Below are positions 1 to 64,000 of a DNA stretch of 64,000 bases, piece after piece; the first letter of the stretch is position 1; the number at the start of each line of letters is the position of its first letter. The notes beneath the pieces are model-generated. The model was given only the letters and a program-made list of their open reading frames with translations, made no database searches and had not been told where the DNA came from. Source of the DNA: a candidate division Kazan bacterium RIFCSPHIGHO2_01_FULL_44_14 (GTDB lineage Bacteria; Patescibacteriota; Kazan-3B-28); contig METB01000001.1 of assembly GCA_001771185.1 (NCBI GenBank), positions 5,875 to 69,874 of the forward strand. The letters are read 5' to 3'. A program made the position numbers and the translations under genes.

Positions 1-97
1 CTAAATAACAATTACCAAAACAAAAAATAAAGTTTAGAACATTGGGATTTGGGATTTGTTTGAGATTTGGAGCTTGTAATTTGGGATTTAATTATTT

Positions 98-703
98 ATG
101 CGAACATTACCTAAATCAATTGAGCGGTTAATCACCAGTTTGAGTCAGTTGCCTGGTATCGGACCCAAAACGGCCTCACGGCTGGTGTTCTATTTAATCC
201 GACATAATCAAATAGATTTGTCGGGATTGGGCGAAGCGTTCGCTCGATTAAAGGAGGATTTGGTTTACTGCGGAATATGTCACAACATTGCTGATGCTGA
301 TCCGTGCACAATTTGTACTGACAAAAATCGTCATAGCGAAATGGTGTGTGTGGTTGAGGAGCCATTGGATGTAGTAGCGCTGGAGCGAGCCGGGTTTACT
401 GGTCTGTATCATGTTTTGGGTGGTTCAATTTCACCCCTAGAGGGCGTGGGCCCAAACGATTTGCAGATTAATAGTTTGATTGAGCGGTTGGGAGAAAATC
501 CACAGATTAAAGAGGTGATTATTGCCACTAACCCTGATGTCGAAGGGGAGGCCACCGCAACTTATTTAATAAAACTATTGGACGGTTTGTCCGTGAATGT
601 TTCTCGAATCGCGCGCGGATTACCGATGGGAGGGGATTTGGAATATGCGGATGAGTTAACATTAAGTCGGGCACTTGAGGGTAGAAATAAAGTGGGAGTA
701 TGA
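98..703 (+). CDS. recR: Recombination protein RecR (HhH, C4 zinc finger, Toprim)
   Basis: 201 aa. N-terminal GIGPKTA helix-hairpin-helix, a C-x2-C...C-x2-C zinc finger, and a Toprim segment with DVEGE. ATG at 98. Confidence 0.9.
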   Translation: MRTLPKSIERLITSLSQLPGIGPKTASRLVFYLIRHNQIDLSGLGEAFARLKEDLVYCGICHNIADADPCTICTDKNRHSEMVCVVEEPLDVVALERAGFTGLYHVLGGSISPLEGVGPNDLQINSLIERLGENPQIKEVIIATNPDVEGEATATYLIKLLDGLSVNVSRIARGLPMGGDLEYADELTLSRALEGRNKVGV

Positions 704-1614
704 CAAGGATTAACGGTAGAATCAGTTTTGTATTACAGGCACTATTCGTAGTGTTTTTGTGGTCAGCTGCCAAAATCATCATCAAGATGGGGGTGCAAGA
801 AATTCCACCGTTTATGTTTGCGGCTTTGGTTCAGACAATGGCAGTAGTGGGATTGTTAATTTATTACAAATTTCACAAACGGAAATATCGGCTAAAATTT
901 AATCGCCAAGATGTTCAGTTGATGATTTTGTTGGGATTGGTAACTTTTGGAGGATCAACTTTATTTTCAATTATTGGTTTGCAGTATGTGACAGGTGCAA
1001 CCGCTGGGATGATTGCTGCCCTAAACCCGCTGATGGCGGTCGGATTGTCGGTCGTAATTTTGCGGGAACGTCCAGGCGGTTGGCAATATTTGGGACTAAT
1101 CGGAATGCTAGTCGGAGCATATATTTTCCTGGCTCGGGGCGAAGTGACTGGGGCGCTGATTGGGATTGCATTATTGCTTTTAGCAGAAGCCGGGTTTGCT
1201 TTCAGCAATGTCGTGACTCGGTTAATTTCCCGTCAGCCCGGTGATGAATCACTAACGATTACTTTGGTGGGTAATTTGATCGGGGCGGTGACGCTGATTC
1301 CAATCGGTTTGACGGTAGACGGATTGTCATCAATCGCATTTACTCCGCATTTAGTGTCAATTATTGTGACAGTTGGATTAATTTTTGGATTTGGCGGACT
1401 GTTGTGGGCAGGAGTGCTGGATAAACTAAAAGTGGTGGAGGCCACGGTGTTGTCCAATACCATGATTGTCCAAATGGCTATTTTGTCAGTTCTATTCCTA
1501 GGGGAGGCATTAACTGCCAATAATATTACTGGAGGACTGCTGGTTTTGATTGGAGCGTTAGTAATTGATAAGGGTTTAATTTTGCCACCTCGGTTTACAA
1601 TGAAGATGGTATAG
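700..1614 (+). CDS. EamA/DMT-family membrane transporter
   Basis: 304 aa, about 10 predicted TM helices in two EamA-like halves. The ATGA start overlaps the recR stop. Confidence 0.75.
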   Translation: MTRINGRISFVLQALFVVFLWSAAKIIIKMGVQEIPPFMFAALVQTMAVVGLLIYYKFHKRKYRLKFNRQDVQLMILLGLVTFGGSTLFSIIGLQYVTGATAGMIAALNPLMAVGLSVVILRERPGGWQYLGLIGMLVGAYIFLARGEVTGALIGIALLLLAEAGFAFSNVVTRLISRQPGDESLTITLVGNLIGAVTLIPIGLTVDGLSSIAFTPHLVSIIVTVGLIFGFGGLLWAGVLDKLKVVEATVLSNTMIVQMAILSVLFLGEALTANNITGGLLVLIGALVIDKGLILPPRFTMKMV

Positions 1615-1794
1615 GGGACAGTGATAAGTGATAAGTGAGGATTGAGATAGAAGGTGAAGATATTTAATACATTAGGTCACTCCCTCCTTGTCGTCCTGAG
1701 TGAGGCGTGAGCCGAGTCGAAGGATCTAGTTCTGTTATATAGCAGAACGCTATCGCTAGATTCTTCGCTACGTTCAGAATGACAGTAAATCAAT

Positions 1795-3246
1795 ATGAGT
1801 TTAAAACTTTTCAACACACTCGGTCGGAAGAAGCAGGAATTCAAGCCAATCAAACGTGGTCAGGTTTCGATGTACACCTGTGGACCGACGGTCTATCGGT
1901 CTGCGCACATTGGAAATCTGCGGGCTTATCTATCGGCGGATATTTTGCGGCGGACTTTAGAATATAACGGTTACAAGGTGAAGCAGGTGATGAATGTCAC
2001 GGATGTAGGCCATTTAGTATCTGATGCTGATACTGGTGAAGATAAAGTAGAGCGAGAGTCGAGAAAAACCGGTAAAACTGCTAAAGAAATTACCAAGTTT
2101 TATGCGGAGCAATTCGTAAAAGATATTAAGGCGTTGAATATCGAAATGCCGGTGAAGTTTGCTTGGGCGAGCAAATATATTAAAGAACAGATTGATTTAA
2201 TTAAGCGGCTGGAGAAAAAAGGTTATACCTATAAAACAGCTGACGGGATTTATTTTGATACGGCGAAATTTAAGGGATATGGGAAGCTTGGAACAAGCGG
2301 ATTAGCAGGTAAGCAGGTAAGCAGGGTAGCGCATAGTAAAGAAAAGAAAAGAGAGGCCGATTTTGCGTTGTGGAAATTTTCTGGCAAGGAAAAACGGCAG
2401 CAGGAGTGGAAATCTCCGTGGGGGGTGGGATTCCCCGGCTGGCATATTGAGTGTTCGGCAATTTCCACCAAAGAATTGGGCCAGCCGTTCGATATTCATA
2501 CTGGCGGGATTGATCATGTCTTGATTCACCACAATGATGAAATTGCGCAGAGCGAAGCAGCTTATGGTAAGCCGCTGGCCAATTTCTGGGTGCATAATGA
2601 ATTTTTGCTGATGAATGACAAAAAGATAGCTAAGAGTGCCAAGAATTTTTATACCTTGTCGGATATTATAAAATTAGGATTTGAGCCGTTGGTATTGCGG
2701 TATTTTATGATTTCTGGCCAATACAGCAGTAAATTGAATTTTTCGAAAGCGGCGTTAGAGGGGGCGCAAAATTCTCTCAATAAATTACAAGCAGTATTTA
2801 GCATCTCTGCCTCGTCATCACCGACTCGATCGGGGATCCAGAAAGGAAAAACAAAAATGGATTCCCGCCTTCGTGGGAATGACAAAGGGGGAGTGGACGC
2901 AACATACAAAAAACGCTTTTTGTCTGCTTTAAACGACAACCTAAATCTGCCGAAGGCGTTGGCGGTAGTTTGGGAGTTATTGAAGTCGAAAAAGTCGTTG
3001 GCGGACAAACAAGTTACTTTATTGGATTTCGATAAGGTTTTGGGATTGGGATTGAAAGATTATAAACCAGAGGGGATCCCCGCCGAAGTTAAAAAATTGG
3101 CAGCAGAGCGAGAAATTGCCCGAAAGAAAAAAGATTGGAGCAAAGCTGATCAACTAAGGCGGGTAAGCAAAGGGTATTGGAATACCAGACCGATGAGATG
3201 CAAATTCCGCCTCAAGATCCGTGGGACGGACTATACCGTTTCGTAA
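1795..3246 (+). CDS. cysS: Cysteinyl-tRNA synthetase; carries an in-frame repeat-derived insertion at about 2820-2890
   Basis: Class I aaRS: CGPTVY, HIGN, a Zn-binding Cys near WHIECS, and a KIAKS (KMSKS-like) motif. About 20 extra residues (SSSPTRSGIQKGKTKMDSRLRGNDKGG) are encoded by a palindromic repeat module. Confidence 0.9.
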   Translation: MSLKLFNTLGRKKQEFKPIKRGQVSMYTCGPTVYRSAHIGNLRAYLSADILRRTLEYNGYKVKQVMNVTDVGHLVSDADTGEDKVERESRKTGKTAKEITKFYAEQFVKDIKALNIEMPVKFAWASKYIKEQIDLIKRLEKKGYTYKTADGIYFDTAKFKGYGKLGTSGLAGKQVSRVAHSKEKKREADFALWKFSGKEKRQQEWKSPWGVGFPGWHIECSAISTKELGQPFDIHTGGIDHVLIHHNDEIAQSEAAYGKPLANFWVHNEFLLMNDKKIAKSAKNFYTLSDIIKLGFEPLVLRYFMISGQYSSKLNFSKAALEGAQNSLNKLQAVFSISASSSPTRSGIQKGKTKMDSRLRGNDKGGVDATYKKRFLSALNDNLNLPKALAVVWELLKSKKSLADKQVTLLDFDKVLGLGLKDYKPEGIPAEVKKLAAEREIARKKKDWSKADQLRRVSKGYWNTRPMRCKFRLKIRGTDYTVS

Positions 3247-3440
3247 TGTTTGATATCCCGGAACGGAAAAAGCTGGCGCGGGAGGTATTTCGCGGTAAGC
3301 TGGTCCAGCTGGGTTTTAAAAAGATTCAGTATAGCGTTTGGCGACATCAGTATCCCTGTCAGCGGGAAATTGAATTTCTGGTTCATCTTTATGGGATTGC
3401 TGGATATGTTGATGTCGTGGAGGGTAAAAAAATTTCGTAG
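3198..3440 (+). CDS. Cas2-like (Cas2/VapD fold) small protein, solo; overlaps the cysS 3' end
   Basis: The motif RFVMFDIPERKKLAREVFRGKLVQLGFKKIQYSVW matches the Cas2 beta1-Asp...YG.R.Q.SVF core. It is paralogous to the C-terminus of the ORF at 27501-28001. The ATG at 3198 (an alternative TTG lies at 3177) is in a different frame from cysS and overlaps it. Confidence 0.5.
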   Translation: MQIPPQDPWDGLYRFVMFDIPERKKLAREVFRGKLVQLGFKKIQYSVWRHQYPCQREIEFLVHLYGIAGYVDVVEGKKIS

Positions 3441-3490
3441 TTTATCCATCTTTTAATGATAATCAAGGGGAAGAGTGGGAGTCAGAATAC

Positions 3491-3522
3491 GCCGAGTTGA
3501 AGCGGCCGCTTCAACTCGGCGT
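3491..3522. repeat. 32-nt perfect palindrome cgccgagttgaagcGGCCgcttcaactcggcg downstream of the Cas2-like gene
   Basis: The sequence equals its own reverse complement. GTAGGATAGG direct repeats follow it. Confidence 0.7.
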
Positions 3523-4008
3523 GAAGGGTAGGTAGGATAGGGCAGACAGGTAGGATAGGACAGATGCGGAAGTGAGCCATAGATAAATAGTGGAAAAAGT
3601 AAAAGGCCACCCGGGGTAAACCCAAGTGGCCTGTTTTGTGCGCGACAGTCCCAGAACCGTAAACGAAATGAAGGAAGAAAAAGTTTACGGCCTCCGCCTG
3701 GACTCACTCCGTTTCCCATACCACCTTGTATGGTTTGGATTTTCGTCGCGCTTCCGCCCCCTGGCAGCGTTTGGGAGGTGAGTTTTGAAAACAAATCTCA
3801 CGCCTGATTAGGAGCGGAAAGTTAGGAGGGAGATGCAATGGCGGGTGACTTATAAAAAGATGATTGCCAGCGAACGCCGAGTCACCCTAAGGAACATGAT
3901 AGATGATGACAAATAACCCTCCGACTATAAGACGCTATCATATGGCTGATTTTAAGTCAAGCACAAAAACTTGGCTCTAGACCAATAAAAAGTGGTAGGG
4001 GATAGGTG

Positions 4009-4671
4009 TTATTTCTGGTCCTGCTTGAACCAGATAAAGGACATTAGAATTGGTAAACATCCGGCAATCGCAACTCCAACCATGGGAACATAGAAATTGT
4101 AAGGGGTGGGCATAAACGGCGAGAGCAGAAATAGGACGCCGCCGATGGCGAAGGTATAGGCGCCCAGGCGATGAGTTTTTTGCCAGTTGGCTTCGCTGTC
4201 TAATGTCCATGGGGTTCGAATCCCCATAAAAAAATTGGATTTAACTTGAGTCAAATAATTGCCAATAAAGATAAACAAGATTCCAACTGAAACCGGAACG
4301 ATTTTGCCAACAGCGATCGCATTTCCAGTAATCGCAGCGTAGGTGGTTAGTCCGTACATAAAAGCGAAAAATACCATCATAAAATTACGAATCATTTGGT
4401 AGAAACCCCATGATTCAAGGAAGTGCTGACGGCGTGGCTCGATGTGAGGTAGGAGCAAAAAAAGTAGATACAGAGCCAACATCATGCCGGGGAACATCAA
4501 CACATGTCCTAGGGGCGTGGTCCAATCATCAACTTGTCCACTAATTCCCCAATGGGATGGGACTTCACTAGGAAGTAGGGGATAGGCCCAGATGGCGGTG
4601 GCAATCACGGCCACAATTAACAGAATTGATAGCCATTCCGACTTAAAAGTGAATTGGATTTTTTGCATCAT
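4009..4671 (-). CDS. SdpI/YhfL-like multi-pass membrane protein (DUF1648-like)
   Basis: 220 aa, about 6 TM helices. It is co-directional with, and overlaps by 4 nt, an upstream ArsR-type regulator, matching the SdpR-SdpI architecture. Confidence 0.55.
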   Translation of the reverse strand: MMQKIQFTFKSEWLSILLIVAVIATAIWAYPLLPSEVPSHWGISGQVDDWTTPLGHVLMFPGMMLALYLLFLLLPHIEPRRQHFLESWGFYQMIRNFMMVFFAFMYGLTTYAAITGNAIAVGKIVPVSVGILFIFIGNYLTQVKSNFFMGIRTPWTLDSEANWQKTHRLGAYTFAIGGVLFLLSPFMPTPYNFYVPMVGVAIAGCLPILMSFIWFKQDQK

Positions 4672-4937
4672 TTGAATCCCTCCAAAAAATTATTTAATAT
4701 TTCATAGAACACAGTAGCGTTGAGTGAGTAATAGATTTTCTGACCCTCCTTGTCGGCGGTGATGAGGTTGGCGGATTTGAGCAGGGCCAAGTGGTGGGAC
4801 AGGGACGGCTTAGAAATCGGGAAGAAGGTGGTCATCTCCCCTGGGGTCATCGAACGGTTGCGGAGTTTTTTTAGAATATCTCGACGAGTTGGATCGGATA
4901 ATGCTTTGAAAGCCAAAGATACGTCGCGGATAGCCAT
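4668..4937 (-). CDS. ArsR/SdpR-family winged-HTH transcriptional repressor
   Basis: 89 aa. LSDPTRRDILKKL...SLSHHLALLKSANLI is a typical ArsR HTH. Confidence 0.8.
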   Translation of the reverse strand: MAIRDVSLAFKALSDPTRRDILKKLRNRSMTPGEMTTFFPISKPSLSHHLALLKSANLITADKEGQKIYYSLNATVFYEILNNFLEGFK

Positions 4938-4942
4938 AGGTG

Positions 4943-4976
4943 TATATTTAGATATTTGTCTAACTATCTAAATATA
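4943..4976. promoter_or_regulatory. 12-bp perfect inverted repeat (TATATTTAGATA-N10-TATCTAAATATA); candidate operator for the ArsR/SdpR regulator
   Basis: It lies 6 bp upstream of the regulator start codon and is read directly from the sequence. Confidence 0.5.
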
Positions 4977-5540
4977 GTTGAGGTTTCAAAGAGTGTCAAG
5001 AGGGGAGATAATTTCCAGAAGGGTGGTTTTTGAGGTTTTTGGGATTTTCAAATTTCTTTTGTTTATTTTTGTTATTTTTTTTGCAACGCCTGTGTCGCGT
5101 TGCATCGATGGTTTTTGCCACCCCATTTGCTTGTCCAAATGGGGTGGCGCCCCAAAAGACACCCCACTCACCAATTGCTAGCCAAAATAGAAAATCACCC
5201 TTTCTGGTCTCCTCGCCCGCATTGCTACGCAAAGCGTTGCGGGCGGGTAACGCAAACTCGTCGCTACGCTCCTCAAACATGCTGGACCAAGCAGGTGATT
5301 TTCTAATTGGCGAACCCGCCTACCGGCAGGCAGGCGCAATTGGTTCGATGGGTCCTGGTAAGATTAACACCCAGGAGAATTGAGAGGATACCATAACTTT
5401 TAACTATCTCCATCTCTCCCCTGCCTGCCTGCCCGCCTGCCGGAGGACAGGTAGGCCTGCTGGTTTACAAAAAATTGGCCCTGGGCTAGGGCGGCGCCCC
5501 GTAGTGAAAAATTGGCACTGCTTGGCTTTTGGGCGAAGCC

Positions 5541-5568
5541 CTGACAATTTCTACTACCGGGGTATAAT
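5541..5568 (+). promoter_or_regulatory. Sigma70-like promoter (CTGACA-N16-TATAAT) for the tRNA
   Basis: The -10 TATAAT at 5563-5568 is 10 nt upstream of the tRNA 5' end. Confidence 0.45.
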
Positions 5569-5578
5569 CAGGTTGTAT

Positions 5579-5652
5579 TCCCGGATCGTCTAGCGGCAGG
5601 ACACTTGGTTTTGGTCCAAGGAACCGGGGTTCGAATCCCTGTCCGGGAGCCA
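5579..5652 (+). tRNA. tRNA-Gln (anticodon UUG), CCA encoded
   Basis: Acceptor stem tcccgga/tccggga, a GGTTCGAATCC T-loop, an anticodon loop uuUUGgu, and a 3' gCCA. Confidence 0.8.
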
Positions 5653-5775
5653 GAGGTTTCAGTGTGGAATTCTCATCCCATTTGGCGTGAAAATTTATAA
5701 GGAATAAAAAGTTTTCTGGATATAAAAAAGACGAGCGATGCTCGTCTTTTAGTTTTTAAGAACAAGAACAAGAAG

Positions 5776-6129
5776 TCAGGTCACTGCCGGGAAATGGAAA
5801 TCTGGTGGGAGTTTGGCAAGGAGGCGATACGCTTCTTGGTCCATCTGCTTACCCAGACGGCGCTGCTGTTGCTGTTTTGCTCGGATTTCTTCATTAATCT
5901 GCCAGATCGGCATTGGCTCGGGGCCTTCTGCCAGAATCGTCTCAAGTGAGGATGGCATAACCCACGAATAGTCAATCGGAGCGGTTCTCCGCATCTCGAT
6001 GAGCCCTCCTATTTCTCTCTCGACTTCCATGTACTGGTCATCGAGTTTCTTAAAGGATGGTTGGCTCATCAACCAGTCCCACAAGTTATCTCGGCGCTTG
6101 AACTCCCGAACCTTGCGCCGGATTGACAT
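5776..6129 (-). CDS. Hypothetical protein (about 118 aa)
   Basis: The ORF at 5776-6264 is trimmed to the Met at 6129 because a strong promoter lies inside the longer ORF. No recognisable domain. Confidence 0.4.
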   Translation of the reverse strand: MSIRRKVREFKRRDNLWDWLMSQPSFKKLDDQYMEVEREIGGLIEMRRTAPIDYSWVMPSSLETILAEGPEPMPIWQINEEIRAKQQQQRRLGKQMDQEAYRLLAKLPPDFHFPAVT

Positions 6130-6202
6130 CGATCCAAATATAGCACTAATCCGCTTGGCTAAGAAGATAAACAAGGTGCACCTCCAACACAAAGATAGTT
6201 GC

Positions 6203-6231
6203 AGTATAAATGATTTAGGACTTTTAGTCAA
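6203..6231 (-). promoter_or_regulatory. Sigma70 promoter on the minus strand: TTGACT-N17-TATACT
   Basis: The reverse complement of 6203-6231 reads ttgact aaaagtcctaaatcatt tatact. Confidence 0.5.
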
Positions 6232-6306
6232 TAGAAAATCTTGTCTGGGAGCGACTTTTAGCATAAGATAAAAGGGCTATAATTTAAGATAAAGGGGAGC
6301 CAAATC

Positions 6307-6726
6307 ATGAAATATGTTTATTGGATTCTCGGTCTAGTGGTGTTGGCGGGAATTGGTTGGTTAGCATCTCAAAGTCAGCCGGTGATAAATAATTCAGCAG
6401 TCGAAACTGCCGAGGTTATCGTAAACAGTCCGACAGCGAATTCTACCATCACCAGTCCGCTGACGGTGAGCGGAACGGCAGTTGGAAATTGGTATTTTGA
6501 GGCGTCATTTCCAATCGAACTGTTAAATACTAGCAATCAAGTAGTTGGTACTGGTCTGGCTGAAGCGCAGAGTGATTGGATGACATCTAGTCCAGTCCCC
6601 TTTAATGCAAATATTATTTTTCCGACTCAAACCCCAGGCAGTAGTGGAAGTTTGGTACTGCACAAAGATAATCCGTCAGGCGATTCGCAGAATGACGATT
6701 CGTTTACTGTCCCGGTAATGTTCTAG
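6307..6726 (+). CDS. Secreted Gmad2-type Ig-like domain protein
   Basis: A signal anchor is followed by SPLTVSGTAVGNWYFEASFPIEL, typical of the Gmad2 immunoglobulin-like fold. Confidence 0.55.
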   Translation: MKYVYWILGLVVLAGIGWLASQSQPVINNSAVETAEVIVNSPTANSTITSPLTVSGTAVGNWYFEASFPIELLNTSNQVVGTGLAEAQSDWMTSSPVPFNANIIFPTQTPGSSGSLVLHKDNPSGDSQNDDSFTVPVMF

Positions 6727-6801
6727 AAAATTTAAGTAGTTTAAACAAATCCCCCAGTTTCGGATGGGGGATTTTTGCAAACAAAATTAACGACGAAGCA
6801 A

Positions 6802-7755
6802 TTAAGTTGTAATGGTCGATAAATTATGAATGGCGTAGACGGCATAGACAATAAACAGCAATATTCCTTCCCGGCGAGTTAGCATATTTTTTGACCACAT
6901 CAAGATGCCGAATAGCGCGACCGAAACCAGCAAAAAGATGGCCGAGATGTTGGTACTAACTGGAGCCGCGATAGCAAATGGTGAGATTAAAGCCAATAAT
7001 CCAAGGGTGGGTACATTCAACAAAACATTGCCAAGCAAATCTCCGAGGATAAGGTTGTGAGATTGTTTGCGCGATTGAGTTAAGACCAAGGTTACTTCTG
7101 GCAGATTGGTGCCAATGGACAAAATTAATAGACCGATTAGTAGCGGTGAAACCGATAGGGTGGAGGCAACCACTAGGGATGAATTGACCAGATAATGAGC
7201 CAAAACCAAGATGGCAACTAGGGATAACAAAAGTTTAAGGATTTCGATGACCAAATGAGAATTGCGGTGATTCGGAGAGGGAAGAGCGAGATGTTTTTCA
7301 TAGATATTGCGGCGCTGGTACATTCGGCCGATGAATAATAAGTAGGCGCCGATTAGCCAGAGTCCATCAAGTCGAGTCAACTGGCCGTCAAAAATGGCGA
7401 CTACCGGTAGGGCACTAATAATTAGATACATCAGAAAGTCGTCATTTCTCAAAAATCGGTTAATTGATAATTTGCCGGATAAAATCGCTGCCAGGCCGGC
7501 CAAAAGCGATAAAATTACAATACTGGCTCCGAGCAAATTACCCAAAGACAACCCTGGAGCATGCTGAAGAGCGGAATCAATCGCCACCGTGATTTCCGGC
7601 GTAGAAGTAGCCACACCGACTACAAAGAAACCAATCACAAAATCATTGGTATGAAAATATTTGGCGATCCGATGGGCACTCTTGGTGGCGAATTTGGCTG
7701 CCAATCCAAGCGCACAGGATAAACCGAGCAAAAGTAAAATATGAGTAATCAGCAT
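6802..7755 (-). CDS. Ca2+/cation antiporter (CaCA/YrbG family)
   Basis: 317 aa with two alpha-repeat halves. The motifs GNLLGASIVILSL and GTNLPE(V)T are present. Confidence 0.8.
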   Translation of the reverse strand: MLITHILLLLGLSCALGLAAKFATKSAHRIAKYFHTNDFVIGFFVVGVATSTPEITVAIDSALQHAPGLSLGNLLGASIVILSLLAGLAAILSGKLSINRFLRNDDFLMYLIISALPVVAIFDGQLTRLDGLWLIGAYLLFIGRMYQRRNIYEKHLALPSPNHRNSHLVIEILKLLLSLVAILVLAHYLVNSSLVVASTLSVSPLLIGLLILSIGTNLPEVTLVLTQSRKQSHNLILGDLLGNVLLNVPTLGLLALISPFAIAAPVSTNISAIFLLVSVALFGILMWSKNMLTRREGILLFIVYAVYAIHNLSTITT

Positions 7756-7908
7756 GAGTGAGTGATAATCTGAATTATATTATATCAATCTAATTCAATA
7801 AATCAGAGCGGGTTGGGGGCGGATAATGCTTACGCAGTTAATTGGTTAGCGAGATTCCTGCAATTAGATGAACGGCCGTTCAGTATATTGCAAAATATGA
7901 CATAGGGA

Positions 7909-7946
7909 TGACAAAGGACTGACAGAGAATTGACAGAGGGCTGACA
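7909..7946. promoter_or_regulatory. Four TGACA(R)AG boxes at an exact 11-bp period
   Basis: TGACA starts at 7909, 7920, 7931 and 7942, in the divergent region between the CaCA gene and the ORF at 7988. Confidence 0.4.
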
Positions 7947-7987
7947 AAAAACTTAAGTATTCGGAGATTGGTTGATGGGATGGTAAA

Positions 7988-8938
7988 ATGAAACCAATGG
8001 AACAGACAGTCAGATACAACTTTGCCCGAGACGGATTTATCTATCTGTTGAGTTACGCCACCTTGGTGATTACTAGTGTGAGCGTAAACTTTTTGGCTAA
8101 GGCACTGGTGAATCGGTGGATACCGGATGCAGTTAGCAATGAATTCTTGGCGATGGATAGCGCGATTATCGGATTTCTAGCGGCAGCAGTAATCGCTCTG
8201 CCGGTGTTTGTCTATTTGAGTTATTTGGCCAATAAGATGCTGGGGAATAAGACCATGCGGGCGGATAGCGGAGTCCGCCATTGGTTGATTTACATCACGC
8301 TGGTGATAGTGATTTTGATTATTATTTGGCAGTTGGCGGTGTTGTTTTTCTCGTTTCTGAACGGGACATTAATACTCCAGTTTGGCGTCCACACGCTGAT
8401 TACCCTAATTATTTCTGGGTTGATTTTGTGGTATCAATGGTGGCATTTGAAGTTTTTTGCTGGCGAACCAAAAAAACTGGGGATTGGGTTCAAAGTGTTT
8501 GAATGGACAGTTTTATTGGTGGTGGTGGCAATCATTGGCTGGACATTTGCGACCATTGCCAGTCCAGCAGAACAGCGCGCCAAAAATTTGGATAGAATGC
8601 GAGTGGAACGGTTAACTAGTATTCGTGACGCAGTTCAGTCGTTTTACGGTTGGGAGAAGACCAGCGGTCATGCGCGGTTGCCAAAAACTTTGCAAGAACT
8701 GGAAAGTGATGCCAATGTCTACCTGATGGGGGATGCCCTGAAAGATCCAGCGACAAAAGCACAGTTTGATTATCGGATTATTACGGCTACCCAGTATGAG
8801 TTGTGTGCTACGTTTGATACCGAATTTAAAGAAGCCAATACAGCCACTAGACCGATAGCCGAGTCGGTGCCGGATAATCGAACCAAGCAGTTCTATCACG
8901 GCATTGGTCGGAGCTGTTTTGCGCTCTCAACGCAGTAA
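7988..8938 (+). CDS. Polytopic membrane protein with a C-terminal soluble domain, function unknown
   Basis: 316 aa: about 6 N-terminal TM helices, then a roughly 130-aa hydrophilic domain. Confidence 0.5.
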   Translation: MKPMEQTVRYNFARDGFIYLLSYATLVITSVSVNFLAKALVNRWIPDAVSNEFLAMDSAIIGFLAAAVIALPVFVYLSYLANKMLGNKTMRADSGVRHWLIYITLVIVILIIIWQLAVLFFSFLNGTLILQFGVHTLITLIISGLILWYQWWHLKFFAGEPKKLGIGFKVFEWTVLLVVVAIIGWTFATIASPAEQRAKNLDRMRVERLTSIRDAVQSFYGWEKTSGHARLPKTLQELESDANVYLMGDALKDPATKAQFDYRIITATQYELCATFDTEFKEANTATRPIAESVPDNRTKQFYHGIGRSCFALSTQ

Positions 8939-8978
8939 ACTGACGCGGGAGTGAAATTTGGAAGGGAAGAGTAACGGA

Positions 8979-9007
8979 TTGACAAATCTGATTTTTTCTG
9001 GTATAAT
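8979..9007 (+). promoter_or_regulatory. Consensus sigma70 promoter TTGACA-N17-TATAAT
   Basis: ttgaca aatctgattttttctgg tataat, 7 nt upstream of the ATG at 9014. Confidence 0.65.
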
Positions 9008-9013
9008 GGAAAG

Positions 9014-9799
9014 ATGGGTAAATTGACATGGTTAAAACCGTTGAAGATTAAAGGCCAGCGTCGAGGGAAAACGATGGTGCTGTTGTTGTCGGGCCTGATT
9101 CCGTATTCTAAGTCCTTTGGTCGAGCAGTTAACCAACTCACCAAGTTCGGAGATGTTTGGGAGATGAGTTATCCTGACTGCTATGCCAACGGCCAAGATT
9201 TACTGGTGGAAGTGACTCGTGAACTTCGCCAATTAAAGTACTCAAAACTAGTTTTGGTTGGATTATCGTTTGGCGGTACTCTAAGTTATTTATTGCTTAG
9301 ATATTGGCGCCGTCATCGAGTTCCATTTGAAACATTGGGAGTGGTAGCGGTCTCGACTCCATTTGGACCCGAAGATATTACTTGGCGGTCAAAAATTGAA
9401 TTGAATTTTGGGTACGAGATGGATCGACATGCTGATAAATTGTGGCGAACAGTGCTTCAGGTACTATATTGGCTGTGGGAAAACAATCATTGGTCAGATG
9501 GTCACCCTTATACAATCAAAAATTCACTCCAGAGAGTTTATAATGCGGTACGAGTGGGTTATCTATTGCGTCAAACTAGGTTAATCCGCAAAACTTTTCG
9601 GGCGATGCCAGCTTTGCTATTAAACACCGCTCGGGGGATAAAAGATCCGTTCGTGTTACGGACTAACGAAAATCATTTTAAGGAAATTTTCCCGCAGGGA
9701 CAAGTGGTCTATGGATTAACCAAGCATGCTTCCCTTAATAGTCAGCCGACTAGAGTTTATCGTCAACTAAATCGGTTTCTATCGACGGTTACCAGGTAA
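9014..9799 (+). CDS. Alpha/beta-hydrolase fold protein (GLSFGG nucleophile elbow)
   Basis: 261 aa. LVLVGLSFGG matches the G-x-S-x-G motif. Confidence 0.5.
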   Translation: MGKLTWLKPLKIKGQRRGKTMVLLLSGLIPYSKSFGRAVNQLTKFGDVWEMSYPDCYANGQDLLVEVTRELRQLKYSKLVLVGLSFGGTLSYLLLRYWRRHRVPFETLGVVAVSTPFGPEDITWRSKIELNFGYEMDRHADKLWRTVLQVLYWLWENNHWSDGHPYTIKNSLQRVYNAVRVGYLLRQTRLIRKTFRAMPALLLNTARGIKDPFVLRTNENHFKEIFPQGQVVYGLTKHASLNSQPTRVYRQLNRFLSTVTR

Positions 9800-9819
9800 G
9801 GTATAATTAGGGTGAGGGG

Positions 9820-10182
9820 GTGAGCACCTTGAAGGTAATATCTGCGGTCAGGAATTGTTTGCACTACTTGAACAATGGGGGCAAGAACGGGACGGTTTAT
9901 ATGCCAGTTGAGTTGCCTGACGGCAATCGGTTAGAAATGTGGGCCACATTTCAACATCATTCTAAATCCCACCAATCCCATCGGTTGATGGTGGTGAGGG
10001 GCGTGGATTTGAATTATGTTACAGATCGTCTCTTGCCGTTGATTCGCACTAATGGGCGTGATGTTCGAGTGGTTGAGGGTTGGGATCGATCCAGATTACT
10101 ATTTGAATTTGGGTTCAACTTTGATTTACTCGGACCCAATCAGCCCCTGGCTGATCCAACCTGCGTTCTAGTCCTTCAGTAA
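9820..10182 (+). CDS. Hypothetical protein
   Basis: 120 aa, downstream of the hydrolase, followed by a hairpin plus T-tract at about 10185-10225. Confidence 0.35.
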   Translation: MSTLKVISAVRNCLHYLNNGGKNGTVYMPVELPDGNRLEMWATFQHHSKSHQSHRLMVVRGVDLNYVTDRLLPLIRTNGRDVRVVEGWDRSRLLFEFGFNFDLLGPNQPLADPTCVLVLQ

Positions 10183-10309
10183 GCCGTCCTGCTACACAGC
10201 AGAACGGCTTTTTTATGTCCAAAAGGGTTGTCAGGCCACCAAGAGATGTGATATATAAGGGTTGTTGTTGGTTGTCCGCCCAATCGGCAATAGTTTGAAC
10301 CTTTAGGAG

Positions 10310-10543
10310 ATGCTAATGTCAGCTAAACATTCAGTTCCGAGGACGCTACCACCGGGGCATTCGATCAAGAAAGCGCAGGACAAGCTCCAGGAGTATGAGA
10401 AGCAAGCTCGGAATCAGGATGACCACCCCGTTCAGGTACCACTGTCCGTGGTACTGTTTGCGGCACCTGGTGTAGATCCAAATGAGATTATCGCAGACAT
10501 GGACAACTGTGTTCTTGTCGATGACACTCAAGGGTATGGGTAA
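10310..10543 (+). CDS. Small hypothetical protein
   Basis: 77 aa, followed by a strong terminator. Confidence 0.3.
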   Translation: MLMSAKHSVPRTLPPGHSIKKAQDKLQEYEKQARNQDDHPVQVPLSVVLFAAPGVDPNEIIADMDNCVLVDDTQGYG

Positions 10544-10600
10544 ACCGTAATTCGGTTCTCGTCAGGTTTATTTAGTGGTTGTTTCGTTCTTGTTCGTTTT

Positions 10601-10628
10601 GGGCCCCTGCGGGGGCCCTTTTTCTTTA
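10601..10628 (+). terminator. Rho-independent terminator gggcccctgcgggggccc + TTTTTCTTT
   Basis: A perfect GC hairpin followed by a T-tract. Confidence 0.7.
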
Positions 10629-10698
10629 TCCCATTTCTCTGTTCCCACCGCTTGAAAAATAGGGTTTTTTCGGCTATATTTTACCTATAGAAAGGAGA

Positions 10699-11703
10699 TT
10701 GGATTGGATGGAAATTGAGGAAGAAATTACGCCCGAGGAGGTCGCAGAAATAAACCAGGAGGCAACGGAAATGAAAAAACCTAGACGGCCACGGAGTACT
10801 GGTCTGATTTTGACTATCTTTGCTTCGATTATTGTGATTTTGATTGGCGGATTGGCTTCGTATTACTATTACACTTTCCAACGCCAGGGAGTAGCCAGTG
10901 AACAGGAACTGCGCGACATTTGGGACGAAACGGTACTGGCAACCGTTCAATTAACCAACAAATTTAAAACTATCGACCAATTTGAAAAACTGGATGTTAG
11001 CGGAAGTGGCTCGTTTAAAGAGGCCTTAACCGACGCGAATCGGACAGTTAGGGACGGGATGTTTTCGTTGAGAAATCAAACTGGTCTAGCAGTCGGTGCT
11101 AGTACTTTTGCTAGTAAATTAAACGCGTTTTTGGATGATTACAGCAGTATGTTGGCGGAAATGAAGCGAATCGTGGATCGACGAGCTGAAATTGATAACA
11201 TTACCGCGTTGGATCAGTTGCTGGTGTATCAGGATGCGATGGAGAAATCGTATGATGATTTGCTACTGACTAGCCGGGGCTTTATTCAGGCCAACTTATC
11301 GCGGGACATTTTTGATATGCCGGACAAGCTAGTGGATTTGTTAAAGCAACAATTAGATACTCAAGGAACTCAAGATGACCAGGAAAAGGCGGCCAAGCAG
11401 GCAGCTGAAGCGATAGTAACCCAATTCGCCCAGGCCTGGCAAGACCGTAATGCTAGTGCAATGACAGCGGCGCTAACGACTGGGGCGAAGCGAGAGTTTA
11501 ACCAGGCGGTATTGGAGGACTCATCGGATATTGTTAGTTTTCGGATTATTAGCACAACTTTAACCGATCAGACCAAGGCCAATATTACTGGCCAATTAGC
11601 CAAGAAAACCCCAGATGGAGTGACCAAGACGGAGGATTGGCAATTTGTGGTATTGAAAGGAATCGGAGATACTTGGCTGATTGATAGTTGGCAGGCAAAA
11701 TAG
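10699..11703 (+). CDS. Membrane-anchored hypothetical protein (acidic N-tail, one TM, periplasmic/extracellular domain)
   Basis: 334 aa. TM helix LILTIFASIIVILIGGLASYYYY. No recognisable catalytic motif. Confidence 0.45.
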   Translation: MDWMEIEEEITPEEVAEINQEATEMKKPRRPRSTGLILTIFASIIVILIGGLASYYYYTFQRQGVASEQELRDIWDETVLATVQLTNKFKTIDQFEKLDVSGSGSFKEALTDANRTVRDGMFSLRNQTGLAVGASTFASKLNAFLDDYSSMLAEMKRIVDRRAEIDNITALDQLLVYQDAMEKSYDDLLLTSRGFIQANLSRDIFDMPDKLVDLLKQQLDTQGTQDDQEKAAKQAAEAIVTQFAQAWQDRNASAMTAALTTGAKREFNQAVLEDSSDIVSFRIISTTLTDQTKANITGQLAKKTPDGVTKTEDWQFVVLKGIGDTWLIDSWQAK

Positions 11704-11957
11704 TAGAGTAGTTAAGACGCCGGACGGGCTAAGCCAGGCGCTCGAATGTAATTGGCTGACCTTAAGTTTGTAGGTAGATGGCCCAGTAGAAGAAATTTCA
11801 TTGTGCTTTGCACTGATATCCTCCGGATATATGAACTTTTCTCTACCGGGTGACCCCGTAGAGAAATTTAGAATGCCGGCGAGTATTCTCTGCGGAAACC
11901 AGTTATTATAATTTCGTGTCGCCGGTATAATGCATATTTTCTAAATTCTTCTACGGG

Positions 11958-14774
11958 GTGGACGATAATAATCTCGGACAAATAGAATTGCGCGGGCTAG
12001 AGACGGAAATGCAGCAGTCGTATTTAAGTTACGCCATGAGCGTAATTGTGGCTCGGGCATTGCCGGATGTGCGTGATGGATTGAAACCGGTGCATCGGCG
12101 GATTTTGTATGCCATGAGTCGGGAAGGGTTAAGGCATACTGCCAAATATTCCAAATCCGCTGGGGTGGTTGGAGAAATGCTGAAAAAGTATCACCCACAT
12201 GGCGATATGGCGGTTTATGATGCGATGGTGCGGTTGGCCCAGCCCTGGAATATGCGGTATATGTTGGTAGATGGTCAGGGAAACTTTGGCTCAATTGATG
12301 GCGACTCGGCGGCCGCTTATCGGTATACCGAGGCCAGGTTGGCCGCAATTGCTGATGAAGTATTGGCCGATTTAGACAAGGAAACGGTTGAATTCATTCC
12401 CAACTTCGATGACACTACCAAGGAACCGACTGTATTGCCGACCAAGGTGCCTCAACTTTTAATGAACGGAACAGTTGGTATCGCCGTGGGTATGGCGACC
12501 AGTATCCCGCCACATAATTTGAGCGAGTTAATGGATGCAATTGCTCATCTGATTGTTAATCCCGAATCGGAAGTGGACGATTTAATGAAATATATTAAAG
12601 GTCCTGATTTTCCGACTGGTGGAATTATTTTTAATCCGAAAGATATCAAAGAGGCCTACGCGACTGGTCATGGCAAGATTGTGATGCGAGCGGTGGCCGA
12701 GATTGTCGAAGGCAAAAATGGTCATCAGATTATTGTCAGTGAGTTGCCTTATCAGGTGAATAAATCCAATCTAGTGGAGTCGATTGCTGATCTAGTTAAG
12801 AATAAGAAACTAGTTGGGATTGCTGATTTGCGTGACGAATCGGATCGCCGGGGAATTCGAATCGCGGTGGACTTAAAGCGCGACGCTTATCCGCGCAAAA
12901 TTTTGAATCAGTTGTTCAAGATGACACAGATGCAGTCGAGTTTCCATGTGAACTTGCTGGCGTTGGTGGACGGTATTCAGCCCCGGGTGTTAGACCTGCG
13001 GGCGACTTTGCAATATTTCATCGACCATCGGCGGATTGTCGTGACTCGGCGAACCCAGTTTGAATTAAAGAAGGCCGAAGAGCGAGCGCATATTTTGGAA
13101 GGGTTCATGATTGCTTTAAAAAATATTGATGAGGTGATTAAGACCATCAAGCAGTCAGCCACCAAAGAAGAGGCCCATGTCAATTTAAAAAAGAAGTTTA
13201 AGTTATCCGATTTACAGGCCTCGGCCATTTTGGAAATGCGATTGTCGGCCCTAGCTGGGTTAGAACGGAAAAAAGTCGAAGACGAGTATAAAGAAAAGCA
13301 ACAACTCATCAAGGATTTAAGGGCGTTGTTGGCTGACAAAAATAAGATTGATGAAGTAATTAAAGCGGAATGTTTGGAGATTAAGACCAAATATGGCGAT
13401 AAGCGTCGGACCCAAATTAGTGGGACAACGGTTGGCGATTTTACTGACATGGATTTGATTCCCAACGAAGAGGTGGTAGTAACAATGAGCATTGGCGGAT
13501 ATATTAAGCGTCAACAGATTGGCGAATTCCGAACTCAACGCCGAGGCGGTAAGGGAGTGATTGGAATGACTACCAAAGAAGAGGACCAAATTAGCAGTAT
13601 CCAAGTAGCTAAAAACCACGATGATATTCTATTCTTCACCAACCGCGGACGGGTGTTTAAACAGAAAGTATTTGAAGTGCCAAAGGCATCGCGGATTGCT
13701 CGGGGAGCAGCGGTGGTAAATATTATTCAGATTGCACCTGATGAATTAGTCACTTCAGTGATGACGCTATCTGATTTTGATGACAAAGATGACTTGGTGA
13801 TGTTTACCAAGCAGGGAGTAATTAAAAAGACCTCACTGGTGGCCTACGCCAATATTCGGAGTAACGGTTTGATTGCGATTAAGTTAGACGAAGGTGACGA
13901 ACTGACTTGGGTTAGGCGGTCTCGTCCTGGTGATGAAGTGATTATCGCGACGCGTTTAGGCCAGTCGATTCGGTTTAAAGAGACCGATGCCAGGTCGCTT
14001 GGACGATCGACTCGGGGAGTGCGGGCAATTAAATTGCGACCAAAAGACGAAGTGATTGGAGCGGATATTGCCAAACAGGGAGAGGTGATGGCTTTGCTGG
14101 TAATTTCCGAAAAAGGTTCTGGCAAACGGACATTGGTCTCACAGTACACTTTGCAACATCGTGGTGGGATTGGGATTAAGACCATGAATATTACTGACAA
14201 GACCGGTAAATTAATCGGAGCCAAATTGGTGGATAAAGGTCTTAAGAGTGACATGATTGTTACTTCGACTGAAGGCCAAATTATTCGAATGCCACTAAAG
14301 GGGGTGCCGACGCTTGGTCGAGCGACTCAAGGCGTCCGGTTGATGCGACTGAAGGGGAATGACAAGGTGGCTTCTTTCACGGTCTTAATTATGGAAGAAG
14401 CCGATGGTTCGTTGAGTAACCCGAATGAGGAATTAACCGAAAGTGAGCTGGCTAAATTGCCGGTGGTGGAAGTGATGGCGGAAGAAGAAAAACCAACCCC
14501 AGTAAAAGTGGCCAAGCCGGTTTCAGCGAAAATAACTAAACCATCCGCGTTGGTATCTAAATCTAAACCATCATTTGCCAAGCGAACATTAGCCAAGCCG
14601 GTTACTGCCAAGTCAGTTAGTCGAATGAAGGCCAAAGCAACTAAACCAGTAGCCAAGAAATCATTTACCGTGCGTAAATTGGCTAAACCGACCAAAATTA
14701 AATCATCTAGCCGAATCAAACATAAGACAGTTAAACAACCCGTTAAAAGTTTTACCCGCAGGAAACTGCGTTAG
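11958..14774 (+). CDS. gyrA: DNA gyrase subunit A with a lysine-rich (AKP/KPxxK) basic C-terminal tail
   Basis: [29 protein letters not shown], the catalytic Tyr region, and beta-pinwheel repeats. The last ~100 aa are K/A/P-rich. GTG start. Confidence 0.95.
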
Positions 14775-14858
14775 CGTACTCTGTCATCCTGAACTTGTTT
14801 CAGGATCTGTTCTCTCGAGATTCCAAATTCCAACTTCTAAATTTTTATCTCTTCAAAC

Positions 14859-15266
14859 ATGACAATCTTAAACTTATTTAGACCGGATTATTACTTCGAC
14901 AATAACTTGGACTCAATCTTCTTTGGATTTTGGGTTTGGTTGGGTTTAGCGATTCTATTGATTTTGACCAGTGCGATTATGAATCTGAAATCGCGGCAAT
15001 GGAGTTATTTTTATAAACAAATCGTAGCGCGGAGTACTCAAATCGGGACCATTGTCGGATGGATTGGTTTGCTGTGGCTATTTTTCCGTTACGAAGGGAT
15101 TCCGTATTTTACTTGGCGGATTTGGCCTGCCTTATTGTTTGTTTATGTAATCGTTGCGGTTTGGTATCTGGTCAGATTTATTCGGGTAGATTATCCGGCT
15201 CGGCAGGCCAAACGAGGAAGTCGAGCGGATAAGGATGTGTATTTGAAGAGGGTGTTTAGGAAGTAG
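14859..15266 (+). CDS. Small integral membrane protein
   Basis: 135 aa with 3-4 TM helices. Confidence 0.45.
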   Translation: MTILNLFRPDYYFDNNLDSIFFGFWVWLGLAILLILTSAIMNLKSRQWSYFYKQIVARSTQIGTIVGWIGLLWLFFRYEGIPYFTWRIWPALLFVYVIVAVWYLVRFIRVDYPARQAKRGSRADKDVYLKRVFRK

Positions 15267-15698
15267 TTTTTGTTTTCTTTTTCAAGCGTTCTCACCGCGC
15301 TTGACCCGTTAGTATTTCTTCTCGTCATTGCGAGCTGTAGGCGTGGCAATCTAATCCTCCCCTTAAGATAAGGGGAGGATTAGGAAGGGTTATTGACTGA
15401 TTATATTCTTAACTCCCCCTTACTCCTCTTACCTTAAGAGGGGTGACCACAACTATTCATCACAAATCCTTCCGTGGTTCTACTATCTAGTAGAACAAAG
15501 GAGGACCTTTAACTGATTAATAGACAAGTCCTCATCCTAGGGCCAAAAAAAGAAGCAGGAAGCCAACTTGGTTGTTAAATTCTATGTGTAGTGGAAGGAA
15601 ACGGCCGTCTATTTATACAACACGGGGGAAGAAGTGGAATAGATTGATGAATCTGGCGTCTAAATTCGAGATTCTAAATCCCATATTCTAGATTTTAC

Positions 15699-15726
15699 TT
15701 GACTGGGAGCAGGTTTCCTATATACT
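15699..15726 (+). promoter_or_regulatory. Sigma70 promoter TTGACT-N16-TATACT with an AGGAGG RBS downstream
   Basis: ttgact gggagcaggtttccta tatact. RBS at 15741-15746, ATG at 15758. Confidence 0.5.
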
Positions 15727-15757
15727 GGAGTTAGCTCATTAGGAGGTGTATATTGAA

Positions 15758-16381
15758 ATGTCGAAAACGGACCAGCTTGATGATGTCCAAAGAAAGTTGC
15801 AGGATGCTTTAGATAAACTGCATCATTGTCAGGTTGATTTGTATTTTTCAAGAGATCGGATATTCCAAGTTTTAAGGGGTTACGAGACAAAACATTTAAT
15901 GGGTGTAATTGCTCTCGATGCAACGAATCGGTGTCAGCATGAGCAGGATGAAGCCCATATTCAGGAGGTAGAGGACCTAATTGTCTCGTTAAGAGAAGGA
16001 CGACTTGGTCGTCCTCTGGTAAAGGGAGCTTGTATGGATGTAAGGTATCTTTTACCAGAAAAGTATCCCAACTTGGATCGGCTTGTCTGGGAAGATGACT
16101 GGGAAAAGGTTTCTCGCTGTGTGTCAGACGTTGGCGAGAATGTGAGATGGATTCTGGCCATCCAATGGGAGAACGAGAAGGGAAAGAAGGGGCGGGTATC
16201 TACTAGGCGGTCGGTTAAGATAATCACGCCCAAAGGATTCAGCCCGTTTCATACCTCGTACTCGGAGGAAATATTAGTAGACGCTGGTCGTTTTACCCGT
16301 ACTCTACAAGACCAGGTGCTAGAGATTCTATTGGATGCCATGATGAGGATAGTTGACTCAGACGAGGAGTGGTTTCGCTGA
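15758..16381 (+). CDS. Orphan hypothetical protein (GC-elevated cassette 1a)
   Basis: About 207 aa, no recognisable domain, with its own promoter and terminator. Its composition differs from neighbouring genes. Confidence 0.45.
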   Translation: MSKTDQLDDVQRKLQDALDKLHHCQVDLYFSRDRIFQVLRGYETKHLMGVIALDATNRCQHEQDEAHIQEVEDLIVSLREGRLGRPLVKGACMDVRYLLPEKYPNLDRLVWEDDWEKVSRCVSDVGENVRWILAIQWENEKGKKGRVSTRRSVKIITPKGFSPFHTSYSEEILVDAGRFTRTLQDQVLEILLDAMMRIVDSDEEWFR

Positions 16382-16400
16382 TTTCGGTCAGTTTCATTTG

Positions 16401-16426
16401 TGCCCCCGCAAGGGGGCTTTTTCTTG
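16401..16426 (+). terminator. Rho-independent terminator (gcccccgcaagggggc + TTTTTCTT)
   Basis: Hairpin plus T-tract immediately after the ORF ending at 16381. Confidence 0.7.
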
Positions 16427-16508
16427 CTCTGATAGTGGTTTTAATGCTATCTTAGAGCTGACTTGTATTGTCGGGGTTACCCCGAAATTTGAAATTTAGG
16501 AGCAAATC

Positions 16509-17423
16509 ATGAGTCAGAACCCTCTAACCCAGGGCGTATGTAGCGGCAGCGCGCCACTTTACTACATTCTCGAGGTGAGCAAGCTGTATTGTCGGGTCTA
16601 CTCGGCCATTAGTGTAACGATGACCCGTTCTCTATGGCAGATTATCCAGCCGTACCTTGAATCTCCCGCTTCGCTCTTGAGGGGCTGGGAGCGGAACGGC
16701 CTGCCACCTGATGAGTGGGTGGGGCCTAACCTAGCTCCACATGCGAGATGGGGGATGGGCGGAGCCATTGTGAGTATGAGACAGCGCGATCCCAAGAGGA
16801 TGATCGAATTCAGGATCGCTTTGCCTGCCAACGCGGTCGGATGTAGGGATTTGATAGAGACATATGCCAGCTTAGATGTGCTGTTGCGGTGTATGCACCG
16901 CGCGGCTTGTCAGGCGGAATCAATTAATCTGTCTTACAGCCAAAACAATACTCAACTGATCGCGGTTGAGTCGTTGGTGAACGGGGCTAAGCTAGCGGTC
17001 TCCCCTAAATTGATCGACTGGATGACGAAGTCGAGTTTATATTATTGGGGCAGTGCGCTCGAGCATGCCTGCCAGACAATGGCAGAGGTCAGCGATCACT
17101 TAGGGCTGACGGGCTCTTTCTATAAGTACCCGTCGTTGGTTGGCCGGTTGGAGGAGCCACCAAAGGTATCTTTGGAAGGTGAGAATGGGCGTCAACTGCA
17201 CTTTACGATGGGACAGCTTCACCTCTTTCCCCGTAAGGCGCCTACCCAGCGCGACTGCGGATATAAATTGGTTCAAGGTATAGGCAGCGATTCCCTGATT
17301 CCATATCCCCATCGCGTATCGACTGGCTACGATACTCCCGAGATGATAATGGCGACCAATCTCGTCTTTCTCTGCGGGCTAATCCAGATGGCGCATTCCG
17401 CTCTGCACGAGATGTTGCCCTAA
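16509..17423 (+). CDS. Orphan hypothetical protein (GC-elevated cassette 1b)
   Basis: 304 aa with several Cys residues and no recognisable domain. Visibly GC-richer than the flanking genes. Confidence 0.45.
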   Translation: MSQNPLTQGVCSGSAPLYYILEVSKLYCRVYSAISVTMTRSLWQIIQPYLESPASLLRGWERNGLPPDEWVGPNLAPHARWGMGGAIVSMRQRDPKRMIEFRIALPANAVGCRDLIETYASLDVLLRCMHRAACQAESINLSYSQNNTQLIAVESLVNGAKLAVSPKLIDWMTKSSLYYWGSALEHACQTMAEVSDHLGLTGSFYKYPSLVGRLEEPPKVSLEGENGRQLHFTMGQLHLFPRKAPTQRDCGYKLVQGIGSDSLIPYPHRVSTGYDTPEMIMATNLVFLCGLIQMAHSALHEMLP

Positions 17424-17474
17424 ACGACATTGATAGTGCGATGGCCATCCACAAACAACCCAGCATTTAATTTG

Positions 17475-17510
17475 CCCTCTTGGTCGATCAACCAAGAGGG
17501 CTTTTTCTTG
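17475..17510 (+). terminator. Rho-independent terminator (ccctcttggtcgatcaaccaagaggg + CTTTTTCTT)
   Basis: A 10-bp stem followed by a T-tract. Confidence 0.7.
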
Positions 17511-17537
17511 ACTTGAGGGTAGTTCATGGGTTATACT
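17508..17537 (+). promoter_or_regulatory. Promoter TTGACT-N18-TATACT upstream of rpsA
   Basis: ttgact tgagggtagttcatgggt tatact. Confidence 0.45.
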
Positions 17538-17617
17538 CCCCCATATAGCACTATTTGATAAGGTCATACTCTTAAACCGTTGCCTGAAGCATGAAAGTGC
17601 TGTCCAGGTGAGTTTTT

Positions 17618-18937
17618 ATGGCTCCTAAAGGAAAAACAACCAATCCGTTTGCTCAATTGCTCGATGCTGCCGAGAGTAGTTTGCGAATCTATAAAGCCAG
17701 TGATTTAGTGGTGGGCGAAGTGACAGCGGTTACGAAAAATCGGATTTGGATAGAAATCGACGGCGGTCGGTTTATTGGGATGATTAGTAATCGAGAGTTG
17801 ATGGAGGAAGGGATTGCTGCTCCTGACTATCAACCAGGCGACCGAGTAACCGCTTCGGTAATTTTGCCGGAAAATGATGATGGTTTTATGGTCTTGAGTT
17901 TGCGGGATGCGCTTGAGAATAAGGGCTGGGAGGCCTTGGAAGTTCGGCTTTCGGCCGATGAGGTTTTTGATGTTAAAGTTATCGAGGCCAACCGGGGAGG
18001 ATTAATTGTTGAAGCCGATGGTTTACGCGGTTTCTTGCCGGTCAGCCAATTGGCCCCAGAACACTATCCGAGAGTTGGGACTGATAAAGATGAAATTTTG
18101 ACCCGCTTGGCCAAGTTTGAAAATCAAATTTTACAAGTGAAGGTTTTGGATTTAGACAAAAGTGTTAATAAGCTGATTTTTTCAGAGCGGGTGGCTCGCA
18201 AAGGGGAATTTGATGAGTTGGTGTCTGGGATTAAAGTTGGTGATGTATTGGATGGTAAAGTCAGCGGAGTGGTTGACTTTGGTCTGTTTGTCAATCTTGG
18301 TCAGCTTGAGGGACTGGTGCATATTTCGGAAATCAGTTGGGGTAAAGTTGACCATCCGAGTAATTTTGCCAAAGTGGGTGACACAGTCAAGGTTCAAGTG
18401 ATTGGAATTGAAGATGACAAAATTTCTTTGTCAATCAAACGGTTGCAAACCGATCCGTGGCTGTCGATAATCTCTCAATTTGCAATTGGTCAAGAAGTGG
18501 AAGCCAAAGTCACGCAGATTATGCCATTTGGCGTATTTGTAAAGGTGGGAGTCGAAGAAACAGATGGCTTGATTCATATTTCAGAATTAGCTCACGAGCA
18601 TGTGACTGATCCAGCCACAGTAGTAGCGGTGGGTGATAAATTGAAAGTTAAAGTAATTGATTTGGGACCCGACAGTCATCGGTTAGGTTTGAGCTTGAAA
18701 GCCATGCAGTCACCAAAGGTGGCGGAAGTGGTGTCGGCCGATAAAGATTCAGCCGAAAGTGCGCCGACCGGTGATTTGACAGGACTAGAGTTGTCGGCAA
18801 CATTGATCAAAAAGTTACAGACGGCAGGGATTATCTCGTTGAGTGATCTGCAGGACAAAACCCCAGCCGAGTTAGAGGCCTTACCGGGTATTGGTAAAGC
18901 GACGGCAGCCAAAATCGTTGCGGCTATGAAACGTTAA
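17618..18937 (+). CDS. rpsA: Ribosomal protein S1 (4-5 S1 domains) fused to a C-terminal helix-hairpin-helix
   Basis: Repeated S1 OB-fold signatures (GxV.G.V....G.FV.L...EGL.HISE). The C-terminus reads LPGIGKATAAKIVAAMK (HhH). Confidence 0.85.
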   Translation: MAPKGKTTNPFAQLLDAAESSLRIYKASDLVVGEVTAVTKNRIWIEIDGGRFIGMISNRELMEEGIAAPDYQPGDRVTASVILPENDDGFMVLSLRDALENKGWEALEVRLSADEVFDVKVIEANRGGLIVEADGLRGFLPVSQLAPEHYPRVGTDKDEILTRLAKFENQILQVKVLDLDKSVNKLIFSERVARKGEFDELVSGIKVGDVLDGKVSGVVDFGLFVNLGQLEGLVHISEISWGKVDHPSNFAKVGDTVKVQVIGIEDDKISLSIKRLQTDPWLSIISQFAIGQEVEAKVTQIMPFGVFVKVGVEETDGLIHISELAHEHVTDPATVVAVGDKLKVKVIDLGPDSHRLGLSLKAMQSPKVAEVVSADKDSAESAPTGDLTGLELSATLIKKLQTAGIISLSDLQDKTPAELEALPGIGKATAAKIVAAMKR

Positions 18938-19244
18938 TTGTTTTTAATTCGTAACGGGGGTTGGACTGCCAATGGCTAATATTTTTTAAGTCAAAGCAGT
19001 CCTTTTAATAGCCCTCGGAGGGAGACAACCAAAAAGGGTTTTCCCCCTTCCGACGACCGTCATCCGCCAACTGGCGGAGACGGATTGAATCAATATCTTA
19101 ATTTTGAAACATTCAGTCATTCGGATTTGATTCGAAGTTAGTCCGCCAGCTGGCGAATTGGAAATTAAATCTTCAAAAGCGTCAAAATGACGCCACCATA
19201 ACTTTTCACTATTCACTTTTAACTTTTAACTGACTTCTAACGGA

Positions 19245-21011
19245 ATGACAGACGAGAAAAAACAATTAGTTCTACCTGGTGTATTAACGGTCAAGGAATT
19301 GGCTGGATTGATGGATATACCAGTGACAACCGTCATTCGTCAGTTATTGGGTAGCGGAGTGTTGGCGACTATTAATGATAATTTAGATTTCGAAACCGCT
19401 GCGGTAGTAGCCGACGATTTGGGTTTCACTGCTACTTTGGAGCAATCGGAAAGTGAATTATCAGCCGATACCAATCAATACATAAGTGACGCCGAAGGTG
19501 AGCCGCGAGCGCCGATTGTGACTGTGATGGGGCATGTTGATCACGGCAAAACCTCACTGCTGGATTACATCAGGAAAACCAAAGTGGTGGAAGGGGAGTC
19601 GGGCGGAATTACTCAACATATGGGAGCGTATCAAGTTGACTATAAAGGTCGTCGGATTACTTTTTTGGATACTCCCGGGCATGAGGCCTTTTCAACCATT
19701 CGGGCTCAAGGGGCGAAAGTGACGGATGTGGCGATTTTGGTAGTGGCGGCTGATGACGGGATTAAACCCCAGACGATCGAGGCAATTGAATTGGCCCGAG
19801 CCGCCGGGGTACCGTTGGTGGTGGCAATTACCAAAATTGATAAACCCGAAGCCAATGTGATGCGAGTGGAGCAGGAATTAGCAGCCCACAATATCGTGAC
19901 GGAGAAGTGGGGCGGTAAAGATGTGGTAATTGGTGTCTCTGGTAAAACCGGTCAGGGAGTAGATGAATTGTTGGAGTTAGTTTTACTCACGGCTGACTTG
20001 CAAGAACTTAAAGCGCCAGTTGAAGGACCGGGCGAAGGAGTAATCATTGAATCGAAACATGATCCCAAAGTGGGAGCATTGGCGACTTTACTGGTGCAGC
20101 GCGGAACTTTGCGGGTAGGCGATTCGTTTGTGGCGGGAAATCATTTTGGCAAAATCAAAGCGATGGAGGATTTTACGGGTAAACGGATTAAACAGGCCGG
20201 TCCATCCCAACCAGTCCGGGTGACCGGGTTTACGGCTGCACCGAGTGCTGGTGAACGATTGATGACGGTGGCGAGTGATAAAGTAGCCCATGAAATTATT
20301 GCTAAATTAAATAAGCGGGCAACTACTCGTCAATTTTCAGCTCGAACTTCAGATTTAACTCGATTGACCTCGCAAATTCGGTTGGCTCGGTTGCATCACA
20401 TCAATATTGTGTTAAAAGCCGATGTCCAGGGCTCACTGGAGGCGATTAAGCAACAACTCGACAAGATTAAAACCGACAAGGGCCAAATCCGAATTGTGGC
20501 CGAAGGGCTAGGTAATATTACTGAATCAGATGTAATGTCAGCCGCCGGGGAAAATGGGTTTGTGGTTGGGTTCAAAGTGGCAGTCACGCCATCGGCTCGT
20601 CGAACTGCCAAGAAAGATGACATTAAAATCCTGACTTACGATATTATTTATGAATTGACGGACGATTTGACTAGGATTTTGTTGGATTCAATCGGGCCGG
20701 AGAAAATTGAGACCACGGTTGGCCGGGCGACCGTGTTGAAGATTTTTCGAGACGCCAGAAGCGAAAAGATTGTTGGGATGAAAGTTATTTCCGGCAAAGT
20801 TCAACGTGGCAATATTGTTAGATTCTTTGATGAAAACAAAGAACTGGTAGGGGAGGGGGAAGTTAAATTAATCAAGCGAGTAGCCGAAGAAGTGACAGAA
20901 GCCAACGCTGGTGATGATTTTGGTTTCCAAATTACGACTCATGCTAAAATTACCGAAGGAAACGTAGCCGAGTTTATTCGAGTCGATTACAAAAAAGCGG
21001 GTTTGAAGTGA
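19245..21011 (+). CDS. infB: Translation initiation factor IF-2
   Basis: G-domain motifs GHVDHGKTSLLD, DTPGH and TKID(NKxD). The ATG lies within an ATGACAGAC repeat motif. Confidence 0.95.
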   Translation: MTDEKKQLVLPGVLTVKELAGLMDIPVTTVIRQLLGSGVLATINDNLDFETAAVVADDLGFTATLEQSESELSADTNQYISDAEGEPRAPIVTVMGHVDHGKTSLLDYIRKTKVVEGESGGITQHMGAYQVDYKGRRITFLDTPGHEAFSTIRAQGAKVTDVAILVVAADDGIKPQTIEAIELARAAGVPLVVAITKIDKPEANVMRVEQELAAHNIVTEKWGGKDVVIGVSGKTGQGVDELLELVLLTADLQELKAPVEGPGEGVIIESKHDPKVGALATLLVQRGTLRVGDSFVAGNHFGKIKAMEDFTGKRIKQAGPSQPVRVTGFTAAPSAGERLMTVASDKVAHEIIAKLNKRATTRQFSARTSDLTRLTSQIRLARLHHINIVLKADVQGSLEAIKQQLDKIKTDKGQIRIVAEGLGNITESDVMSAAGENGFVVGFKVAVTPSARRTAKKDDIKILTYDIIYELTDDLTRILLDSIGPEKIETTVGRATVLKIFRDARSEKIVGMKVISGKVQRGNIVRFFDENKELVGEGEVKLIKRVAEEVTEANAGDDFGFQITTHAKITEGNVAEFIRVDYKKAGLK

Positions 21012-21421
21012 GTAATCTGCGCAAATCCAAATTAGAGGCCTTGCTCCAGAGCATGATTGCTAAATTTTTTGGTGAACAAAGGGAGGACTGGGGAATTCAT
21101 GAATTAATTACGGTGGATCAAGTATTTTTAGCCCCGGATTTAAAGACGGCTCAAGTTTGGGTTAGTTTTATTCCGCATACGGACAAGACGGCGGAGCGGG
21201 ATTTCACTCGATTAATTAAAAAACTGCCAGAACTTCAGCGGTATGTTTTTTGCGAATTGAGCATGAAGCGGGTACCAAAATTAACCTTGAGGTTAGCCGA
21301 CCCGGAGAAATCTTTTCGGTTGGACCAGATTTTTGATACTCTAGAGAGTCATGGAACAACTGGCCAATCAGATTCTGAAGACGCTTCAGGGAGCGAAGCG
21401 GATACTTCTAGTCAGCCATAA
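21008..21421 (+). CDS. rbfA: Ribosome-binding factor A with an acidic/Ser-rich C-terminal tail
   Basis: 137 aa with an ATGA overlap onto infB. A KH-like RbfA core. Confidence 0.75.
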   Translation: MSNLRKSKLEALLQSMIAKFFGEQREDWGIHELITVDQVFLAPDLKTAQVWVSFIPHTDKTAERDFTRLIKKLPELQRYVFCELSMKRVPKLTLRLADPEKSFRLDQIFDTLESHGTTGQSDSEDASGSEADTSSQP

Positions 21422-22310
21422 AGATCCGGATGGGGATGCGTTGGGAAGTATGTTGGGACTATATGGCATTTTAAGTCATCAATTTGGAATGGGTGTGGGG
21501 CTATCTGCTAGTGGGGACATTCCCCAGGCCTACGCTTATTTACCGTACTTCTTTCGGTTGAGTGACGGATTTGATCCATTGAAGTTTGATACGGTGGTAA
21601 TTTTGGATTGTAGCGGTTGGATCAGGACCGGGTTTTTTGATAGCGACGAATTGAATATCGATTGGCCGGAACGGTTGGTAGTAATTGATCATCATGCGGT
21701 TCAGAGTTTAACGCCCGGATTACACCTAGTAGACAGCACGGCTTCTTCAACTTCGGAACTCATTTGGCGGTTGGCGAAGGAATGGAAGGTTCCTGTTACT
21801 AAGGAAGTGGCGACTTGTTTATTAACCGGTATCTCATTTGATACTGGTTCATTCCAGCACGACAATACCTCTTCGGCCACTTTTCAAGCGGCCGCCGGAT
21901 TAATGGAGGTGGGGGCGGGTTTAAACAAAATTGTCAGCGGAATTTATTTGGGTAAAAGTATTGCCCGGTTGAAGTTGTGGGGAAAAGTATTGCAACGATT
22001 AAAGTACGATTATAATCGTAAATTGAGTGTCTCGGTGGTGACCCAGCAGGATTTAAAAAATTGCGGAGCGAGTAGTGATGATATTGAAGGATTGGTCAAT
22101 TTAATGAATACGGTACCGGGGACTAAATTTACTTTGCTATTAACCGAAGAAAGGGATGGGCAACTGAAAGGAAGTTTTCGAACCGAAGATAATAGTGTGG
22201 ATGTAGCAAAGTTGGCTAAATATTTGGGTGGCGGAGGGCATAAAAAAGCCGCCGGGTTTTCTTTACAGGGGGAGATTGATATAGATGGGGATAATTGGAA
22301 AGTAATTTGA
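21351..22310 (+). CDS. nrnA: DHH/DHHA1 phosphoesterase (NrnA-like oligoribonuclease/pAp phosphatase)
   Basis: SHKDPDGDALGS, VIDHH and a GGGGH (DHHA1) motif. It overlaps the rbfA 3' end. Confidence 0.8.
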   Translation: MEQLANQILKTLQGAKRILLVSHKDPDGDALGSMLGLYGILSHQFGMGVGLSASGDIPQAYAYLPYFFRLSDGFDPLKFDTVVILDCSGWIRTGFFDSDELNIDWPERLVVIDHHAVQSLTPGLHLVDSTASSTSELIWRLAKEWKVPVTKEVATCLLTGISFDTGSFQHDNTSSATFQAAAGLMEVGAGLNKIVSGIYLGKSIARLKLWGKVLQRLKYDYNRKLSVSVVTQQDLKNCGASSDDIEGLVNLMNTVPGTKFTLLLTEERDGQLKGSFRTEDNSVDVAKLAKYLGGGGHKKAAGFSLQGEIDIDGDNWKVI

Positions 22311-22440
22311 TTATTGATGCCCCGAAGAACTGCTTGCCCATCGAAGCCCTGGCGTAGTTGGGAGGGGATACAGTTTTTCTTGTCATTGCGAGTTTACCTA
22401 CCGGAGGTTGGCCGTAGGCGTGGCAATCTATCTTTCTTTA

Positions 22441-22665
22441 TGTCATTCTGAATTTTCTGCCAACTGGCGGATCAGAATCTATTTAATTTCTTTCTGCCAC
22501 CATTTTACTCACCCAATATGCTTTTGCAACGCCACATTGCGTTGCATCAATGCCCGCTTTGTCTTGTCAAAGCTGGGTAAACCGCTGACCAACGTTCTCG
22601 GGTTTATTCATTGGCTAAATCCTCTTTCTGCTTTCCGCCTACTGGCGGAGGGGCAAACTCCTCCC
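22441..22665. repeat. About 225-bp dispersed repeat element, copy 1 (second copy at 46121-46340)
   Basis: The two copies share long near-identical blocks (ccaactggcggatcagaatctatttaatttc..., cttgtcaaagc, attcattggctaaat). Sub-modules ccgccaactggcgg and gccaccccatttg recur elsewhere. Confidence 0.65.
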
Positions 22666-22845
22666 TTTAGTCGTTAAACATACGGCCCTGTCTGCCGATA
22701 GGCAGGTCCACCCACCGAGATTTAGTTCAGTTCAGCCTGCCTGCCGGTAGGCAGGAATAACCCTCGTCCTAGGGCCAATTATAAACGAATCTCTATACTA
22801 GACACTTTTGCCTTGCTCGATGTTATCTGGTTTACTGAATATGTT

Positions 22846-23286
22846 ATGACACAAGACCACGAAGTATCTCTATGGACAGTAGAGGCGGCACAAATTGCTG
22901 CAAAAAATGGCCAACTCCGTCAATGGGTTATTGATTTTCTCGATAGCCCGGCGGGAAAAAACTCTAAGTTTGCTGAAGACCTTCGTAAAAATCCTAGTTG
23001 GGTTTTTGACGCTCCAATTAAATTTCCACTTCAAGAGCTTACTCCTATTAGTGGACAGCCAGAAGATAATCGCCTATTTCACGATTCGCATTGGGACGAT
23101 AATGTATCAGCTATGGTTGAGGCCATTGCTAGTGGTTGGTGTCCTCCTCCACTGATTGTGACGAGTAATCTAGGTATTCCCAATGGCATCTCTGATGGTA
23201 ATCATCGTTGGTCAGCCCTGCGAGAAACTGGTCATACCGAGTATTGGACTATCTTCTACTATCCAAATCCATCCAAGCCATCCTAA
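22846..23286 (+). CDS. ParB/sulfiredoxin-like nuclease-domain protein
   Basis: ISDGNHRWSALRETGH resembles the ParB-like nuclease DGxHR motif. The start was chosen at the ATG at 22846. Confidence 0.45.
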   Translation: MTQDHEVSLWTVEAAQIAAKNGQLRQWVIDFLDSPAGKNSKFAEDLRKNPSWVFDAPIKFPLQELTPISGQPEDNRLFHDSHWDDNVSAMVEAIASGWCPPPLIVTSNLGIPNGISDGNHRWSALRETGHTEYWTIFYYPNPSKPS

Positions 23287-23355
23287 TTTGCTCGATGGGT
23301 TCTACTAAGATATTCCCTGAGCGGAGTCGAAGGGGTACCATAACTTTTCACTATT

Positions 23356-23589
23356 CACTTTTAACTTTTAACTGTCCCCATATCTGATAATCAGCTCCCA
23401 GAGCCACTTTCTGCTTGACAGGATTCTGGTTCAGGAGTATACTCAGGGGGAATTATTGGTCGTTGAAAACTTGACGAAAAGCGCGACGTGACAGACCTGA
23501 TGGTCGGTCGCGAAAAGATACGTTGTTCTGGTAAGCACCTCTTCCTGGTCACTAAGAGGTGCATTGTTCTGAGATCCTAGGAGAGAGAA
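23356..23589 (+). promoter_or_regulatory. Duplicated promoter (TTGACA 23415-23420, N17, TATACT 23438-23443) plus a conserved ~150-nt leader, copy A
   Basis: Near-identical to 37606-37823 through the promoter, and about 75% identical through the leader (conserved core agacctgatggtcggtcgc-aaaagata). Confidence 0.55.
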
Positions 23590-23784
23590 ATGAAAAGATT
23601 TTGGAGTGTTATTATTGCGATTGTTGCTTATACGACGCTATTCGGTTACTGGTTGGGAATTGTCTACTTGGGTGGATTTTCCCATAATCTTATCCTGGCG
23701 AGTGTCATTGCGATGATCGTAACGATAGTTCATTTTGGCATTCTGTGGATGGCCTGTCGTAGTCCTCGTAACAAATCCATTTAA
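23590..23784 (+). CDS. Small two-TM membrane protein
   Basis: 64 aa, strongly hydrophobic, driven by the duplicated promoter/leader. Confidence 0.4.
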   Translation: MKRFWSVIIAIVAYTTLFGYWLGIVYLGGFSHNLILASVIAMIVTIVHFGILWMACRSPRNKSI

Positions 23785-24015
23785 TAGGATTGATTCCGAC
23801 TCTCTGGAGGAGGGGTCGACACATGCTCTAACTGCACTTTTAAAATCGCGGTTGAGGCGTGCCCATTGCCTCGGAGCCGAAAGGTAAAAATGGGAGTGAT
23901 GGGCCGACCATGGTATGAACTGGCGACACGAAAAATTAAAGTAAAGTTCCAAATTATGTGTCTTGACGGATTAGCTCATTTTCAAACTCGCGCTATCTGC
24001 CGAGCATTGTTCATT

Positions 24016-24046
24016 AAAAGGGCGCCTGTAAGGGCGCCCTTTCTCA
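24016..24046. terminator. Bidirectional hairpin terminator (aaaagggcgcc tgta agggcgcccttt)
   Basis: A perfect 9-bp GC stem with flanking A- and T-tracts, between convergent genes. Confidence 0.6.
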
Positions 24047-24222
24047 TACTCAAATTTTATATAAATGTCATCCTCGGGGCCACTCTTGGTGGAGCCCGGG
24101 GATCCAGAACAGAAAAAGGTAGTCCCTCCGTTCGTCGGGAAAACAAATATTCAATATCTTAAAAAAGCGGATATTATCCGCTACCAACATTTTTAATTTT
24201 TCATTTGGAATTTTTAATTGGG

Positions 24223-24903
24223 TTATCCCAATAGCCCCTGCAATGCCTGTTCCGCAGCATGCATTTCGGCTTCACGCTTACTGCTACCGCTTCCGGTAGC
24301 AATTTTTTTGTCTCCAACAAAGAGCCCTACCGTAAATGTCCGATTGTGGTCGGGGCCGGTGGCTTTTTCTAATTTATAATGCGGAGTCGTCCCATCTTGC
24401 TCTTGAACGATTTCTTGGAACCGACTCTTGGCATCAATGTGCTCTGCAGTTTTGATAATGTCGGTCAATCGAGGAAGGAGGAATTTGCCTAAGAATTTTT
24501 CGACAGCGGGCAGACCCTGGTCGAGGAACAGGGCGCCAATAAAGGCCTCGGAAGCGTTACTTAAAATCATGGCTTTGGCTTTATCGGCGTTGCCGGATTC
24601 GCCTTTGCTTAGACGCATATATTTTTCAAATTGTAATTCCTTGCCGATCTCGCTTAAAGTATTTCGGCGAACCAGGGCCGCGCGAAGGTTAGTTAATTCG
24701 CCTTCGGGTTTGTCGGGAAATTGCTCATATAAAAATTGAGTAACGATTAGTTCCACGACAGCATCACCCAGAAACTCTAACCGTTCATTGTGGCCAGTTA
24801 CTTCCGAGTGCTCGTTCAAATATGATCGATGAGTAAAGGCCTGCTCATAGATGGCAGTATTGACCAGCGAAATTCCAATAATTTTAGACAGTTCATCAAA
24901 CAT
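24223..24903 (-). CDS. rnc: Ribonuclease III
   Basis: HRSY, ERLEFLGDAV and a C-terminal dsRBD. Start trimmed to M24 of the ORF (8-nt overlap with nusB). Confidence 0.85.
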   Translation of the reverse strand: MFDELSKIIGISLVNTAIYEQAFTHRSYLNEHSEVTGHNERLEFLGDAVVELIVTQFLYEQFPDKPEGELTNLRAALVRRNTLSEIGKELQFEKYMRLSKGESGNADKAKAMILSNASEAFIGALFLDQGLPAVEKFLGKFLLPRLTDIIKTAEHIDAKSRFQEIVQEQDGTTPHYKLEKATGPDHNRTFTVGLFVGDKKIATGSGSSKREAEMHAAEQALQGLLG

Positions 24904-25345
24904 CGTGTTTTGGTTTCTCGTCCTCCGGTTTATATTTGGCAGAAGTCCGGAAGACAGTGCCCAGAACGCCATTTACAAACTTGCTGGAATTTTCGCCCCC
25001 AAAGGCCTTGGCCAATTCAACTGCTTCGTTAATGGCGGCCTTGGGCGGAACTTCATCATCAAATAATAGTTCAAAAATCGCTAACCGAAGAATACCTAGA
25101 TCGACTTGAGCAATTTGGGGAATTGGCCATTCTGGAGCGGAGGCGGTGATGATGGCATCAATTTCTTCCATATGCTGTTCCAGGCCGACAACGGCTTTGT
25201 GAATGAATTTTAAATTATTGTCCTCAAACTCGTGCTTCTCAAGGTGGCGGGCAATAATTTTTGACAAAACTTCACCCTCGCGTTGTTGCCATTCGTACAA
25301 TGCTTGCATCATGAGAATGCGGGCGAAATGTCGGTTTGAAGCCAT
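24896..25345 (-). CDS. nusB: Transcription antitermination factor NusB
   Basis: 149 aa, all-helical NusB-like sequence (ARILMMQALYEW...). Confidence 0.75.
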   Translation of the reverse strand: MASNRHFARILMMQALYEWQQREGEVLSKIIARHLEKHEFEDNNLKFIHKAVVGLEQHMEEIDAIITASAPEWPIPQIAQVDLGILRLAIFELLFDDEVPPKAAINEAVELAKAFGGENSSKFVNGVLGTVFRTSAKYKPEDEKPKHDV

Positions 25346-25397
25346 AAAAAGTTAATTACCAATCACCAAATTCCAAATAACAAATGCAATCACTAAA

Positions 25398-25730
25398 CTA
25401 TTCTTGGTCGGTGTGGAATTCTGCTCCGGTATTTTTTGGAGTGTTGATGGTCTTGTGAGTAGTTTTTGGTTTAGCCGTTTTCTTAATCCGAGACGGCTTG
25501 GAAGTTATTCTGGACTTAGTTTTTTCTAATGTCTTAGCAACTTTACTTTCGAGTTTAGTCGAGATGACTTTGGCTCGGCCATAATAACCGCATTCTGGAC
25601 AAGCCCGGTGCGGTAACTTGGATGCTTTGCATTTAGCACACAGCGTTAATTTCGGTAAGGCACCATGCCAGTGGGCTCGGCGGGTCTTGCCTCTGACTTT
25701 ACTAATTTTCTTTTTTGGTTGGGCTGACAT
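25398..25730 (-). CDS. rpmF: Ribosomal protein L32 with a Lys-rich C-terminal extension
   Basis: N-terminal KKKISKVRGKTRRAHW..C.C....CP.CG (L32 zinc ribbon), then a roughly 50-aa K/T-rich tail. Confidence 0.8.
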   Translation of the reverse strand: MSAQPKKKISKVRGKTRRAHWHGALPKLTLCAKCKASKLPHRACPECGYYGRAKVISTKLESKVAKTLEKTKSRITSKPSRIKKTAKPKTTHKTINTPKNTGAEFHTDQE

Positions 25731-25819
25731 AAAATAAATTCCAAATTACAAATGACAAATTACAAATGGGGAGAGCAATTTAGGCGGGGAACATTTTGGG
25801 AATCCCTTTTATTATTTAG

Positions 25820-26239
25820 TTAAGCGTCGATTAGGTTGAGATTTTCACCAGTGGTTGAATCTAGTCCTTTGCAATCCGGTTTACAAACGGCTTGTAGAGG
25901 TAAGCTGATGGTTACTTCCTGAATAATGGCTGGATCGGTATCAATTTCGCCGTTATCGACTGCCAGAACCTCGGGATCGTCAGACGGAACTAGCGAATAT
26001 TCGCGATCGAAACTTAGTGGCAGTTGCTCGCGGAACGATTCTAGACATTTGTCGCAATTGAGGTTTAATCCAGCAGTAATGTCGAATTTGGCCAGAATGG
26101 ACTGGTCAAGATGGGTCAACAATACCTTGCCTTGAATCTGGGCGGAGTTGCGATCGGGGATAGTCACTTCATTGTCCAGCTCGTGCTCGGCCGTAGCACC
26201 TGTTTCTTTAGTTATCAGTTTGCTTACGTTAATCTTCAT
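25820..26239 (-). CDS. yceD: YceD/DUF177 family protein (upstream partner of rpmF)
   Basis: C-x2-C...C-x3-C arrangement and conserved synteny with rpmF. Confidence 0.65.
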   Translation of the reverse strand: MKINVSKLITKETGATAEHELDNEVTIPDRNSAQIQGKVLLTHLDQSILAKFDITAGLNLNCDKCLESFREQLPLSFDREYSLVPSDDPEVLAVDNGEIDTDPAIIQEVTISLPLQAVCKPDCKGLDSTTGENLNLIDA

Positions 26240-26350
26240 TGTGTACAGGAGGTATTATAAGAGAGAAAAGTGGGTCTGGCAACCCTCATTCTTGACAGTT
26301 TACGGCTGGACGGATAAAATCCCTATGTATATCAGATAAGCCGAAATACT

Positions 26351-26905
26351 TTGTTAGTACTCCGATTGGCTCGTACTGGACGCCGGAATCAACCGAAATA
26401 TCGTCTAGTAGTGGCCGAAAACAGCAAGCCGATTGACGGGAAAGTGGTTGAAGTGGTGGGGCACTACAATCCAACCGATTTAAATAAACCTCTAGTGTTG
26501 GATAAGGAGGTGATTTCTGCGTGGATTACCAAAGGAGCCAAACCGTCAAATACAGTGGCTAAACTTTTAAATAAAGAAGGTTTTGATTTGCCGGTTCATT
26601 TACATCCGGTGCGTCCGGCTAAAAAGGCATCCAAAGAACCCTCTGTTACCAAGGTCATGGAGGACGGGACGGAATCGGCTCCGGTTGTGAGACCAGCCGA
26701 ACCCGCAAATGAAGAAATGGTAGCGGAAATTGCTCCGGTTGAAGAAACTCCAGTTGAAGTTGTAGCGGAAAAATCAACTTCAGAACCAGTTGCTGAAACG
26801 GAACCGGTGACAGAAGTTACCCTGGCCGACCAGCCAGAGGCGCAGTCCTCCGAAGTTTCAACGCAGGAGGAAGAGAAGCTGGAAGATGAAGGGAATGCTA
26901 GTTAA
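26351..26905 (+). CDS. rpsP: Ribosomal protein S16 with a long acidic C-terminal extension
   Basis: N-terminal LRLARTGRRNQPKYRLVVA...GHYNP, then about 100 aa of an E/P/V-rich tail. TTG start. Confidence 0.85.
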   Translation: MLVLRLARTGRRNQPKYRLVVAENSKPIDGKVVEVVGHYNPTDLNKPLVLDKEVISAWITKGAKPSNTVAKLLNKEGFDLPVHLHPVRPAKKASKEPSVTKVMEDGTESAPVVRPAEPANEEMVAEIAPVEETPVEVVAEKSTSEPVAETEPVTEVTLADQPEAQSSEVSTQEEEKLEDEGNAS

Positions 26906-26947
26906 ATTCGTTTATATTTATATCGTTAACTGTTCGGAAGGAGTGAT

Positions 26948-27319
26948 ATGGCAGAAAAAGATCAGGAATTCGTGGAATATGCGGTGCGGGCAATTGTAGA
27001 AAACCCCGACAAAGTTAAGGTCGAACGAACTATTGATGAACGGGGCGTATTGTTGTCATTGGAAGTCGATCCAGCGGACATGGGCAAAATTATCGGCAAA
27101 GATGGTCGGACGGCAAAAGCCATTCGGACATTGCTTCGAGTGTTGGGTGCCCAGAACGATGCCCGAGTGAACTTAAAGATTATTGAGCCAGAAGGCGGTC
27201 TTGGCCGGGCTTCTGAACGGGCAGAACAGCCAGTTGAACCAGTGGCTGAACCAGTAGCCGTAGTCGATGTGCCCGAGACCACTTCCAAAGAAGACCTTGG
27301 TGTGCTGGACGAAGAATAA
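26948..27319 (+). CDS. KH-domain RNA-binding protein (YlqC-like)
   Basis: IIGKDGRTAKAIRTL is a GxxG KH motif. Canonical position after rpsP. Confidence 0.75.
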   Translation: MAEKDQEFVEYAVRAIVENPDKVKVERTIDERGVLLSLEVDPADMGKIIGKDGRTAKAIRTLLRVLGAQNDARVNLKIIEPEGGLGRASERAEQPVEPVAEPVAVVDVPETTSKEDLGVLDEE

Positions 27320-27348
27320 TTCTTCTGGAACTTTACGATTCAAATAGA

Positions 27349-27370
27349 AAGAGCCCACTCGGGCTCTTTC
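27349..27370 (+). terminator. Hairpin terminator agagcccactcgggctct + TTCC
   Basis: An 8-bp stem after the KH gene with a weak T-tract. Confidence 0.5.
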
Positions 27371-27435
27371 CTGGACCTTGTTTATATGACAACCAGGTAT
27401 CGTTTCTGTGGTAATAAGTTAGGAGAAGAATAGGG

Positions 27436-27475
27436 CTCTTGCCCACTCTGACGACGGCCGTCGTCAGAATGGGCA
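27436..27475. repeat. 40-nt near-perfect palindrome (cttgcccactctgacgacggccgtcgtcagaatgggcaag); left flank of the Cas2-like cassette
   Basis: One mismatch from a perfect self-complement. Its core gacgacggccgtcgtc is repeated at 27966-27998. Confidence 0.65.
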
Positions 27476-27500
27476 AGTTAATTACTGATATAATGATAAT

Positions 27501-28001
27501 ATGAGGACTTCAGGTGGAGCATATCGTTGGCTGATGAGGTTGATGTACGCGACGGATCCTAGATGGGAAGTGAAGGTGGACCGATCGCTCGATCACCGAT
27601 TCGGTAGTCGCCAACCAATTCGATCGCTACGAAGTTTCAGATATCTATGCTCAAAGGGGTACTTAACTCATCTGGAAGGAGATAGATATCAACTAACCGA
27701 TTTAGCGCGGATTAATCTCTTGCAGGAAATGGTTAAGCGGCGTAAGCCGGACGGCAAGTGGCGTGTGGTGGTATTCGACATCCCGGAAAAATTAAGACAA
27801 AATCGCAATGTCTTTCGGCACCATTTGATCAATTTGGGATTTAGGATGAAACAACAGAGTGTGTGGGTATCGCCTCTACCGTGTGAGGATTTGGTGGCAT
27901 TAGTGGTGAAGTACCACGGTTTAGGACAGTTTGTGGAGTTAATAGTAGGAAAAGATGTGCCCCTTAGGACGACGGCCGTCGTCAGAGTGGGCAGGGAATA
28001 G
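27501..28001 (+). CDS. wHTH + Cas2-like domain protein (PaaX-like architecture), solo
   Basis: C-terminal WRVVVFDIPEKLRQNRNVFRHHLINLGFRMKQQSVW matches the Cas2 beta1-Asp/SVF motif and is paralogous to 3198-3440. An N-terminal segment (GYLTHLEGDRYQLTDLAR) resembles a winged helix. It sits where rimM usually lies. Confidence 0.5.
   Translation: MRTSGGAYRWLMRLMYATDPRWEVKVDRSLDHRFGSRQPIRSLRSFRYLCSKGYLTHLEGDRYQLTDLARINLLQEMVKRRKPDGKWRVVVFDIPEKLRQNRNVFRHHLINLGFRMKQQSVWVSPLPCEDLVALVVKYHGLGQFVELIVGKDVPLRTTAVVRVGRE
27966..27998. repeat. Second copy of the gacgacggccgtcgtcagagtgggcagg palindrome, at the 3' end of the Cas2-like ORF
   Basis: Shares a 24-nt identical core with 27436-27475 and encodes the ORF C-terminus (TTAVVRVGRE). 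Confidence 0.6.
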
Positions 28002-28032
28002 TACGGAAAAGGTGGTGTAAGATGAGAGCAAG

Positions 28033-28761
28033 ATGAAATATACGGTTATTACAATTTTTCCGCAGTTAATTGAAGATTATTTCCAGGAAGGGATTTTGTC
28101 TCGAGCTTTGCGGAACAAGCAGGTGGGATTGAAAACGATTAATCCGCGGAAATTTACCAAAGACCGACACCAAACGGTGGATGATATACCGTATGGCGGG
28201 GGAGCGGGACTCGTTATGAAGATTGAGCCGTTAGTAAAAGCGATTAAATCTGCAGCTAGGTCTCGTTTTCGTCATTCCGAACTTGTTTCGGAATCTAGTT
28301 CTAAAACGGAGAAGATCCTGAAACAAGTTCAGGATGACGGGAAAAAAGTAAGAATTATTTTGCTCGACCCAAGAGGCAAAAGATTTACGCAGAAAGAGGC
28401 GAAACGGTTAACGAAATATGATGAGTTGATTTTTGTGTGTGGAAGGTATGAGGGGGTGGATGAAAGAATTAAATATTACATCGACGAGAAGTTGTCGATC
28501 GGGGATTTTGTGCTAATGGGCGGGGAGTTGGGGGCGCTGACCATAATGGAATCCGTGGCGCGGTTAATCCCGGGGGTTCTGCACCATCCCGAGTCGGCAA
28601 AGTTTGAGAGTTTTTCTTTTGGGGATAATTTGGAACACCCGCAATACACTCGGCCGGAGGTATTCGAGGGGCATAAGGTGCCGAAAGTACTCTTGTCGGG
28701 ACATCATGGGAAGGTGGAGGAGTGGCGAGTAAAAAATGGTAAGAATAAGAGAGGAATCTAA
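28033..28761 (+). CDS. trmD: tRNA (guanine37-N1)-methyltransferase; carries an in-frame repeat insertion at about 28266-28340
   Basis: SPOUT-fold TrmD motifs (YGGGAGLVM, CGRYEGVDERI, GGEL). About 22 extra residues between the conserved blocks are encoded by two hairpin modules (ttccgaa-cttgt-ttcggaa and tcctgaa-acaag-ttcagga). Confidence 0.9.
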   Translation: MKYTVITIFPQLIEDYFQEGILSRALRNKQVGLKTINPRKFTKDRHQTVDDIPYGGGAGLVMKIEPLVKAIKSAARSRFRHSELVSESSSKTEKILKQVQDDGKKVRIILLDPRGKRFTQKEAKRLTKYDELIFVCGRYEGVDERIKYYIDEKLSIGDFVLMGGELGALTIMESVARLIPGVLHHPESAKFESFSFGDNLEHPQYTRPEVFEGHKVPKVLLSGHHGKVEEWRVKNGKNKRGI

Positions 28762-29009
28762 TCAATCTCACCAATCTGAACAATCTGTACCAATCTTTTG
28801 GTTAGATCCCTCGGCTTCGCTCGGGATGACAGAAAATTGGATAAATTGGTTAGATTCGCCCAGCAGGGCTAAAAGCTTGACTGGGGGCGATGATTCAGAT
28901 AGGGTGAGGGCGTTAGGTGGGCCTGTGATTTTCAGGGATATCAAACCACCAGCACCTTAACGACTAGGCAAAAATAGTTAGCCGGAAAGGTGAGTAAAAG
29001 GAGACTAAG

Positions 29010-29738
29010 ATGAGTGAAGGAAAACTCTTAGCCGCCTGTAGGAAGATAGAGAACATCTTACATGAGCTTAGGAAACAAGAGTGTGATTCAGAGGGACATG
29101 AGGGACATGGCCAAAGAGCTGCCGAGTTTCTGAAGCAAATCAGATCACTCGATGACGAGCGTGCTCTCGGCAGGTTTCTCCAGCGTGGGAAACACCTTTT
29201 AGAGTTGATGGTAAGGGAACGGATACCTTCTGTGGAGGAATTTCGGAACCTTCTTGACGACTCTTGTCCTCAAATTATTAATTGTGATGCGAAACCAATA
29301 GTCCCGAGTGGACTAAAAATATGGGAGCACACAAAGCAAGGGATGGTGGAGTGGCGTCCGGAGAGATTTCAGTTTTATCGCTCTCCTTTGCAGGAGGGTT
29401 GTTGGCAACTCGGAAAAGGTTGTTCTGGCTCGGTTCTCCTTCAAGAGCTACGGGATAAAAACAAGCAGGTGTGCAACGCCTGTTTGGCAGATTGGTTACT
29501 CGGCAATCCTCGGTTTGTGTTGGGCGATAAGTGGCGTGAAGGTCACTGTAGCCTAGTTAGGGTAATTTTCTGGGGGACAATATTCTCTGAAGTGAGCGGT
29601 AAAAAACGCTATGTCAAACATCTGAGCTTTGGTGGGCCGTTTGGGCTACACACGGGTGTAATTGAACTTGACCAAGTTCGTTTCACCGGTGGAACTAATT
29701 TCGACCAGGACTCTCCTGCATTGATTATGGTTGGTTAG
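29010..29738 (+). CDS. Orphan hypothetical protein (GC-elevated cassette 2), Cys-rich
   Basis: 242 aa with no recognisable domain, followed by a strong terminator. Confidence 0.45.
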   Translation: MSEGKLLAACRKIENILHELRKQECDSEGHEGHGQRAAEFLKQIRSLDDERALGRFLQRGKHLLELMVRERIPSVEEFRNLLDDSCPQIINCDAKPIVPSGLKIWEHTKQGMVEWRPERFQFYRSPLQEGCWQLGKGCSGSVLLQELRDKNKQVCNACLADWLLGNPRFVLGDKWREGHCSLVRVIFWGTIFSEVSGKKRYVKHLSFGGPFGLHTGVIELDQVRFTGGTNFDQDSPALIMVG

Positions 29739-29753
29739 TTAAGTGTTATCCAA

Positions 29754-29783
29754 GGGCGGGTCTTCGGACCCGCCCTTTTTTCG
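29754..29783 (+). terminator. Rho-independent terminator gggcgggtcttcggacccgccc + TTTTTT
   Basis: A 7-bp GC stem with a T6 tract. Confidence 0.75.
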
Positions 29784-29820
29784 TGCCAAAAGGGGATGGG
29801 GTACACTAGAAGAGACGGGG

Positions 29821-30068
29821 AGAGCGCTACGCTAGATCCTTCGGCTTGCTTTGCTCGCTCAGGATGACAGAAGGAGGAGATAAGAATGACGAAAATGGAT
29901 CCTGAAACCCCTCGATAAACTCGGGATACTGTAAATTCAGGATGATGAGAGAGCGCTATGCTAGATTCTTCGCTACGCTCAGAGTGACAAAAGAGGGGCG
30001 GGAATGACGAGGATGGATCCTGAAACCCCTCGATAAACTCGGGATACTGTAAATTCAGGATGACGGGG
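29821..30068. repeat. Two tandem copies of a ~129-bp composite repeat upstream of uvrB
   Basis: Copy 1 runs 29821-29949 and copy 2 runs 29950-30068. They share an identical 49-mer (ggatcctgaaacccctcgataaactcgggatactgtaaattcaggatga). A related unit lies at 56090-56160. Confidence 0.7.
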
Positions 30069-30133
30069 GAAGATGGCTCCTTTCCTCGGCAAGCTCGGAA
30101 CCTTGCTTATCCTCGGAGTATTAAATTAATAAA

Positions 30134-32125
30134 ATGGCAAATAAATTTAAGATTAAGTCAAAATTGAAACCAGCCGGCGATCAGCCGACTGCCATCAAGC
30201 AGTTGGTGGAAGGTTTGAGTAAAAAATACCGCGACCAGACCTTGTTAGGTGTGACGGGGTCGGGGAAAACCTTCACGATGGCGAATGTAATCGAGAAAAC
30301 CCAAAAGCCGACCTTGGTAATTGTTCATAACAAAACTTTGGCGGCACAGTTAGCATCAGAATTTAGAGAATATTTTCCTGACAATGCGGTACATTATTTT
30401 GTATCGTATTACGACTACTATCAGCCGGAGGCGTATATTCCGCGGACGGATACTTATATCGCCAAGGATGCATCGATCAATGATGAAATAGATAGATTGC
30501 GAAATGCGGCGACCGAGGCGCTGTTAACCCGTAAAGATGTGATTATTGTGGCGTCGGTGTCGTGCATTTATGGCTTGGGCAACCCGGAGGTCTACAAAAA
30601 AGAAAGTATCGAACTGAAAGTGGGCAAGACCTACAAGCGGGAGCGGATTTTACGGCAACTGGCGGATATTCAATATCAACGCAACGATATCAACTTTATT
30701 CGGGGGACGTTTCGGGTGCGGGGCGAGATTTTAGAAATCTTTCCGGCGTATGCGGAAATGAGTTATCGGTTTGAGTGGTTTGGTGACAAATTGGAACGGA
30801 TTCGGCAGGTGGATTATTTGACTGGAGAAATTTTGGATGAACCGAAATCGGTGATAATTTTTCCGGCCAAACATTTTATTACTCCGCAAGAACGGTTGAA
30901 AAAAGCGATCGAACAAATTCGAGATGAACTGCGAGAGCGGTTGAAAGAATTTAAGGCCACCAGTAAATTACTGGAAGCCCAACGACTGGAACAGAGGACG
31001 AATTATGATATCGAAATGCTTCAAACGATTGGATATATTTCTGGAATTGAAAATTATTCCAGGTACTTGGATGGACGAAAACCGGGCAGCCCGCCTTCAA
31101 CTTTGCTCCATTATTTTCCCGACGATTTCTTGATGTTTATCGACGAATCGCATATGACTTTGCCGCAAATTCGGGGAATGTATAATGGTGACCGAGCCAG
31201 AAAAGAAGTTTTGATCGAACATGGATTCCGGTTGCCGAGTGCGTTTGACAATCGACCACTGCAGTTTCTGGAATTTGAAAAATTAGTTAATCAAGTAATT
31301 TATACTTCGGCCACTCCGAGCCAAGAGGAACTAAGTAACAGTAAGCAAATTGTCGAACAAATTGTCCGGCCAACTGGATTAGTTGATCCAGCGGTGGAGG
31401 TGCGGCCGATCGAGGGACAAGTGGACGACTTGATGGAAGAAATTCGTAAGCGAGTGAGTGTCCATCAGCGGGTGTTGGTGACAACGCTCACTAAAAAGAT
31501 GGCCGAAGACCTAACGGCGTTTTTGCAAGAAGCCGGAATTAAGGTGCAATATTTACATTCGGACGTGGAAACGCTGGAGCGAATCGATATTTTGCGAGAT
31601 TTGCGCCTGGGTAAATATGATGTGCTGGTGGGAATCAACTTGCTTCGCGAAGGATTGGACTTACCAGAAGTTTCGTTGGTGGCGATACTGGATGCTGACA
31701 AAGAGGGATTTTTGCGGTCTGACACGGCATTAATCCAAACCTTTGGTCGAGCGGCACGGCATTTGGACGGCAGAGTGATTATGTATGCTGACCATATTAC
31801 CGGCTCAATGCAACGAGCGATTGATGAGACCGATCGGCGACGCGAGAAACAAGTTGAATATAATAAACAGCATAAAATTACGCCGACGACGATTGTGAAG
31901 GCCATTAAATCAATTCATCAATCGAAAGAAAGTCCGCCAGTTGGCGGAATTCCGGACAAGGATGAGGTGAATAAGTTCGCTCGAGCGGCTAATGCTGAAG
32001 AATTGAAATCATTGCTTCGTGAGTTAGAAGACGAGATGGATTTGGCGGCGAAGAATCTGGAATTCGAAAAAGCAACGGAACTTCGTGACCGAGTGGAGAT
32101 GCTCAAGAATGAGATACGACAATAG
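30134..32125 (+). CDS. uvrB: Excinuclease ABC subunit B
   Basis: [10 protein letters not shown] Walker A, helicase motifs, and a C-terminal UvrB/UvrC-interaction helix. A small palindrome (ccgccagttggcgg) lies in the linker at about 31925. Confidence 0.95.
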
Positions 32126-32383
32126 GTATCCCCTCAGTTCTTCGGGGTAACAAAATTAAGATGACGGACGAAGATGGATTCCGGCCTGCCTGCCGGTAGG
32201 CGGGCTCAAGGCCGGAATGACATAAAGGGGTGGATTGCCACGCCGACGGCTCGCAATCACAAAAAAAGAGAACGGCTCGCAATCACATTTTCATACTTAC
32301 CCGCCTCTAAGGGCTGATACAAAACAACCAAACAGCAATTGGTGTAGATTGGTGAGATTGGATAAATTGGTTAGATTTGCGCG

Positions 32384-33421
32384 CTACTTAGCCGAGCGAC
32401 TGGTTTTCATCCCGGCCCATTCTTTCAGGATGATGTAAATCATCGAGGTGACGGGAACGGCCAAGAAGATGCCAAGAATACCCATCAATTTGGCTCCGAC
32501 TAGTAAGACAATGATAATCGTAACCGGATGCAATCCAACGGAGTACTGCATGACTTTGGGAACCAGTAATTTATTTTCCAGTTCCTGGACCAGGATGTAA
32601 AAAATAGTCACTAGCAGGGCAGTGGTGGGAGAAATGGTCAGGGCAATCAAAATGGCGGGAATAGCCGAAACAATTGGACCAATGACTGGAATAATTTCAA
32701 ACAAACCAGCCAGTAGGGCCAAGGTTAGAGCATAGGGAATGTTCAGAAAGTAGAGGCCAACATAGACCACGATGCCGATAATAATTCCCAATAGAATTTG
32801 ACCACGGAACCAAGCCCCCAGACCCAGGCCAACTTTATTGGCAACGGTGACTAATTGATTTTTTTGCCGAACGGGCAATAGTGCGACAAAGAATTTTTTG
32901 ATTCCATTTTCGTCCAGTAAGAGATAGAGGGTCAAAACGAATACCGTCAGCATTGCCACAAATCCATTAATGAATCCGCGAGTGGTGTCAAAGATGTTGG
33001 TCGCAAAACTGTTTAGGAAATTGGATAACGCTGTCAGGTTTTGCTGTGATTCATCTAACAAGTGGGTCTGGACTCCAAATTCTTTAATGTTTCTGACGAT
33101 ATTTTCCAAACTAGCAAAATAGGTTGGAAATTGTTCGGCTAATTGGCGAAGTTGGCTGATGACTGGCGGAAGAATAAAGTAAATCATGGCTCCAAACAGG
33201 GCAATGATTAGTAAGTACCAACCCAACACGGTCAGGGCTCGAGGAACGCCTTGTTTAGCCATTCGATCGATGGTTGGGGATAGGGCCGAAGCCAGAATTA
33301 GCGAGACAAACATAATGGCGATAATGTCCCGCACGATAAACACAAACCACAATGACAGTAAAACCAAAATGATTTTGAGAATGCTACCAATCGATATTTC
33401 TAATAGTCCACTAGATTTCAT
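32384..33421 (-). CDS. AI-2E family transporter (PerM/YdiK-like)
   Basis: 345 aa, 7-8 TM helices, and the family signature GLFEIIPVIGP...AVP. Confidence 0.85.
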   Translation of the reverse strand: MKSSGLLEISIGSILKIILVLLSLWFVFIVRDIIAIMFVSLILASALSPTIDRMAKQGVPRALTVLGWYLLIIALFGAMIYFILPPVISQLRQLAEQFPTYFASLENIVRNIKEFGVQTHLLDESQQNLTALSNFLNSFATNIFDTTRGFINGFVAMLTVFVLTLYLLLDENGIKKFFVALLPVRQKNQLVTVANKVGLGLGAWFRGQILLGIIIGIVVYVGLYFLNIPYALTLALLAGLFEIIPVIGPIVSAIPAILIALTISPTTALLVTIFYILVQELENKLLVPKVMQYSVGLHPVTIIIVLLVGAKLMGILGIFLAVPVTSMIYIILKEWAGMKTSRSAK

Positions 33422-33959
33422 TTGGGAAAATGCTTAAACTGCTGGTTTGATTAGTGTTGATATTTTGGAATCGGAAAGTAAGTTGGCTACTGGCTACTAA
33501 ATCGGTCTTGGTTAGTGTGATAAACAGAACCGGCTGGGTGATTACGGCTACATTTGGAGTAGTGAGGGGGGAATTGAGTCGATACTGGAGGGTGGCGACC
33601 GGACCCTGGCGGTGGGCACTAACCATTTCTAAGTGGTATCCAGCGCCGGATTGCGGAGAGGCAATGTAAGCCATCAGCACCTGTTTATCCCAGTTGACGG
33701 TCTTGGTAAACTGTGGGAAAACTTGACGAACCTCGGCGGTGGAGTGGAACAGATGAATTGTATCAGCTAGATTTGGGTCGGTGATATTGGTGCTGATTTC
33801 GATTTCTTTGTAAGTCAGACCATTTCCGGCTTGGTTGTTACGATAGTTGGTAATCCCCAACATCACAGTAGCCACTACGAATACCACAATGGCAACCCCG
33901 ATGTCAGTTAGGAGTTCACGGGACCGACCGATCTGGTTGGATTTTGCAGTTGGAGCCAT
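33411..33959 (-). CDS. Membrane-anchored hypothetical exported protein
   Basis: One N-terminal TM helix (IGVAIVVFVVATVMLGI). Start trimmed to the Met at 33959. Confidence 0.4.
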   Translation of the reverse strand: MAPTAKSNQIGRSRELLTDIGVAIVVFVVATVMLGITNYRNNQAGNGLTYKEIEISTNITDPNLADTIHLFHSTAEVRQVFPQFTKTVNWDKQVLMAYIASPQSGAGYHLEMVSAHRQGPVATLQYRLNSPLTTPNVAVITQPVLFITLTKTDLVASSQLTFRFQNINTNQTSSLSIFPNEI

Positions 33960-33991
33960 CTCTATATTATTATATGTATTATGTATAGGTA

Positions 33992-34846
33992 ATGGAAGTT
34001 GCAACTAACATCAAGCGGATAACGATTCAAGATACTGCATACCCAGTGTGGCTACGGGAAATACCGGATGCCCCGCAGGAAATATATGTGCGGGGAGAAT
34101 TAGCCGAGGCCAAAATACCGCGGATTGCCGTAGTGGGGACGCGGAAACCGACTCCATACGGAATCCAAACAACCGAAAGATTAGTAACAGCAATTTCACC
34201 GCACTGTATAACAATCAGCGGGTTGGCTTATGGAGTAGATGCATTGGCCCACAAAGTGGCTTTGAAATCAGGCGGAATTACTTGGGCGGTATTGGGAACG
34301 GGATTGGATGATGCTAGTATCTATCCGCCACAACACTTGGTACTGGCTCAACAAATCATGGCTTCGGGCGGTGCGCTGATTTCCGAATATCCGCCGGGGA
34401 CACCGCCGATGAAACATCATTTTCCGATGCGGAATCGAATTATTGCTGGTCTAAGTGAAAAAGTAGTGATTATTGAAGCTCCCGAAAGCAGCGGAGCGGT
34501 GATTACCGCCAAATTAGCTCTTGATTACAACCGGGACGTTTTGGCTGTTCCGGGGCCAATTTTCAGTCCTAATTCGGTGGGAACTAATCGATTGATTGCC
34601 GAAGGGGCCAAACCGGTTCTATCGGCCAGCGATATTATTGAAGTCACGACCACAGTTAATTCGGAAAAGTTGACGGAACGGGAAGCAATGATTTATAACG
34701 CTCTTGTGGCTGGTCCCAGACATATTAATGAAGTGGTTCAAATTACCGGTCTGGGTATGGCAATTGTGAGCAGCGAGTTGACATTACTGGAAATTCAAGG
34801 CAAAGTCCGGTGTGTTGGGAATGGTACCTTCACAGTTATCCAATAA
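33992..34846 (+). CDS. dprA: DNA processing protein DprA (Smf)
   Basis: Rossmann-like DprA core: GLAYGVDALAHKVAL...GTGLD...YPP. It sits next to topA. Confidence 0.85.
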   Translation: MEVATNIKRITIQDTAYPVWLREIPDAPQEIYVRGELAEAKIPRIAVVGTRKPTPYGIQTTERLVTAISPHCITISGLAYGVDALAHKVALKSGGITWAVLGTGLDDASIYPPQHLVLAQQIMASGGALISEYPPGTPPMKHHFPMRNRIIAGLSEKVVIIEAPESSGAVITAKLALDYNRDVLAVPGPIFSPNSVGTNRLIAEGAKPVLSASDIIEVTTTVNSEKLTEREAMIYNALVAGPRHINEVVQITGLGMAIVSSELTLLEIQGKVRCVGNGTFTVIQ

Positions 34847-34899
34847 CTGTGAAATAATCAATCACCAAATAACAATAATCAAAAGTATAAAGAAAAAGT

Positions 34900-37104
34900 A
34901 TGAGTAAAAATTTAGTGGTAGTGGAATCGCCGGCTAAGGCGCGCACCATCGAGAAAATTTTGGGGAAAGGATATACCGTAGAGGCCAGTTTTGGGCATGT
35001 CCGGGATTTACCGCAATCAAAGTTAGGGGTAGATATTGAACATGATTTTGAACCACAGTACATTACTCCGACCAAAAATCGTAAAACAATTACTAAATTA
35101 AAAGAACTGTTTGCTAAAGCCGAAACCTTATATCTAGCGACTGACGAAGACCGAGAAGGGGAAGCGATTGCTTGGCATATTCAGCAAGCCCTGAAAGCAC
35201 CGTCAACTCAAATTAAACGGGTGGCGTTTCATGAAATTACCCCTGAGGCAATCGAAGAGGCCTTTCACCATCCGCGGGACTTGAATCAGAATTTGGTGAA
35301 TGCCCAGCAAGCCCGGCGAATTCTGGATCGGTTAGTTGGGTACAAACTTAGTCCGTTACTTTGGAAAAAACTATTTCGGGGGTTGTCGGCTGGCCGAGTT
35401 CAGTCAGTGACTTTGCGGCTACTGGTAGAACGCGAGCGGGAAATCCAGGCGTTTAAGCCAGAAGAATTTTGGAAGATAGAAGTTAAATTTAAAACTTCGG
35501 CTGGAGACGAGTTCAGCGCTTGGGTGTTTGCGGAAAAAGACAAGGAGGTCGAATTAAAGACCGAGGCCGAAGCCAAGAGGTTAGAAGAGGCCGTTAACTC
35601 GGCGACTCAACATCAAATTGATTCACTCACTTCGGCCGAACGGAAACGCTATCCGGCTCCGCCGTTTACTACTTCGACTCTGCAGCAGCAAGCGAGTAAT
35701 CAGTTAGGTTTTACGGTTAAGCGAACGATGATGATTGCTCAACGGCTGTACGAAGGAGTGGATATTAACGGCAGCGGTCCAATCGGATTGATTACTTACA
35801 TGCGGACCGATTCGACCAATGTGGCCAGTTCGGCGATTACGGGGGCCAGGTTAGTGATTGGTCAAAGGTTTGGGAAAGAGTATTTGCCAGATCAGCCAAT
35901 TTTTTATAAAACTAGAATCAAGGGAGCCCAGGAAGCGCATGAAGCTATTCGCCCGACTCGTCCGGACTTAACTCCGGAAATGTTGGAAAATAAATTAACT
36001 CCAGAACAATGGAAGTTATACAAGTTGATTTGGCAGCGATTGATCGCCAGCCAAATGTTGCCAGCGATAATTAATACCCGGGAAGCGATTGTGACTTCGA
36101 ATGAAATTAAAAGCAAAGCGCTGGGGGCCACGGTGATTTTTCCGGGTTTTGCCAAAGTATTTGATAAGTGGCCGTTCCAGGAAAATCAGTTGCCAAAATT
36201 AGTCGAAAATGAATTGGTGAAATTATTGGGCGTGGATCCGACCCAACATTTTACCGAACCACCGGCGCGGTATACCGAAGCCAGTTTGGTAAAACAATTA
36301 GAGCAAATGGGAATTGGTCGGCCTAGTACTTATGCGCCAACGATTACTACGCTGTCGGTGAGAGGATATGTGAAGAAAGAAAAACGATCATTGGTCCCAC
36401 AGGACTTGGGAATTACGGTAAATGATTTTTTGGTGGAGCATTTCCCGGATATTATTGACTACAACTTTACAGCCGAGATGGAAGAGAGTTTGGATGATAT
36501 CGCGGAAGGTAAAAAAGAGTGGGTGCCAGTTATTCGTAATTTTTATGAGCCGTTTGAGGCCCAATTAAAATTGAAGGAAGCCACCGTCGAAAAACAAACT
36601 CCTGAAGATGTTAAAACCGATAAAAAATGTGCACTGTGTGGTTCGGCCTTAGTTATGAAGACCAGTCGGTTTGGTAAGTTTTTGGCGTGTTCTGGTTTTC
36701 CAAAATGTCGGTACACCGAAGCTCTGGATGGTGACGGCAAAAGTCAAACCGAGGCGACTGACAAAATTTGTTCCGATTGCGGTGCGCCGCTAGTCAAAAA
36801 GCGGGGACGGTTTGGGATGTTTTATGGCTGCAGCAATTATCCCAAATGTAAACATATCGAAAATATTGAACCAAAAGCCAGTGATATGGCGTGCCCTAAA
36901 TGTACTGACGGCAAAGTGGTGGAACGCCGAACCAAACGAGGCAAAGTATTTTGGGGTTGTAGTAATTATCCGAAATGCGATTTCGCTTCATGGGATGAAC
37001 CATTGAAGGAACCATGTCCAACTTGTCGTGGGCTAATGACTAAGCCGATAAAGAAAGGGTATCCGGTTTGCACGAAGTGTGGATATGAGGAAAAAGGGGC
37101 ATAG
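34900..37104 (+). CDS. topA: DNA topoisomerase I with multiple C-terminal zinc ribbons
   Basis: Toprim (LVVVESPAKA), catalytic Tyr region (LITYMRTDS), and 3-4 C-x2-C...C-x2-C zinc-ribbon repeats. Confidence 0.95.
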   Translation: MSKNLVVVESPAKARTIEKILGKGYTVEASFGHVRDLPQSKLGVDIEHDFEPQYITPTKNRKTITKLKELFAKAETLYLATDEDREGEAIAWHIQQALKAPSTQIKRVAFHEITPEAIEEAFHHPRDLNQNLVNAQQARRILDRLVGYKLSPLLWKKLFRGLSAGRVQSVTLRLLVEREREIQAFKPEEFWKIEVKFKTSAGDEFSAWVFAEKDKEVELKTEAEAKRLEEAVNSATQHQIDSLTSAERKRYPAPPFTTSTLQQQASNQLGFTVKRTMMIAQRLYEGVDINGSGPIGLITYMRTDSTNVASSAITGARLVIGQRFGKEYLPDQPIFYKTRIKGAQEAHEAIRPTRPDLTPEMLENKLTPEQWKLYKLIWQRLIASQMLPAIINTREAIVTSNEIKSKALGATVIFPGFAKVFDKWPFQENQLPKLVENELVKLLGVDPTQHFTEPPARYTEASLVKQLEQMGIGRPSTYAPTITTLSVRGYVKKEKRSLVPQDLGITVNDFLVEHFPDIIDYNFTAEMEESLDDIAEGKKEWVPVIRNFYEPFEAQLKLKEATVEKQTPEDVKTDKKCALCGSALVMKTSRFGKFLACSGFPKCRYTEALDGDGKSQTEATDKICSDCGAPLVKKRGRFGMFYGCSNYPKCKHIENIEPKASDMACPKCTDGKVVERRTKRGKVFWGCSNYPKCDFASWDEPLKEPCPTCRGLMTKPIKKGYPVCTKCGYEEKGA

Positions 37105-37605
37105 TTTTTTGTTGCCCCGAGGTACCGAGGGGCTACCTTGTTTTGCGAAGCCCTGCGTAGCTCGTTAGAGCGTAGAAGGGTCATCCTTAATTTTTGGTTT
37201 CCCGACGAACGGAGGGACTTCATTGTTTTTTTCAAGGGTCTACGCCACCCTTGATGGGCGGTTACTTTCCTCTTGGGGAAAGTAACCAAAGCCGTCTCCG
37301 CAGTCGCCCTCTTTATTCATCACAACTAATTCTCTTACTGCTCTCGCCAAACTTTCCCGGCAAGCCGGGATTCGAACAGTTGGCTTCGCAACGGAAATTA
37401 GTTGGATTCAGAACACTCGGGCTCCAATGCTCGATTAAGAGGGGATAGTAACTACTCGATGGGTACCAATGAGATTGATACCCTGCCTACCGGCAGGCAG
37501 GCCCGAAGAACTGCTTGCCCATCGAAGCCCTGGCGTAGTTGGGAGGGGATACCATAACTTTTCATCGCAGATCCTTCCGTAGCTTTAGGCGGAGGAGGAC
37601 TTATC

Positions 37606-37823
37606 ACTTTTAACTTTTAACTGTCCCCATATCTGCTAATCAGCTCCCAGAGCCACTTTCTGCTTGACAGGATTCTGGTTCAGGAGTATACTCAAGAGGA
37701 ATTTGGACGTTGAAAATTTGTTGGAAACAAGCGCGGCAGACCTGATGGTCGGTCGCAAAAAGATATTCTGGGCGCCTTCCCCTAGGAGGTAGTATTGTTA
37801 TTACCCCGAGGAGGGGGAAAGAA
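37606..37823 (+). promoter_or_regulatory. Duplicated promoter (TTGACA 37664-37669, N17, TATACT 37687-37692) plus conserved leader, copy B
   Basis: See 23356-23589: the same promoter and leader core (agacctgatggtcggtcgcaaaaagata) sits in front of an unrelated gene. Confidence 0.55.
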
Positions 37824-38699
37824 ATGGTTATTCAGCAGGTTTTGACATCTGTTGGTTTCTTGCTTGTCGCAAGCTGGCTCGTGGGAATGATTTTTGCCTT
37901 TATGGCACTGTATTTTGTCGGCTGTGCTACCGACTTTACAGCGATTCCAGCTGGCAAGAAGCTTAGTTTCTTCCTTCAGACAAGCCTAGGCGTCGGCTTA
38001 TTGTTAGCGGCGCTGGTTGTCTCTTTGAAATTCGCTTTGGGGATCGTTGAAACACAGGTCTTCATGACCTTTGGTTGTATTCTATTCACTTCCCTGGTTT
38101 CCCGGGCGGTGATAAAAAAGTTGAAGCAGTCGAAGGAGGAGAAAGAGACGACTTCCGAAGAAACTCCAAAAACGAAAAGGGAGATGAGAATTGTTGAGAA
38201 TCTTTTGTTCGTGCTCCCGGAGTACAACGAAAGGGCCGTGGCTCTTTCTCTTCGTGATGACTTTTGTGGGAGCACAACCACAACAATCACTCCATCGGAA
38301 GCTGACGAAGTTGGAAAGCCTGGACCTCGGCGTTTGCTGTTGGTCGAGTTTCAAGAGAATCTTAATTTTCATCAGATTCTAGAAACTCAAATGCCAAACA
38401 ATACACGTGCCGCGACCTTAAGGGAAATTATGGTCGCAGCAAAACAGTTCCGGCTTGCGGGTCGGCGGCCTCTGGTGTGTCTTATTAGACAGGGAGAGAA
38501 AGGGTACGGCGGTGGGACCGTTCGCTTCCTTTCCAGTGTAGACTCATTCGGAGGTTATACCACCGGTGATCGGGGCAAGGGGAAATTTCTTCCCGAATAC
38601 CCCGGTAACATGTGGCTCACAGGAGCAAAAGTTGCATTAATAGCGGAGGAGGGGTATGAATCGCAAGAATCATCACCCACTCCAGTCGTCACCGCTTAA
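37824..38699 (+). CDS. Orphan membrane protein (4 TM helices + ~180-aa soluble domain), GC-elevated cassette 3
   Basis: 291 aa with no recognisable domain, driven by the duplicated promoter/leader. Confidence 0.45.
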   Translation: MVIQQVLTSVGFLLVASWLVGMIFAFMALYFVGCATDFTAIPAGKKLSFFLQTSLGVGLLLAALVVSLKFALGIVETQVFMTFGCILFTSLVSRAVIKKLKQSKEEKETTSEETPKTKREMRIVENLLFVLPEYNERAVALSLRDDFCGSTTTTITPSEADEVGKPGPRRLLLVEFQENLNFHQILETQMPNNTRAATLREIMVAAKQFRLAGRRPLVCLIRQGEKGYGGGTVRFLSSVDSFGGYTTGDRGKGKFLPEYPGNMWLTGAKVALIAEEGYESQESSPTPVVTA

Positions 38700-39305
38700 G
38701 AAGCTTAGCAAAAACACGTAACTATTATTTTTCTCAAAGAGGGGAAGAAATGAGCGGTTTTATCTAGGTACGCATAAAAAACTGCGGTCTAGGGGTCGGA
38801 TCGGGATCAGCCCGGACGATTGTTAGATACGTAGCAAAATGCGACAAATGGGCGGGCAGGACTCCGCCGTAGGGTGTTTCTCCCCTGACACCAATCCGTA
38901 ATGACTGATCGCAAGGTCTAAATCGGAAAGTAGAGGATGATTTAAGTGGTTCGGGCAATTTCGGACAATCGGCGCGCGTTATGACCGCGCCACGTCAGCC
39001 CAACCACTGCACTTTTTAAAAGGCGTTCTGCTTAGCAGGACGCCTTTTCTCGTGCCCAAATGATAGGGTAAGGTAGTTCCAAGTAATTTTGAATGATGAA
39101 TTTTGAATTTTGAGTGAATGACCTAATATCTTAATTTTGGAACATTCAGTCATTGGGATTTGATTAGAAATTTGAAATTAGAAATTTAGGTAGCCCCTCA
39201 GTTCTTCGGGGCAACAAAATAATATCACTCCACTTACCCGCTAACCTGCTTTCTCTACGGGGTTGAATAAAACCCGGTTTTCAGGTACTATTGGTGCGTT
39301 AAGAT

Positions 39306-39728
39306 ATGCCCAAGCATAGTTTTATGGAGAAAAAGCGAACAAAATTCTGGTGGGCCAAGCCGTGGTTGTACGGTTTTTGGGTGGCCTTAGGTGCATTTGC
39401 ATTAATATTGATTGCTAAGTTTGGGACGGACATGTTATCGGCCAGCCAAGCGGCCACTGCTGATACGGCTGGTGGGATGGGATTTGACGCTTATCTTTGT
39501 TCGGCCATTACTTATGCCAACGCTCTAATCGGCGTGTTGGCGGTATTTACGGTGATTATGGCGGGGGTTTCGTACATGACATCAAGTGGCGGGAAAGAGG
39601 GGATTAGTACTGCAAAAAGTATGATTGTGGCCGCGATTACCGGCGTGTTGTTGTACGCCATGGGGCAGTTGTTACTGGGGACTTGCGGAACTGGGGCTGG
39701 CGGTTTAATTACCCGATTCTTCAACTGA
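39306..39728 (+). CDS. VirB2/TrbC-like type IV secretion pilin candidate
   Basis: 140 aa: a long signal segment, then two hydrophobic helices separated by a short loop (…ALIGVLAVFTVIMAGVSYMTSSGG…IVAAITGVLLYAMG), as in T-pilin/TrbC subunits. Confidence 0.45.
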   Translation: MPKHSFMEKKRTKFWWAKPWLYGFWVALGAFALILIAKFGTDMLSASQAATADTAGGMGFDAYLCSAITYANALIGVLAVFTVIMAGVSYMTSSGGKEGISTAKSMIVAAITGVLLYAMGQLLLGTCGTGAGGLITRFFN

Positions 39729-39934
39729 TAATTGCTACTGCTCTATTCAATATTGATTATTCCATGAGTGATTCGGCCGTATGACAGAAGAGTCGAAGGG
39801 ACAATCATCTTATGGCTTTCGACCCTGCCCGTAATGCTACGCTCAACAGAAGCGCTGTATCTGTCGCGAGCTGGCATAGCGTTGCAGGCGGATACACTTA
39901 GGCAATAAGGGGAAGATAACAAACCCTATTTTTT

Positions 39935-42760
39935 ATGAAGGATCGTATCGAGGTGCGGGGGGCGAGAGAGCACAACCTCAAGAATATTAGCGTGGACATC
40001 CCCAAAAACCAACTGGTAGTAATTACCGGTCTTTCGGGGTCTGGTAAATCATCACTAGCGTTCGATACGATTTATGCCGAAGGACACCGGCGGTATGTCG
40101 AAAGTTTGTCGGCGTATGCTCGGCAGTTTTTGGGCGCGGCCAATAAACCAGATGTCGATAGTATCGAAGGATTAAGCCCGGCGATTTCGATTGACCAAAA
40201 ATCGTCTTCATCTAATCCCCGGTCAACGGTTGGAACGATTACTGAAATTTATGATTACTTGCGGTTATTGTATGCCAGAATCGGTATTCCTCATTGTCCG
40301 AAGTGCGGTGATGCAGTTGTGCGTCAGAGTATTGATCAAATTATTCCGCAACTAATCGCTTTACAGCTGGAACAAGCGATGATTTTGGCACCGATAGTGG
40401 TAGATCGAAAAGGCGAATTTAAACAGGAATTGGCCGACATCAAAAAATCTGGTTATGTCCGAGTGCGGGTAGACGGCAGTTTGTATGATTTGGATGAATT
40501 ACCGATTTTAGACAAAAATAAGAAACATACGATTGATGCGGTGGTGGATCGATTAAGTTTGCGAATCGAAAGTGGTGATGACCGGATTCGATTGGTGGAT
40601 TCAGTTGAAACAGCACTGAAATTAGGCGGGGGAAAAATCAAGGTGGTAAGCGATGATGAAGAATGGTTTTTCTCGGAAAGTTTATCGTGTCCGAAATGTG
40701 ATATTAGTGTGCCGGAGTTTGAACCACGTCATTTTTCGTTTAATAGTCCGCACGGGGCTTGCCCAAAATGCACTGGTTTGGGAGTGACTTTGGAATTGGA
40801 TCCCGACTTATTAATTGCTAATAAGAAACTAAGTATTTCTGAAGGGGCAATCAAACCGTGGGGCGTGAACATGACTAGCGGCGGCGGCTGGAACCATCGA
40901 ATTTTGATGGCGGTGGCCAAACTGCATAAATTTGATTTGGATATGCCGGTGCGAGATTTGTCGGCTGAGGTCTTGAAAATTATTTTATACGGTACTGACG
41001 AGGAAGAAATTTTGGTGGAATACCAAACCCCGCATGGCAAAATCAATGAATATGTGACCAAGTTCGAAGGGGTAATCCCGAATTTGATGCGGAGATATCA
41101 TGAAACCGAGTCCGAATTCATTCGAACCGAAATTGAGCAATTTATGATGACAAAATTGTGTTCGGAATGCCAAGGGGCACGGCTGAAGCCGGAGGTCTTG
41201 GCGGTAACAGTTGGCGAAAAATCTATAGTTGAAGTATCGCGGATGCCGGTTCGTAGTGCGGCGGAATTTTTTGTCGGTTTGAAGTTAAATAAACAGGATC
41301 AGACGATTGTGGCGCAAATTTTAAAAGAAGTGGGAGAGCGATTAGGATTTTTGCGGAATGTCGGATTGGAATATTTAACTCTGGATCGGTCAGCCAATAC
41401 TTTGTCGGGCGGAGAGGCCCAGCGGATTCGGTTGGCTACTCAAATTGGGTCAGGACTGTCGGGGGTAATTTACATTTTGGATGAACCGTCGATTGGTTTG
41501 CATCAGCATGACAATCGGAGGTTGATTCAGACCTTAATCCGGTTACGGGATTTGGGCAATACAGTTCTAGTGGTGGAACACGACGAAGAAACCATTCGAT
41601 CGAGTGATTGGGTGGTGGATGTGGGACCGTTAGCCGGGAAATTGGGTGGAGAAATTGTGGCTGAAGGGACACCAGCCCAAATTGAGAAAAATAGTAAATC
41701 GTTGACCGGGCAATATTTGTCTGGCAAAAAGAAAATCGAAGTGCCGAGAAAACGGCGTCAGCCCAACGGCAAATGGCTGAAAATTTTAGGGGCAAGTGAA
41801 TTTAATTTAAAGAATTTAGATGTTTCGATTCCGTTGCAATTATTTGTCTGCGTCACTGGCCTATCTGGTTCTGGTAAATCAACGCTGATTAACGAAATCT
41901 TGGCCAAGCGACTATCTAAAGAATTGCATCAAGCCCATACAGTGCCCGGTCGACACAAAGCGATGGAGGGGATTTCGTATTTGGATAAAGTAATTAACAT
42001 TGACCAGTCGCCAATTGGTCGGAGTCCAAGGAGCAATCCGGCGACTTATACTACGGCCTTTACTTACATTCGCGATTTGTTTGCGTCTCTGCCCGAGGCC
42101 AAAGCCAGAGGGTATAAACAAGGGCGGTTTTCTTTCAACGTCAAAGGTGGTCGGTGCGAAAATTGTCGGGGCGATGGGGTGATAAAAATTGAAATGCATT
42201 TCCTGACCGATGTTTATGTGCCATGTGATGTGTGTCAGGGTCGGCGGTATAACAAAGAGACCCTAGAAATCCATTACAAGGGTAAAAGCGTGGCTGATAT
42301 TTTGGATTTGACGGTGGATGACGCTGCTGAATTTTTTGCCAATATTCCGCCAATCAAAACCAAAATGGAAACCCTGCAGGAAGTGGGTTTGGGTTATATC
42401 AAATTAGGTCAGCCAGCGACGCAATTGTCTGGCGGTGAAGCCCAGCGGGTGAAACTTTCGACTGAACTGTCCCGTCGGGCGACTGGGAAGACCTTGTATA
42501 TTTTAGATGAACCAACCACTGGTTTGCATTTTGAAGATACTAAAAAATTACTGCATGTTTTACACCAATTGGTCGAAAAAGGAAATTCGGTACTGGTGAT
42601 TGAACACAACTTGGATGTAATCAAAACCGCTGACTGGATTATTGATTTAGGTCCAGAGGGCGGGGATGCTGGCGGGGAGATTATTGCCGAAGGAACCCCA
42701 GAGCAAGTCGCGAAAATCAAAAAGTCCTACACCGGGAAATATTTGTCTAAACTTTTATAG
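39935..42760 (+). CDS. uvrA: Excinuclease ABC subunit A
   Basis: Two ABC ATPase modules (GLSGSGKSS / GLSGSGKST), LSGGEAQR signatures, and zinc fingers. Confidence 0.95.
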
Positions 42761-43617
42761 GTTAACCGTAATTTTTGGTTTCCCGAGGCACCGCCTGCCC
42801 ATCGAAGCCTTGGCGTAGTTGGGAGGGACTACCTTGATTTCTTTTGCCACCCCATCCGTCGGGATAATTTCTAATTTCTAATTTCTAATCAAATCCCAAT
42901 GACTGAATGTTTCAAAATTAAGATATTAAATCATTCACTCAATCCGTCAGCCCCAAAAGAAAGGGGGGTCTTAGACCCTGACGGACAAAATTACTTGCTG
43001 GGATACCATAACTTTTCACTATCCCTACAGGGTTGACGGGAATTAAATGGTGTGGTAACATAAAAATCGTTGTATCAGAGCGGTTCTGACACCTGACGGG
43101 ACGCTGTTATTTTGGCTGGTGAGTGGGACTCGCAGGGTTCCCCCGGCAAAAACCAAGAACCTCCGCTAAAAACTGGAATTTAAGCAAGATTCCAAGTTCA
43201 GGAGATAAGCTCTCGTTTAGTGAAAGGTGTACCGTACACGATACCTGTCTATGTTCATTGAGGTACGGGAGAGAGGAGGATATGCCGTCCAATGTTGTGG
43301 CGGAAATCAAATCCCTCCCAATTGTTCTGCTGCCAAAAGTAGCATTGCTCTGTTCTTCTCTTTTTTTGTCTCTCTTTTTTGTCCGTAAGGGCCTTGCGGG
43401 AGATCGAGACAATCGCCAGTAGTCCTGCGTTGGGGACATGGATGATTGTATGGACGCAGCGATGCTAACCTGGCTAGCGGATGATGGGGAGCAACTTCCC
43501 CTAACGCGCGCTTTTGGTCGCACCCGTTCTAATTGATGAAGCGAGTAGCGGAGCCAGGGTGGAGGGATGGCCACGAATTTCCGCCAGTCATCCTCTCGGC
43601 CAAAGCGAACAAGTAAG

Positions 43618-43651
43618 AGCCTCGGATTAAAAACCGGGGCTCCTTTTTATT
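43618..43651 (+). terminator. Rho-independent terminator gagcctcgg-attaaaaa-ccggggctc + CTTTTTATT
   Basis: It ends a ~600-nt stretch (43040-43650) that has no credible ORF. Confidence 0.6.
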
Positions 43652-44057
43652 CATACAATTCAGATTGGTGAGATGGGTGAGAAAATGTTATAAAAAGAAA
43701 CGGCCGTCTATTTATAAAACATATTTTCTCTATAGGGTTGACACCGAATTCTGCTGTGGTAATCTGGTCGCGTTCCCTGCTGTTGGACTGTGAGTTTTGC
43801 CCTCCCCCCAAAGGAATCCCATAGGTCCGATATGCGGGTGAATTGTTCTTGAACCGGAAGCCGGCCATAATCTCTCAACTATAGTGCCAGATGTCTGGAA
43901 GCGATAGCATCATGCTGTGACCCAGAGGCATTTTATCAGTTGAAGGCCGCCATTGTCTGCTGAAGATATGGATGGCAAAATGACCGGTATAAATTAAGGG
44001 TCCCCATTGCGCAAGCTGGGGACCTGTTTTTATGTTCGGTCAGGCATAATAGAGGAG

Positions 44058-46106
44058 ATGACCTATAAGTTTTCAGCGAAGAATTTTCCTGACAAACCCG
44101 GTGTGTATTTGATGTACGGGGAGAGATTGCCGCGCTCCGCTCGCAATGACGAGAAGGGGCCAGTTTTGTATGTGGGGAAGGCCAAAAACTTGAAGAAGCG
44201 GCTAAGTTCTTATTTTCAAGGTAGCCTTTCGACTCGCTCCGCTCGCTTAGGGTCTAACGGCAAACTAGTCAGCCCCAAAACGATAGCATTGGTGGAGCGA
44301 ATCCATAAAATCGACACAATTGCAGTGAAGAATGAGCTCGAAGCGTTGTTGCTGGAAAATGAATTAATCAAAAAATATCGGCCAAATTTCAATGTGGTAA
44401 TGCGGGATGATAAATCGTATCTATATATTCGGATTACGGTTAATGAAGAATTCCCGCGAATTTTATTAGCTCGTAAAGTCGCCAAAGATGGGGCGAGATA
44501 TTTTGGGCCGTACGCCAGTTCGGGGCCGGTGTATGAGGGGTTGAAGTTGATCAATCGGACTTTCCCGGTCTGTACCGGCGTGGTGGGGCAAAAAAGAGCG
44601 TGCATGAATTATCATTTGAAGATTTGTCCAGGAGTGTGCGTGGGGCGAGTTAGTTCAAAGGAATATCGGAAGACCATCGATCAGGTGATGCGATTTTTGC
44701 ATGGCAACTATCCACCGGTGATTAAACAATTAAAGGCGGAAATGCAGCGGTTGTCGGCTAATCGGGAGTTTGAGCGGGCGGCGCGGATTCGAGATGGGCT
44801 GAAAGCGCTGGAGGCGATTAATGAACGGCAGAGCGTGGTGCGAGCCAACTTGTCGGTCAGTGAGGACGCGATTGGGGTAGCGCGAGAGCTGAATAAGGCA
44901 ATGGTAGTGCTGTTGCAGGTGCGGTCGGGTAAACTGCTTAATCAACAGCAATATGCGATCGATACTAAATATGAAACGGAACTGCCAGAGATTTTGGCGG
45001 GGTTTTTGCGGGATTATTATAGCGAGGCAGCGGACTTGCCAAAGACGATTTTGTTACCGGAAATGATTGAGGGAAATGAAGCGTTTGAAAGGTGGCTGAC
45101 TAATTTGACTGGTAAAGCTATCGGATTGAAAGTTCCGGCCAAGGGTCGGCAGCGGGCAATAGTCAGATTGGCGCAGTCAAATGCCCAAATGAAATTCAAT
45201 CAAATTTCCGGACGCTGGAAATTGGAAAAAGTAGTGGCGACCGAAGGAGTGAAGGGGTTGAAGAAAATCCTAAAGCTAAAAAAAATCGAGCGGATTGAGG
45301 CCTATGATATCTCCAACCTGCAGGGTACCGATTCGGTCGGGGCGATGGTGGTGTGGGAAAAGGGGCAACTGGATAAAAAACAATATCGCAGGTTTAAGAT
45401 CAAAACCGTAGTTGGTCCGAATGATTTTGCATCGTTGGCCGAGGTACTGAAACGGAGATTTGCATATCTTTCTTCTTCGGTCATCCCCGTCTCTCCTTCC
45501 GTCATTCCCAGGAAGGCGGGAATCCAGATAAAAAAAGACAACAAAGGTAGTCCCTTCCTCCTTCGCCCAAGCCGACTACGCTCTACAAGCTACGACAGGC
45601 CAAGGGCTACGGGCGGGCAGGCGGTTCCTCGGGATGGCAAAACTACCGATGGCAGTTTTGTTGTTTTGCCTGACGTGGTCTTGATTGATGGCGGTAAAGG
45701 ACAAGTTAACACGATTGCGAGGGTATTGAAAGATTACAAAGTGGCGGTGATTGGGATTGCTAAAGGTAGTCATAGTCGGACAAAAGCTAGGGATGAGCTG
45801 ATATTATGGAAGCATTCCTCCTTCGCCAAGGCTTCGGAGGATCTGCGAGATAATTCGCCGACCAAAATGTTGTTGCAGAACATTCGGGATGAAGTGCATC
45901 GCTTTGCTGTCGCATATCACACAAGTTTGCGTAAAAAACGCACGATCACCTCTGGGTTAGAAAAAATTGCTGGGATTGGGGCAGTAACGCGCAAGAAGTT
46001 AATTAAAGCATTTGGGAGTATGGCTGGAGTTAGGGCCGCGTCCGCGGGGGAGATTGCGAAAGTGGTAGGGGAAAATTTAGCGAAAAAAATTAAAGATTCT
46101 TTTTAA
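44058..46106 (+). CDS. uvrC: Excinuclease ABC subunit C; carries a ~55-aa in-frame repeat-derived insertion at about 45470-45660
   Basis: GIY-YIG (PGVYLM...YVGKAKNL), UvrBC-interaction region, RNaseH-like domain (VVLIDGGKGQ) and a (HhH)2 C-terminus. The insertion SSSVIPVSPSVIPRKAGIQIKKDNKG... is encoded by the same module found in cysS, in inverted orientation. Confidence 0.9.
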   Translation: MTYKFSAKNFPDKPGVYLMYGERLPRSARNDEKGPVLYVGKAKNLKKRLSSYFQGSLSTRSARLGSNGKLVSPKTIALVERIHKIDTIAVKNELEALLLENELIKKYRPNFNVVMRDDKSYLYIRITVNEEFPRILLARKVAKDGARYFGPYASSGPVYEGLKLINRTFPVCTGVVGQKRACMNYHLKICPGVCVGRVSSKEYRKTIDQVMRFLHGNYPPVIKQLKAEMQRLSANREFERAARIRDGLKALEAINERQSVVRANLSVSEDAIGVARELNKAMVVLLQVRSGKLLNQQQYAIDTKYETELPEILAGFLRDYYSEAADLPKTILLPEMIEGNEAFERWLTNLTGKAIGLKVPAKGRQRAIVRLAQSNAQMKFNQISGRWKLEKVVATEGVKGLKKILKLKKIERIEAYDISNLQGTDSVGAMVVWEKGQLDKKQYRRFKIKTVVGPNDFASLAEVLKRRFAYLSSSVIPVSPSVIPRKAGIQIKKDNKGSPFLLRPSRLRSTSYDRPRATGGQAVPRDGKTTDGSFVVLPDVVLIDGGKGQVNTIARVLKDYKVAVIGIAKGSHSRTKARDELILWKHSSFAKASEDLRDNSPTKMLLQNIRDEVHRFAVAYHTSLRKKRTITSGLEKIAGIGAVTRKKLIKAFGSMAGVRAASAGEIAKVVGENLAKKIKDSF

Positions 46107-46120
46107 TTACTTTTCTTTTT

Positions 46121-46340
46121 TGTCATCCTGGATTTTCCGCCAACTGGCGGATCAGAATCTATTTAATTTCTTTTGCCACCCCATTTGTTTGTAATCTTTT
46201 TGACCGCGGAATGGCGGTCAATCCATTCCCGCTTTGGCTTGTCAAAGCGGGGCAAAACGCTGGCCTGTGTTCGTCGGGTCTATTCATTGGCTAAATTGCT
46301 AGGCGCTCTCGGCGGACTAAACCGCCTCCGCCCTAGTCGC
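46121..46340. repeat. About 225-bp dispersed repeat element, copy 2
   Basis: See 22441-22665. Confidence 0.65.
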
Positions 46341-46502
46341 AATTTAGCTCAATTCAGTACAACCCTCCTCCAATGGCGGAGGAGGATAAAAGATTGACCC
46401 AGAGCGGGATTTGGGATAGGATAGAGGCGTTAGGTGGGGTCTGAAGTTTAGTAGGACAATTCAACCACCAGCATCTTGAAAAGATGTCGTAAGGAGCTGA
46501 CT

Positions 46503-47210
46503 ATGGGGACCAAAAAGGGAACCGTGCTCGTCTCTGATGTCAAAGGGGAATTTACCGACCTTCTGGCGAAGCTCGGTGGATCCAATGGCGAGGATTGGCA
46601 TAAAGCTCTTGATCGGTTTCTCCGCCGGGAGAATCCTTGGGAGCATGAGAAGCTTCCTACGTGGAAGAATATTCGTGTTCCAGGGAACCATTTGCTAAGT
46701 GGTAGGGAATTTCTTAGCCACTTCCAAGAGCTCAACATTAAAGTTCTCCACCCGTGGCCAAGACGCGTTCTTGATGATGTAAAGACATTTAAGCGCTTAT
46801 GGCACGATTTGCATCTCGTTAGAGTAAGCGCACGGGAGTTGGAGCTTCCTGGGTTTTACTGCGATGTAACGGGGAGGCTAACTCGGCGGGAGCGTGAGGA
46901 TGTCAGCGCGGATAATGTTGCTAGTAACTTGGTATACATCCGGGAACTTAGACAGCACGTGCCAAAGATGGGCTTATCGCCCTGTCCGCCAGAGGCCTTA
47001 TTGTGGCTTCGGCTCCGATACATAGACCAGCCGAAGGGCGAGAAGTTGCTAGTGTGGTGGGAGAGCAAACCGCACGAGCTCAACAACCTGCCAATTCTAG
47101 AGAATTCCGAGGGTGAGCTGTGGATAGGCGCATTTAGCCCGAATGGACTCGAGATGAGCGAGGATGCGTGCATCAACCTTGACCAGGAGATTGTCTTTTT
47201 TAAGGATTAG
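46503..47210 (+). CDS. Orphan hypothetical protein (GC-elevated cassette 4)
   Basis: About 235 aa from the ATG at 46503, which follows an AAGGAG RBS. No recognisable domain. Followed by a terminator. Confidence 0.45.
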   Translation: MGTKKGTVLVSDVKGEFTDLLAKLGGSNGEDWHKALDRFLRRENPWEHEKLPTWKNIRVPGNHLLSGREFLSHFQELNIKVLHPWPRRVLDDVKTFKRLWHDLHLVRVSARELELPGFYCDVTGRLTRREREDVSADNVASNLVYIRELRQHVPKMGLSPCPPEALLWLRLRYIDQPKGEKLLVWWESKPHELNNLPILENSEGELWIGAFSPNGLEMSEDACINLDQEIVFFKD

Positions 47211-47248
47211 CCACATCTTCCCGGTCATCAAAGTAGTTCCTTTAATTG

Positions 47249-47285
47249 AGGCGGTTTGATTAATTTCGAACCGCCTATTTTTTTA
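47249..47285 (+). terminator. Rho-independent terminator ggcggtt...aaccgcc + TATTTTTTT
   Basis: A 7-bp stem with a large loop, followed by a T-tract. Confidence 0.6.
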
Positions 47286-47354
47286 TTCATTGGTTAGATT
47301 GAAATAAATTGGTTAGATTGGTTTAGATTTACCCGTTAGGGCTATAATAGGACT

Positions 47355-47633
47355 ATGAATGGGATGAGAGCAGTTGGAGCAGTGGCGGGAATTGTACTGG
47401 TGCTAGGCGCACTGATGGTGTTTGGTCAGTATTTGAATCGCTCGACTGGCGGGGCAAGTGCGGATGTTATCAATCTGGCAGACCTGCCGAGCCAGGTGGT
47501 TTTAAGTAAGGATGACTACGCTACTGCCTTACAACTGATTGATTCATACAAACAGGCCTATGACCTGCCAACCAAGAATGGGCTGATTGATGACTTGAAG
47601 GCATTGCTGACGGCGGTGGCAATAAGGGAGTGA
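47355..47633 (+). CDS. Small secreted/anchored hypothetical protein
   Basis: 92 aa with an N-terminal hydrophobic segment. Confidence 0.35.
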   Translation: MNGMRAVGAVAGIVLVLGALMVFGQYLNRSTGGASADVINLADLPSQVVLSKDDYATALQLIDSYKQAYDLPTKNGLIDDLKALLTAVAIRE

Positions 47634-47961
47634 AGGGTTAAGAGATATCCCATTCCCTCCGTTCGTCGGGACATCGCTGGTTCCTCGGGGAAGTAGGTAA
47701 GCGGGTTAGCCGGTAAGCAAAACCCACCGAGTGGCTCTTTGATTCTGCTGTACAGCAGAACTACGGAAGGACCTGCGGTGATAGGTGATAAGTGACAAGT
47801 TTAGGGGAAGACGGGTAGGAGAGAGGGAACGACTCGGGATAGTAGCCAGTAAATACGCTCGTGGAGCGTATTTATGTTGATTTTGTCCACATTTTTACAG
47901 GGGTAGAACGCAGTTGACAAACACCTGGCGATATGGTATAATTAGGATGTAGGTAGAGAAC

Positions 47962-49086
47962 ATGGAAAATTCCGACAACAACATGGAGCCAGAATCGGTA
48001 ATCAAATCGATTATGGTTGAACAGGAAGAAAAGAGCCGGGGAGCGCTTGATCCTTTTGTGGTGGCAATCAATGCGATGAATGGTCTTAAAGAAAGAGAGC
48101 GCGATGTGATAATCAACCGCTACGGTTTAGAGAATGGTAAGAAAGTGACATTAGAAGCGGTGGGTAAAAAGTTTAATATTACTCGTGAGCGGGTTCGTCA
48201 GATTGAATCCGCGACTTTGCGCAAACTAATTGAAAAACCAACTAAGGATTTGGTGCAATTGATTAAATTGATCAATAGTCATTTATCTGAAGTTGGCGGA
48301 GTATTGTCGGTTAATGGTTTGACTAGTTATCTAAAATCACCTCAAGCCGATCAGGCGGAACTTAAAACTAATGCTTTGCGGTTAGTGATGGACGTAAACG
48401 AAGCAGTAGTGGCATTACCGAATTTGTCAGAACTGCAGACCGGTTGGATGAAGCGCGGTTTCCCGCAAAATTTAATTACGCCGATTTTATCGGCTTTGGC
48501 CAAGGTTTTGACTGATGCCAATCGGACGATGACCGAAAAAGAATTATGGGAAGCACTATTGCATCAAGAGACCTACCAAACTTATGAATCACAACTTAGC
48601 CCAACAATATTAACTGGACTGCTAAGCATCTCAACTCAAATTGCTCAAGCGGCTGATGGTAAGTGGGGACTGGCTGCCTGGCCAACTGTGGTGCCGAAGC
48701 GAATTCGGGATAAGGTATTTTTGATTTTAGAAGTCAGTGGTAAACCGAAGCATTTTACTGATATTGCTGAAGCGATTAACCGGGCTTATCCGGCGGGAAA
48801 GCCAGTATTGAGTCGGACGGTCCACAATGAATTGATTGGCGACAAGCGGTTTGTGTTGGTCGGTCGAGGGATTTATGCTTTGAAATCCTGGGGGTTCCAG
48901 CCGGGCGTGGTTTTAGATGTGGTGAAAGAAGTTTTGAAACAAGCCGGTCGGCCGTTGTCAGTTGAAGATATTATCGAAGCCGTATTGGCAAAACGGGAAG
49001 TGAAACGAAATACGGTAGTGGCTAACTTACAGAATAAATCGATGTTTAGAAAAGTTGGTCGCGGTTTGTACGAATTGGTGGAATAA
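47962..49086 (+). CDS. Protein with an N-terminal sigma-70 region-4-like HTH and a ~280-aa unknown C-terminal domain
   Basis: [12 protein letters not shown]...[27 protein letters not shown] matches the sigma70 r4 signature. It lies immediately upstream of the HerA/TraD-like ATPase. Confidence 0.5.
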
Positions 49087-49110
49087 TTAGTTAGATTTAA
49101 TAACGCAGAT

Positions 49111-52014
49111 ATGTTCTTGAGCGGATGGAATTTGCTACTCGTCAGCTTACTGGTAACTGGTTGGCTGATTTTGTTTTGGCTGGTTGTTGTTTGGCGGAAG
49201 AATTCGATTAATAGTCGGCCGATGGTGGAACCAACTACTAAACCGGCAGGGTTGGCCGAATCCAAAATTACACCGACCACGGTGCCGATTTCAGCAGAAG
49301 GCAAGAGTCAGGAAGGGGTGGTGTTAGCAATCGAAGTACCAAAAGAAAATGAGACCACGCCATTGGCGGCCGAATTGATGTTCGCTTCTCTGCACGGGAT
49401 TTATCGGCCAGAGTTGGATAAGCGCAAGGATTTAACCCAAGAACATGTTGCGTTTGAATTGCAGGCCAAAGAAAAATCAATTCGATTTTTTGTGTGGGTA
49501 CCGCGTCATTTGCAGGGCTATGTCGAAGGACAAGTTTATGCCCAGTACCCAGGTGTAAATGTGTATGAAGTGAAGGATTATGCCAAGACCGAAAAAGTCG
49601 AGGGTGACTTGAGCGCGGCCGCAGCCGAGTTGTCATTGGTTCGAGAAGATATTTTCCCGATTAAGGGTTTTGATAACTTTGATGTTGATCCATTGGCTGG
49701 GATTACGGCGACTTTGAGCAAACTAGAAGGAGTATCGCAAGTCCGGATCCAAATTTTGATGCGGCCAGAAAGTGACGCCTGGAGAAATCGAGCGATTAAC
49801 TATATCGCAGCAATTAAGGCCGGTAAGAAGGACTTTAAAACTACTCTGATAAAGGGGCTGACCGGCTTGGCTTCGGATGTGGTGCGGACCGCAATTAGCG
49901 GTCAACCAACTCCACCGCTAGTTCCCGGTAAAGTTGAATTAGCGCCAGGGGTAGATGAAGTTTTAAAACGAATTGAAGAGAAAAGTAATAAACTGGGTTT
50001 TCAAACTCGGATTCGGATAGTGGCTCTGGACCAATCTATTCCAACGGCTCGACAGAAATTGGATTTGGTAGTTGGTTCATTCAAACAATTCAATACCACT
50101 AACCTGAATGGTTTTGTAGCATCTCCGATTAGCGCATCGGCGGCAGCAATTTTACGGGCCTATGAACAACGTCAATTTGGTGGCAGCGGTTCGGTATTAA
50201 ATGTCGCGGAACTGGCCAGCATTTATCATTTGCCGAGTAAAACCGTGACTACTCCGCATATTGTGTGGGCGGGAAGTAAGAAGGGGGAGCCACCGGCGAA
50301 TTTGCCGTTGGCGGATGAAATTCCGGCTGAAGAACTGACGAATTTAGGCCTGACTGATTTCCGTGGTAGCACGGAAAAATTTGGGATTAAAATAAAAGAT
50401 CGTCGCCGACATATTTATATCATTGGGAAAAGCGGTGTAGGTAAATCAACATTATTAGAGAATATGACACTCGATGATATTCGCGAACGGAGGGGGGTGG
50501 GGGTAGTGGATCCGCACGGTGAGTATGTGGATTATGTGTTGGAGCGAATTCCGTCTTATCGAGTGAATGATGTGATTATATTTGATCCAGGCGACCGGGC
50601 CTTTCCAATTGGATTTAATGTTTTGGAAGTTGATACTCCAGACCAAAAAGTAGTCACGGCTTCGGGAGTAGTCGGCGTATTCAAAAAAATCTTTGGTGAG
50701 TCGTGGGGGCCACGACTTGAATATTGGTTGTCTTCGGCTATCTTGGCTTTGCTGGACTATCCTGACGCGACTCTGATGATGGTCCCGCGGTTATTCACGG
50801 ATGACATATTTCGGGCAGGAGTAATTGATGTGGTGAAAGATCCAGTAATCAAACAGCGCTGGTTAAATGAATACGATCGGTTGGATCAGCGCCAAAGAAA
50901 TGAAACAATTTCACCAATTTTAAATAAGGTCGGGCAGTTCTTGTCGTCTTCGGTTATCCGTAATATTGTGGGCCAGCCCAAGAGTTCGATTGATATGCGA
51001 CAAGTAATGGATGAAGGCAAAATCGTTTTGATTAAATTGGCCAAGGGGTTGATTGGGGAAGATAACGCGGCGTTACTTGGAGCGTTAATGATTACCAAGT
51101 TACAGTTGGCGGCTTTGAGCCGGGCCGATGTCGAAGAAACCAAACGGCCTGATTTTTTCTTGTATGTGGATGAGTTCCAAAACTTTGCCACTGATTCGTT
51201 TGCCACGATTTTGTCGGAAGCCAGAAAATATCATTTGAGTTTAACATTGGCCAACCAATATATGAGCCAATTGTCCGATACGGTTAAGAACGCAATTTTT
51301 GGTAATGTCGGAACCCTAATTTCATTTAGAGTTGGTGGTGATGACGCAGGATTTTTGACCAAGGAATTTGCGCCAGTATTTGACGAGCAGGACTTGGTCA
51401 ATTTGGACATTTTCAAAATCTATTTGAAATTGTCGATTGACGGGCTGACAGCAAACGCGTTCTCGGCCGTGACTTTGCCGCCTTCAACCGATCAAAATCA
51501 AGGTAATGATAAAATCATTAAGTTGTCGCGGGAGCGGTATGCCAAAGATGTGGCATTCGTGGAGGGCAAGGTGCTATCAAGTGCGGATGTCAGCGCGGCA
51601 CTGTCTTCGGCGGGGCAATCCCGGCCTCCACAGTCGTCTCGATACTCCCAACGGCCACAGATGGGCAATAGAGCGCCTTATGCACCTTCTTATCCGGCCA
51701 GTCCGGCTTATCGTCAACCCGGTCTGTCGGCCAGTTCTTCTGCTCCCACCCGGCAGGGTCCAAAAGTGGATTTGTTGAAGAATTTGATCTCTAAAGTTGA
51801 GCGTCAAAAGCAGACGCCGTTGAGCGAAAGCGAAAAAGCCGATGTGGCAAAGACCTTGATGAATGACTTGAAAGACGCTGACGGTTCAATGAAAGACGCA
51901 CTGGATCGAGCCAGGAAACAGCGGGAAGAGGAACAAAAAAACTCCAGCGAACTAAAACCGAACGAGACAATCAAGTTGGATGATGATTATGATCCGCATA
52001 ATGAGCGGAGATAA
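49111..52014 (+). CDS. Membrane-anchored HerA/DUF87 + TraD/TraG-C-like P-loop ATPase (type IV coupling-protein-like), paralog 1
   Basis: N-terminal TM helix, Walker A GKSGVGKST followed by VVDPHGEY (the HerA-like hallmark), C-terminal FLYVDEFQNF...ARKYHLSLTLANQ (TraD/TraG C-terminal-like), and a disordered S/P/Q-rich tail. Confidence 0.65.
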   Translation: MFLSGWNLLLVSLLVTGWLILFWLVVVWRKNSINSRPMVEPTTKPAGLAESKITPTTVPISAEGKSQEGVVLAIEVPKENETTPLAAELMFASLHGIYRPELDKRKDLTQEHVAFELQAKEKSIRFFVWVPRHLQGYVEGQVYAQYPGVNVYEVKDYAKTEKVEGDLSAAAAELSLVREDIFPIKGFDNFDVDPLAGITATLSKLEGVSQVRIQILMRPESDAWRNRAINYIAAIKAGKKDFKTTLIKGLTGLASDVVRTAISGQPTPPLVPGKVELAPGVDEVLKRIEEKSNKLGFQTRIRIVALDQSIPTARQKLDLVVGSFKQFNTTNLNGFVASPISASAAAILRAYEQRQFGGSGSVLNVAELASIYHLPSKTVTTPHIVWAGSKKGEPPANLPLADEIPAEELTNLGLTDFRGSTEKFGIKIKDRRRHIYIIGKSGVGKSTLLENMTLDDIRERRGVGVVDPHGEYVDYVLERIPSYRVNDVIIFDPGDRAFPIGFNVLEVDTPDQKVVTASGVVGVFKKIFGESWGPRLEYWLSSAILALLDYPDATLMMVPRLFTDDIFRAGVIDVVKDPVIKQRWLNEYDRLDQRQRNETISPILNKVGQFLSSSVIRNIVGQPKSSIDMRQVMDEGKIVLIKLAKGLIGEDNAALLGALMITKLQLAALSRADVEETKRPDFFLYVDEFQNFATDSFATILSEARKYHLSLTLANQYMSQLSDTVKNAIFGNVGTLISFRVGGDDAGFLTKEFAPVFDEQDLVNLDIFKIYLKLSIDGLTANAFSAVTLPPSTDQNQGNDKIIKLSRERYAKDVAFVEGKVLSSADVSAALSSAGQSRPPQSSRYSQRPQMGNRAPYAPSYPASPAYRQPGLSASSSAPTRQGPKVDLLKNLISKVERQKQTPLSESEKADVAKTLMNDLKDADGSMKDALDRARKQREEEQKNSSELKPNETIKLDDDYDPHNERR

Positions 52015-52102
52015 TTTAATCAATCTCACCAATCTAGACCAATCTTTGCCAATCTGGAGAAAACTCCCTTTGGTTAGATTTCTCTTGCAACATGGGTGGT
52101 AA

Positions 52103-54591
<2,489 letters not shown>

Positions 54592-54659
54592 TGTGATACA
54601 TTCAGGCGTCAGTTTTTAGTGTTCTTTTACATGTTGTATTGTTACATCACTGGGAGGTG

Positions 54660-55136
54660 AGTGTATTGTCAGGTAAGAGCAAGGAAGGGGGCAGAGCCGA
54701 TGGGGAGCAAAAATTATCCCTTTCAATGACCACGAAGGTGGGCGGAACGGTGAGGGATTATCTTGAAGTATTCCCACTAGAAGCGAAGATTGCCGATGTG
54801 GCACCTGGGCTAACAGTGTCGTATGCGGAGCCCGAAATGACGGTAGGGGAATATCTGAAAAGGTATCCATACAGATCACAGGGTCGATTTAAACAAAGTC
54901 ATCTAGGGTTCCCAGATCCAAAAGTTCCTACCATTCCGAGACAGACAGCATCTAACTGGACCAATGACAGGGAACACTGCGAACATTTTCGCGAAGAGCG
55001 CTGTATCATTAATGGCGTGTGGATTGGTCAATGCATGATTGATCGGTGCGCAAACCGCCCCGACCTTAGAAGCCACCAGCCGACAGCGCAATCTGAACAA
55101 GTGCATTCCGAGGGGGTGATGACGAGTGGAACGTAA
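54660..55136 (+). CDS. Orphan Cys-rich hypothetical protein (GC-elevated cassette 5a)
   Basis: GTG start after a GGGAGG RBS. No recognisable domain. Confidence 0.35.
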   Translation, partial: SVLSGKSKEGGRADGEQKLSLSMTTKVGGTVRDYLEVFPLEAKIADVAPGLTVSYAEPEMTVGEYLKRYPYRSQGRFKQSHLGFPDPKVPTIPRQTASNWTNDREHCEHFREERCIINGVWIGQCMIDRCANRPDLRSHQPTAQSEQVHSEGVMTSGT

Positions 55137-55262
55137 AGAAGAGGTGAGATTCAGGACGCACCCGGGTGACCATGGTTATCTCGGGTTGGGCCCAATTAGC
55201 ACCGCAAAACGGGTACATGGTTTCCGAGCGTATTTCCAGGCCTGTTGTGACGGCTGGAAAAT

Positions 55263-55619
55263 ATGGATTCGGCGGAGACGGCGACAGATGGCCAGACGGT
55301 GACTGGTGAATCTTTTAGCGGAGATCTAGTCAAAGGAGGTTGGCGAAATCTTATGTCAGGTGAACAGGACGATACGAAATCAAGTGCGACTTTAAAACAG
55401 TGGCGGGACATGGTCCGGCATGCTTTCACCCAAGAACAGTTGCGTTCAATAGAACAAAACCAGCGAATGTTAGGAAAGCAACTGTCACCCATGCATCAGA
55501 CAAAGTTTGAGCGGACTCTCCGGTTGCGTGCCGGAAAAATTCGCCAAGAGGTTTGCCAGAAGGCCATAGAGGAAGCAGAGAAGGATTATCAAGCGACTAT
55601 GGCAAAGATCGGTGACTAA
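55263..55619 (+). CDS. Orphan hypothetical protein (cassette 5b)
   Basis: 118 aa, helical and charged, followed by a terminator. Confidence 0.35.
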   Translation: MDSAETATDGQTVTGESFSGDLVKGGWRNLMSGEQDDTKSSATLKQWRDMVRHAFTQEQLRSIEQNQRMLGKQLSPMHQTKFERTLRLRAGKIRQEVCQKAIEEAEKDYQATMAKIGD

Positions 55620-55650
55620 AGGTCTGATAACGAGATTGTTTCTTTTGCTT

Positions 55651-55687
55651 AACCCGCTCTAGGGTATCTGGAGCGGGTTTTTTCTTT
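55651..55687 (+). terminator. Rho-independent terminator aacccgctc...gagcgggtt + TTTTCTTT
   Basis: A 9-bp stem followed by a T-tract. Confidence 0.7.
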
Positions 55688-55766
55688 GTCTTTGGTCTGA
55701 TTTTTCAGGTATAATGACCCCATAGAATGAGTGTAATAACCAATCACCAAGCACCAAATTCCAAAA

Positions 55767-56075
55767 ATGAAAACGGGGAAATTACCAAAGGAACAAGTTG
55801 ATTGGGTGGCTAAATTGGCCCATATCGGGCTGACTGGGTCAGAAACGTCTAAGTATGCCGAAGAACTGTCGGCGGTTTTGGGGTATGTCGATGAATTACA
55901 GAAAGTGGATACCTCAACGGTGGATGAAACCATGCAGATTACTGATTTAAAAAATGTCACAGCGGTTGATGCAATTGGTAAATGCGAAATTGTTCGCGAA
56001 GAATTTTTACAGCGGGCGCCGACATCAGAAAAAGGTTATATCAAGGTGAAGAAAGTGTTTGACAGAAAAGTATAA
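55767..56075 (+). CDS. gatC: Glu-tRNA(Gln) amidotransferase subunit C
   Basis: About 100 aa. VDWVAKLAHIGLTGSETSKYAEELSAVLGYVDEL is typical of GatC. Confidence 0.85.
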   Translation: MKTGKLPKEQVDWVAKLAHIGLTGSETSKYAEELSAVLGYVDELQKVDTSTVDETMQITDLKNVTAVDAIGKCEIVREEFLQRAPTSEKGYIKVKKVFDRKV

Positions 56076-56163
56076 CTTTTCTGTCATCCTGAACTTGTTT
56101 CAGGATCTAGGTGCTGAAACCCCTCGGTAAATTCGGGACATTGTAAGTTCAGCATGACAGAGT

Positions 56164-57516
56164 ATGAATATTGAAGAAGCGGAAAAATTAGGGATTGAAC
56201 AGGCAACAAAGGAATCGCTGACGACGATTAAAGTCAAATCCGATTTGAATGCAATATTGGCTACTGTTGCCAAACCGATTATTTCAAAAACTGGCATTCT
56301 GAATGTGCCGTATTTGTGCAAAGACAATATTGTCACGCTGGGAACCAAGACGACTGCCGCCTCAAAAATTTTGGAGAATTTTGAGTCGCCATATGAGGCA
56401 ACAGTGGTCAGACGTTTGCGCGAAGCTGGAGCGGTTTTAATCGGCAAAACTAACCTGGATGAATTTGCGATGGGCTCCAGTACCGAAAATTCGGCTTACG
56501 GCGTGACCAAAAACCCAGTTGACGAGACCAGAGTGCCAGGGGGAAGTTCGGGTGGGAGTGCGGCCGCGGTGGCCTCTGGAATGGTCCCATTTGCATTAGG
56601 TAGTGATACGGGTGGCTCGATTCGACAACCGGCTAGTTTTTGTGGAGTAGTGGGGCTGATGCCGACTTATGGTCGAGTTAGCCGGTACGGATTAATTGCG
56701 ATGGCTAGTTCTTTAGATCGAATCGGTCCAATCACGACTTGTGTCAAAGATGCAGCCCGGGTATTGCAAATAATTGCCGGATATGATGAACATGATTCTA
56801 CAACGGTAGATATTGAAGTTCCGGATTATGTGAGTGTGTTGGATGGCGATATTAAGGGCTTGAAGATTGGAGTGCCGAAAGAATATTTTGGCGAGGGGGT
56901 GAATGAAACAATCGTTCAAGTGGTGCGTTTGGGAATTGAAATGTTAGAAAAACAGGGAGCTGTTGTTCGAGAGATTTCTTTGCCCAATTCCAAATATGCC
57001 TTGGCGACTTACTATATTATTCAACCCAGCGAGGTGTCGGCCAACTTAGCCCGGTATGACGGAATTCGATACGGCATTAGTGCTAAGGATGCTAATAATT
57101 TATGGGAAGTGTATGACAAATCGCGGGCCCAAGGTTTTGGAGTGGAAGTGAAGCGCCGAATTATGTTGGGAACTTATACATTGTCGGCGGGTTTTCGCGA
57201 CGCTTATTATGACAAGGCCCAGCGGGTGAGAACTTTAATTAAACAAGATTTTGATAAGGCATTTGAGCAAGTCGATGTAATAATTTCTCCAACTACTCCG
57301 ACGGTAGCTTTTAAAATTGGTGAACGAGTCCAAGACCCTTTGAGCATGTACAGAGCTGATTTATTGACTGCCCCCGCCAGTTTGGCGGGTCTGCCAGCTA
57401 TTTCGGTGCCGGGTGGCGAAGTCGAAGGGCTACCGGTTGGCTTGCAAATCATGGGCCGACAGTTTGATGAAAAGACGATTTTGCGGGTGGCATATGCTTA
57501 TGAACAAGTAAGATAA
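56164..57516 (+). CDS. gatA: Glu-tRNA(Gln) amidotransferase subunit A (amidase signature)
   Basis: Amidase signature [12 protein letters not shown] and the Ser-cisSer-Lys triad context. Confidence 0.95.
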
Positions 57517-57644
57517 GTATTGGGTTACGAATATTAAAAGATTATTTCCTGAGTAAGCGAAGCGCATCGAAGGATTACCATGGAGTAGGTCTTCAACTGC
57601 GCCTAGTCGGCTTCGCTCAGACAATAAATAGAGGATAATAATTT

Positions 57645-58058
57645 ATGATTTACGGCTGGATAATTTTTATTGTGACGTTGGTGGGTGGCGGACTTTTATT
57701 GTACGCCATATCCAAAAAACGAACCCTGTCTGATGCGGATAAGGCAAAAATTCAGCGAACTTGGATCAATCTCGAATTATTAATTGAGGGCGATAATGAA
57801 TCGGAATGGGTTAAAGCCATCTTTGAGGCGGATAAATTGTTGAATTATGTATTGCAGCAAAGGCAGGTGGCTGGCAGTAATCTTGGTGAACGGTTACGAA
57901 ATTCCCGGTCATTGTTCGGCAATGTTGATGTCGCCTGGCAAGCTCACAAGGTTCGAAATGAACTGGCTCACAATATTGATACTAGATTAACGCGATTGCA
58001 AGTGGAAAGAACGATCGATAATTTCCGGCGGGCCTTAAAACAGCTGGGAGCATTATAA
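57645..58058 (+). CDS. TM-anchored small protein with an R-x4-H (HEPN-like) motif, inserted between gatA and gatB
   Basis: N-terminal TM helix, then a predicted all-alpha region containing VRNELAHN (R-N-x3-H). Confidence 0.35.
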   Translation: MIYGWIIFIVTLVGGGLLLYAISKKRTLSDADKAKIQRTWINLELLIEGDNESEWVKAIFEADKLLNYVLQQRQVAGSNLGERLRNSRSLFGNVDVAWQAHKVRNELAHNIDTRLTRLQVERTIDNFRRALKQLGAL

Positions 58059-58098
58059 ATAATCTAATCAATTTCATCCGATCTCACCAATCTAATCA

Positions 58099-59463
58099 AT
58101 GAATAAAACAATCGACAAATATGAGGCGACGATTGGACTGGAAATCCACGTTCAACTTGGAACCAAATCCAAGATGTTTTGTCGGTGCGACAATAATTCG
58201 GATACAGCCAAACCCAATACCAATGTCTGCCCAGTGTGCATGGGCTATCCTGGAACTTTGCCGGTGATTAATGGTCAAACAATCGATTGGGGAATTAAAA
58301 CCGCTCTAGCGTTGGGTTGTTCGATTAATCCAATGCAACGGTTTGATCGCAAAAATTATTTTTATCCTGATTTACCCAAGGGTTATCAAATTTCCCAATT
58401 CTTTTATCCGGTGGGTGAAAAAGGTAATCTGGTGGTGGATTATTTGGGGACTGATCGGAAGACCAAACATGAATTTACAGTCGGGATTACCCGACTCCAT
58501 TTAGAAGAAGATGCCGGAAAACTGGTCCATACTTCGGATGCTACATTGGTGGACTTGAATCGGTGTGGGACTCCATTGGCCGAAATTGTAACCGAACCAG
58601 ACATTAAGTCGCCCGAAGAAGCCAGGGCGTTTATGCAGGAACTGCAATGCCTCGTTCGATTACTGGGTGTGTCATCGGCTGACATGGAAAAAGGTCACCT
58701 GCGGGTGGACGCGAATGTATCGGTCAGACCAATTGGACAGCCAACATTAGGAGCCAAAGTCGAAGTTAAAAACATGAACTCGTTTAAGTTTATGGAACAA
58801 GCGCTCAAATTTGAAATTGTTAGACAGACCGAAATGTTGGAACGGGGCGAGAAAATAGAACAAGAAACCAGGGGCTGGGACGAAAAAACCAATTCAACTG
58901 TGTCGCAACGCAGTAAAGAAGGTTCGGTGGACTATCGGTATTTCCCAGAACCGGATTTGCCACCGATTACTATCAATGATGAACAGATCGAAAAGTGGAA
59001 CCGATCATTGATATTGCCGTCCGTTCTGCGCGAAAGAGCAGAACAAAAAGGTTTAGCATATGACCGGGTTGTTGAATTACAAGATAAAGATAAGTTGGTG
59101 CTGTTTTTGGGGGTGTTGCATTCAAGGGGTGGACTCAATCCTACCCAAGTCGCAAACTGGATTGAAAAATTTAATGACGAGGAAAAGTTAATCGAATTTA
59201 TGGATGTAGTTGGTAAACACAATCTTTCAACTACGGCTGCCAAAAAATATTTAGAAACCGGTAAAATTCCCGAAACAATGGATGATGCTGTTTTGCGAGA
59301 AATGGTCGGTCAGGTATTAGATGAAAATCCGGAGGTGGTAGCCAAGTTTAAGGCCGGTGATGTTAAGGTGTCGGCCTATTTGATGGGGCAAGTGATCAAA
59401 AAGAGTGGGGGAGGGGCAGAACCCGCTCTGGTACAGCAAATTTTGATAGACCTATTGACATAA
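58099..59463 (+). CDS. gatB: Glu-tRNA(Gln) amidotransferase subunit B
   Basis: IGLEIHVQL, a C-x2-C Zn site, and a C-terminal GatB/YqeY domain. Confidence 0.95.
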   Translation: MNKTIDKYEATIGLEIHVQLGTKSKMFCRCDNNSDTAKPNTNVCPVCMGYPGTLPVINGQTIDWGIKTALALGCSINPMQRFDRKNYFYPDLPKGYQISQFFYPVGEKGNLVVDYLGTDRKTKHEFTVGITRLHLEEDAGKLVHTSDATLVDLNRCGTPLAEIVTEPDIKSPEEARAFMQELQCLVRLLGVSSADMEKGHLRVDANVSVRPIGQPTLGAKVEVKNMNSFKFMEQALKFEIVRQTEMLERGEKIEQETRGWDEKTNSTVSQRSKEGSVDYRYFPEPDLPPITINDEQIEKWNRSLILPSVLRERAEQKGLAYDRVVELQDKDKLVLFLGVLHSRGGLNPTQVANWIEKFNDEEKLIEFMDVVGKHNLSTTAAKKYLETGKIPETMDDAVLREMVGQVLDENPEVVAKFKAGDVKVSAYLMGQVIKKSGGGAEPALVQQILIDLLT

Positions 59464-59517
59464 TAAATAAAGTGTGGTATAATAGATTTGAAAGGTAAAA
59501 ATAACGAAAAACCGTTT

Positions 59518-59847
59518 ATGGGACAAGAAAAACGGGGGAATAATAAGCAAGAAGGACAGAAGGGTTCATTTTACGAACAAGATAAAAAACCCCAGCCAAT
59601 TGAGCTAACTGGTTCGAGGATGGCTCCAGACGCCGAGTTTGAGCCAGAGGTGGCGGTGCCTTTTTCTGATCACGAGGCATTTCCAGAGGACGCCAATCAG
59701 AGAGCGGTTGGAATAATGGAAGTAGTTACAGAAAGAAGTTTAGGCCAATCGGATGATATTTACGCCAAGATTGATGAGATTCTCGACTCAAATCTAACGA
59801 CAGATAGTAGAGCGATGTATAAGGTTACAAACGCGCTCAATAACTAA
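59518..59847 (+). CDS. Small acidic hypothetical protein upstream of ATPase paralog 2
   Basis: About 110 aa from the ATG at 59518, rich in E/D/P. Confidence 0.35.
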   Translation: MGQEKRGNNKQEGQKGSFYEQDKKPQPIELTGSRMAPDAEFEPEVAVPFSDHEAFPEDANQRAVGIMEVVTERSLGQSDDIYAKIDEILDSNLTTDSRAMYKVTNALNN

Positions 59848-59856
59848 AACCGAATC

Positions 59857-62262
59857 ATGACTTGGCTGGGGATAATAATTGGATTGGTTGGGCTGGCCAT
59901 TATCGGCTGGTTTATTTTTATGCGCAAAAAGCCAGTAGTTCAGCAAGACGATGTTAGAACTCGGGTTAATTTAATGATTACAGTCCCACAGGGGAAGAGA
60001 GACGACGCCCAAAAAGAACTCAAGGCATTGATTTCGCCAATGGAAGTAATTTTGGGAAACCTGACCGGAGTAGCCGAAGTGGTAGGGGAACGGCACTTTA
60101 CTTTTGAAATTGCGACCGAAGGGGAGTTGATTACATTTTACTTAACTGCGCCTGAAGAACTGGTAGATTTTGTGGAAAAACAAATTACTTCTCAATATCC
60201 GGAAGCGGCGGTGGAACGGGCGCCGTATCCAAATATTTTTCCCAAAGAGGGGAGAACGGCGGCTACTCAACTTAAATTAAAGAAAGAAAGTTGGTTGCCG
60301 ATTGTAACTTTTGAAAAGATGACAACTGACGGATTGAATGCGTTAACCAACGCTTTAAGTAAATTGGTAGATATGAAGTCCGGGGCCAGTATTCAGATTG
60401 CTTTTCGTCCAACTACTAATAGCAAATGGCAAGGAAAAGCCCACGGTATCGCTCGGGCCATGCAACAAGGCAAGGAATCAGGTAGTATCAGTAAAGGAGT
60501 AATTAAAGGCCTGACTGGGCTAGTTGGCCCCCAAGATAAAGACAAGGGTGGCGAAGTTCCGAAGAAGTTGACTCAACTTCAGGAAGAGGTGATTGGCCGG
60601 ATTGAACAAAAGGCCTCAAAACCAGGATTTGATGTAGTAATCCGATTAATCACCGCTGCTCCAGACGAACCATCTGCTAGAATGCACCTCAAGTCATTGG
60701 CAGATAGTTTTTTGCAATTTAGTTCGCCGGAGTTAAATCAATTTGAAGCCAGCAATCAAATCGAACAAGAAGTAATTCGCAATTATGTATTGCGTCAGTT
60801 TGGTGACATAAAAAATAGTTTCATTTTAAATACTGAAGAGTTAGCGACTATTTTCCATATTCCAACAGTTCAGACCGATACACCAAACCTTAGATGGCAA
60901 AAAGCCAAGCGGTTGGCTGGACCGGACAATCTGCCGAGTGAAGGTGTGATTTTGGGTAAAAATGTGTTTCGAGGAGTCGAAAAAACGGTTCGAATCAAAA
61001 CTGATGACCGGCGTCGGCATATTTATACGATTGGTAAAACCGGGACTGGTAAAACTACCTGGATGCAGAATCTGGCCTTGCAGGACATTATCAATGGCGA
61101 GGGAGTGTGTGTAATTGATCCTCACGGCGACATGATTGAATGGATTCTTCAGCGGGTGCCAAAAGACCGGGTAGATGATGTAATCTATTTTTATCCGCCA
61201 GACATTGAACGACCGTTAGGATTGAATTTATTAGAAGCCAAAACCGCGGCCGCGCGCGATATGGTGGTAGCGGAAATGATCGCGATTTTCTATAAGTTAT
61301 TTGATCCGCAGAGTTCAGGAATTGTCGGTCCGATTTTTGAACACTATATGCGAAATTCGATGTTGCTACTACTGGCCGATTCTGAAGAAGGGGCGACGCT
61401 CATTGATATTCCGAGGGTCTTTACTGACAGGGCGTTTCGCGAACGCAAGTTACAACATGTGACCGACCCAACGGTGTTGCGGTTCTGGAAAGAAGAGTTT
61501 GCCCAGGCCGAAAAAAGTAATCAAGTAGGGGAGTTGTTCTCTTATATTGTTTCGAAGGTGGGACGGTTTATTAGCAACGAAATGATGCGGAATATTGTTG
61601 GTCAAACCAAGAGCGCTTTTGATATTCGAGACATTATGGACAACAAAAAGATTTTATTGGTGAACTTGGCTAAGGGCTTAACTGGTGATATTAACAGCAA
61701 CCTGCTCGGATTTATTATTGTGTCAAAACTGCAGATGGCAGCGCTTAGTCGGGCCGATGTGCCAGAAGCCAACCGGCCTGACTTCTATTTGTATATTGAT
61801 GAATTTCAGAATGTAACCACCGATTCAATTTCAACGATTTTGTCAGAGGCCAGAAAGTATCGGCTGAACTTAACTATCGCTCACCAGTTTGTGGCTCAAC
61901 TAGAAGATAAGATTCGTGATGCGGTGCTAGGCAATGTGGGCTCGATTGTGGCCTTCCGAATTGGAGCACTGGACACCGATGTAATCGGCAAGGAATTTGC
62001 GCCAGAAGTGAGTGAGAATGATTTAGTGAATATTGAGAGTCGGAATGCCTATGTGAAATTAATGATTAGTGGAGCCTCTAGCAAGCCCTTTACCATGCAG
62101 ACACTACCCCCAATGGGGTCTGATAACCCTCGAATTGGTCAGGCCATCAAGCAACTGTCACGACTGAAGTTTGGTAAAGATCGCCGGACTGTCGAATTAC
62201 AGGTCGGAGAAAGAATTAAATATGTGAAAGATATTGACCTGTCTGGGAGGTTGCCATTATAG
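59857..62262 (+). CDS. Membrane-anchored HerA/DUF87 + TraD/TraG-C-like ATPase, paralog 2
   Basis: Same architecture as 49111-52014: TM helix, Walker A GKTGTGKTT + VIDPHGDM, and YLYIDEFQNV...ARKYRLNLTIAHQ. The N-terminal ~400-aa domains are also homologous. Confidence 0.65.
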   Translation: MTWLGIIIGLVGLAIIGWFIFMRKKPVVQQDDVRTRVNLMITVPQGKRDDAQKELKALISPMEVILGNLTGVAEVVGERHFTFEIATEGELITFYLTAPEELVDFVEKQITSQYPEAAVERAPYPNIFPKEGRTAATQLKLKKESWLPIVTFEKMTTDGLNALTNALSKLVDMKSGASIQIAFRPTTNSKWQGKAHGIARAMQQGKESGSISKGVIKGLTGLVGPQDKDKGGEVPKKLTQLQEEVIGRIEQKASKPGFDVVIRLITAAPDEPSARMHLKSLADSFLQFSSPELNQFEASNQIEQEVIRNYVLRQFGDIKNSFILNTEELATIFHIPTVQTDTPNLRWQKAKRLAGPDNLPSEGVILGKNVFRGVEKTVRIKTDDRRRHIYTIGKTGTGKTTWMQNLALQDIINGEGVCVIDPHGDMIEWILQRVPKDRVDDVIYFYPPDIERPLGLNLLEAKTAAARDMVVAEMIAIFYKLFDPQSSGIVGPIFEHYMRNSMLLLLADSEEGATLIDIPRVFTDRAFRERKLQHVTDPTVLRFWKEEFAQAEKSNQVGELFSYIVSKVGRFISNEMMRNIVGQTKSAFDIRDIMDNKKILLVNLAKGLTGDINSNLLGFIIVSKLQMAALSRADVPEANRPDFYLYIDEFQNVTTDSISTILSEARKYRLNLTIAHQFVAQLEDKIRDAVLGNVGSIVAFRIGALDTDVIGKEFAPEVSENDLVNIESRNAYVKLMISGASSKPFTMQTLPPMGSDNPRIGQAIKQLSRLKFGKDRRTVELQVGERIKYVKDIDLSGRLPL

Positions 62263-62387
62263 GTTAAAAATAGTATGCTCGGGCATACCAGAATAAATAA
62301 CAAATATCAAATGACAAACAAATTCCAAATTTCAAATACCAAACCAAATACCAAGTTCTAAACAAGATAAACAAGAAAGGAAACAAA

Positions 62388-62918
62388 ATGCCAGACAAAT
62401 CAAAAATCGAAGTCGTCAAACAATTGCTAGAAACCGCTACTGCTAACTTGGCTTCGGCCAAGCAGATTTTAGGTGAACTCTTGGGTACCTCATTTGATGA
62501 CCTGCCGAGTCGGACAATCGGATTAAAGTCCGAAGGTAATGTGGTGGAAGGCGTGTTTGATGGTGAGCATATGCTAGACAAGGACGGCAAGAAGTATCCA
62601 GTGCCGGCTAATTATGCTAGTAAATCAAAATTGGTGGCTGGCGATGTGTTGAAATTAACCATTCAAGATGATGGTTCATTTATCTTTAAACAAATCGGTC
62701 CAATTGAACGGAAGAGTTTAATTGGGACGGTGGTCTATGAAAACGACCAATATAAGGTTGTGGCTGGCGGGAAGTCCTATCAGGTCCTGATGGCCTCTGT
62801 AACATACTTTAAGCTTAAACCAGGGGATCAGGCCACCATACTGGTTCCAGCAGATAATGAGGGCTGTCAGTGGGCCGCGATTGAAAGTGCGGTAATCACA
62901 CCGGGGAGTGAAGGATAA
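62388..62918 (+). CDS. Hypothetical protein downstream of ATPase paralog 2
   Basis: 176 aa: N-terminal helical region plus a beta-rich C-terminus. No recognisable motif. Confidence 0.4.
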   Translation: MPDKSKIEVVKQLLETATANLASAKQILGELLGTSFDDLPSRTIGLKSEGNVVEGVFDGEHMLDKDGKKYPVPANYASKSKLVAGDVLKLTIQDDGSFIFKQIGPIERKSLIGTVVYENDQYKVVAGGKSYQVLMASVTYFKLKPGDQATILVPADNEGCQWAAIESAVITPGSEG

Positions 62919-63257
62919 CTGGGGCAATAATCAATAACCGAGCACCGAATCTCAAATAAGGAGATATCTACTTAGGACTTCGCACAAGATACATTGTGCG
63001 ACATTGTCTATCTTGGTCTCTTGGACCATCCCGAGTGTAGCCGAGGGACCTCCCCCGCCGAATATAAAAATGTCATTTCGAGCGTAGTCGAGAAATCTAT
63101 GTAGATTCTGAAACAAGTTCAGAATGACTAAATAGGTATCACTCCCCCGTTTACGGGTATCGCCCTTAAACAATACGCTCCCAGAGCGATATTTAACTAA
63201 TTTATAGGTGGTTTTAATATGAAAAAGCCCACCATAGTACTGGTGGGCTAAGAGTTG

Positions 63258-63599
63258 CTAATCTTCGGTTGAAATGGGTTTCGGTGGGACTTTGGGAATA
63301 GGTATTATTCGCTTATGTTTCAAGGACGGCATCTGTGAGCGTACCCACGGCTCAAAATCAGCCGGAGAAAAACTAATCTTGAGGTAGCTGGATCGGTTGA
63401 GACGTGCATCAGGTTGGCTGGTGTCGAGACACTGGACATCAAGGCACTCAGTGGTGGTTGTTGCCTCAAATTGCAATGAACCGACTTCAAATGTTCGGGT
63501 CGCTTCGCCCCGAATCACACCTGACATCCAATCAGTGACTGATTGGATGTCTCGTTTACGTTCCGTTCGTTCTTGTTGCTCTTCTTCCTGAGAGCCAAA
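63258..63599 (-). CDS. Hypothetical protein; contains a 29-nt perfect palindrome (63516-63550) in its coding sequence
   Basis: Start trimmed to MFGSQ. A hairpin plus T-tract terminator lies at about 63215-63245 on the minus strand. Confidence 0.35.
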   Translation of the reverse strand, partial: FGSQEEEQQERTERKRDIQSVTDWMSGVIRGEATRTFEVGSLQFEATTTTECLDVQCLDTSQPDARLNRSSYLKISFSPADFEPWVRSQMPSLKHKRIIPIPKVPPKPISTED

Positions 63600-63841
63600 C
63601 ATTACTTCATCACCTCCCAAGTGATTTTTACCAAATGACTTGTTAATGAACTATCTGAATTAAGACATCCGAATACTACTACTTTATCGCTCTGGTGGCA
63701 AATTTATTCCCTTCTGTCATTGTGAGCGACCGAATGGAGCGTGGCAATCTAGATTGTTTCGCGGAGTCCATCCTGAATGGAACTAAAGGACTCGCAATGA
63801 CAGTATAAAAATATACCCCAACCGAAGTTGGGGTATAAACA

Positions 63842-63982
63842 ATGATCGAGAAAGATGCTAAAAAACAGTTCGGTCACCCGAGCCGAAGTCGGTGGCCAGG
63901 TGGCCAGTCCTCGGAATCTTACTACCGTAAGTGGATAAGACGGTTTGCCCAGGCGGGACTGGAGCAATTGCTGGTGGGATAG
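63842..63982 (+). pseudogene. Transposase N-terminal HTH remnant (IS630/IS3-like OrfA fragment), window edge
   Basis: MIEKDAKKQFGHPSRSRW...SESYYRKWIRRFAQAGLEQL resembles the ...S.S..RW.RRF...G HTH of IS transposases. It ends in a stop after 46 aa. Confidence 0.3.
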
Positions 63983-64000
63983 CGATGAGGCCATCGCTTC

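Follow-up and report, generated by a model that had tools for sequence, protein, structure and literature searches.

The open reading frame at positions 27501-28001 of the window (the whole 64-kb stretch of DNA analysed here) encodes a short PaaX-like protein whose predicted structure joins a winged helix to a Cas2-like ferredoxin fold and which is devoid of the PaaX C-terminal ligand-binding domain. The gene is bracketed by two copies of a long palindrome, and this layout, a gene together with its own palindrome pair, is common to a very large CPR family. Judging from sequence patterns, we lean towards reading the module as a single-gene DNA-binding unit that would repress itself by acting at its own palindromes; since the layout recurs across the family, a self-regulating single-gene module appears most likely, and not a replacement of RimM. 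The original prediction had spoken of a small cassette, perhaps a regulated module, and this is its best-supported part.

The protein and its palindromes

The main features are listed below by window position (a slash marks the centre of a palindrome).

27501-28001, forward strand: gene for the winged-helix and Cas2-like protein, 166 aa (ORF call, profiles and AlphaFold2 model)
27513-27695, forward strand: predicted winged helix, aa 5-65 (AlphaFold2 model)
27741-27965, forward strand: PaaX_M domain, aa 81-155 (Pfam)
27438-27477, no strand: upstream palindrome and proposed operator, arms of 20+20 nt with one mismatch, centre ACGG/CCGT (sequence)
27486-27494, forward strand: putative extended -10 element, TGATATAAT (read from the sequence)
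27956-27995, no strand: downstream palindrome copy over the last codons and the stop codon, proposed second operator, roadblock or 3' hairpin
27347-27370, forward strand: terminator-like hairpin GAAAGAGCCC-ACTC-GGGCTCTTTC after the KH-protein gene (sequence)
3150-3440, forward strand: 5'-truncated remnant of a second module (profile and reading-frame inspection)
3489-3522, no strand: perfect palindrome of 17+17 nt, centre GCGG/CCGC, 49 nt past the stop codon of the remnant
7859-7892, no strand: solo degenerate palindrome TGCAATTAGATGAACGG/CCGTTCAGTATATTGCA, between divergent genes

The 166-aa product matches the Pfam model PaaX_M (PF20803, "PaaX central Cas2-like domain") with an E value of 6.1e-21 and 74.8 bits (cut-off 24). 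Cas2 models match it marginally, with 22.7 bits for Pfam PF09827, below the cut-off of 23.8, and 27.7 bits for TIGR01573, above the cut-off of 24.5, and PADLOC returned weak Cas2 matches only. The N-terminal domain matched no Pfam model at E ≤ 1, a PHROGs search found nothing, and neither Pfam nor NCBIfam gave a match to RimM domains or to HUH/tyrosine transposases. The AlphaFold2 model, based on an 18-sequence alignment (pLDDT 89.4), consists of the winged helix, a beta-alpha-beta-beta-alpha-beta domain (aa 86-151) and a low-confidence tail (aa 152-166) that is encoded by the downstream palindrome. Foldseek against the PDB ranked Rv0674 (3KFW) and E. coli PaaX (8A39) at the top, with alignments spanning 155-171 columns, followed by many Cas2 chains; no PRC barrel was among the matches. 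The Cas2-like ORF that the original prediction described is confirmed by the profile match and the model, its added N-terminal winged helix is predicted by the model, and the structure prediction speaks against a divergent RimM, one of two outcomes that could have undone that prediction.

Residues invariant in the 18-sequence alignment are D84, G85, R88, F92, D93, P95, R102, R106, L109, Q118, S120 and V121, with no H-x-H motif among them. D93 is the Asp that closes beta-1, a position associated with nuclease activity in Cas2, and the conservation of such residues hints that the domain may have more than a dimerisation role. The closest organism-named relatives of the product belong to CPR bacteria (Kazan, Patescibacteria), and it is 100% identical to a protein of a Kazan bacterium genome bin that NCBI labels "CRISPR-associated endonuclease Cas2".

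The two flanking palindrome copies had been recognised correctly, except that the upstream one lies 2 nt away from the position originally given (27438-27477 instead of 27436-27475). This upstream copy lies where the -35 element and the spacer of the gene's putative promoter would be. The downstream copy is more degenerate (14/22 positions paired); its left arm codes for the final residues of the protein and it ends 38 nt short of the trmD start. The 16-nt palindrome core occurs in the 64 kb at these two flanking sites only (0 matches in shuffled sequence), and the two longest zero-loop palindromes of the window both adjoin PaaX_M genes. The solo palindrome at 7859-7892 can be aligned with the palindromes of sister modules that occupy the tig-clpP slot. 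When we scanned a genome collection that did not include the genome of the source organism with CTGACGACGGCCGTCGTCAG, five unrelated genomes matched.

The second of these PaaX_M genes is fused to cysS and corresponds to the other half of an original claim, namely that the window holds two Cas2-fold genes without CRISPR-Cas. A second match does exist (ORF 3177-3440, E 1.6e-17, PaaX_M domain only) and no cas gene was found among the window ORFs scanned, but the supposed paralog is not intact. Reading its frame upstream, homology to the family (STKAGKQRVLEYQ...) starts directly after a TGA stop, and cysS has a truncated C-terminal domain (3'-truncated) and runs out of frame into the remnant sequence. 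The perfect palindrome at 3489-3522 is the retained downstream site of this remnant, whose winged helix and upstream site are gone.

Palindromes across the family and a possible self-repressing module

A metagenome scan yielded 537 relatives, from which 80 loci were retained and 78 distinct proteins surveyed; a full profile search gave 5,791 clusters (50% identity) at E ≤ 1e-3 and 3,127 at E ≤ 1e-10, with most cluster members 180-200 aa long. Simple patterns for the beta-1 Asp motif and the QxSVW motif are found in 72 and 74 of the 78 proteins, respectively, and a hydrophobic segment at the N-terminus occurs in about 40% of the family. The density of long dyad-symmetric sites is 3.1 per kb at the ends of the 78 genes and 0.16 per kb elsewhere, a ~19-fold difference, and many of the palindromes scored as "elsewhere" are second copies just beyond the scan window or sites of a second paralog. 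At least one palindrome is present in 42 of the 62 loci with full flanks, and both copies, under strict criteria, in 15; several apparent misses are copies just past the scan-window edge. In ~25 loci the upstream and downstream copies are clearly matched, with a spacing of 500-850 nt; in the Kazan subfamily it is 497-569 bp, with no obvious helical phasing. The orthologous loci L007, L008, L009, L015, L012, L104 and L016 have two copies each with the centre CGGCCG, and in Kazan-like contigs the arms are alike within a locus and different between loci. The modules of L007, L008, L009 and L015 occupy the same rpsP-KH-X-trmD position as in the window, those of L012 and L104 encode the same protein subfamily and lie, with palindromes, between tig and clpP, and L022 has two paralogs within 4 kb, each with its own palindrome.

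The symmetry of the palindromes is maintained by compensatory changes on both arms. Across 19 aligned sites, 85.7% of positions are paired versus 65.9% in shuffles, both-arm changes occur in 15 of 18 pairs, and the covariation score reaches 0.549 versus 0.214 in shuffled alignments (0/500 shuffles reach 0.549); when the partner is shifted by 1-3 columns as a control, it is at most 0.175. With two copies in 64 kb and a family-wide enrichment at gene ends, the palindromes are associated with the gene and appear not to be a generic genome-wide repeat, the other outcome that could have undone the original prediction. We found no description of such an arrangement (a Cas2-like or PaaX-like gene with its own palindromes in CPR) in the searchable literature.

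Several observations concern the molecule on which these palindromes would act. The putative extended -10 element ends 6 nt ahead of the ATG, and L007, L008, L009, L015, L076 and L079 share this -10-N6-ATG layout. Such a short distance implies a leaderless mRNA, and a leaderless start implies in turn that the upstream palindrome is not transcribed from the gene's own promoter. Counting as -10-like any hexamer that matches TATAAT in at least 5 of 6 positions and starts -2 to +12 nt from the right edge of the palindrome, we found one in 19 of 33 upstream copies (58%), compared with 16% of downstream copies, 22% at the mirror edge and 7% of random 20-mers. The palindromes that flank genes have loops of three sizes only, 0 nt (46 cases), 2 nt (12) and 4 nt (7), whereas non-flanking palindromes in the same loci have all loop sizes from 0 to 8. 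Mismatches on the sense strand have no wobble bias (A-C 14, G-T 10), and only a few sequences serve as centres (CGATCG, CGGCCG, CATATG and CTATAG). The loop sizes, the absence of wobble bias and the adjacency of -10 elements favour a double-stranded DNA site for a symmetric dimer over an RNA hairpin, and point to the palindromes as probable operators. Relative to the inferred transcription start, the centre of the site lies at -43.5 in the window and at about -28.5 in L008, L009 and L015; a distance that varies in this way is easier to reconcile with steric repression than with the fixed geometry of an activator, and it makes a class II activator geometry unlikely.

Dimerisation, DNA binding, repression and looping are activities that we infer for the module protein. 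Its Cas2-like domain would form a homodimer, as in PaaX and Cas2, and the dimer would bind a locus-specific dyad-symmetric site of 36-40 bp. The upstream site abuts the -10 element and takes up the -35 and spacer region, so a dimer bound there would keep RNA polymerase out and the gene would repress itself. The copy at the stop codon might serve as a second operator, cooperating with the upstream site by DNA looping, or alternatively as a roadblock or 3' hairpin insulating the module from rpsP-KH and trmD; all three roles are conjecture, and the stable predicted RNA fold of this copy (see below) is compatible with a role at the 3' end. The module itself is an accessory single-gene unit, gained and lost at intergenic sites. 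Several observations count against a self-repressor. Perfect palindromes of 36-46 bp greatly exceed the usual length of a winged-helix operator; the Cas2 Asp and the QxSVW motif are conserved, as if the domain did more than dimerise; a repressor whose only conserved target is itself brings no obvious benefit to the cell, despite thousands of members; and the hydrophobic N-terminus of many members would be unusual in a soluble repressor.

The KH-trmD slot and the competing explanations

The gene lies, as originally described, between a KH-protein gene (26948-27319) and trmD (28033-28761). The terminator-like hairpin at 27347-27370 separates the rpsP-KH unit from the module, and equivalent hairpins are found 3' of the KH gene in L100 and L103. 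A TAAGAT hexamer at 28018-28023, read from the sequence, is too weak to be put forward as a trmD promoter. About 30 window ORFs were scanned against Pfam, and synteny with related contigs served to identify further window genes; the scanned ORFs included no RimM or cas gene, in agreement with the original remark that no RimM-like gene is visible in the window. We surveyed the slot in related genomes, anchored on TrmD, that keep the order rnc-nusB-rpmF-rpsP-KH-[slot]-trmD-uvrB, with the following contents (percentages are TrmD identity to the window).

L100, 78%: slot without the gene, with one palindrome of the same type, TGCCGCTTCAGAAGACGG/CCGTCTCATAAAGCGGCA
L101, 75%: Asp/Glu racemase gene in the slot
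L102, 75%: Asp/Glu racemase gene and two more ORFs in the slot
L103, 73%: 67-nt gap with a terminator-like hairpin only; a related gene is present at tig-clpP

No rimM was found at any of these four loci. Two published surveys report RimM to be missing from most, indeed nearly all, CPR bacteria (PMC6744442, PMC12641178), so the original idea that the gene sits in the "rimM slot" fails, and the empty, solo-palindrome or racemase-bearing slots of the relatives also contradict it. The suggestion that a toxin or regulator was recruited into the ribosomal operon fares no better, since the gene is preceded by a terminator-like hairpin and by a promoter-like element of its own. The variable slot and the hairpin after the KH gene mark the module as an accessory insertion between genes, in a region whose content varies; it is neither a RimM substitute nor a member of the ribosomal operon. 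That the product might be a functional substitute of RimM, or a ribosome-biogenesis factor recruited to the rpsP-trmD operon, can accordingly be given almost no credence: position between the KH gene and trmD is all that favours it, and it is at odds with the predicted fold, with the slot contents of close relatives, with the location of the same subfamily at tig-clpP in other genomes and with the rarity of RimM in CPR bacteria, as well as with the separate promoter-like element and the preceding hairpin.

The strongest competitor, unlikely though we consider it, is a mobile or selfish cassette in which the palindromes are cleavage or recombination sites and the Cas2-like domain, or a host recombinase, moves the ~560-bp unit and leaves a solo palindrome behind. 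Gain and loss of the module are real, and several findings favour such a cassette. The KH-trmD slot is polymorphic among genomes with the same gene order, being empty with a same-type solo palindrome in L100, empty without a palindrome in L103 and occupied by other genes in L101 and L102; the same subfamily lies with palindromes at tig-clpP in L012 and L104; more than one paralog with its own palindromes can occur within a few kb (L022); and the window itself holds the truncated remnant next to cysS and the solo site at 7859-7892. The conserved Cas2 Asp fits as well. Nevertheless, no target-site duplications are consistent across loci, protein pairs at least 90% identical all share their flanks so that no near-identical cassette is seen in a new context, and the region is 100% identical in six independent contigs from one population, none of which shows excision or inversion. 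The original suggestion of a mobile module, taken as recent mobility, is not upheld by these data. In addition, phage, viral-contig and plasmid collections contain no family members except actinobacterial PaaX, no recombinase or HUH motifs were found, and a solo palindrome could equally well result from a deletion between direct repeats or be a separate binding site.

Some Cas2 proteins are reported to be RNases, and an element acting at the RNA level would read the palindromes as mRNA hairpins (sites for RNase III or a Cas2-like RNase, 3' stabilisers or terminators) that cut the module's message out of a longer transcript. Folding predictions do give very stable hairpins, with -30.1 kcal/mol (z -7.3) at the upstream copy, -21.4 at the downstream one and -28.9 at 3489-3522, and the downstream copy, being inside or just past the ORF, would be transcribed. 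We regard this reading as quite improbable, however, because the upstream copy precedes the -10 element and the likely leaderless start in most loci, the symmetry runs through the centre with loop sizes unexpected for RNA, G-U pairs are not in excess over A-C mismatches on the sense strand, and no Rfam family matched the palindrome-gene region. Least credible, together with the RimM substitute, is a generic dispersed REP-like repeat or chance palindrome unlinked to the gene. Octamers of the form RCGGCCGY are enriched in the window (11 versus 2.6 expected) and a few degenerate solo sites exist, but the restriction of the palindrome to the two gene flanks where 0 matches are expected, the association of the two longest zero-loop palindromes with PaaX_M genes and the ~19-fold density at gene ends over 78 loci all argue against it. 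A more speculative proposal, which we hold to be a long shot, is that the module is a minimal self-acting DNA element whose Cas2-like domain would act as a nuclease or strand-transferase at its own 30-46 bp palindromes. If this nuclease reading were true, the module would be a free-living relative of the pairing between Cas2 and repeats in CRISPR adaptation, or else represent a site-specific mobile cassette of a new class. In another variant, the many paralogs with a hydrophobic N-terminus may anchor their own loci at the membrane and in this way give order to the small CPR chromosome.

Significance and comparison with known systems

CPR bacteria have tiny genomes with few recognisable regulators, and the present family comprises thousands of sequence clusters that are routinely mislabelled "Cas2" or "PaaX", so that its recognition corrects current annotations. 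It also raises the question of why such streamlined genomes retain self-contained single-gene modules. As each gene comes with its matched long palindromes, the family offers many natural cognate pairs and thereby a testable model of protein-DNA specificity. Moreover, a Cas2-fold protein tied to repeat-sized palindromes outside CRISPR bears on the origins of Cas2.

Among known systems, a type II toxin-antitoxin module can be discarded because the module has a single gene and no recurring partner gene was found within 2 kb of about 78 related loci. REP/RAYT elements (REPtrons) and IS200/IS605 resemble it in having a small single gene with flanking palindromes that the encoded dimer is thought to recognise. 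The module protein differs from theirs in its fold and in the absence of HUH/tyrosine motifs, and the module has no dispersed repeats in the 64-kb window, where only the two copies occur, and no sign of recent transposition. With Cas2 it shares the ferredoxin-like fold, the beta-1 Asp and a Q-x-S-V-[FW] motif. In contrast, it has the extra winged helix, predicted to bind DNA, and Cas2 genes adjoin cas1 and CRISPR arrays, while no cas1, other cas gene or CRISPR array was found in the scanned window ORFs or beside ~80 relatives; membership in CRISPR Cas2 thus fails on context.

PaaX represses as a dimer bound to a palindromic operator. Both E. coli PaaX (8A39) and M. tuberculosis Rv0674 (3KFW) have the order predicted for the module protein, a winged helix and then a Cas2-like domain. 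However, PaaX has three domains, of which the 166-aa protein, going by the model, has two, ending at residue 166 without PaaX_C; it scores 19.8 bits against the PaaX model TIGR02277 (cut-off 264.55), and the linkage of PaaX to paa genes has no counterpart, as none were found in the scanned window ORFs or in the neighbourhoods of relatives. Full PaaX membership can be rejected on these three grounds. Near-perfect palindromes of 30-46 bp on both sides of the gene, and the hydrophobic N-terminus of many family members, further distinguish the module from PaaX.

Lambda cI, which lies between OR and OL, and the loop-forming LacI, GalR and DeoR are repressors with paired operators, where looping strengthens self-repression. 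The module protein has an unrelated fold, it is encoded by a stand-alone chromosomal gene with no regulated cargo, and its looping is a proposal only. The layout is nevertheless alike in the two cases: a gene flanked by two dyad-symmetric sites of its own, one of them over the promoter.

Module remnant and solitary palindromes in the window

The C-terminal anticodon-binding domain of cysS is truncated and its frame runs on, out of frame, into a 5'-truncated remnant of the PaaX_M module, the winged-helix and Cas2-like gene with its palindromes (1795-3440), an arrangement resembling a fusion produced by deletion. A perfect 17+17 nt palindrome lies 49 nt past the stop codon of this remnant (3489-3522), and further repeated elements occur elsewhere:

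3530-3570, short direct repeat GGTAGGATAGGRCAGA, shortly past the 3489-3522 palindrome
7859-7892, degenerate solo palindrome between divergent genes for a Na/Ca-exchanger and a DUF5671 protein
15590-15625 and 43690-43725, intergenic sites sharing the 24-nt motif GAAACGGCCGTCTATTTATAMAAC, centred on ACGGCCGT

No convincing ORF was found in the stretch holding the GGTAGGATAGGRCAGA repeat. The solo palindrome, similar to the sites of the sister modules that L012, L104, and apparently L016 carry between tig and clpP, could be either a relic or a regulated promoter. One of the two GAAACGGCCGTCTATTTATAMAAC sites lies ~300 nt upstream of uvrC.

Genes around the window's module

26351-26905, ribosomal protein S16 with an acidic C-terminal extension of ~100 aa
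28033-28761, TrmD, 242 aa

Since TrmD measures 212-230 aa in close relatives, its greater length here suggests an internal insertion. The trmD-uvrB interval is likewise variable (window 28736-29738, compared with L009 11679-14209, L011 3318-4771, and L103 1-1096). In the window it contains a 242-aa ORF without Pfam match, and in L009 and L011 a reverse transcriptase gene (RVT_1), adjoined in L011 by a bAvd accessory gene; judging from this gene content, the association suggests a diversity-generating retroelement. In L103 the RVT_1 and bAvd pair occupies another position, upstream of rnc.

Palindromes at related loci and large ATPases

L022 6426-6962, minus strand, second paralog with its own palindrome at either side (region 4560-7034)
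Window 49111-52014 and 59857-62262, large ATPases with TrwB/TraG-like domains

A third copy of the palindrome of the L022 second paralog is found at 5220, upstream of a 143-aa ORF that is paralogous to the adjacent 161-aa ORF. In L016, just 38 nt separate two downstream palindrome copies (4459-4563), a repeat-spacer-repeat spacing like that of one CRISPR unit. The two ATPases of the window, surrounded by housekeeping genes (ligA, gatA, and gatB), are similar to the coupling proteins of type IV secretion.

Follow-up and report, generated by a model that had tools for sequence, protein, structure and literature searches.

A 64-kb stretch of chromosomal DNA from a candidate division Kazan bacterium, an ultra-small member of the Patescibacteria (the entire stretch analysed, referred to as the window), encodes two paralogous proteins, par1 and par2, with a P-loop ATPase of the VirD4/TrwB type, that is, of the type IV coupling protein (T4CP) kind, which delivers DNA or proteins to type IV secretion systems (T4SSs). 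The two represent ancient clades that extend throughout the Patescibacteria, and each clade keeps its own neighbours: for par1, a protein made of a sigma-70 region 4 and four winged helices (sigma4/4xWH, encoded by the sigma4/WH gene); for par2, a 176-residue protein (P176) and a small acidic protein. The tightest linkage of the sigma4/4xWH gene is with DUF8128, the domain that, together with a single N-terminal helix, anchors the ATPases at the membrane on its cytoplasmic side. The three open reading frames on which the initial annotation was built are all present at the positions given for sigma4/4xWH, par1 and par2 in Table 1. Neighbouring genes are housekeeping genes.

Table 1. Features of the par1 and par2 regions (positions within the window).
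Feature	Position	Strand	Residues	Remarks
Predicted sigma-70 promoter	47914..47942	+		TTGACA-N17-TATAAT with TG before -10; perfect consensus match
sigma4/4xWH protein	47962..49086	+	374 aa	Pfam, NCBIfam, AF2, Foldseek
Sigma-70 region 4	48049-48234	+	aa ~30-91	
Four tandem winged helices	48244-49083	+	aa 95-374	last two are HARE-HTH
par1, T4CP-type ATPase	49111..52014	+	967 aa	Pfam, AF2, Foldseek, hhalign
par1 TM helix	49117-49209	+	aa 3-33	hydrophobicity; AF2 helix 5-33
par1 DUF8128	49303-50310	+	aa ~65-400	ends in conserved PPANLP junction
par1 ATPase with all-alpha insert	50335-51510	+	aa ~409-800	
par1 disordered tail	51598-52011	+	aa 830-967	C-terminal end ELKPNETIKLDDD
Second predicted promoter	59455..59483	+		perfect consensus; in gatB end, upstream of small ORF and par2
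Small acidic, low-complexity protein	59518..59847	+	109 aa (public assembly annotation)	ends 9 nt before par2
par2, paralogous T4CP-type ATPase	59857..62262	+	801 aa	TM helix aa 1-19, DUF8128, ATPase
P176	62388..62918	+	176 aa	N-terminal helical stretch, then strongly conserved C-terminal region

Two ATPases of the coupling protein type

The par1 and par2 proteins are 40% identical over 726 residues (E 6e-165). As originally proposed, they share one N-terminal hydrophobic helix, an N-domain of ~340-400 residues and a common set of motifs: Walker A (GKSGVGKS/GKTGTGKT), DPHGE/DPHGD, Walker B (YVDEFQN) and ARKY. The ATPase motifs are intact in par2, which is without the long tail, and the catalytic motifs are kept in both clades (93 sequences). 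Pfam models TrwB_AAD_bind, DUF87, TraG-D_C and T4SS-DNA_transf match both proteins weakly and for the most part partially, with scores above gathering. When the family profile was compared with individual proteins (hhalign), R388 TrwB was retrieved with 93.5% probability (E 2e-7, 267 columns), patescibacterial VirB4 with 79%, and R388 VirB4 (TrwK) with 4.8%, over only 37 columns around Walker A. In Foldseek the ATPase aligned with TrwB along ~415 columns, all-alpha domain included (TM 0.64-0.66, rmsd ~4.5 A), and matches to DotL and Cag-beta were obtained as well. The coupling protein assignment made at the outset is upheld by the TrwB comparisons. In the AF2 model of par1, an all-alpha insert occupies residues 510-620, between Walker A and Walker B, and the nucleotide-binding domain is thus predicted to carry the insertion typical of T4CPs.

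The two proteins share further traits with T4CPs (VirD4, TrwB of R388, TraD, DotL, Cag-beta). Besides the P-loop domain with Walker A and B motifs and its all-alpha insertion, these include a DP(H/N/K)G(D/E) sequence after Walker A, an ARK...Q...SQL region after Walker B, membrane tethering and, often, a disordered C-terminal tail whose final short motif could bind an adaptor. There are also differences. Where T4CPs have two TM helices and a short external loop, par1 and par2 have a single helix followed by the extra ~340-aa cytoplasmic DUF8128, which can be a separate gene; there are two paralogues per genome; and the genes are chromosomal core genes, with no relaxase and mostly far from virB4. 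Neither sigma4/4xWH nor P176 is a known T4CP adaptor.

The "T4CP homologues" of Patescibacteria described by Quinonero-Coronel et al. 2025 (PMC12102498), 5,713 in 2,918 genomes or about two each, for which "exaptation" was "not ruled out", are very probably the same genes. That study treats the two clades together and is silent on DUF8128 and on gene fission. The partners sigma4/WH and P176 are likewise absent from it, as is the Tn-seq essentiality of the second paralogue and of the sigma4/WH gene in Southlakia. The motors are already in the literature; what is new are the helper proteins and the two-lineage layout.

The layout of VirB4 (TrwK) and of VirB3-VirB4 fusions is similar, with a membrane anchor, an N-domain and a C-terminal ATPase of the FtsK/HerA superfamily, and full-length TrwK ranks top in Foldseek (E 3e-15, ~890 columns), but with a TM-score of only 0.27-0.30. 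A VirB4 identity was rejected: the ATPase domain is nearer to TrwB, the N-domains give no Pfam match to the VirB4-type N-terminal domain (CagE_TrbE_VirB) even at E up to 10, and DUF8128 scores 0.2% against patescibacterial VirB4 in hhalign. Of the HerA likeness initially suggested, the shared P-loop level stands, but the DUF87 matches span only ~50-70 residues around Walker A; HerA structures reach a TM-score of 0.30, no HAS barrel is seen in either protein and no NurA-like neighbour occurs in the window, so that a HerA helicase identity was set aside as well. FtsK/SpoIIIE and Streptomyces TraB are membrane-anchored ring ATPases of the same superfamily in which a winged-helix reader selects the DNA. 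In contrast to FtsK/SpoIIIE, par1 and par2 are without alpha, beta and gamma domains or a 4-TM region (FtsK_SpoIIIE, FtsK_gamma and FtsK_4TM gave zero matches in Pfam and NCBIfam), and a canonical FtsK coexists with their relatives in Southlakia; this identity was likewise discarded.

Precomputed Pfam assignments place PF26449 (DUF8128) on the N-domains of par1, par2 and all listed homologues. The N-terminal domain, put at ~400 residues in the initial annotation, does exist; its identity had been missed, being a ~340-aa cytoplasmic DUF8128 separable as a membrane-anchored protein. Many lineages encode par1 as two genes, one for the TM helix plus DUF8128 and one for a soluble ATPase; the TM helix is then on the DUF8128 ORF and none is found on the ATPase ORF.

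Partner proteins and their linkage

The sigma-70 region 4 perceived in the 374-aa protein is specific and not a generic HTH. Pfam matches Sigma70_r4 at residues 38-89 (E 6e-15), along with HARE-HTH (E 3e-10), and all NCBIfam sigma matches are confined to residues ~36-100; sigma regions 2 and 3 are absent by either collection. The AF2 model (pLDDT 90.6) matches sigma region 4 and tandem winged-helix proteins in Foldseek, superimposing on region 4 of Thermus (Taq) sigmaA at 0.6-1.1 A with 54-56% identity. Compared with primary sigma factors, region 4.2 shows 54-61% identity and keeps all of the -35 contact residues: R75, E76, R77, R79 and Q80 (R584, E585, R586, R588 and Q589 of E. coli in our own alignment) are invariant in 88/88 family members, which are 31-41% identical. 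The N-terminal placement of region 4 without regions 2 and 3, rightly singled out as unusual, is fixed across this large family, the architecture being constant and Sigma70_r4 the sole sigma match in every member.

Since region 2 is missing, sigma4/4xWH cannot act alone as a sigma factor, and the 47962-49086 product was not retained as a member of the sigma-70 family of sigma factors. Its HARE-HTH domains are of the type found in the RNA polymerase delta subunit (RpoE). Identity with delta, a subunit of low-GC Gram-positives in which an N-terminal HARE-HTH is combined with a long acidic tail, was rejected too: the TIGR04567 model reaches 41.0 bits, short of its cutoff of 42, and covers residues 250-310 only, and there is no acidic C-terminal tail of the delta type. 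Sigma factors and delta also differ from sigma4/4xWH in lacking its four winged helices and its fixed linkage to a membrane protein gene. Split sigma factors (SigO-RsoA) may offer a further comparison.

A neighbor-joining tree resolves the ATPases into two clades across Patescibacteria. Among ATPase-anchored loci, sigma4/WH lies directly upstream of 30/64 assessable par1-clade units (19/24 where par1 is split) and of 0/17 par2-clade genes; it is missing upstream of par1-clade genes of the Microgenomates-like and Gracili-/Peregrinibacteria-like branches. When loci were anchored on sigma4/WH, the DUF8128 gene came next in 14 of 15, four of which have DUF8128 without an adjoining ATPase gene. In Berkelbacteria-like genomes par2, P176, sigma4/WH and par1 form a single run.

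In the window, sigma4/WH and par1 share one predicted promoter: its consensus sequence ends 20 nt ahead of the sigma4/WH start codon, 24 nt separate the sigma4/WH stop from the par1 start, and no terminator-like site lies between the two genes. Perfect sigma-70 consensus matches number 3 in 64 kb, with 0.02 expected. In other genomes, near-consensus promoters (TTGAC[AT] as -35, often TG before -10) precede most sigma4/WH genes.

On the par2 side, the small acidic ORF and the 176-aa ORF flank the ATPase gene as first described. Proteins encoded upstream of par2-clade genes vary in sequence, and only some of them are Pro/Glu-rich. P176, labelled hypothetical, does adjoin par2 but is more than that: it is a conserved partner, found directly downstream of par2-clade genes in 11/20 cases and fused to the ATPase C-terminus in one locus (L048). 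Its C-terminal region carries the motif FDGE...PANYASKSKLVxGDxLKL. No Pfam domain is assigned to any of its homologues, of which there are at least 7,900, and P176 had no match among PDB sequences.

Type IV secretion and essentiality

The initial annotation had suggested that these genes may belong to a dispersed T4SS or DNA-uptake apparatus, which for this genome is hypothetical. A T4SS cluster does adjoin the ATPase gene in 3/80 loci: in one (L034), a PrgI, VirB4 and M23-hydrolase cluster is divergently adjacent to a par1-clade gene, and in two (L049, L054) VirB4 homologues lie within 2-4 kb. In the 64-kb window, profile searches found neither virB4 nor virB6, and no relaxase or T4SS (MPF) cluster accompanies par1 or par2. 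The ORF at 39306-39728, taken for a VirB2/TrbC-like pilin, is at most a putative one: it contains three hydrophobic segments but matched no pilin model in profile searches. A host-attachment role of these genes is conjecture.

The T4SS of Southlakia is essential and has no recognisable coupling protein (PMC10633639). In Southlakia Tn-seq data, SEML1_0294 (sigma4/HARE) is essential and the adjoining par1-type SEML1_0293 non-essential; SEML1_0142, a putative par2-clade orthologue judging from length, domain positions and annotation, is scored essential together with the upstream SEML1_0141, the positional counterpart of the small acidic ORF. SEML1_0142, SEML1_0293 and SEML1_0294 are all flagged "core" and "Patescibacteria enriched". 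The scores for sigma4/WH and the second paralogue were published but not discussed by the study's authors.

Our best explanation, a tentative one, is that par1 and par2 are T4CP-type coupling or translocation motors that have cytoplasmic partners of their own and probably work for the T4SS of Patescibacteria. The ATPases would form membrane-docked rings, probably hexameric, that use ATP to engage substrates (nucleic acid or proteins) and push them into the monoderm-type T4SS of the phylum, a system whose own cluster has no recognisable coupling protein. The cytoplasmic partners would be adaptors, like TraM or the adaptor proteins of DotL. By binding DNA through its -35-type region 4 and winged helices and docking on DUF8128, sigma4/4xWH would provide par1 with a substrate linked to nucleic acid, or with a tie to promoters or RNA polymerase. 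Its essentiality, set against the dispensability of par1, requires that it have a further function beyond par1, which would lie with par2 or at RNA polymerase. In favour of a T4SS link are the T4SS clusters that adjoin the ATPase gene in some loci, the lack of a recognisable coupling protein in the essential T4SS of Southlakia, and the essential score of SEML1_0142.

Several observations run against this explanation. T4CP-like genes occur in more genomes (2,918/3,035, ~96%) than VirB4 (2,417/3,035, ~80%), and nearly all are far from virB4, only 148/5,713 lying near it (PMC12102498). Relaxases are almost missing from the phylum (PMC12102498), the two-TM membrane domain of T4CPs is replaced by one helix and DUF8128, and the par1 orthologue is dispensable in Southlakia though the T4SS is essential. 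The par1-clade branches without an adjacent sigma4/WH add to these.

A bolder version, quite unlikely in our estimate, unites par2, P176, sigma4/4xWH, par1/DUF8128 and the small acidic protein in a single machine specific to Patescibacteria. An essential free region 4 protein would dock on DUF8128 and would either pass promoter-type DNA or nucleoprotein on to a coupling-type pump or be held and released by that pump. If so, this would be a previously undescribed use of a sigma domain and a T4CP. In the first variant the pump would supply the motor so far missing for nucleic acid transfer between epibiont and host; in the second, transcription would be coupled to secretion or host contact.

Alternative readings

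The locus could instead be a secretion-coupled transcription switch, which we deem unlikely. Here sigma4/4xWH would be primarily an essential RNA polymerase or promoter factor, with its free region 4 on -35 elements or the beta-flap and its HARE-HTH domains delta-like; membrane-bound DUF8128 would sequester or release it as an anti-sigma factor does, and through the ATPase gene expression would follow the machine's state. As in sigma/anti-sigma operons, a sigma-like gene precedes one for a single-pass membrane protein, and the linkage to DUF8128 holds even with no ATPase gene following. Also consistent with this view are the invariant -35 contact residues, the near-cutoff delta score of one HARE-HTH, and the essentiality of sigma4/4xWH but not of the downstream ATPase. 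However, absence of region 2 rules out stand-alone sigma activity, RNA polymerase binding by sigma4/4xWH is a supposition, DUF8128 lies in the cytoplasm and, in contrast to classical anti-sigma factors, has no external sensor domain, and a simple regulator needs fewer than four winged helices.

We are similarly doubtful that the ATPases are FtsK/TraB-like membrane translocases pumping DNA or RNA independently of any T4SS (in host nucleic acid import, export or chromosome handling), with sigma4/4xWH as a trans-acting sequence reader, a role comparable with that of FtsK gamma or of the winged helix in TraB. The excess of these genes over VirB4 and their mostly unlinked position relative to T4SS genes would fit, as would a partner predicted to bind DNA through multiple wHTH domains and the dprA-topA neighbourhood common to the window and Southlakia; moreover, uptake of host RNA or DNA by Patescibacteria has yet to be assigned a route (bioRxiv 10.64898/2026.06.21.733656). 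With a single TM helix per subunit, on the other hand, a membrane channel is not obvious. Southlakia has an essential canonical FtsK that already takes care of chromosome segregation, and comEC loss leaves viability intact (PMC12857230), indicating that DNA uptake by the comEC route is not the essential function.

Inherited synteny alone, with sigma4/WH and P176 functionally unrelated to the ATPases, seems very unlikely. Small patescibacterial genomes retain long syntenic housekeeping runs, SEML1_0294 and SEML1_0293 differ in essentiality, and about half of the par1-clade loci have no upstream sigma4/WH. Nevertheless, the pairing persists across lineages whose remaining neighbours are wholly different, is limited to one of two paralogous clades, and follows DUF8128 through gene fission; the P176-ATPase fusion and the single predicted promoter with its short intergenic gap in the window also speak against coincidence.

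Finally, a conjugative element remnant or an anti-phage system (HerA- or MADS-like), already disfavoured and in our view extremely improbable, would account for the PADLOC mad8 matches to both ATPases (E 2e-14, 2e-17), the weak HerA defence matches and the plasmid origin of the Pfam names, but there is no relaxase, integrase, nuclease, methylase or other MADS gene near par1 and par2, base composition is even across the window, one paralogue is essential in Southlakia, and the genes, flagged as core families, occur almost throughout the phylum.

ATPases of the coupling-protein type with a DUF8128 domain

The two large ATPase genes par1 and par2, and the gene preceding par1, are all present in the window as the initial annotation described them (see table). 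The ATPases are indeed paralogous, sharing 40% identity over 726 residues (E 6e-165). Each has a single N-terminal hydrophobic helix and a P-loop domain carrying the motifs GKxGxGK[ST], DPHG[DE], YVDEFQN and ARKY. A local Pfam search gave weak, mostly partial matches to TrwB_AAD_bind, DUF87, TraG-D_C and T4SS-DNA_transf, all above threshold. By exact protein matches the window comes from a candidate division Kazan bacterium resembling RIFCSPLOWO2_01_FULL_45_19 (locus tags A3K24_00250-00335). In the NCBI Kazan record par2 (A3K24_00330) is annotated at only 449 aa; it is an intact 801-aa ORF in the window and in three other assemblies.

A profile of the ATPase family, built from 60 sequences, matched R388 TrwB with 93.5% probability (E 2e-7) over 267 columns extending from Walker A to past Walker B. 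The score against R388 VirB4/TrwK was only 4.8%, with the match confined to the surroundings of Walker A. For par1, AF2 (aa 1-830; pLDDT 83.8) predicts a long helix at the N-terminus, then a flexible linker and an alpha/beta N-domain (aa 69-375), followed by the ATPase, within which a helical insert occupies aa 510-620. In Foldseek comparisons, the ATPase part aligns with TrwB at TM 0.64-0.66 and an rmsd of about 4.5 A; DotL and Cag-beta are also among the par1 matches. Full-length VirB4/TrwK gives the best Foldseek E-value (3e-15, about 890 columns) but a TM-score of only 0.27-0.30. Given the TrwB profile match, the Foldseek results and the low VirB4 score, the motor belongs to the coupling-protein (T4CP) type.

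Other classes fared less well. Of the HerA-likeness proposed initially the P-loop holds, and no further HerA feature was found. A HerA/NurA or defence system is ruled out by genomic context and phyletic breadth. The PADLOC profile 'mad8' of the MADS defence system matches par1 and par2 (E 2e-14 and 2e-17), which probably reflects shared T4CP/HerA ancestry; no other MADS component lies near either gene. Replacement of FtsK is ruled out, since the ATPases match no FtsK model and show no FtsK feature at all, and Southlakia epibionticum has a canonical, essential FtsK. A mobile element is ruled out as well: base composition is even across the window, no integrase or relaxase was seen in it, and the neighbours are housekeeping genes (recR, cysS, gyrA, infB, uvrB, dprA, topA, uvrA, uvrC, ligA, gatCAB, mfd).

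In the public Pfam annotation a region of about 340 aa in par1 and par2 is DUF8128 (PF26449), an entry on which our literature search found nothing. A VirB4-type N-domain was supported by no profile comparison (0.2% for DUF8128 against patescibacterial VirB4), and DPAM assigned no domain to this region in both Southlakia paralogues (PMC10633639). Parcubacteria-type genomes encode the par1 orthologue in two ORFs, the first comprising the TM helix and DUF8128, the second the ATPase without a TM helix. A conserved PPxNLP motif usually marks the break, either exactly or to within a few residues.

A comparative scan with one genome per species yielded 80 loci. Those with informative titles are from Patescibacteria, some titles appearing mislabelled. 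In a neighbour-joining tree of 93 ATPase domains the par1 clade is separate from the par2 clade, and the catalytic motifs are kept in both. These data delineate two ancient paralogous T4CP-type ATPases, each tethered to the membrane through DUF8128. The ATPases of several MAGs titled 'uncultured Gammaproteobacteria' or 'Saccharibacteria' (L034-L036, L056, L058-L064 and others) group with sequences labelled as Microgenomates or Berkelbacteria; the taxonomy given in those record titles looks unreliable.

Conserved neighbours and promoters of the two clades

Among all neighbours in the 80 loci, one family is strongly recurrent: the gene for a protein made of sigma-70 region 4 and four winged helices (sigma4/4xWH). 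It immediately precedes, in the same orientation, 30 of 64 assessable par1-clade units and none of 17 par2-clade genes. An independent scan of metagenomes, with the sigma4/4xWH protein as anchor, gave 15 assessable loci, 14 of them with a DUF8128 gene next. In four of these 14 no ATPase gene follows DUF8128, and three of the four read leuS, sigma4/4xWH, DUF8128, mltG/yceG. The tightest partnership is thus that of sigma4/4xWH with DUF8128. Leucyl-tRNA synthetases encoded upstream of sigma4/4xWH contain an inserted NUDIX domain (L091:450-3833, E 2e-26; L096:2987-5830, E 2e-12), and topA-like ORFs are found one to two genes upstream of sigma4/4xWH in L006 and L009.

Par1-clade proteins often have long disordered tails, frequently ending in [LI]K[PE]G[EQ]x[IV]x[LF]; the correlation of this motif with the presence of a sigma4/4xWH gene is not clean. 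In the ATPase ORFs of L040, L042 and L079 the ending is replaced by a zinc-ribbon-like CxxC...CxxC motif (e.g. FKPDPEKEVFCKECYEKRK).

The 176-aa protein beside par2 (P176) was located correctly in the initial annotation; the 'hypothetical' is in fact a recurrent conserved neighbour, whose gene comes immediately after a par2-clade gene in 11 of 20 cases. In one locus (L048:9896-13189) P176 is joined to the C-terminus of an ATPase via a Q/P-rich linker, and Berkelbacteria-like loci have the run par2, P176, sigma4/4xWH, par1. This Patescibacteria family counts at least 7,900 members, without a Pfam domain or informative name, and P176 has no match in Pfam, NCBIfam, PADLOC or PDB sequences. The UniRef name of the exact P176 sequence, '50S ribosomal protein L7/L12', looks spurious. 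A P176 homologue in L024 (L024:12345-13139) has a tail ending similar to that of par1-clade proteins. The small proteins encoded upstream of par2 are diverse in sequence, and homology among them is not demonstrable. Altogether, the conserved neighbours are clade-specific, and the genes have undergone fission and, once, fusion.

A perfect TTGACA-N17-TGgTATAAT promoter precedes both the sigma4/4xWH-par1 unit and the unit formed by par2 and the small ORF before it. Perfect matches to TTGACA-N17-TATAAT number only three in 64 kb, versus 0.02 expected, and all have TGgTATAAT. The third precedes an unannotated 261-aa ORF without a Pfam match. Upstream of the sigma4/4xWH promoter lies a 280-nt GC-rich spacer containing a 12-bp hairpin. 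A structured RNA in this spacer was rejected, with no Rfam match at E <= 1 and a folding z-score (-0.32) no better than that of shuffled sequences.

Features of the window and loci with a split par1 gene
Feature	Position	Length	Remark
dprA, topA	33992-37104		
sigma4/4xWH	47962-49086		
par1	49111-52014	967 aa	
sigma4/4xWH and par1	47962-52014		
par2	59857-62262	801 aa	
P176	62388-62918	176 aa	
Pilin-like ORF	39306-39728	140 aa	
Perfect promoter	47914-47942		precedes sigma4/4xWH-par1 unit
Perfect promoter	59455-59483		precedes small-ORF-par2 unit
Perfect promoter	8979-9007		precedes 261-aa ORF
Unannotated ORF	9014-9799	261 aa	
GC-rich spacer	47634-47913	280 nt	
Hairpin	47849-47875	12 bp	
Split par1			L013, L015, L017, L018, L025, L028, L032, L063, L080, others

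The sigma4/4xWH protein

Sigma70_r4 matches aa 38-89 of the sigma4/4xWH protein (E 6e-15), together with a HARE-HTH match; sigma region 2 or 3 is absent as judged by Pfam and NCBIfam. In the AF2 model (pLDDT 90.6) region 4 spans aa 30-91 and is followed by four winged-helix units. In Foldseek the former aligns with sigma region 4 (0.6-1.1 A, 54-56% identity); the tandem winged-helix proteins SelB (C-terminus), UFL1/DDRGK1 and Dcc1 were also returned. When only the winged helices were used to query 1.84 billion representative proteins, 1,607 clusters were found, 856 of them with E <= 1e-10. Full-length matches among the best 150 measure 330-405 aa and have about 90 residues ahead of the matched part. 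Both Sigma70_r4 and HARE-HTH are present in 88 of 88 homologues scanned, in which R75, E76, R77, R79 and Q80 never vary at an overall identity of 31-41%. In our own alignment these residues correspond to the -35 contact residues of E. coli sigma70. The constant region-4 match and the invariant residues argue against a generic HTH; the sigma-70 region 4 recognized initially is genuine and forms the constant N-terminal part of a separate family. Literature searches linking CPR bacteria with a sigma factor, the RNAP delta subunit or RNA polymerase found nothing.

Transposon insertion data and a probable link to type IV secretion

Patescibacteria represent a large share of bacterial diversity and draw resources from host cells. 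Their type IV secretion system (T4SS) is essential, yet lacks an assigned coupling protein or substrate.

Southlakia data were taken from Tables S1 and S2 of Wang et al. 2023 (PMC10633639). Genes were paired with those of the window by architecture, adjacency and the common dprA-topA neighbourhood, not by sequence: in both genomes dprA and topA are followed, further downstream, by sigma4/4xWH and par1 (SEML1_0298, 0296, 0294 and 0293). SEML1_0294, annotated 'RpoS', carries PF04545 (aa 27-72) and PF05066 (aa 225-283), and ECOD places one tri-helical and three winged domains in it; it was scored essential, its 24 input insertions dropping to 1 (PMC10633639). Directly downstream on the same strand, SEML1_0293 (921 aa, T4CP-type Pfam matches) is non-essential. 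The second paralogue, SEML1_0142 (1,019 aa), and SEML1_0141 (139 aa) just upstream of it are both essential. SEML1_0294, SEML1_0293 and SEML1_0142 are flagged 'core' and 'Patescibacteria enriched', and none of these genes appears in the main text of the paper, where the essential T4SS is stated to have no recognisable coupling protein (PMC10633639). For a cultivable Saccharibacterium, essentiality is on record, undiscussed, for the sigma4/4xWH gene, for one of the ATPase paralogues and for the small gene upstream of that paralogue, and the published impression that 'the' Southlakia T4CP homologue is dispensable is true of one paralogue only. The essential one may be the missing coupling protein.

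We infer a motor role in coupling or translocation for the ATPases, most likely on behalf of the patescibacterial T4SS, with the neighbour-encoded proteins as cytoplasmic adaptors. The sigma4/4xWH protein would bind DNA and dock on DUF8128. Since it is essential where par1 is dispensable, it would act elsewhere too, whether together with the second ATPase or on RNA polymerase. One main rival reading is a sigma/anti-sigma-like sequestration switch; the other is a nucleic-acid pump independent of the T4SS. Quinonero-Coronel et al. (PMC12102498) counted 5,713 VirD4-type homologues, spread over 2,918 of 3,035 genomes of Patescibacteria; just 148 lie near virB4 (VirB4 itself occurring in 2,417 genomes), and the authors did not exclude exaptation. 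Should the partners prove to be adaptors, the first candidates for substrates or receptors of the T4SS in Patescibacteria would thereby be named; a sigma4/4xWH protein working at RNA polymerase would represent a new essential transcription factor class. The ATPases were already known as 'T4CP homologues' and DUF8128 as a Pfam entry; we found no earlier description of the organisation in two clades, of split par1 genes, of sigma4/4xWH and P176 as partners, or of this reading of the Tn-seq data. The locus points to a phylum-wide, experimentally tractable set: two ATPases, the sigma4/4xWH protein and the Pfam-less P176 family of at least 7,900 members.

In the window, neither virB4 nor virB6 is present. 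The ORF proposed as a VirB2/TrbC-like pilin has hydrophobic segments at aa 19-37, 65-83 and 105-123, as in such pilins; pilin identity received no HMM support from Pfam or NCBIfam. The Kazan genome lists the identical sequence as a 'hypothetical protein'. Three of the 80 loci (L034, L049, L054) have a VirB4 homologue at a distance of 2-4 kb from a par1-clade gene. In L034 (2661-9888) a cluster divergent from the par1-clade ATPase encodes PrgI, a 218-aa ORF, VirB4 and an M23 hydrolase, and adjoins dnaN, which fits a published remark placing the T4SS genes of Patescibacteria close to the origin.
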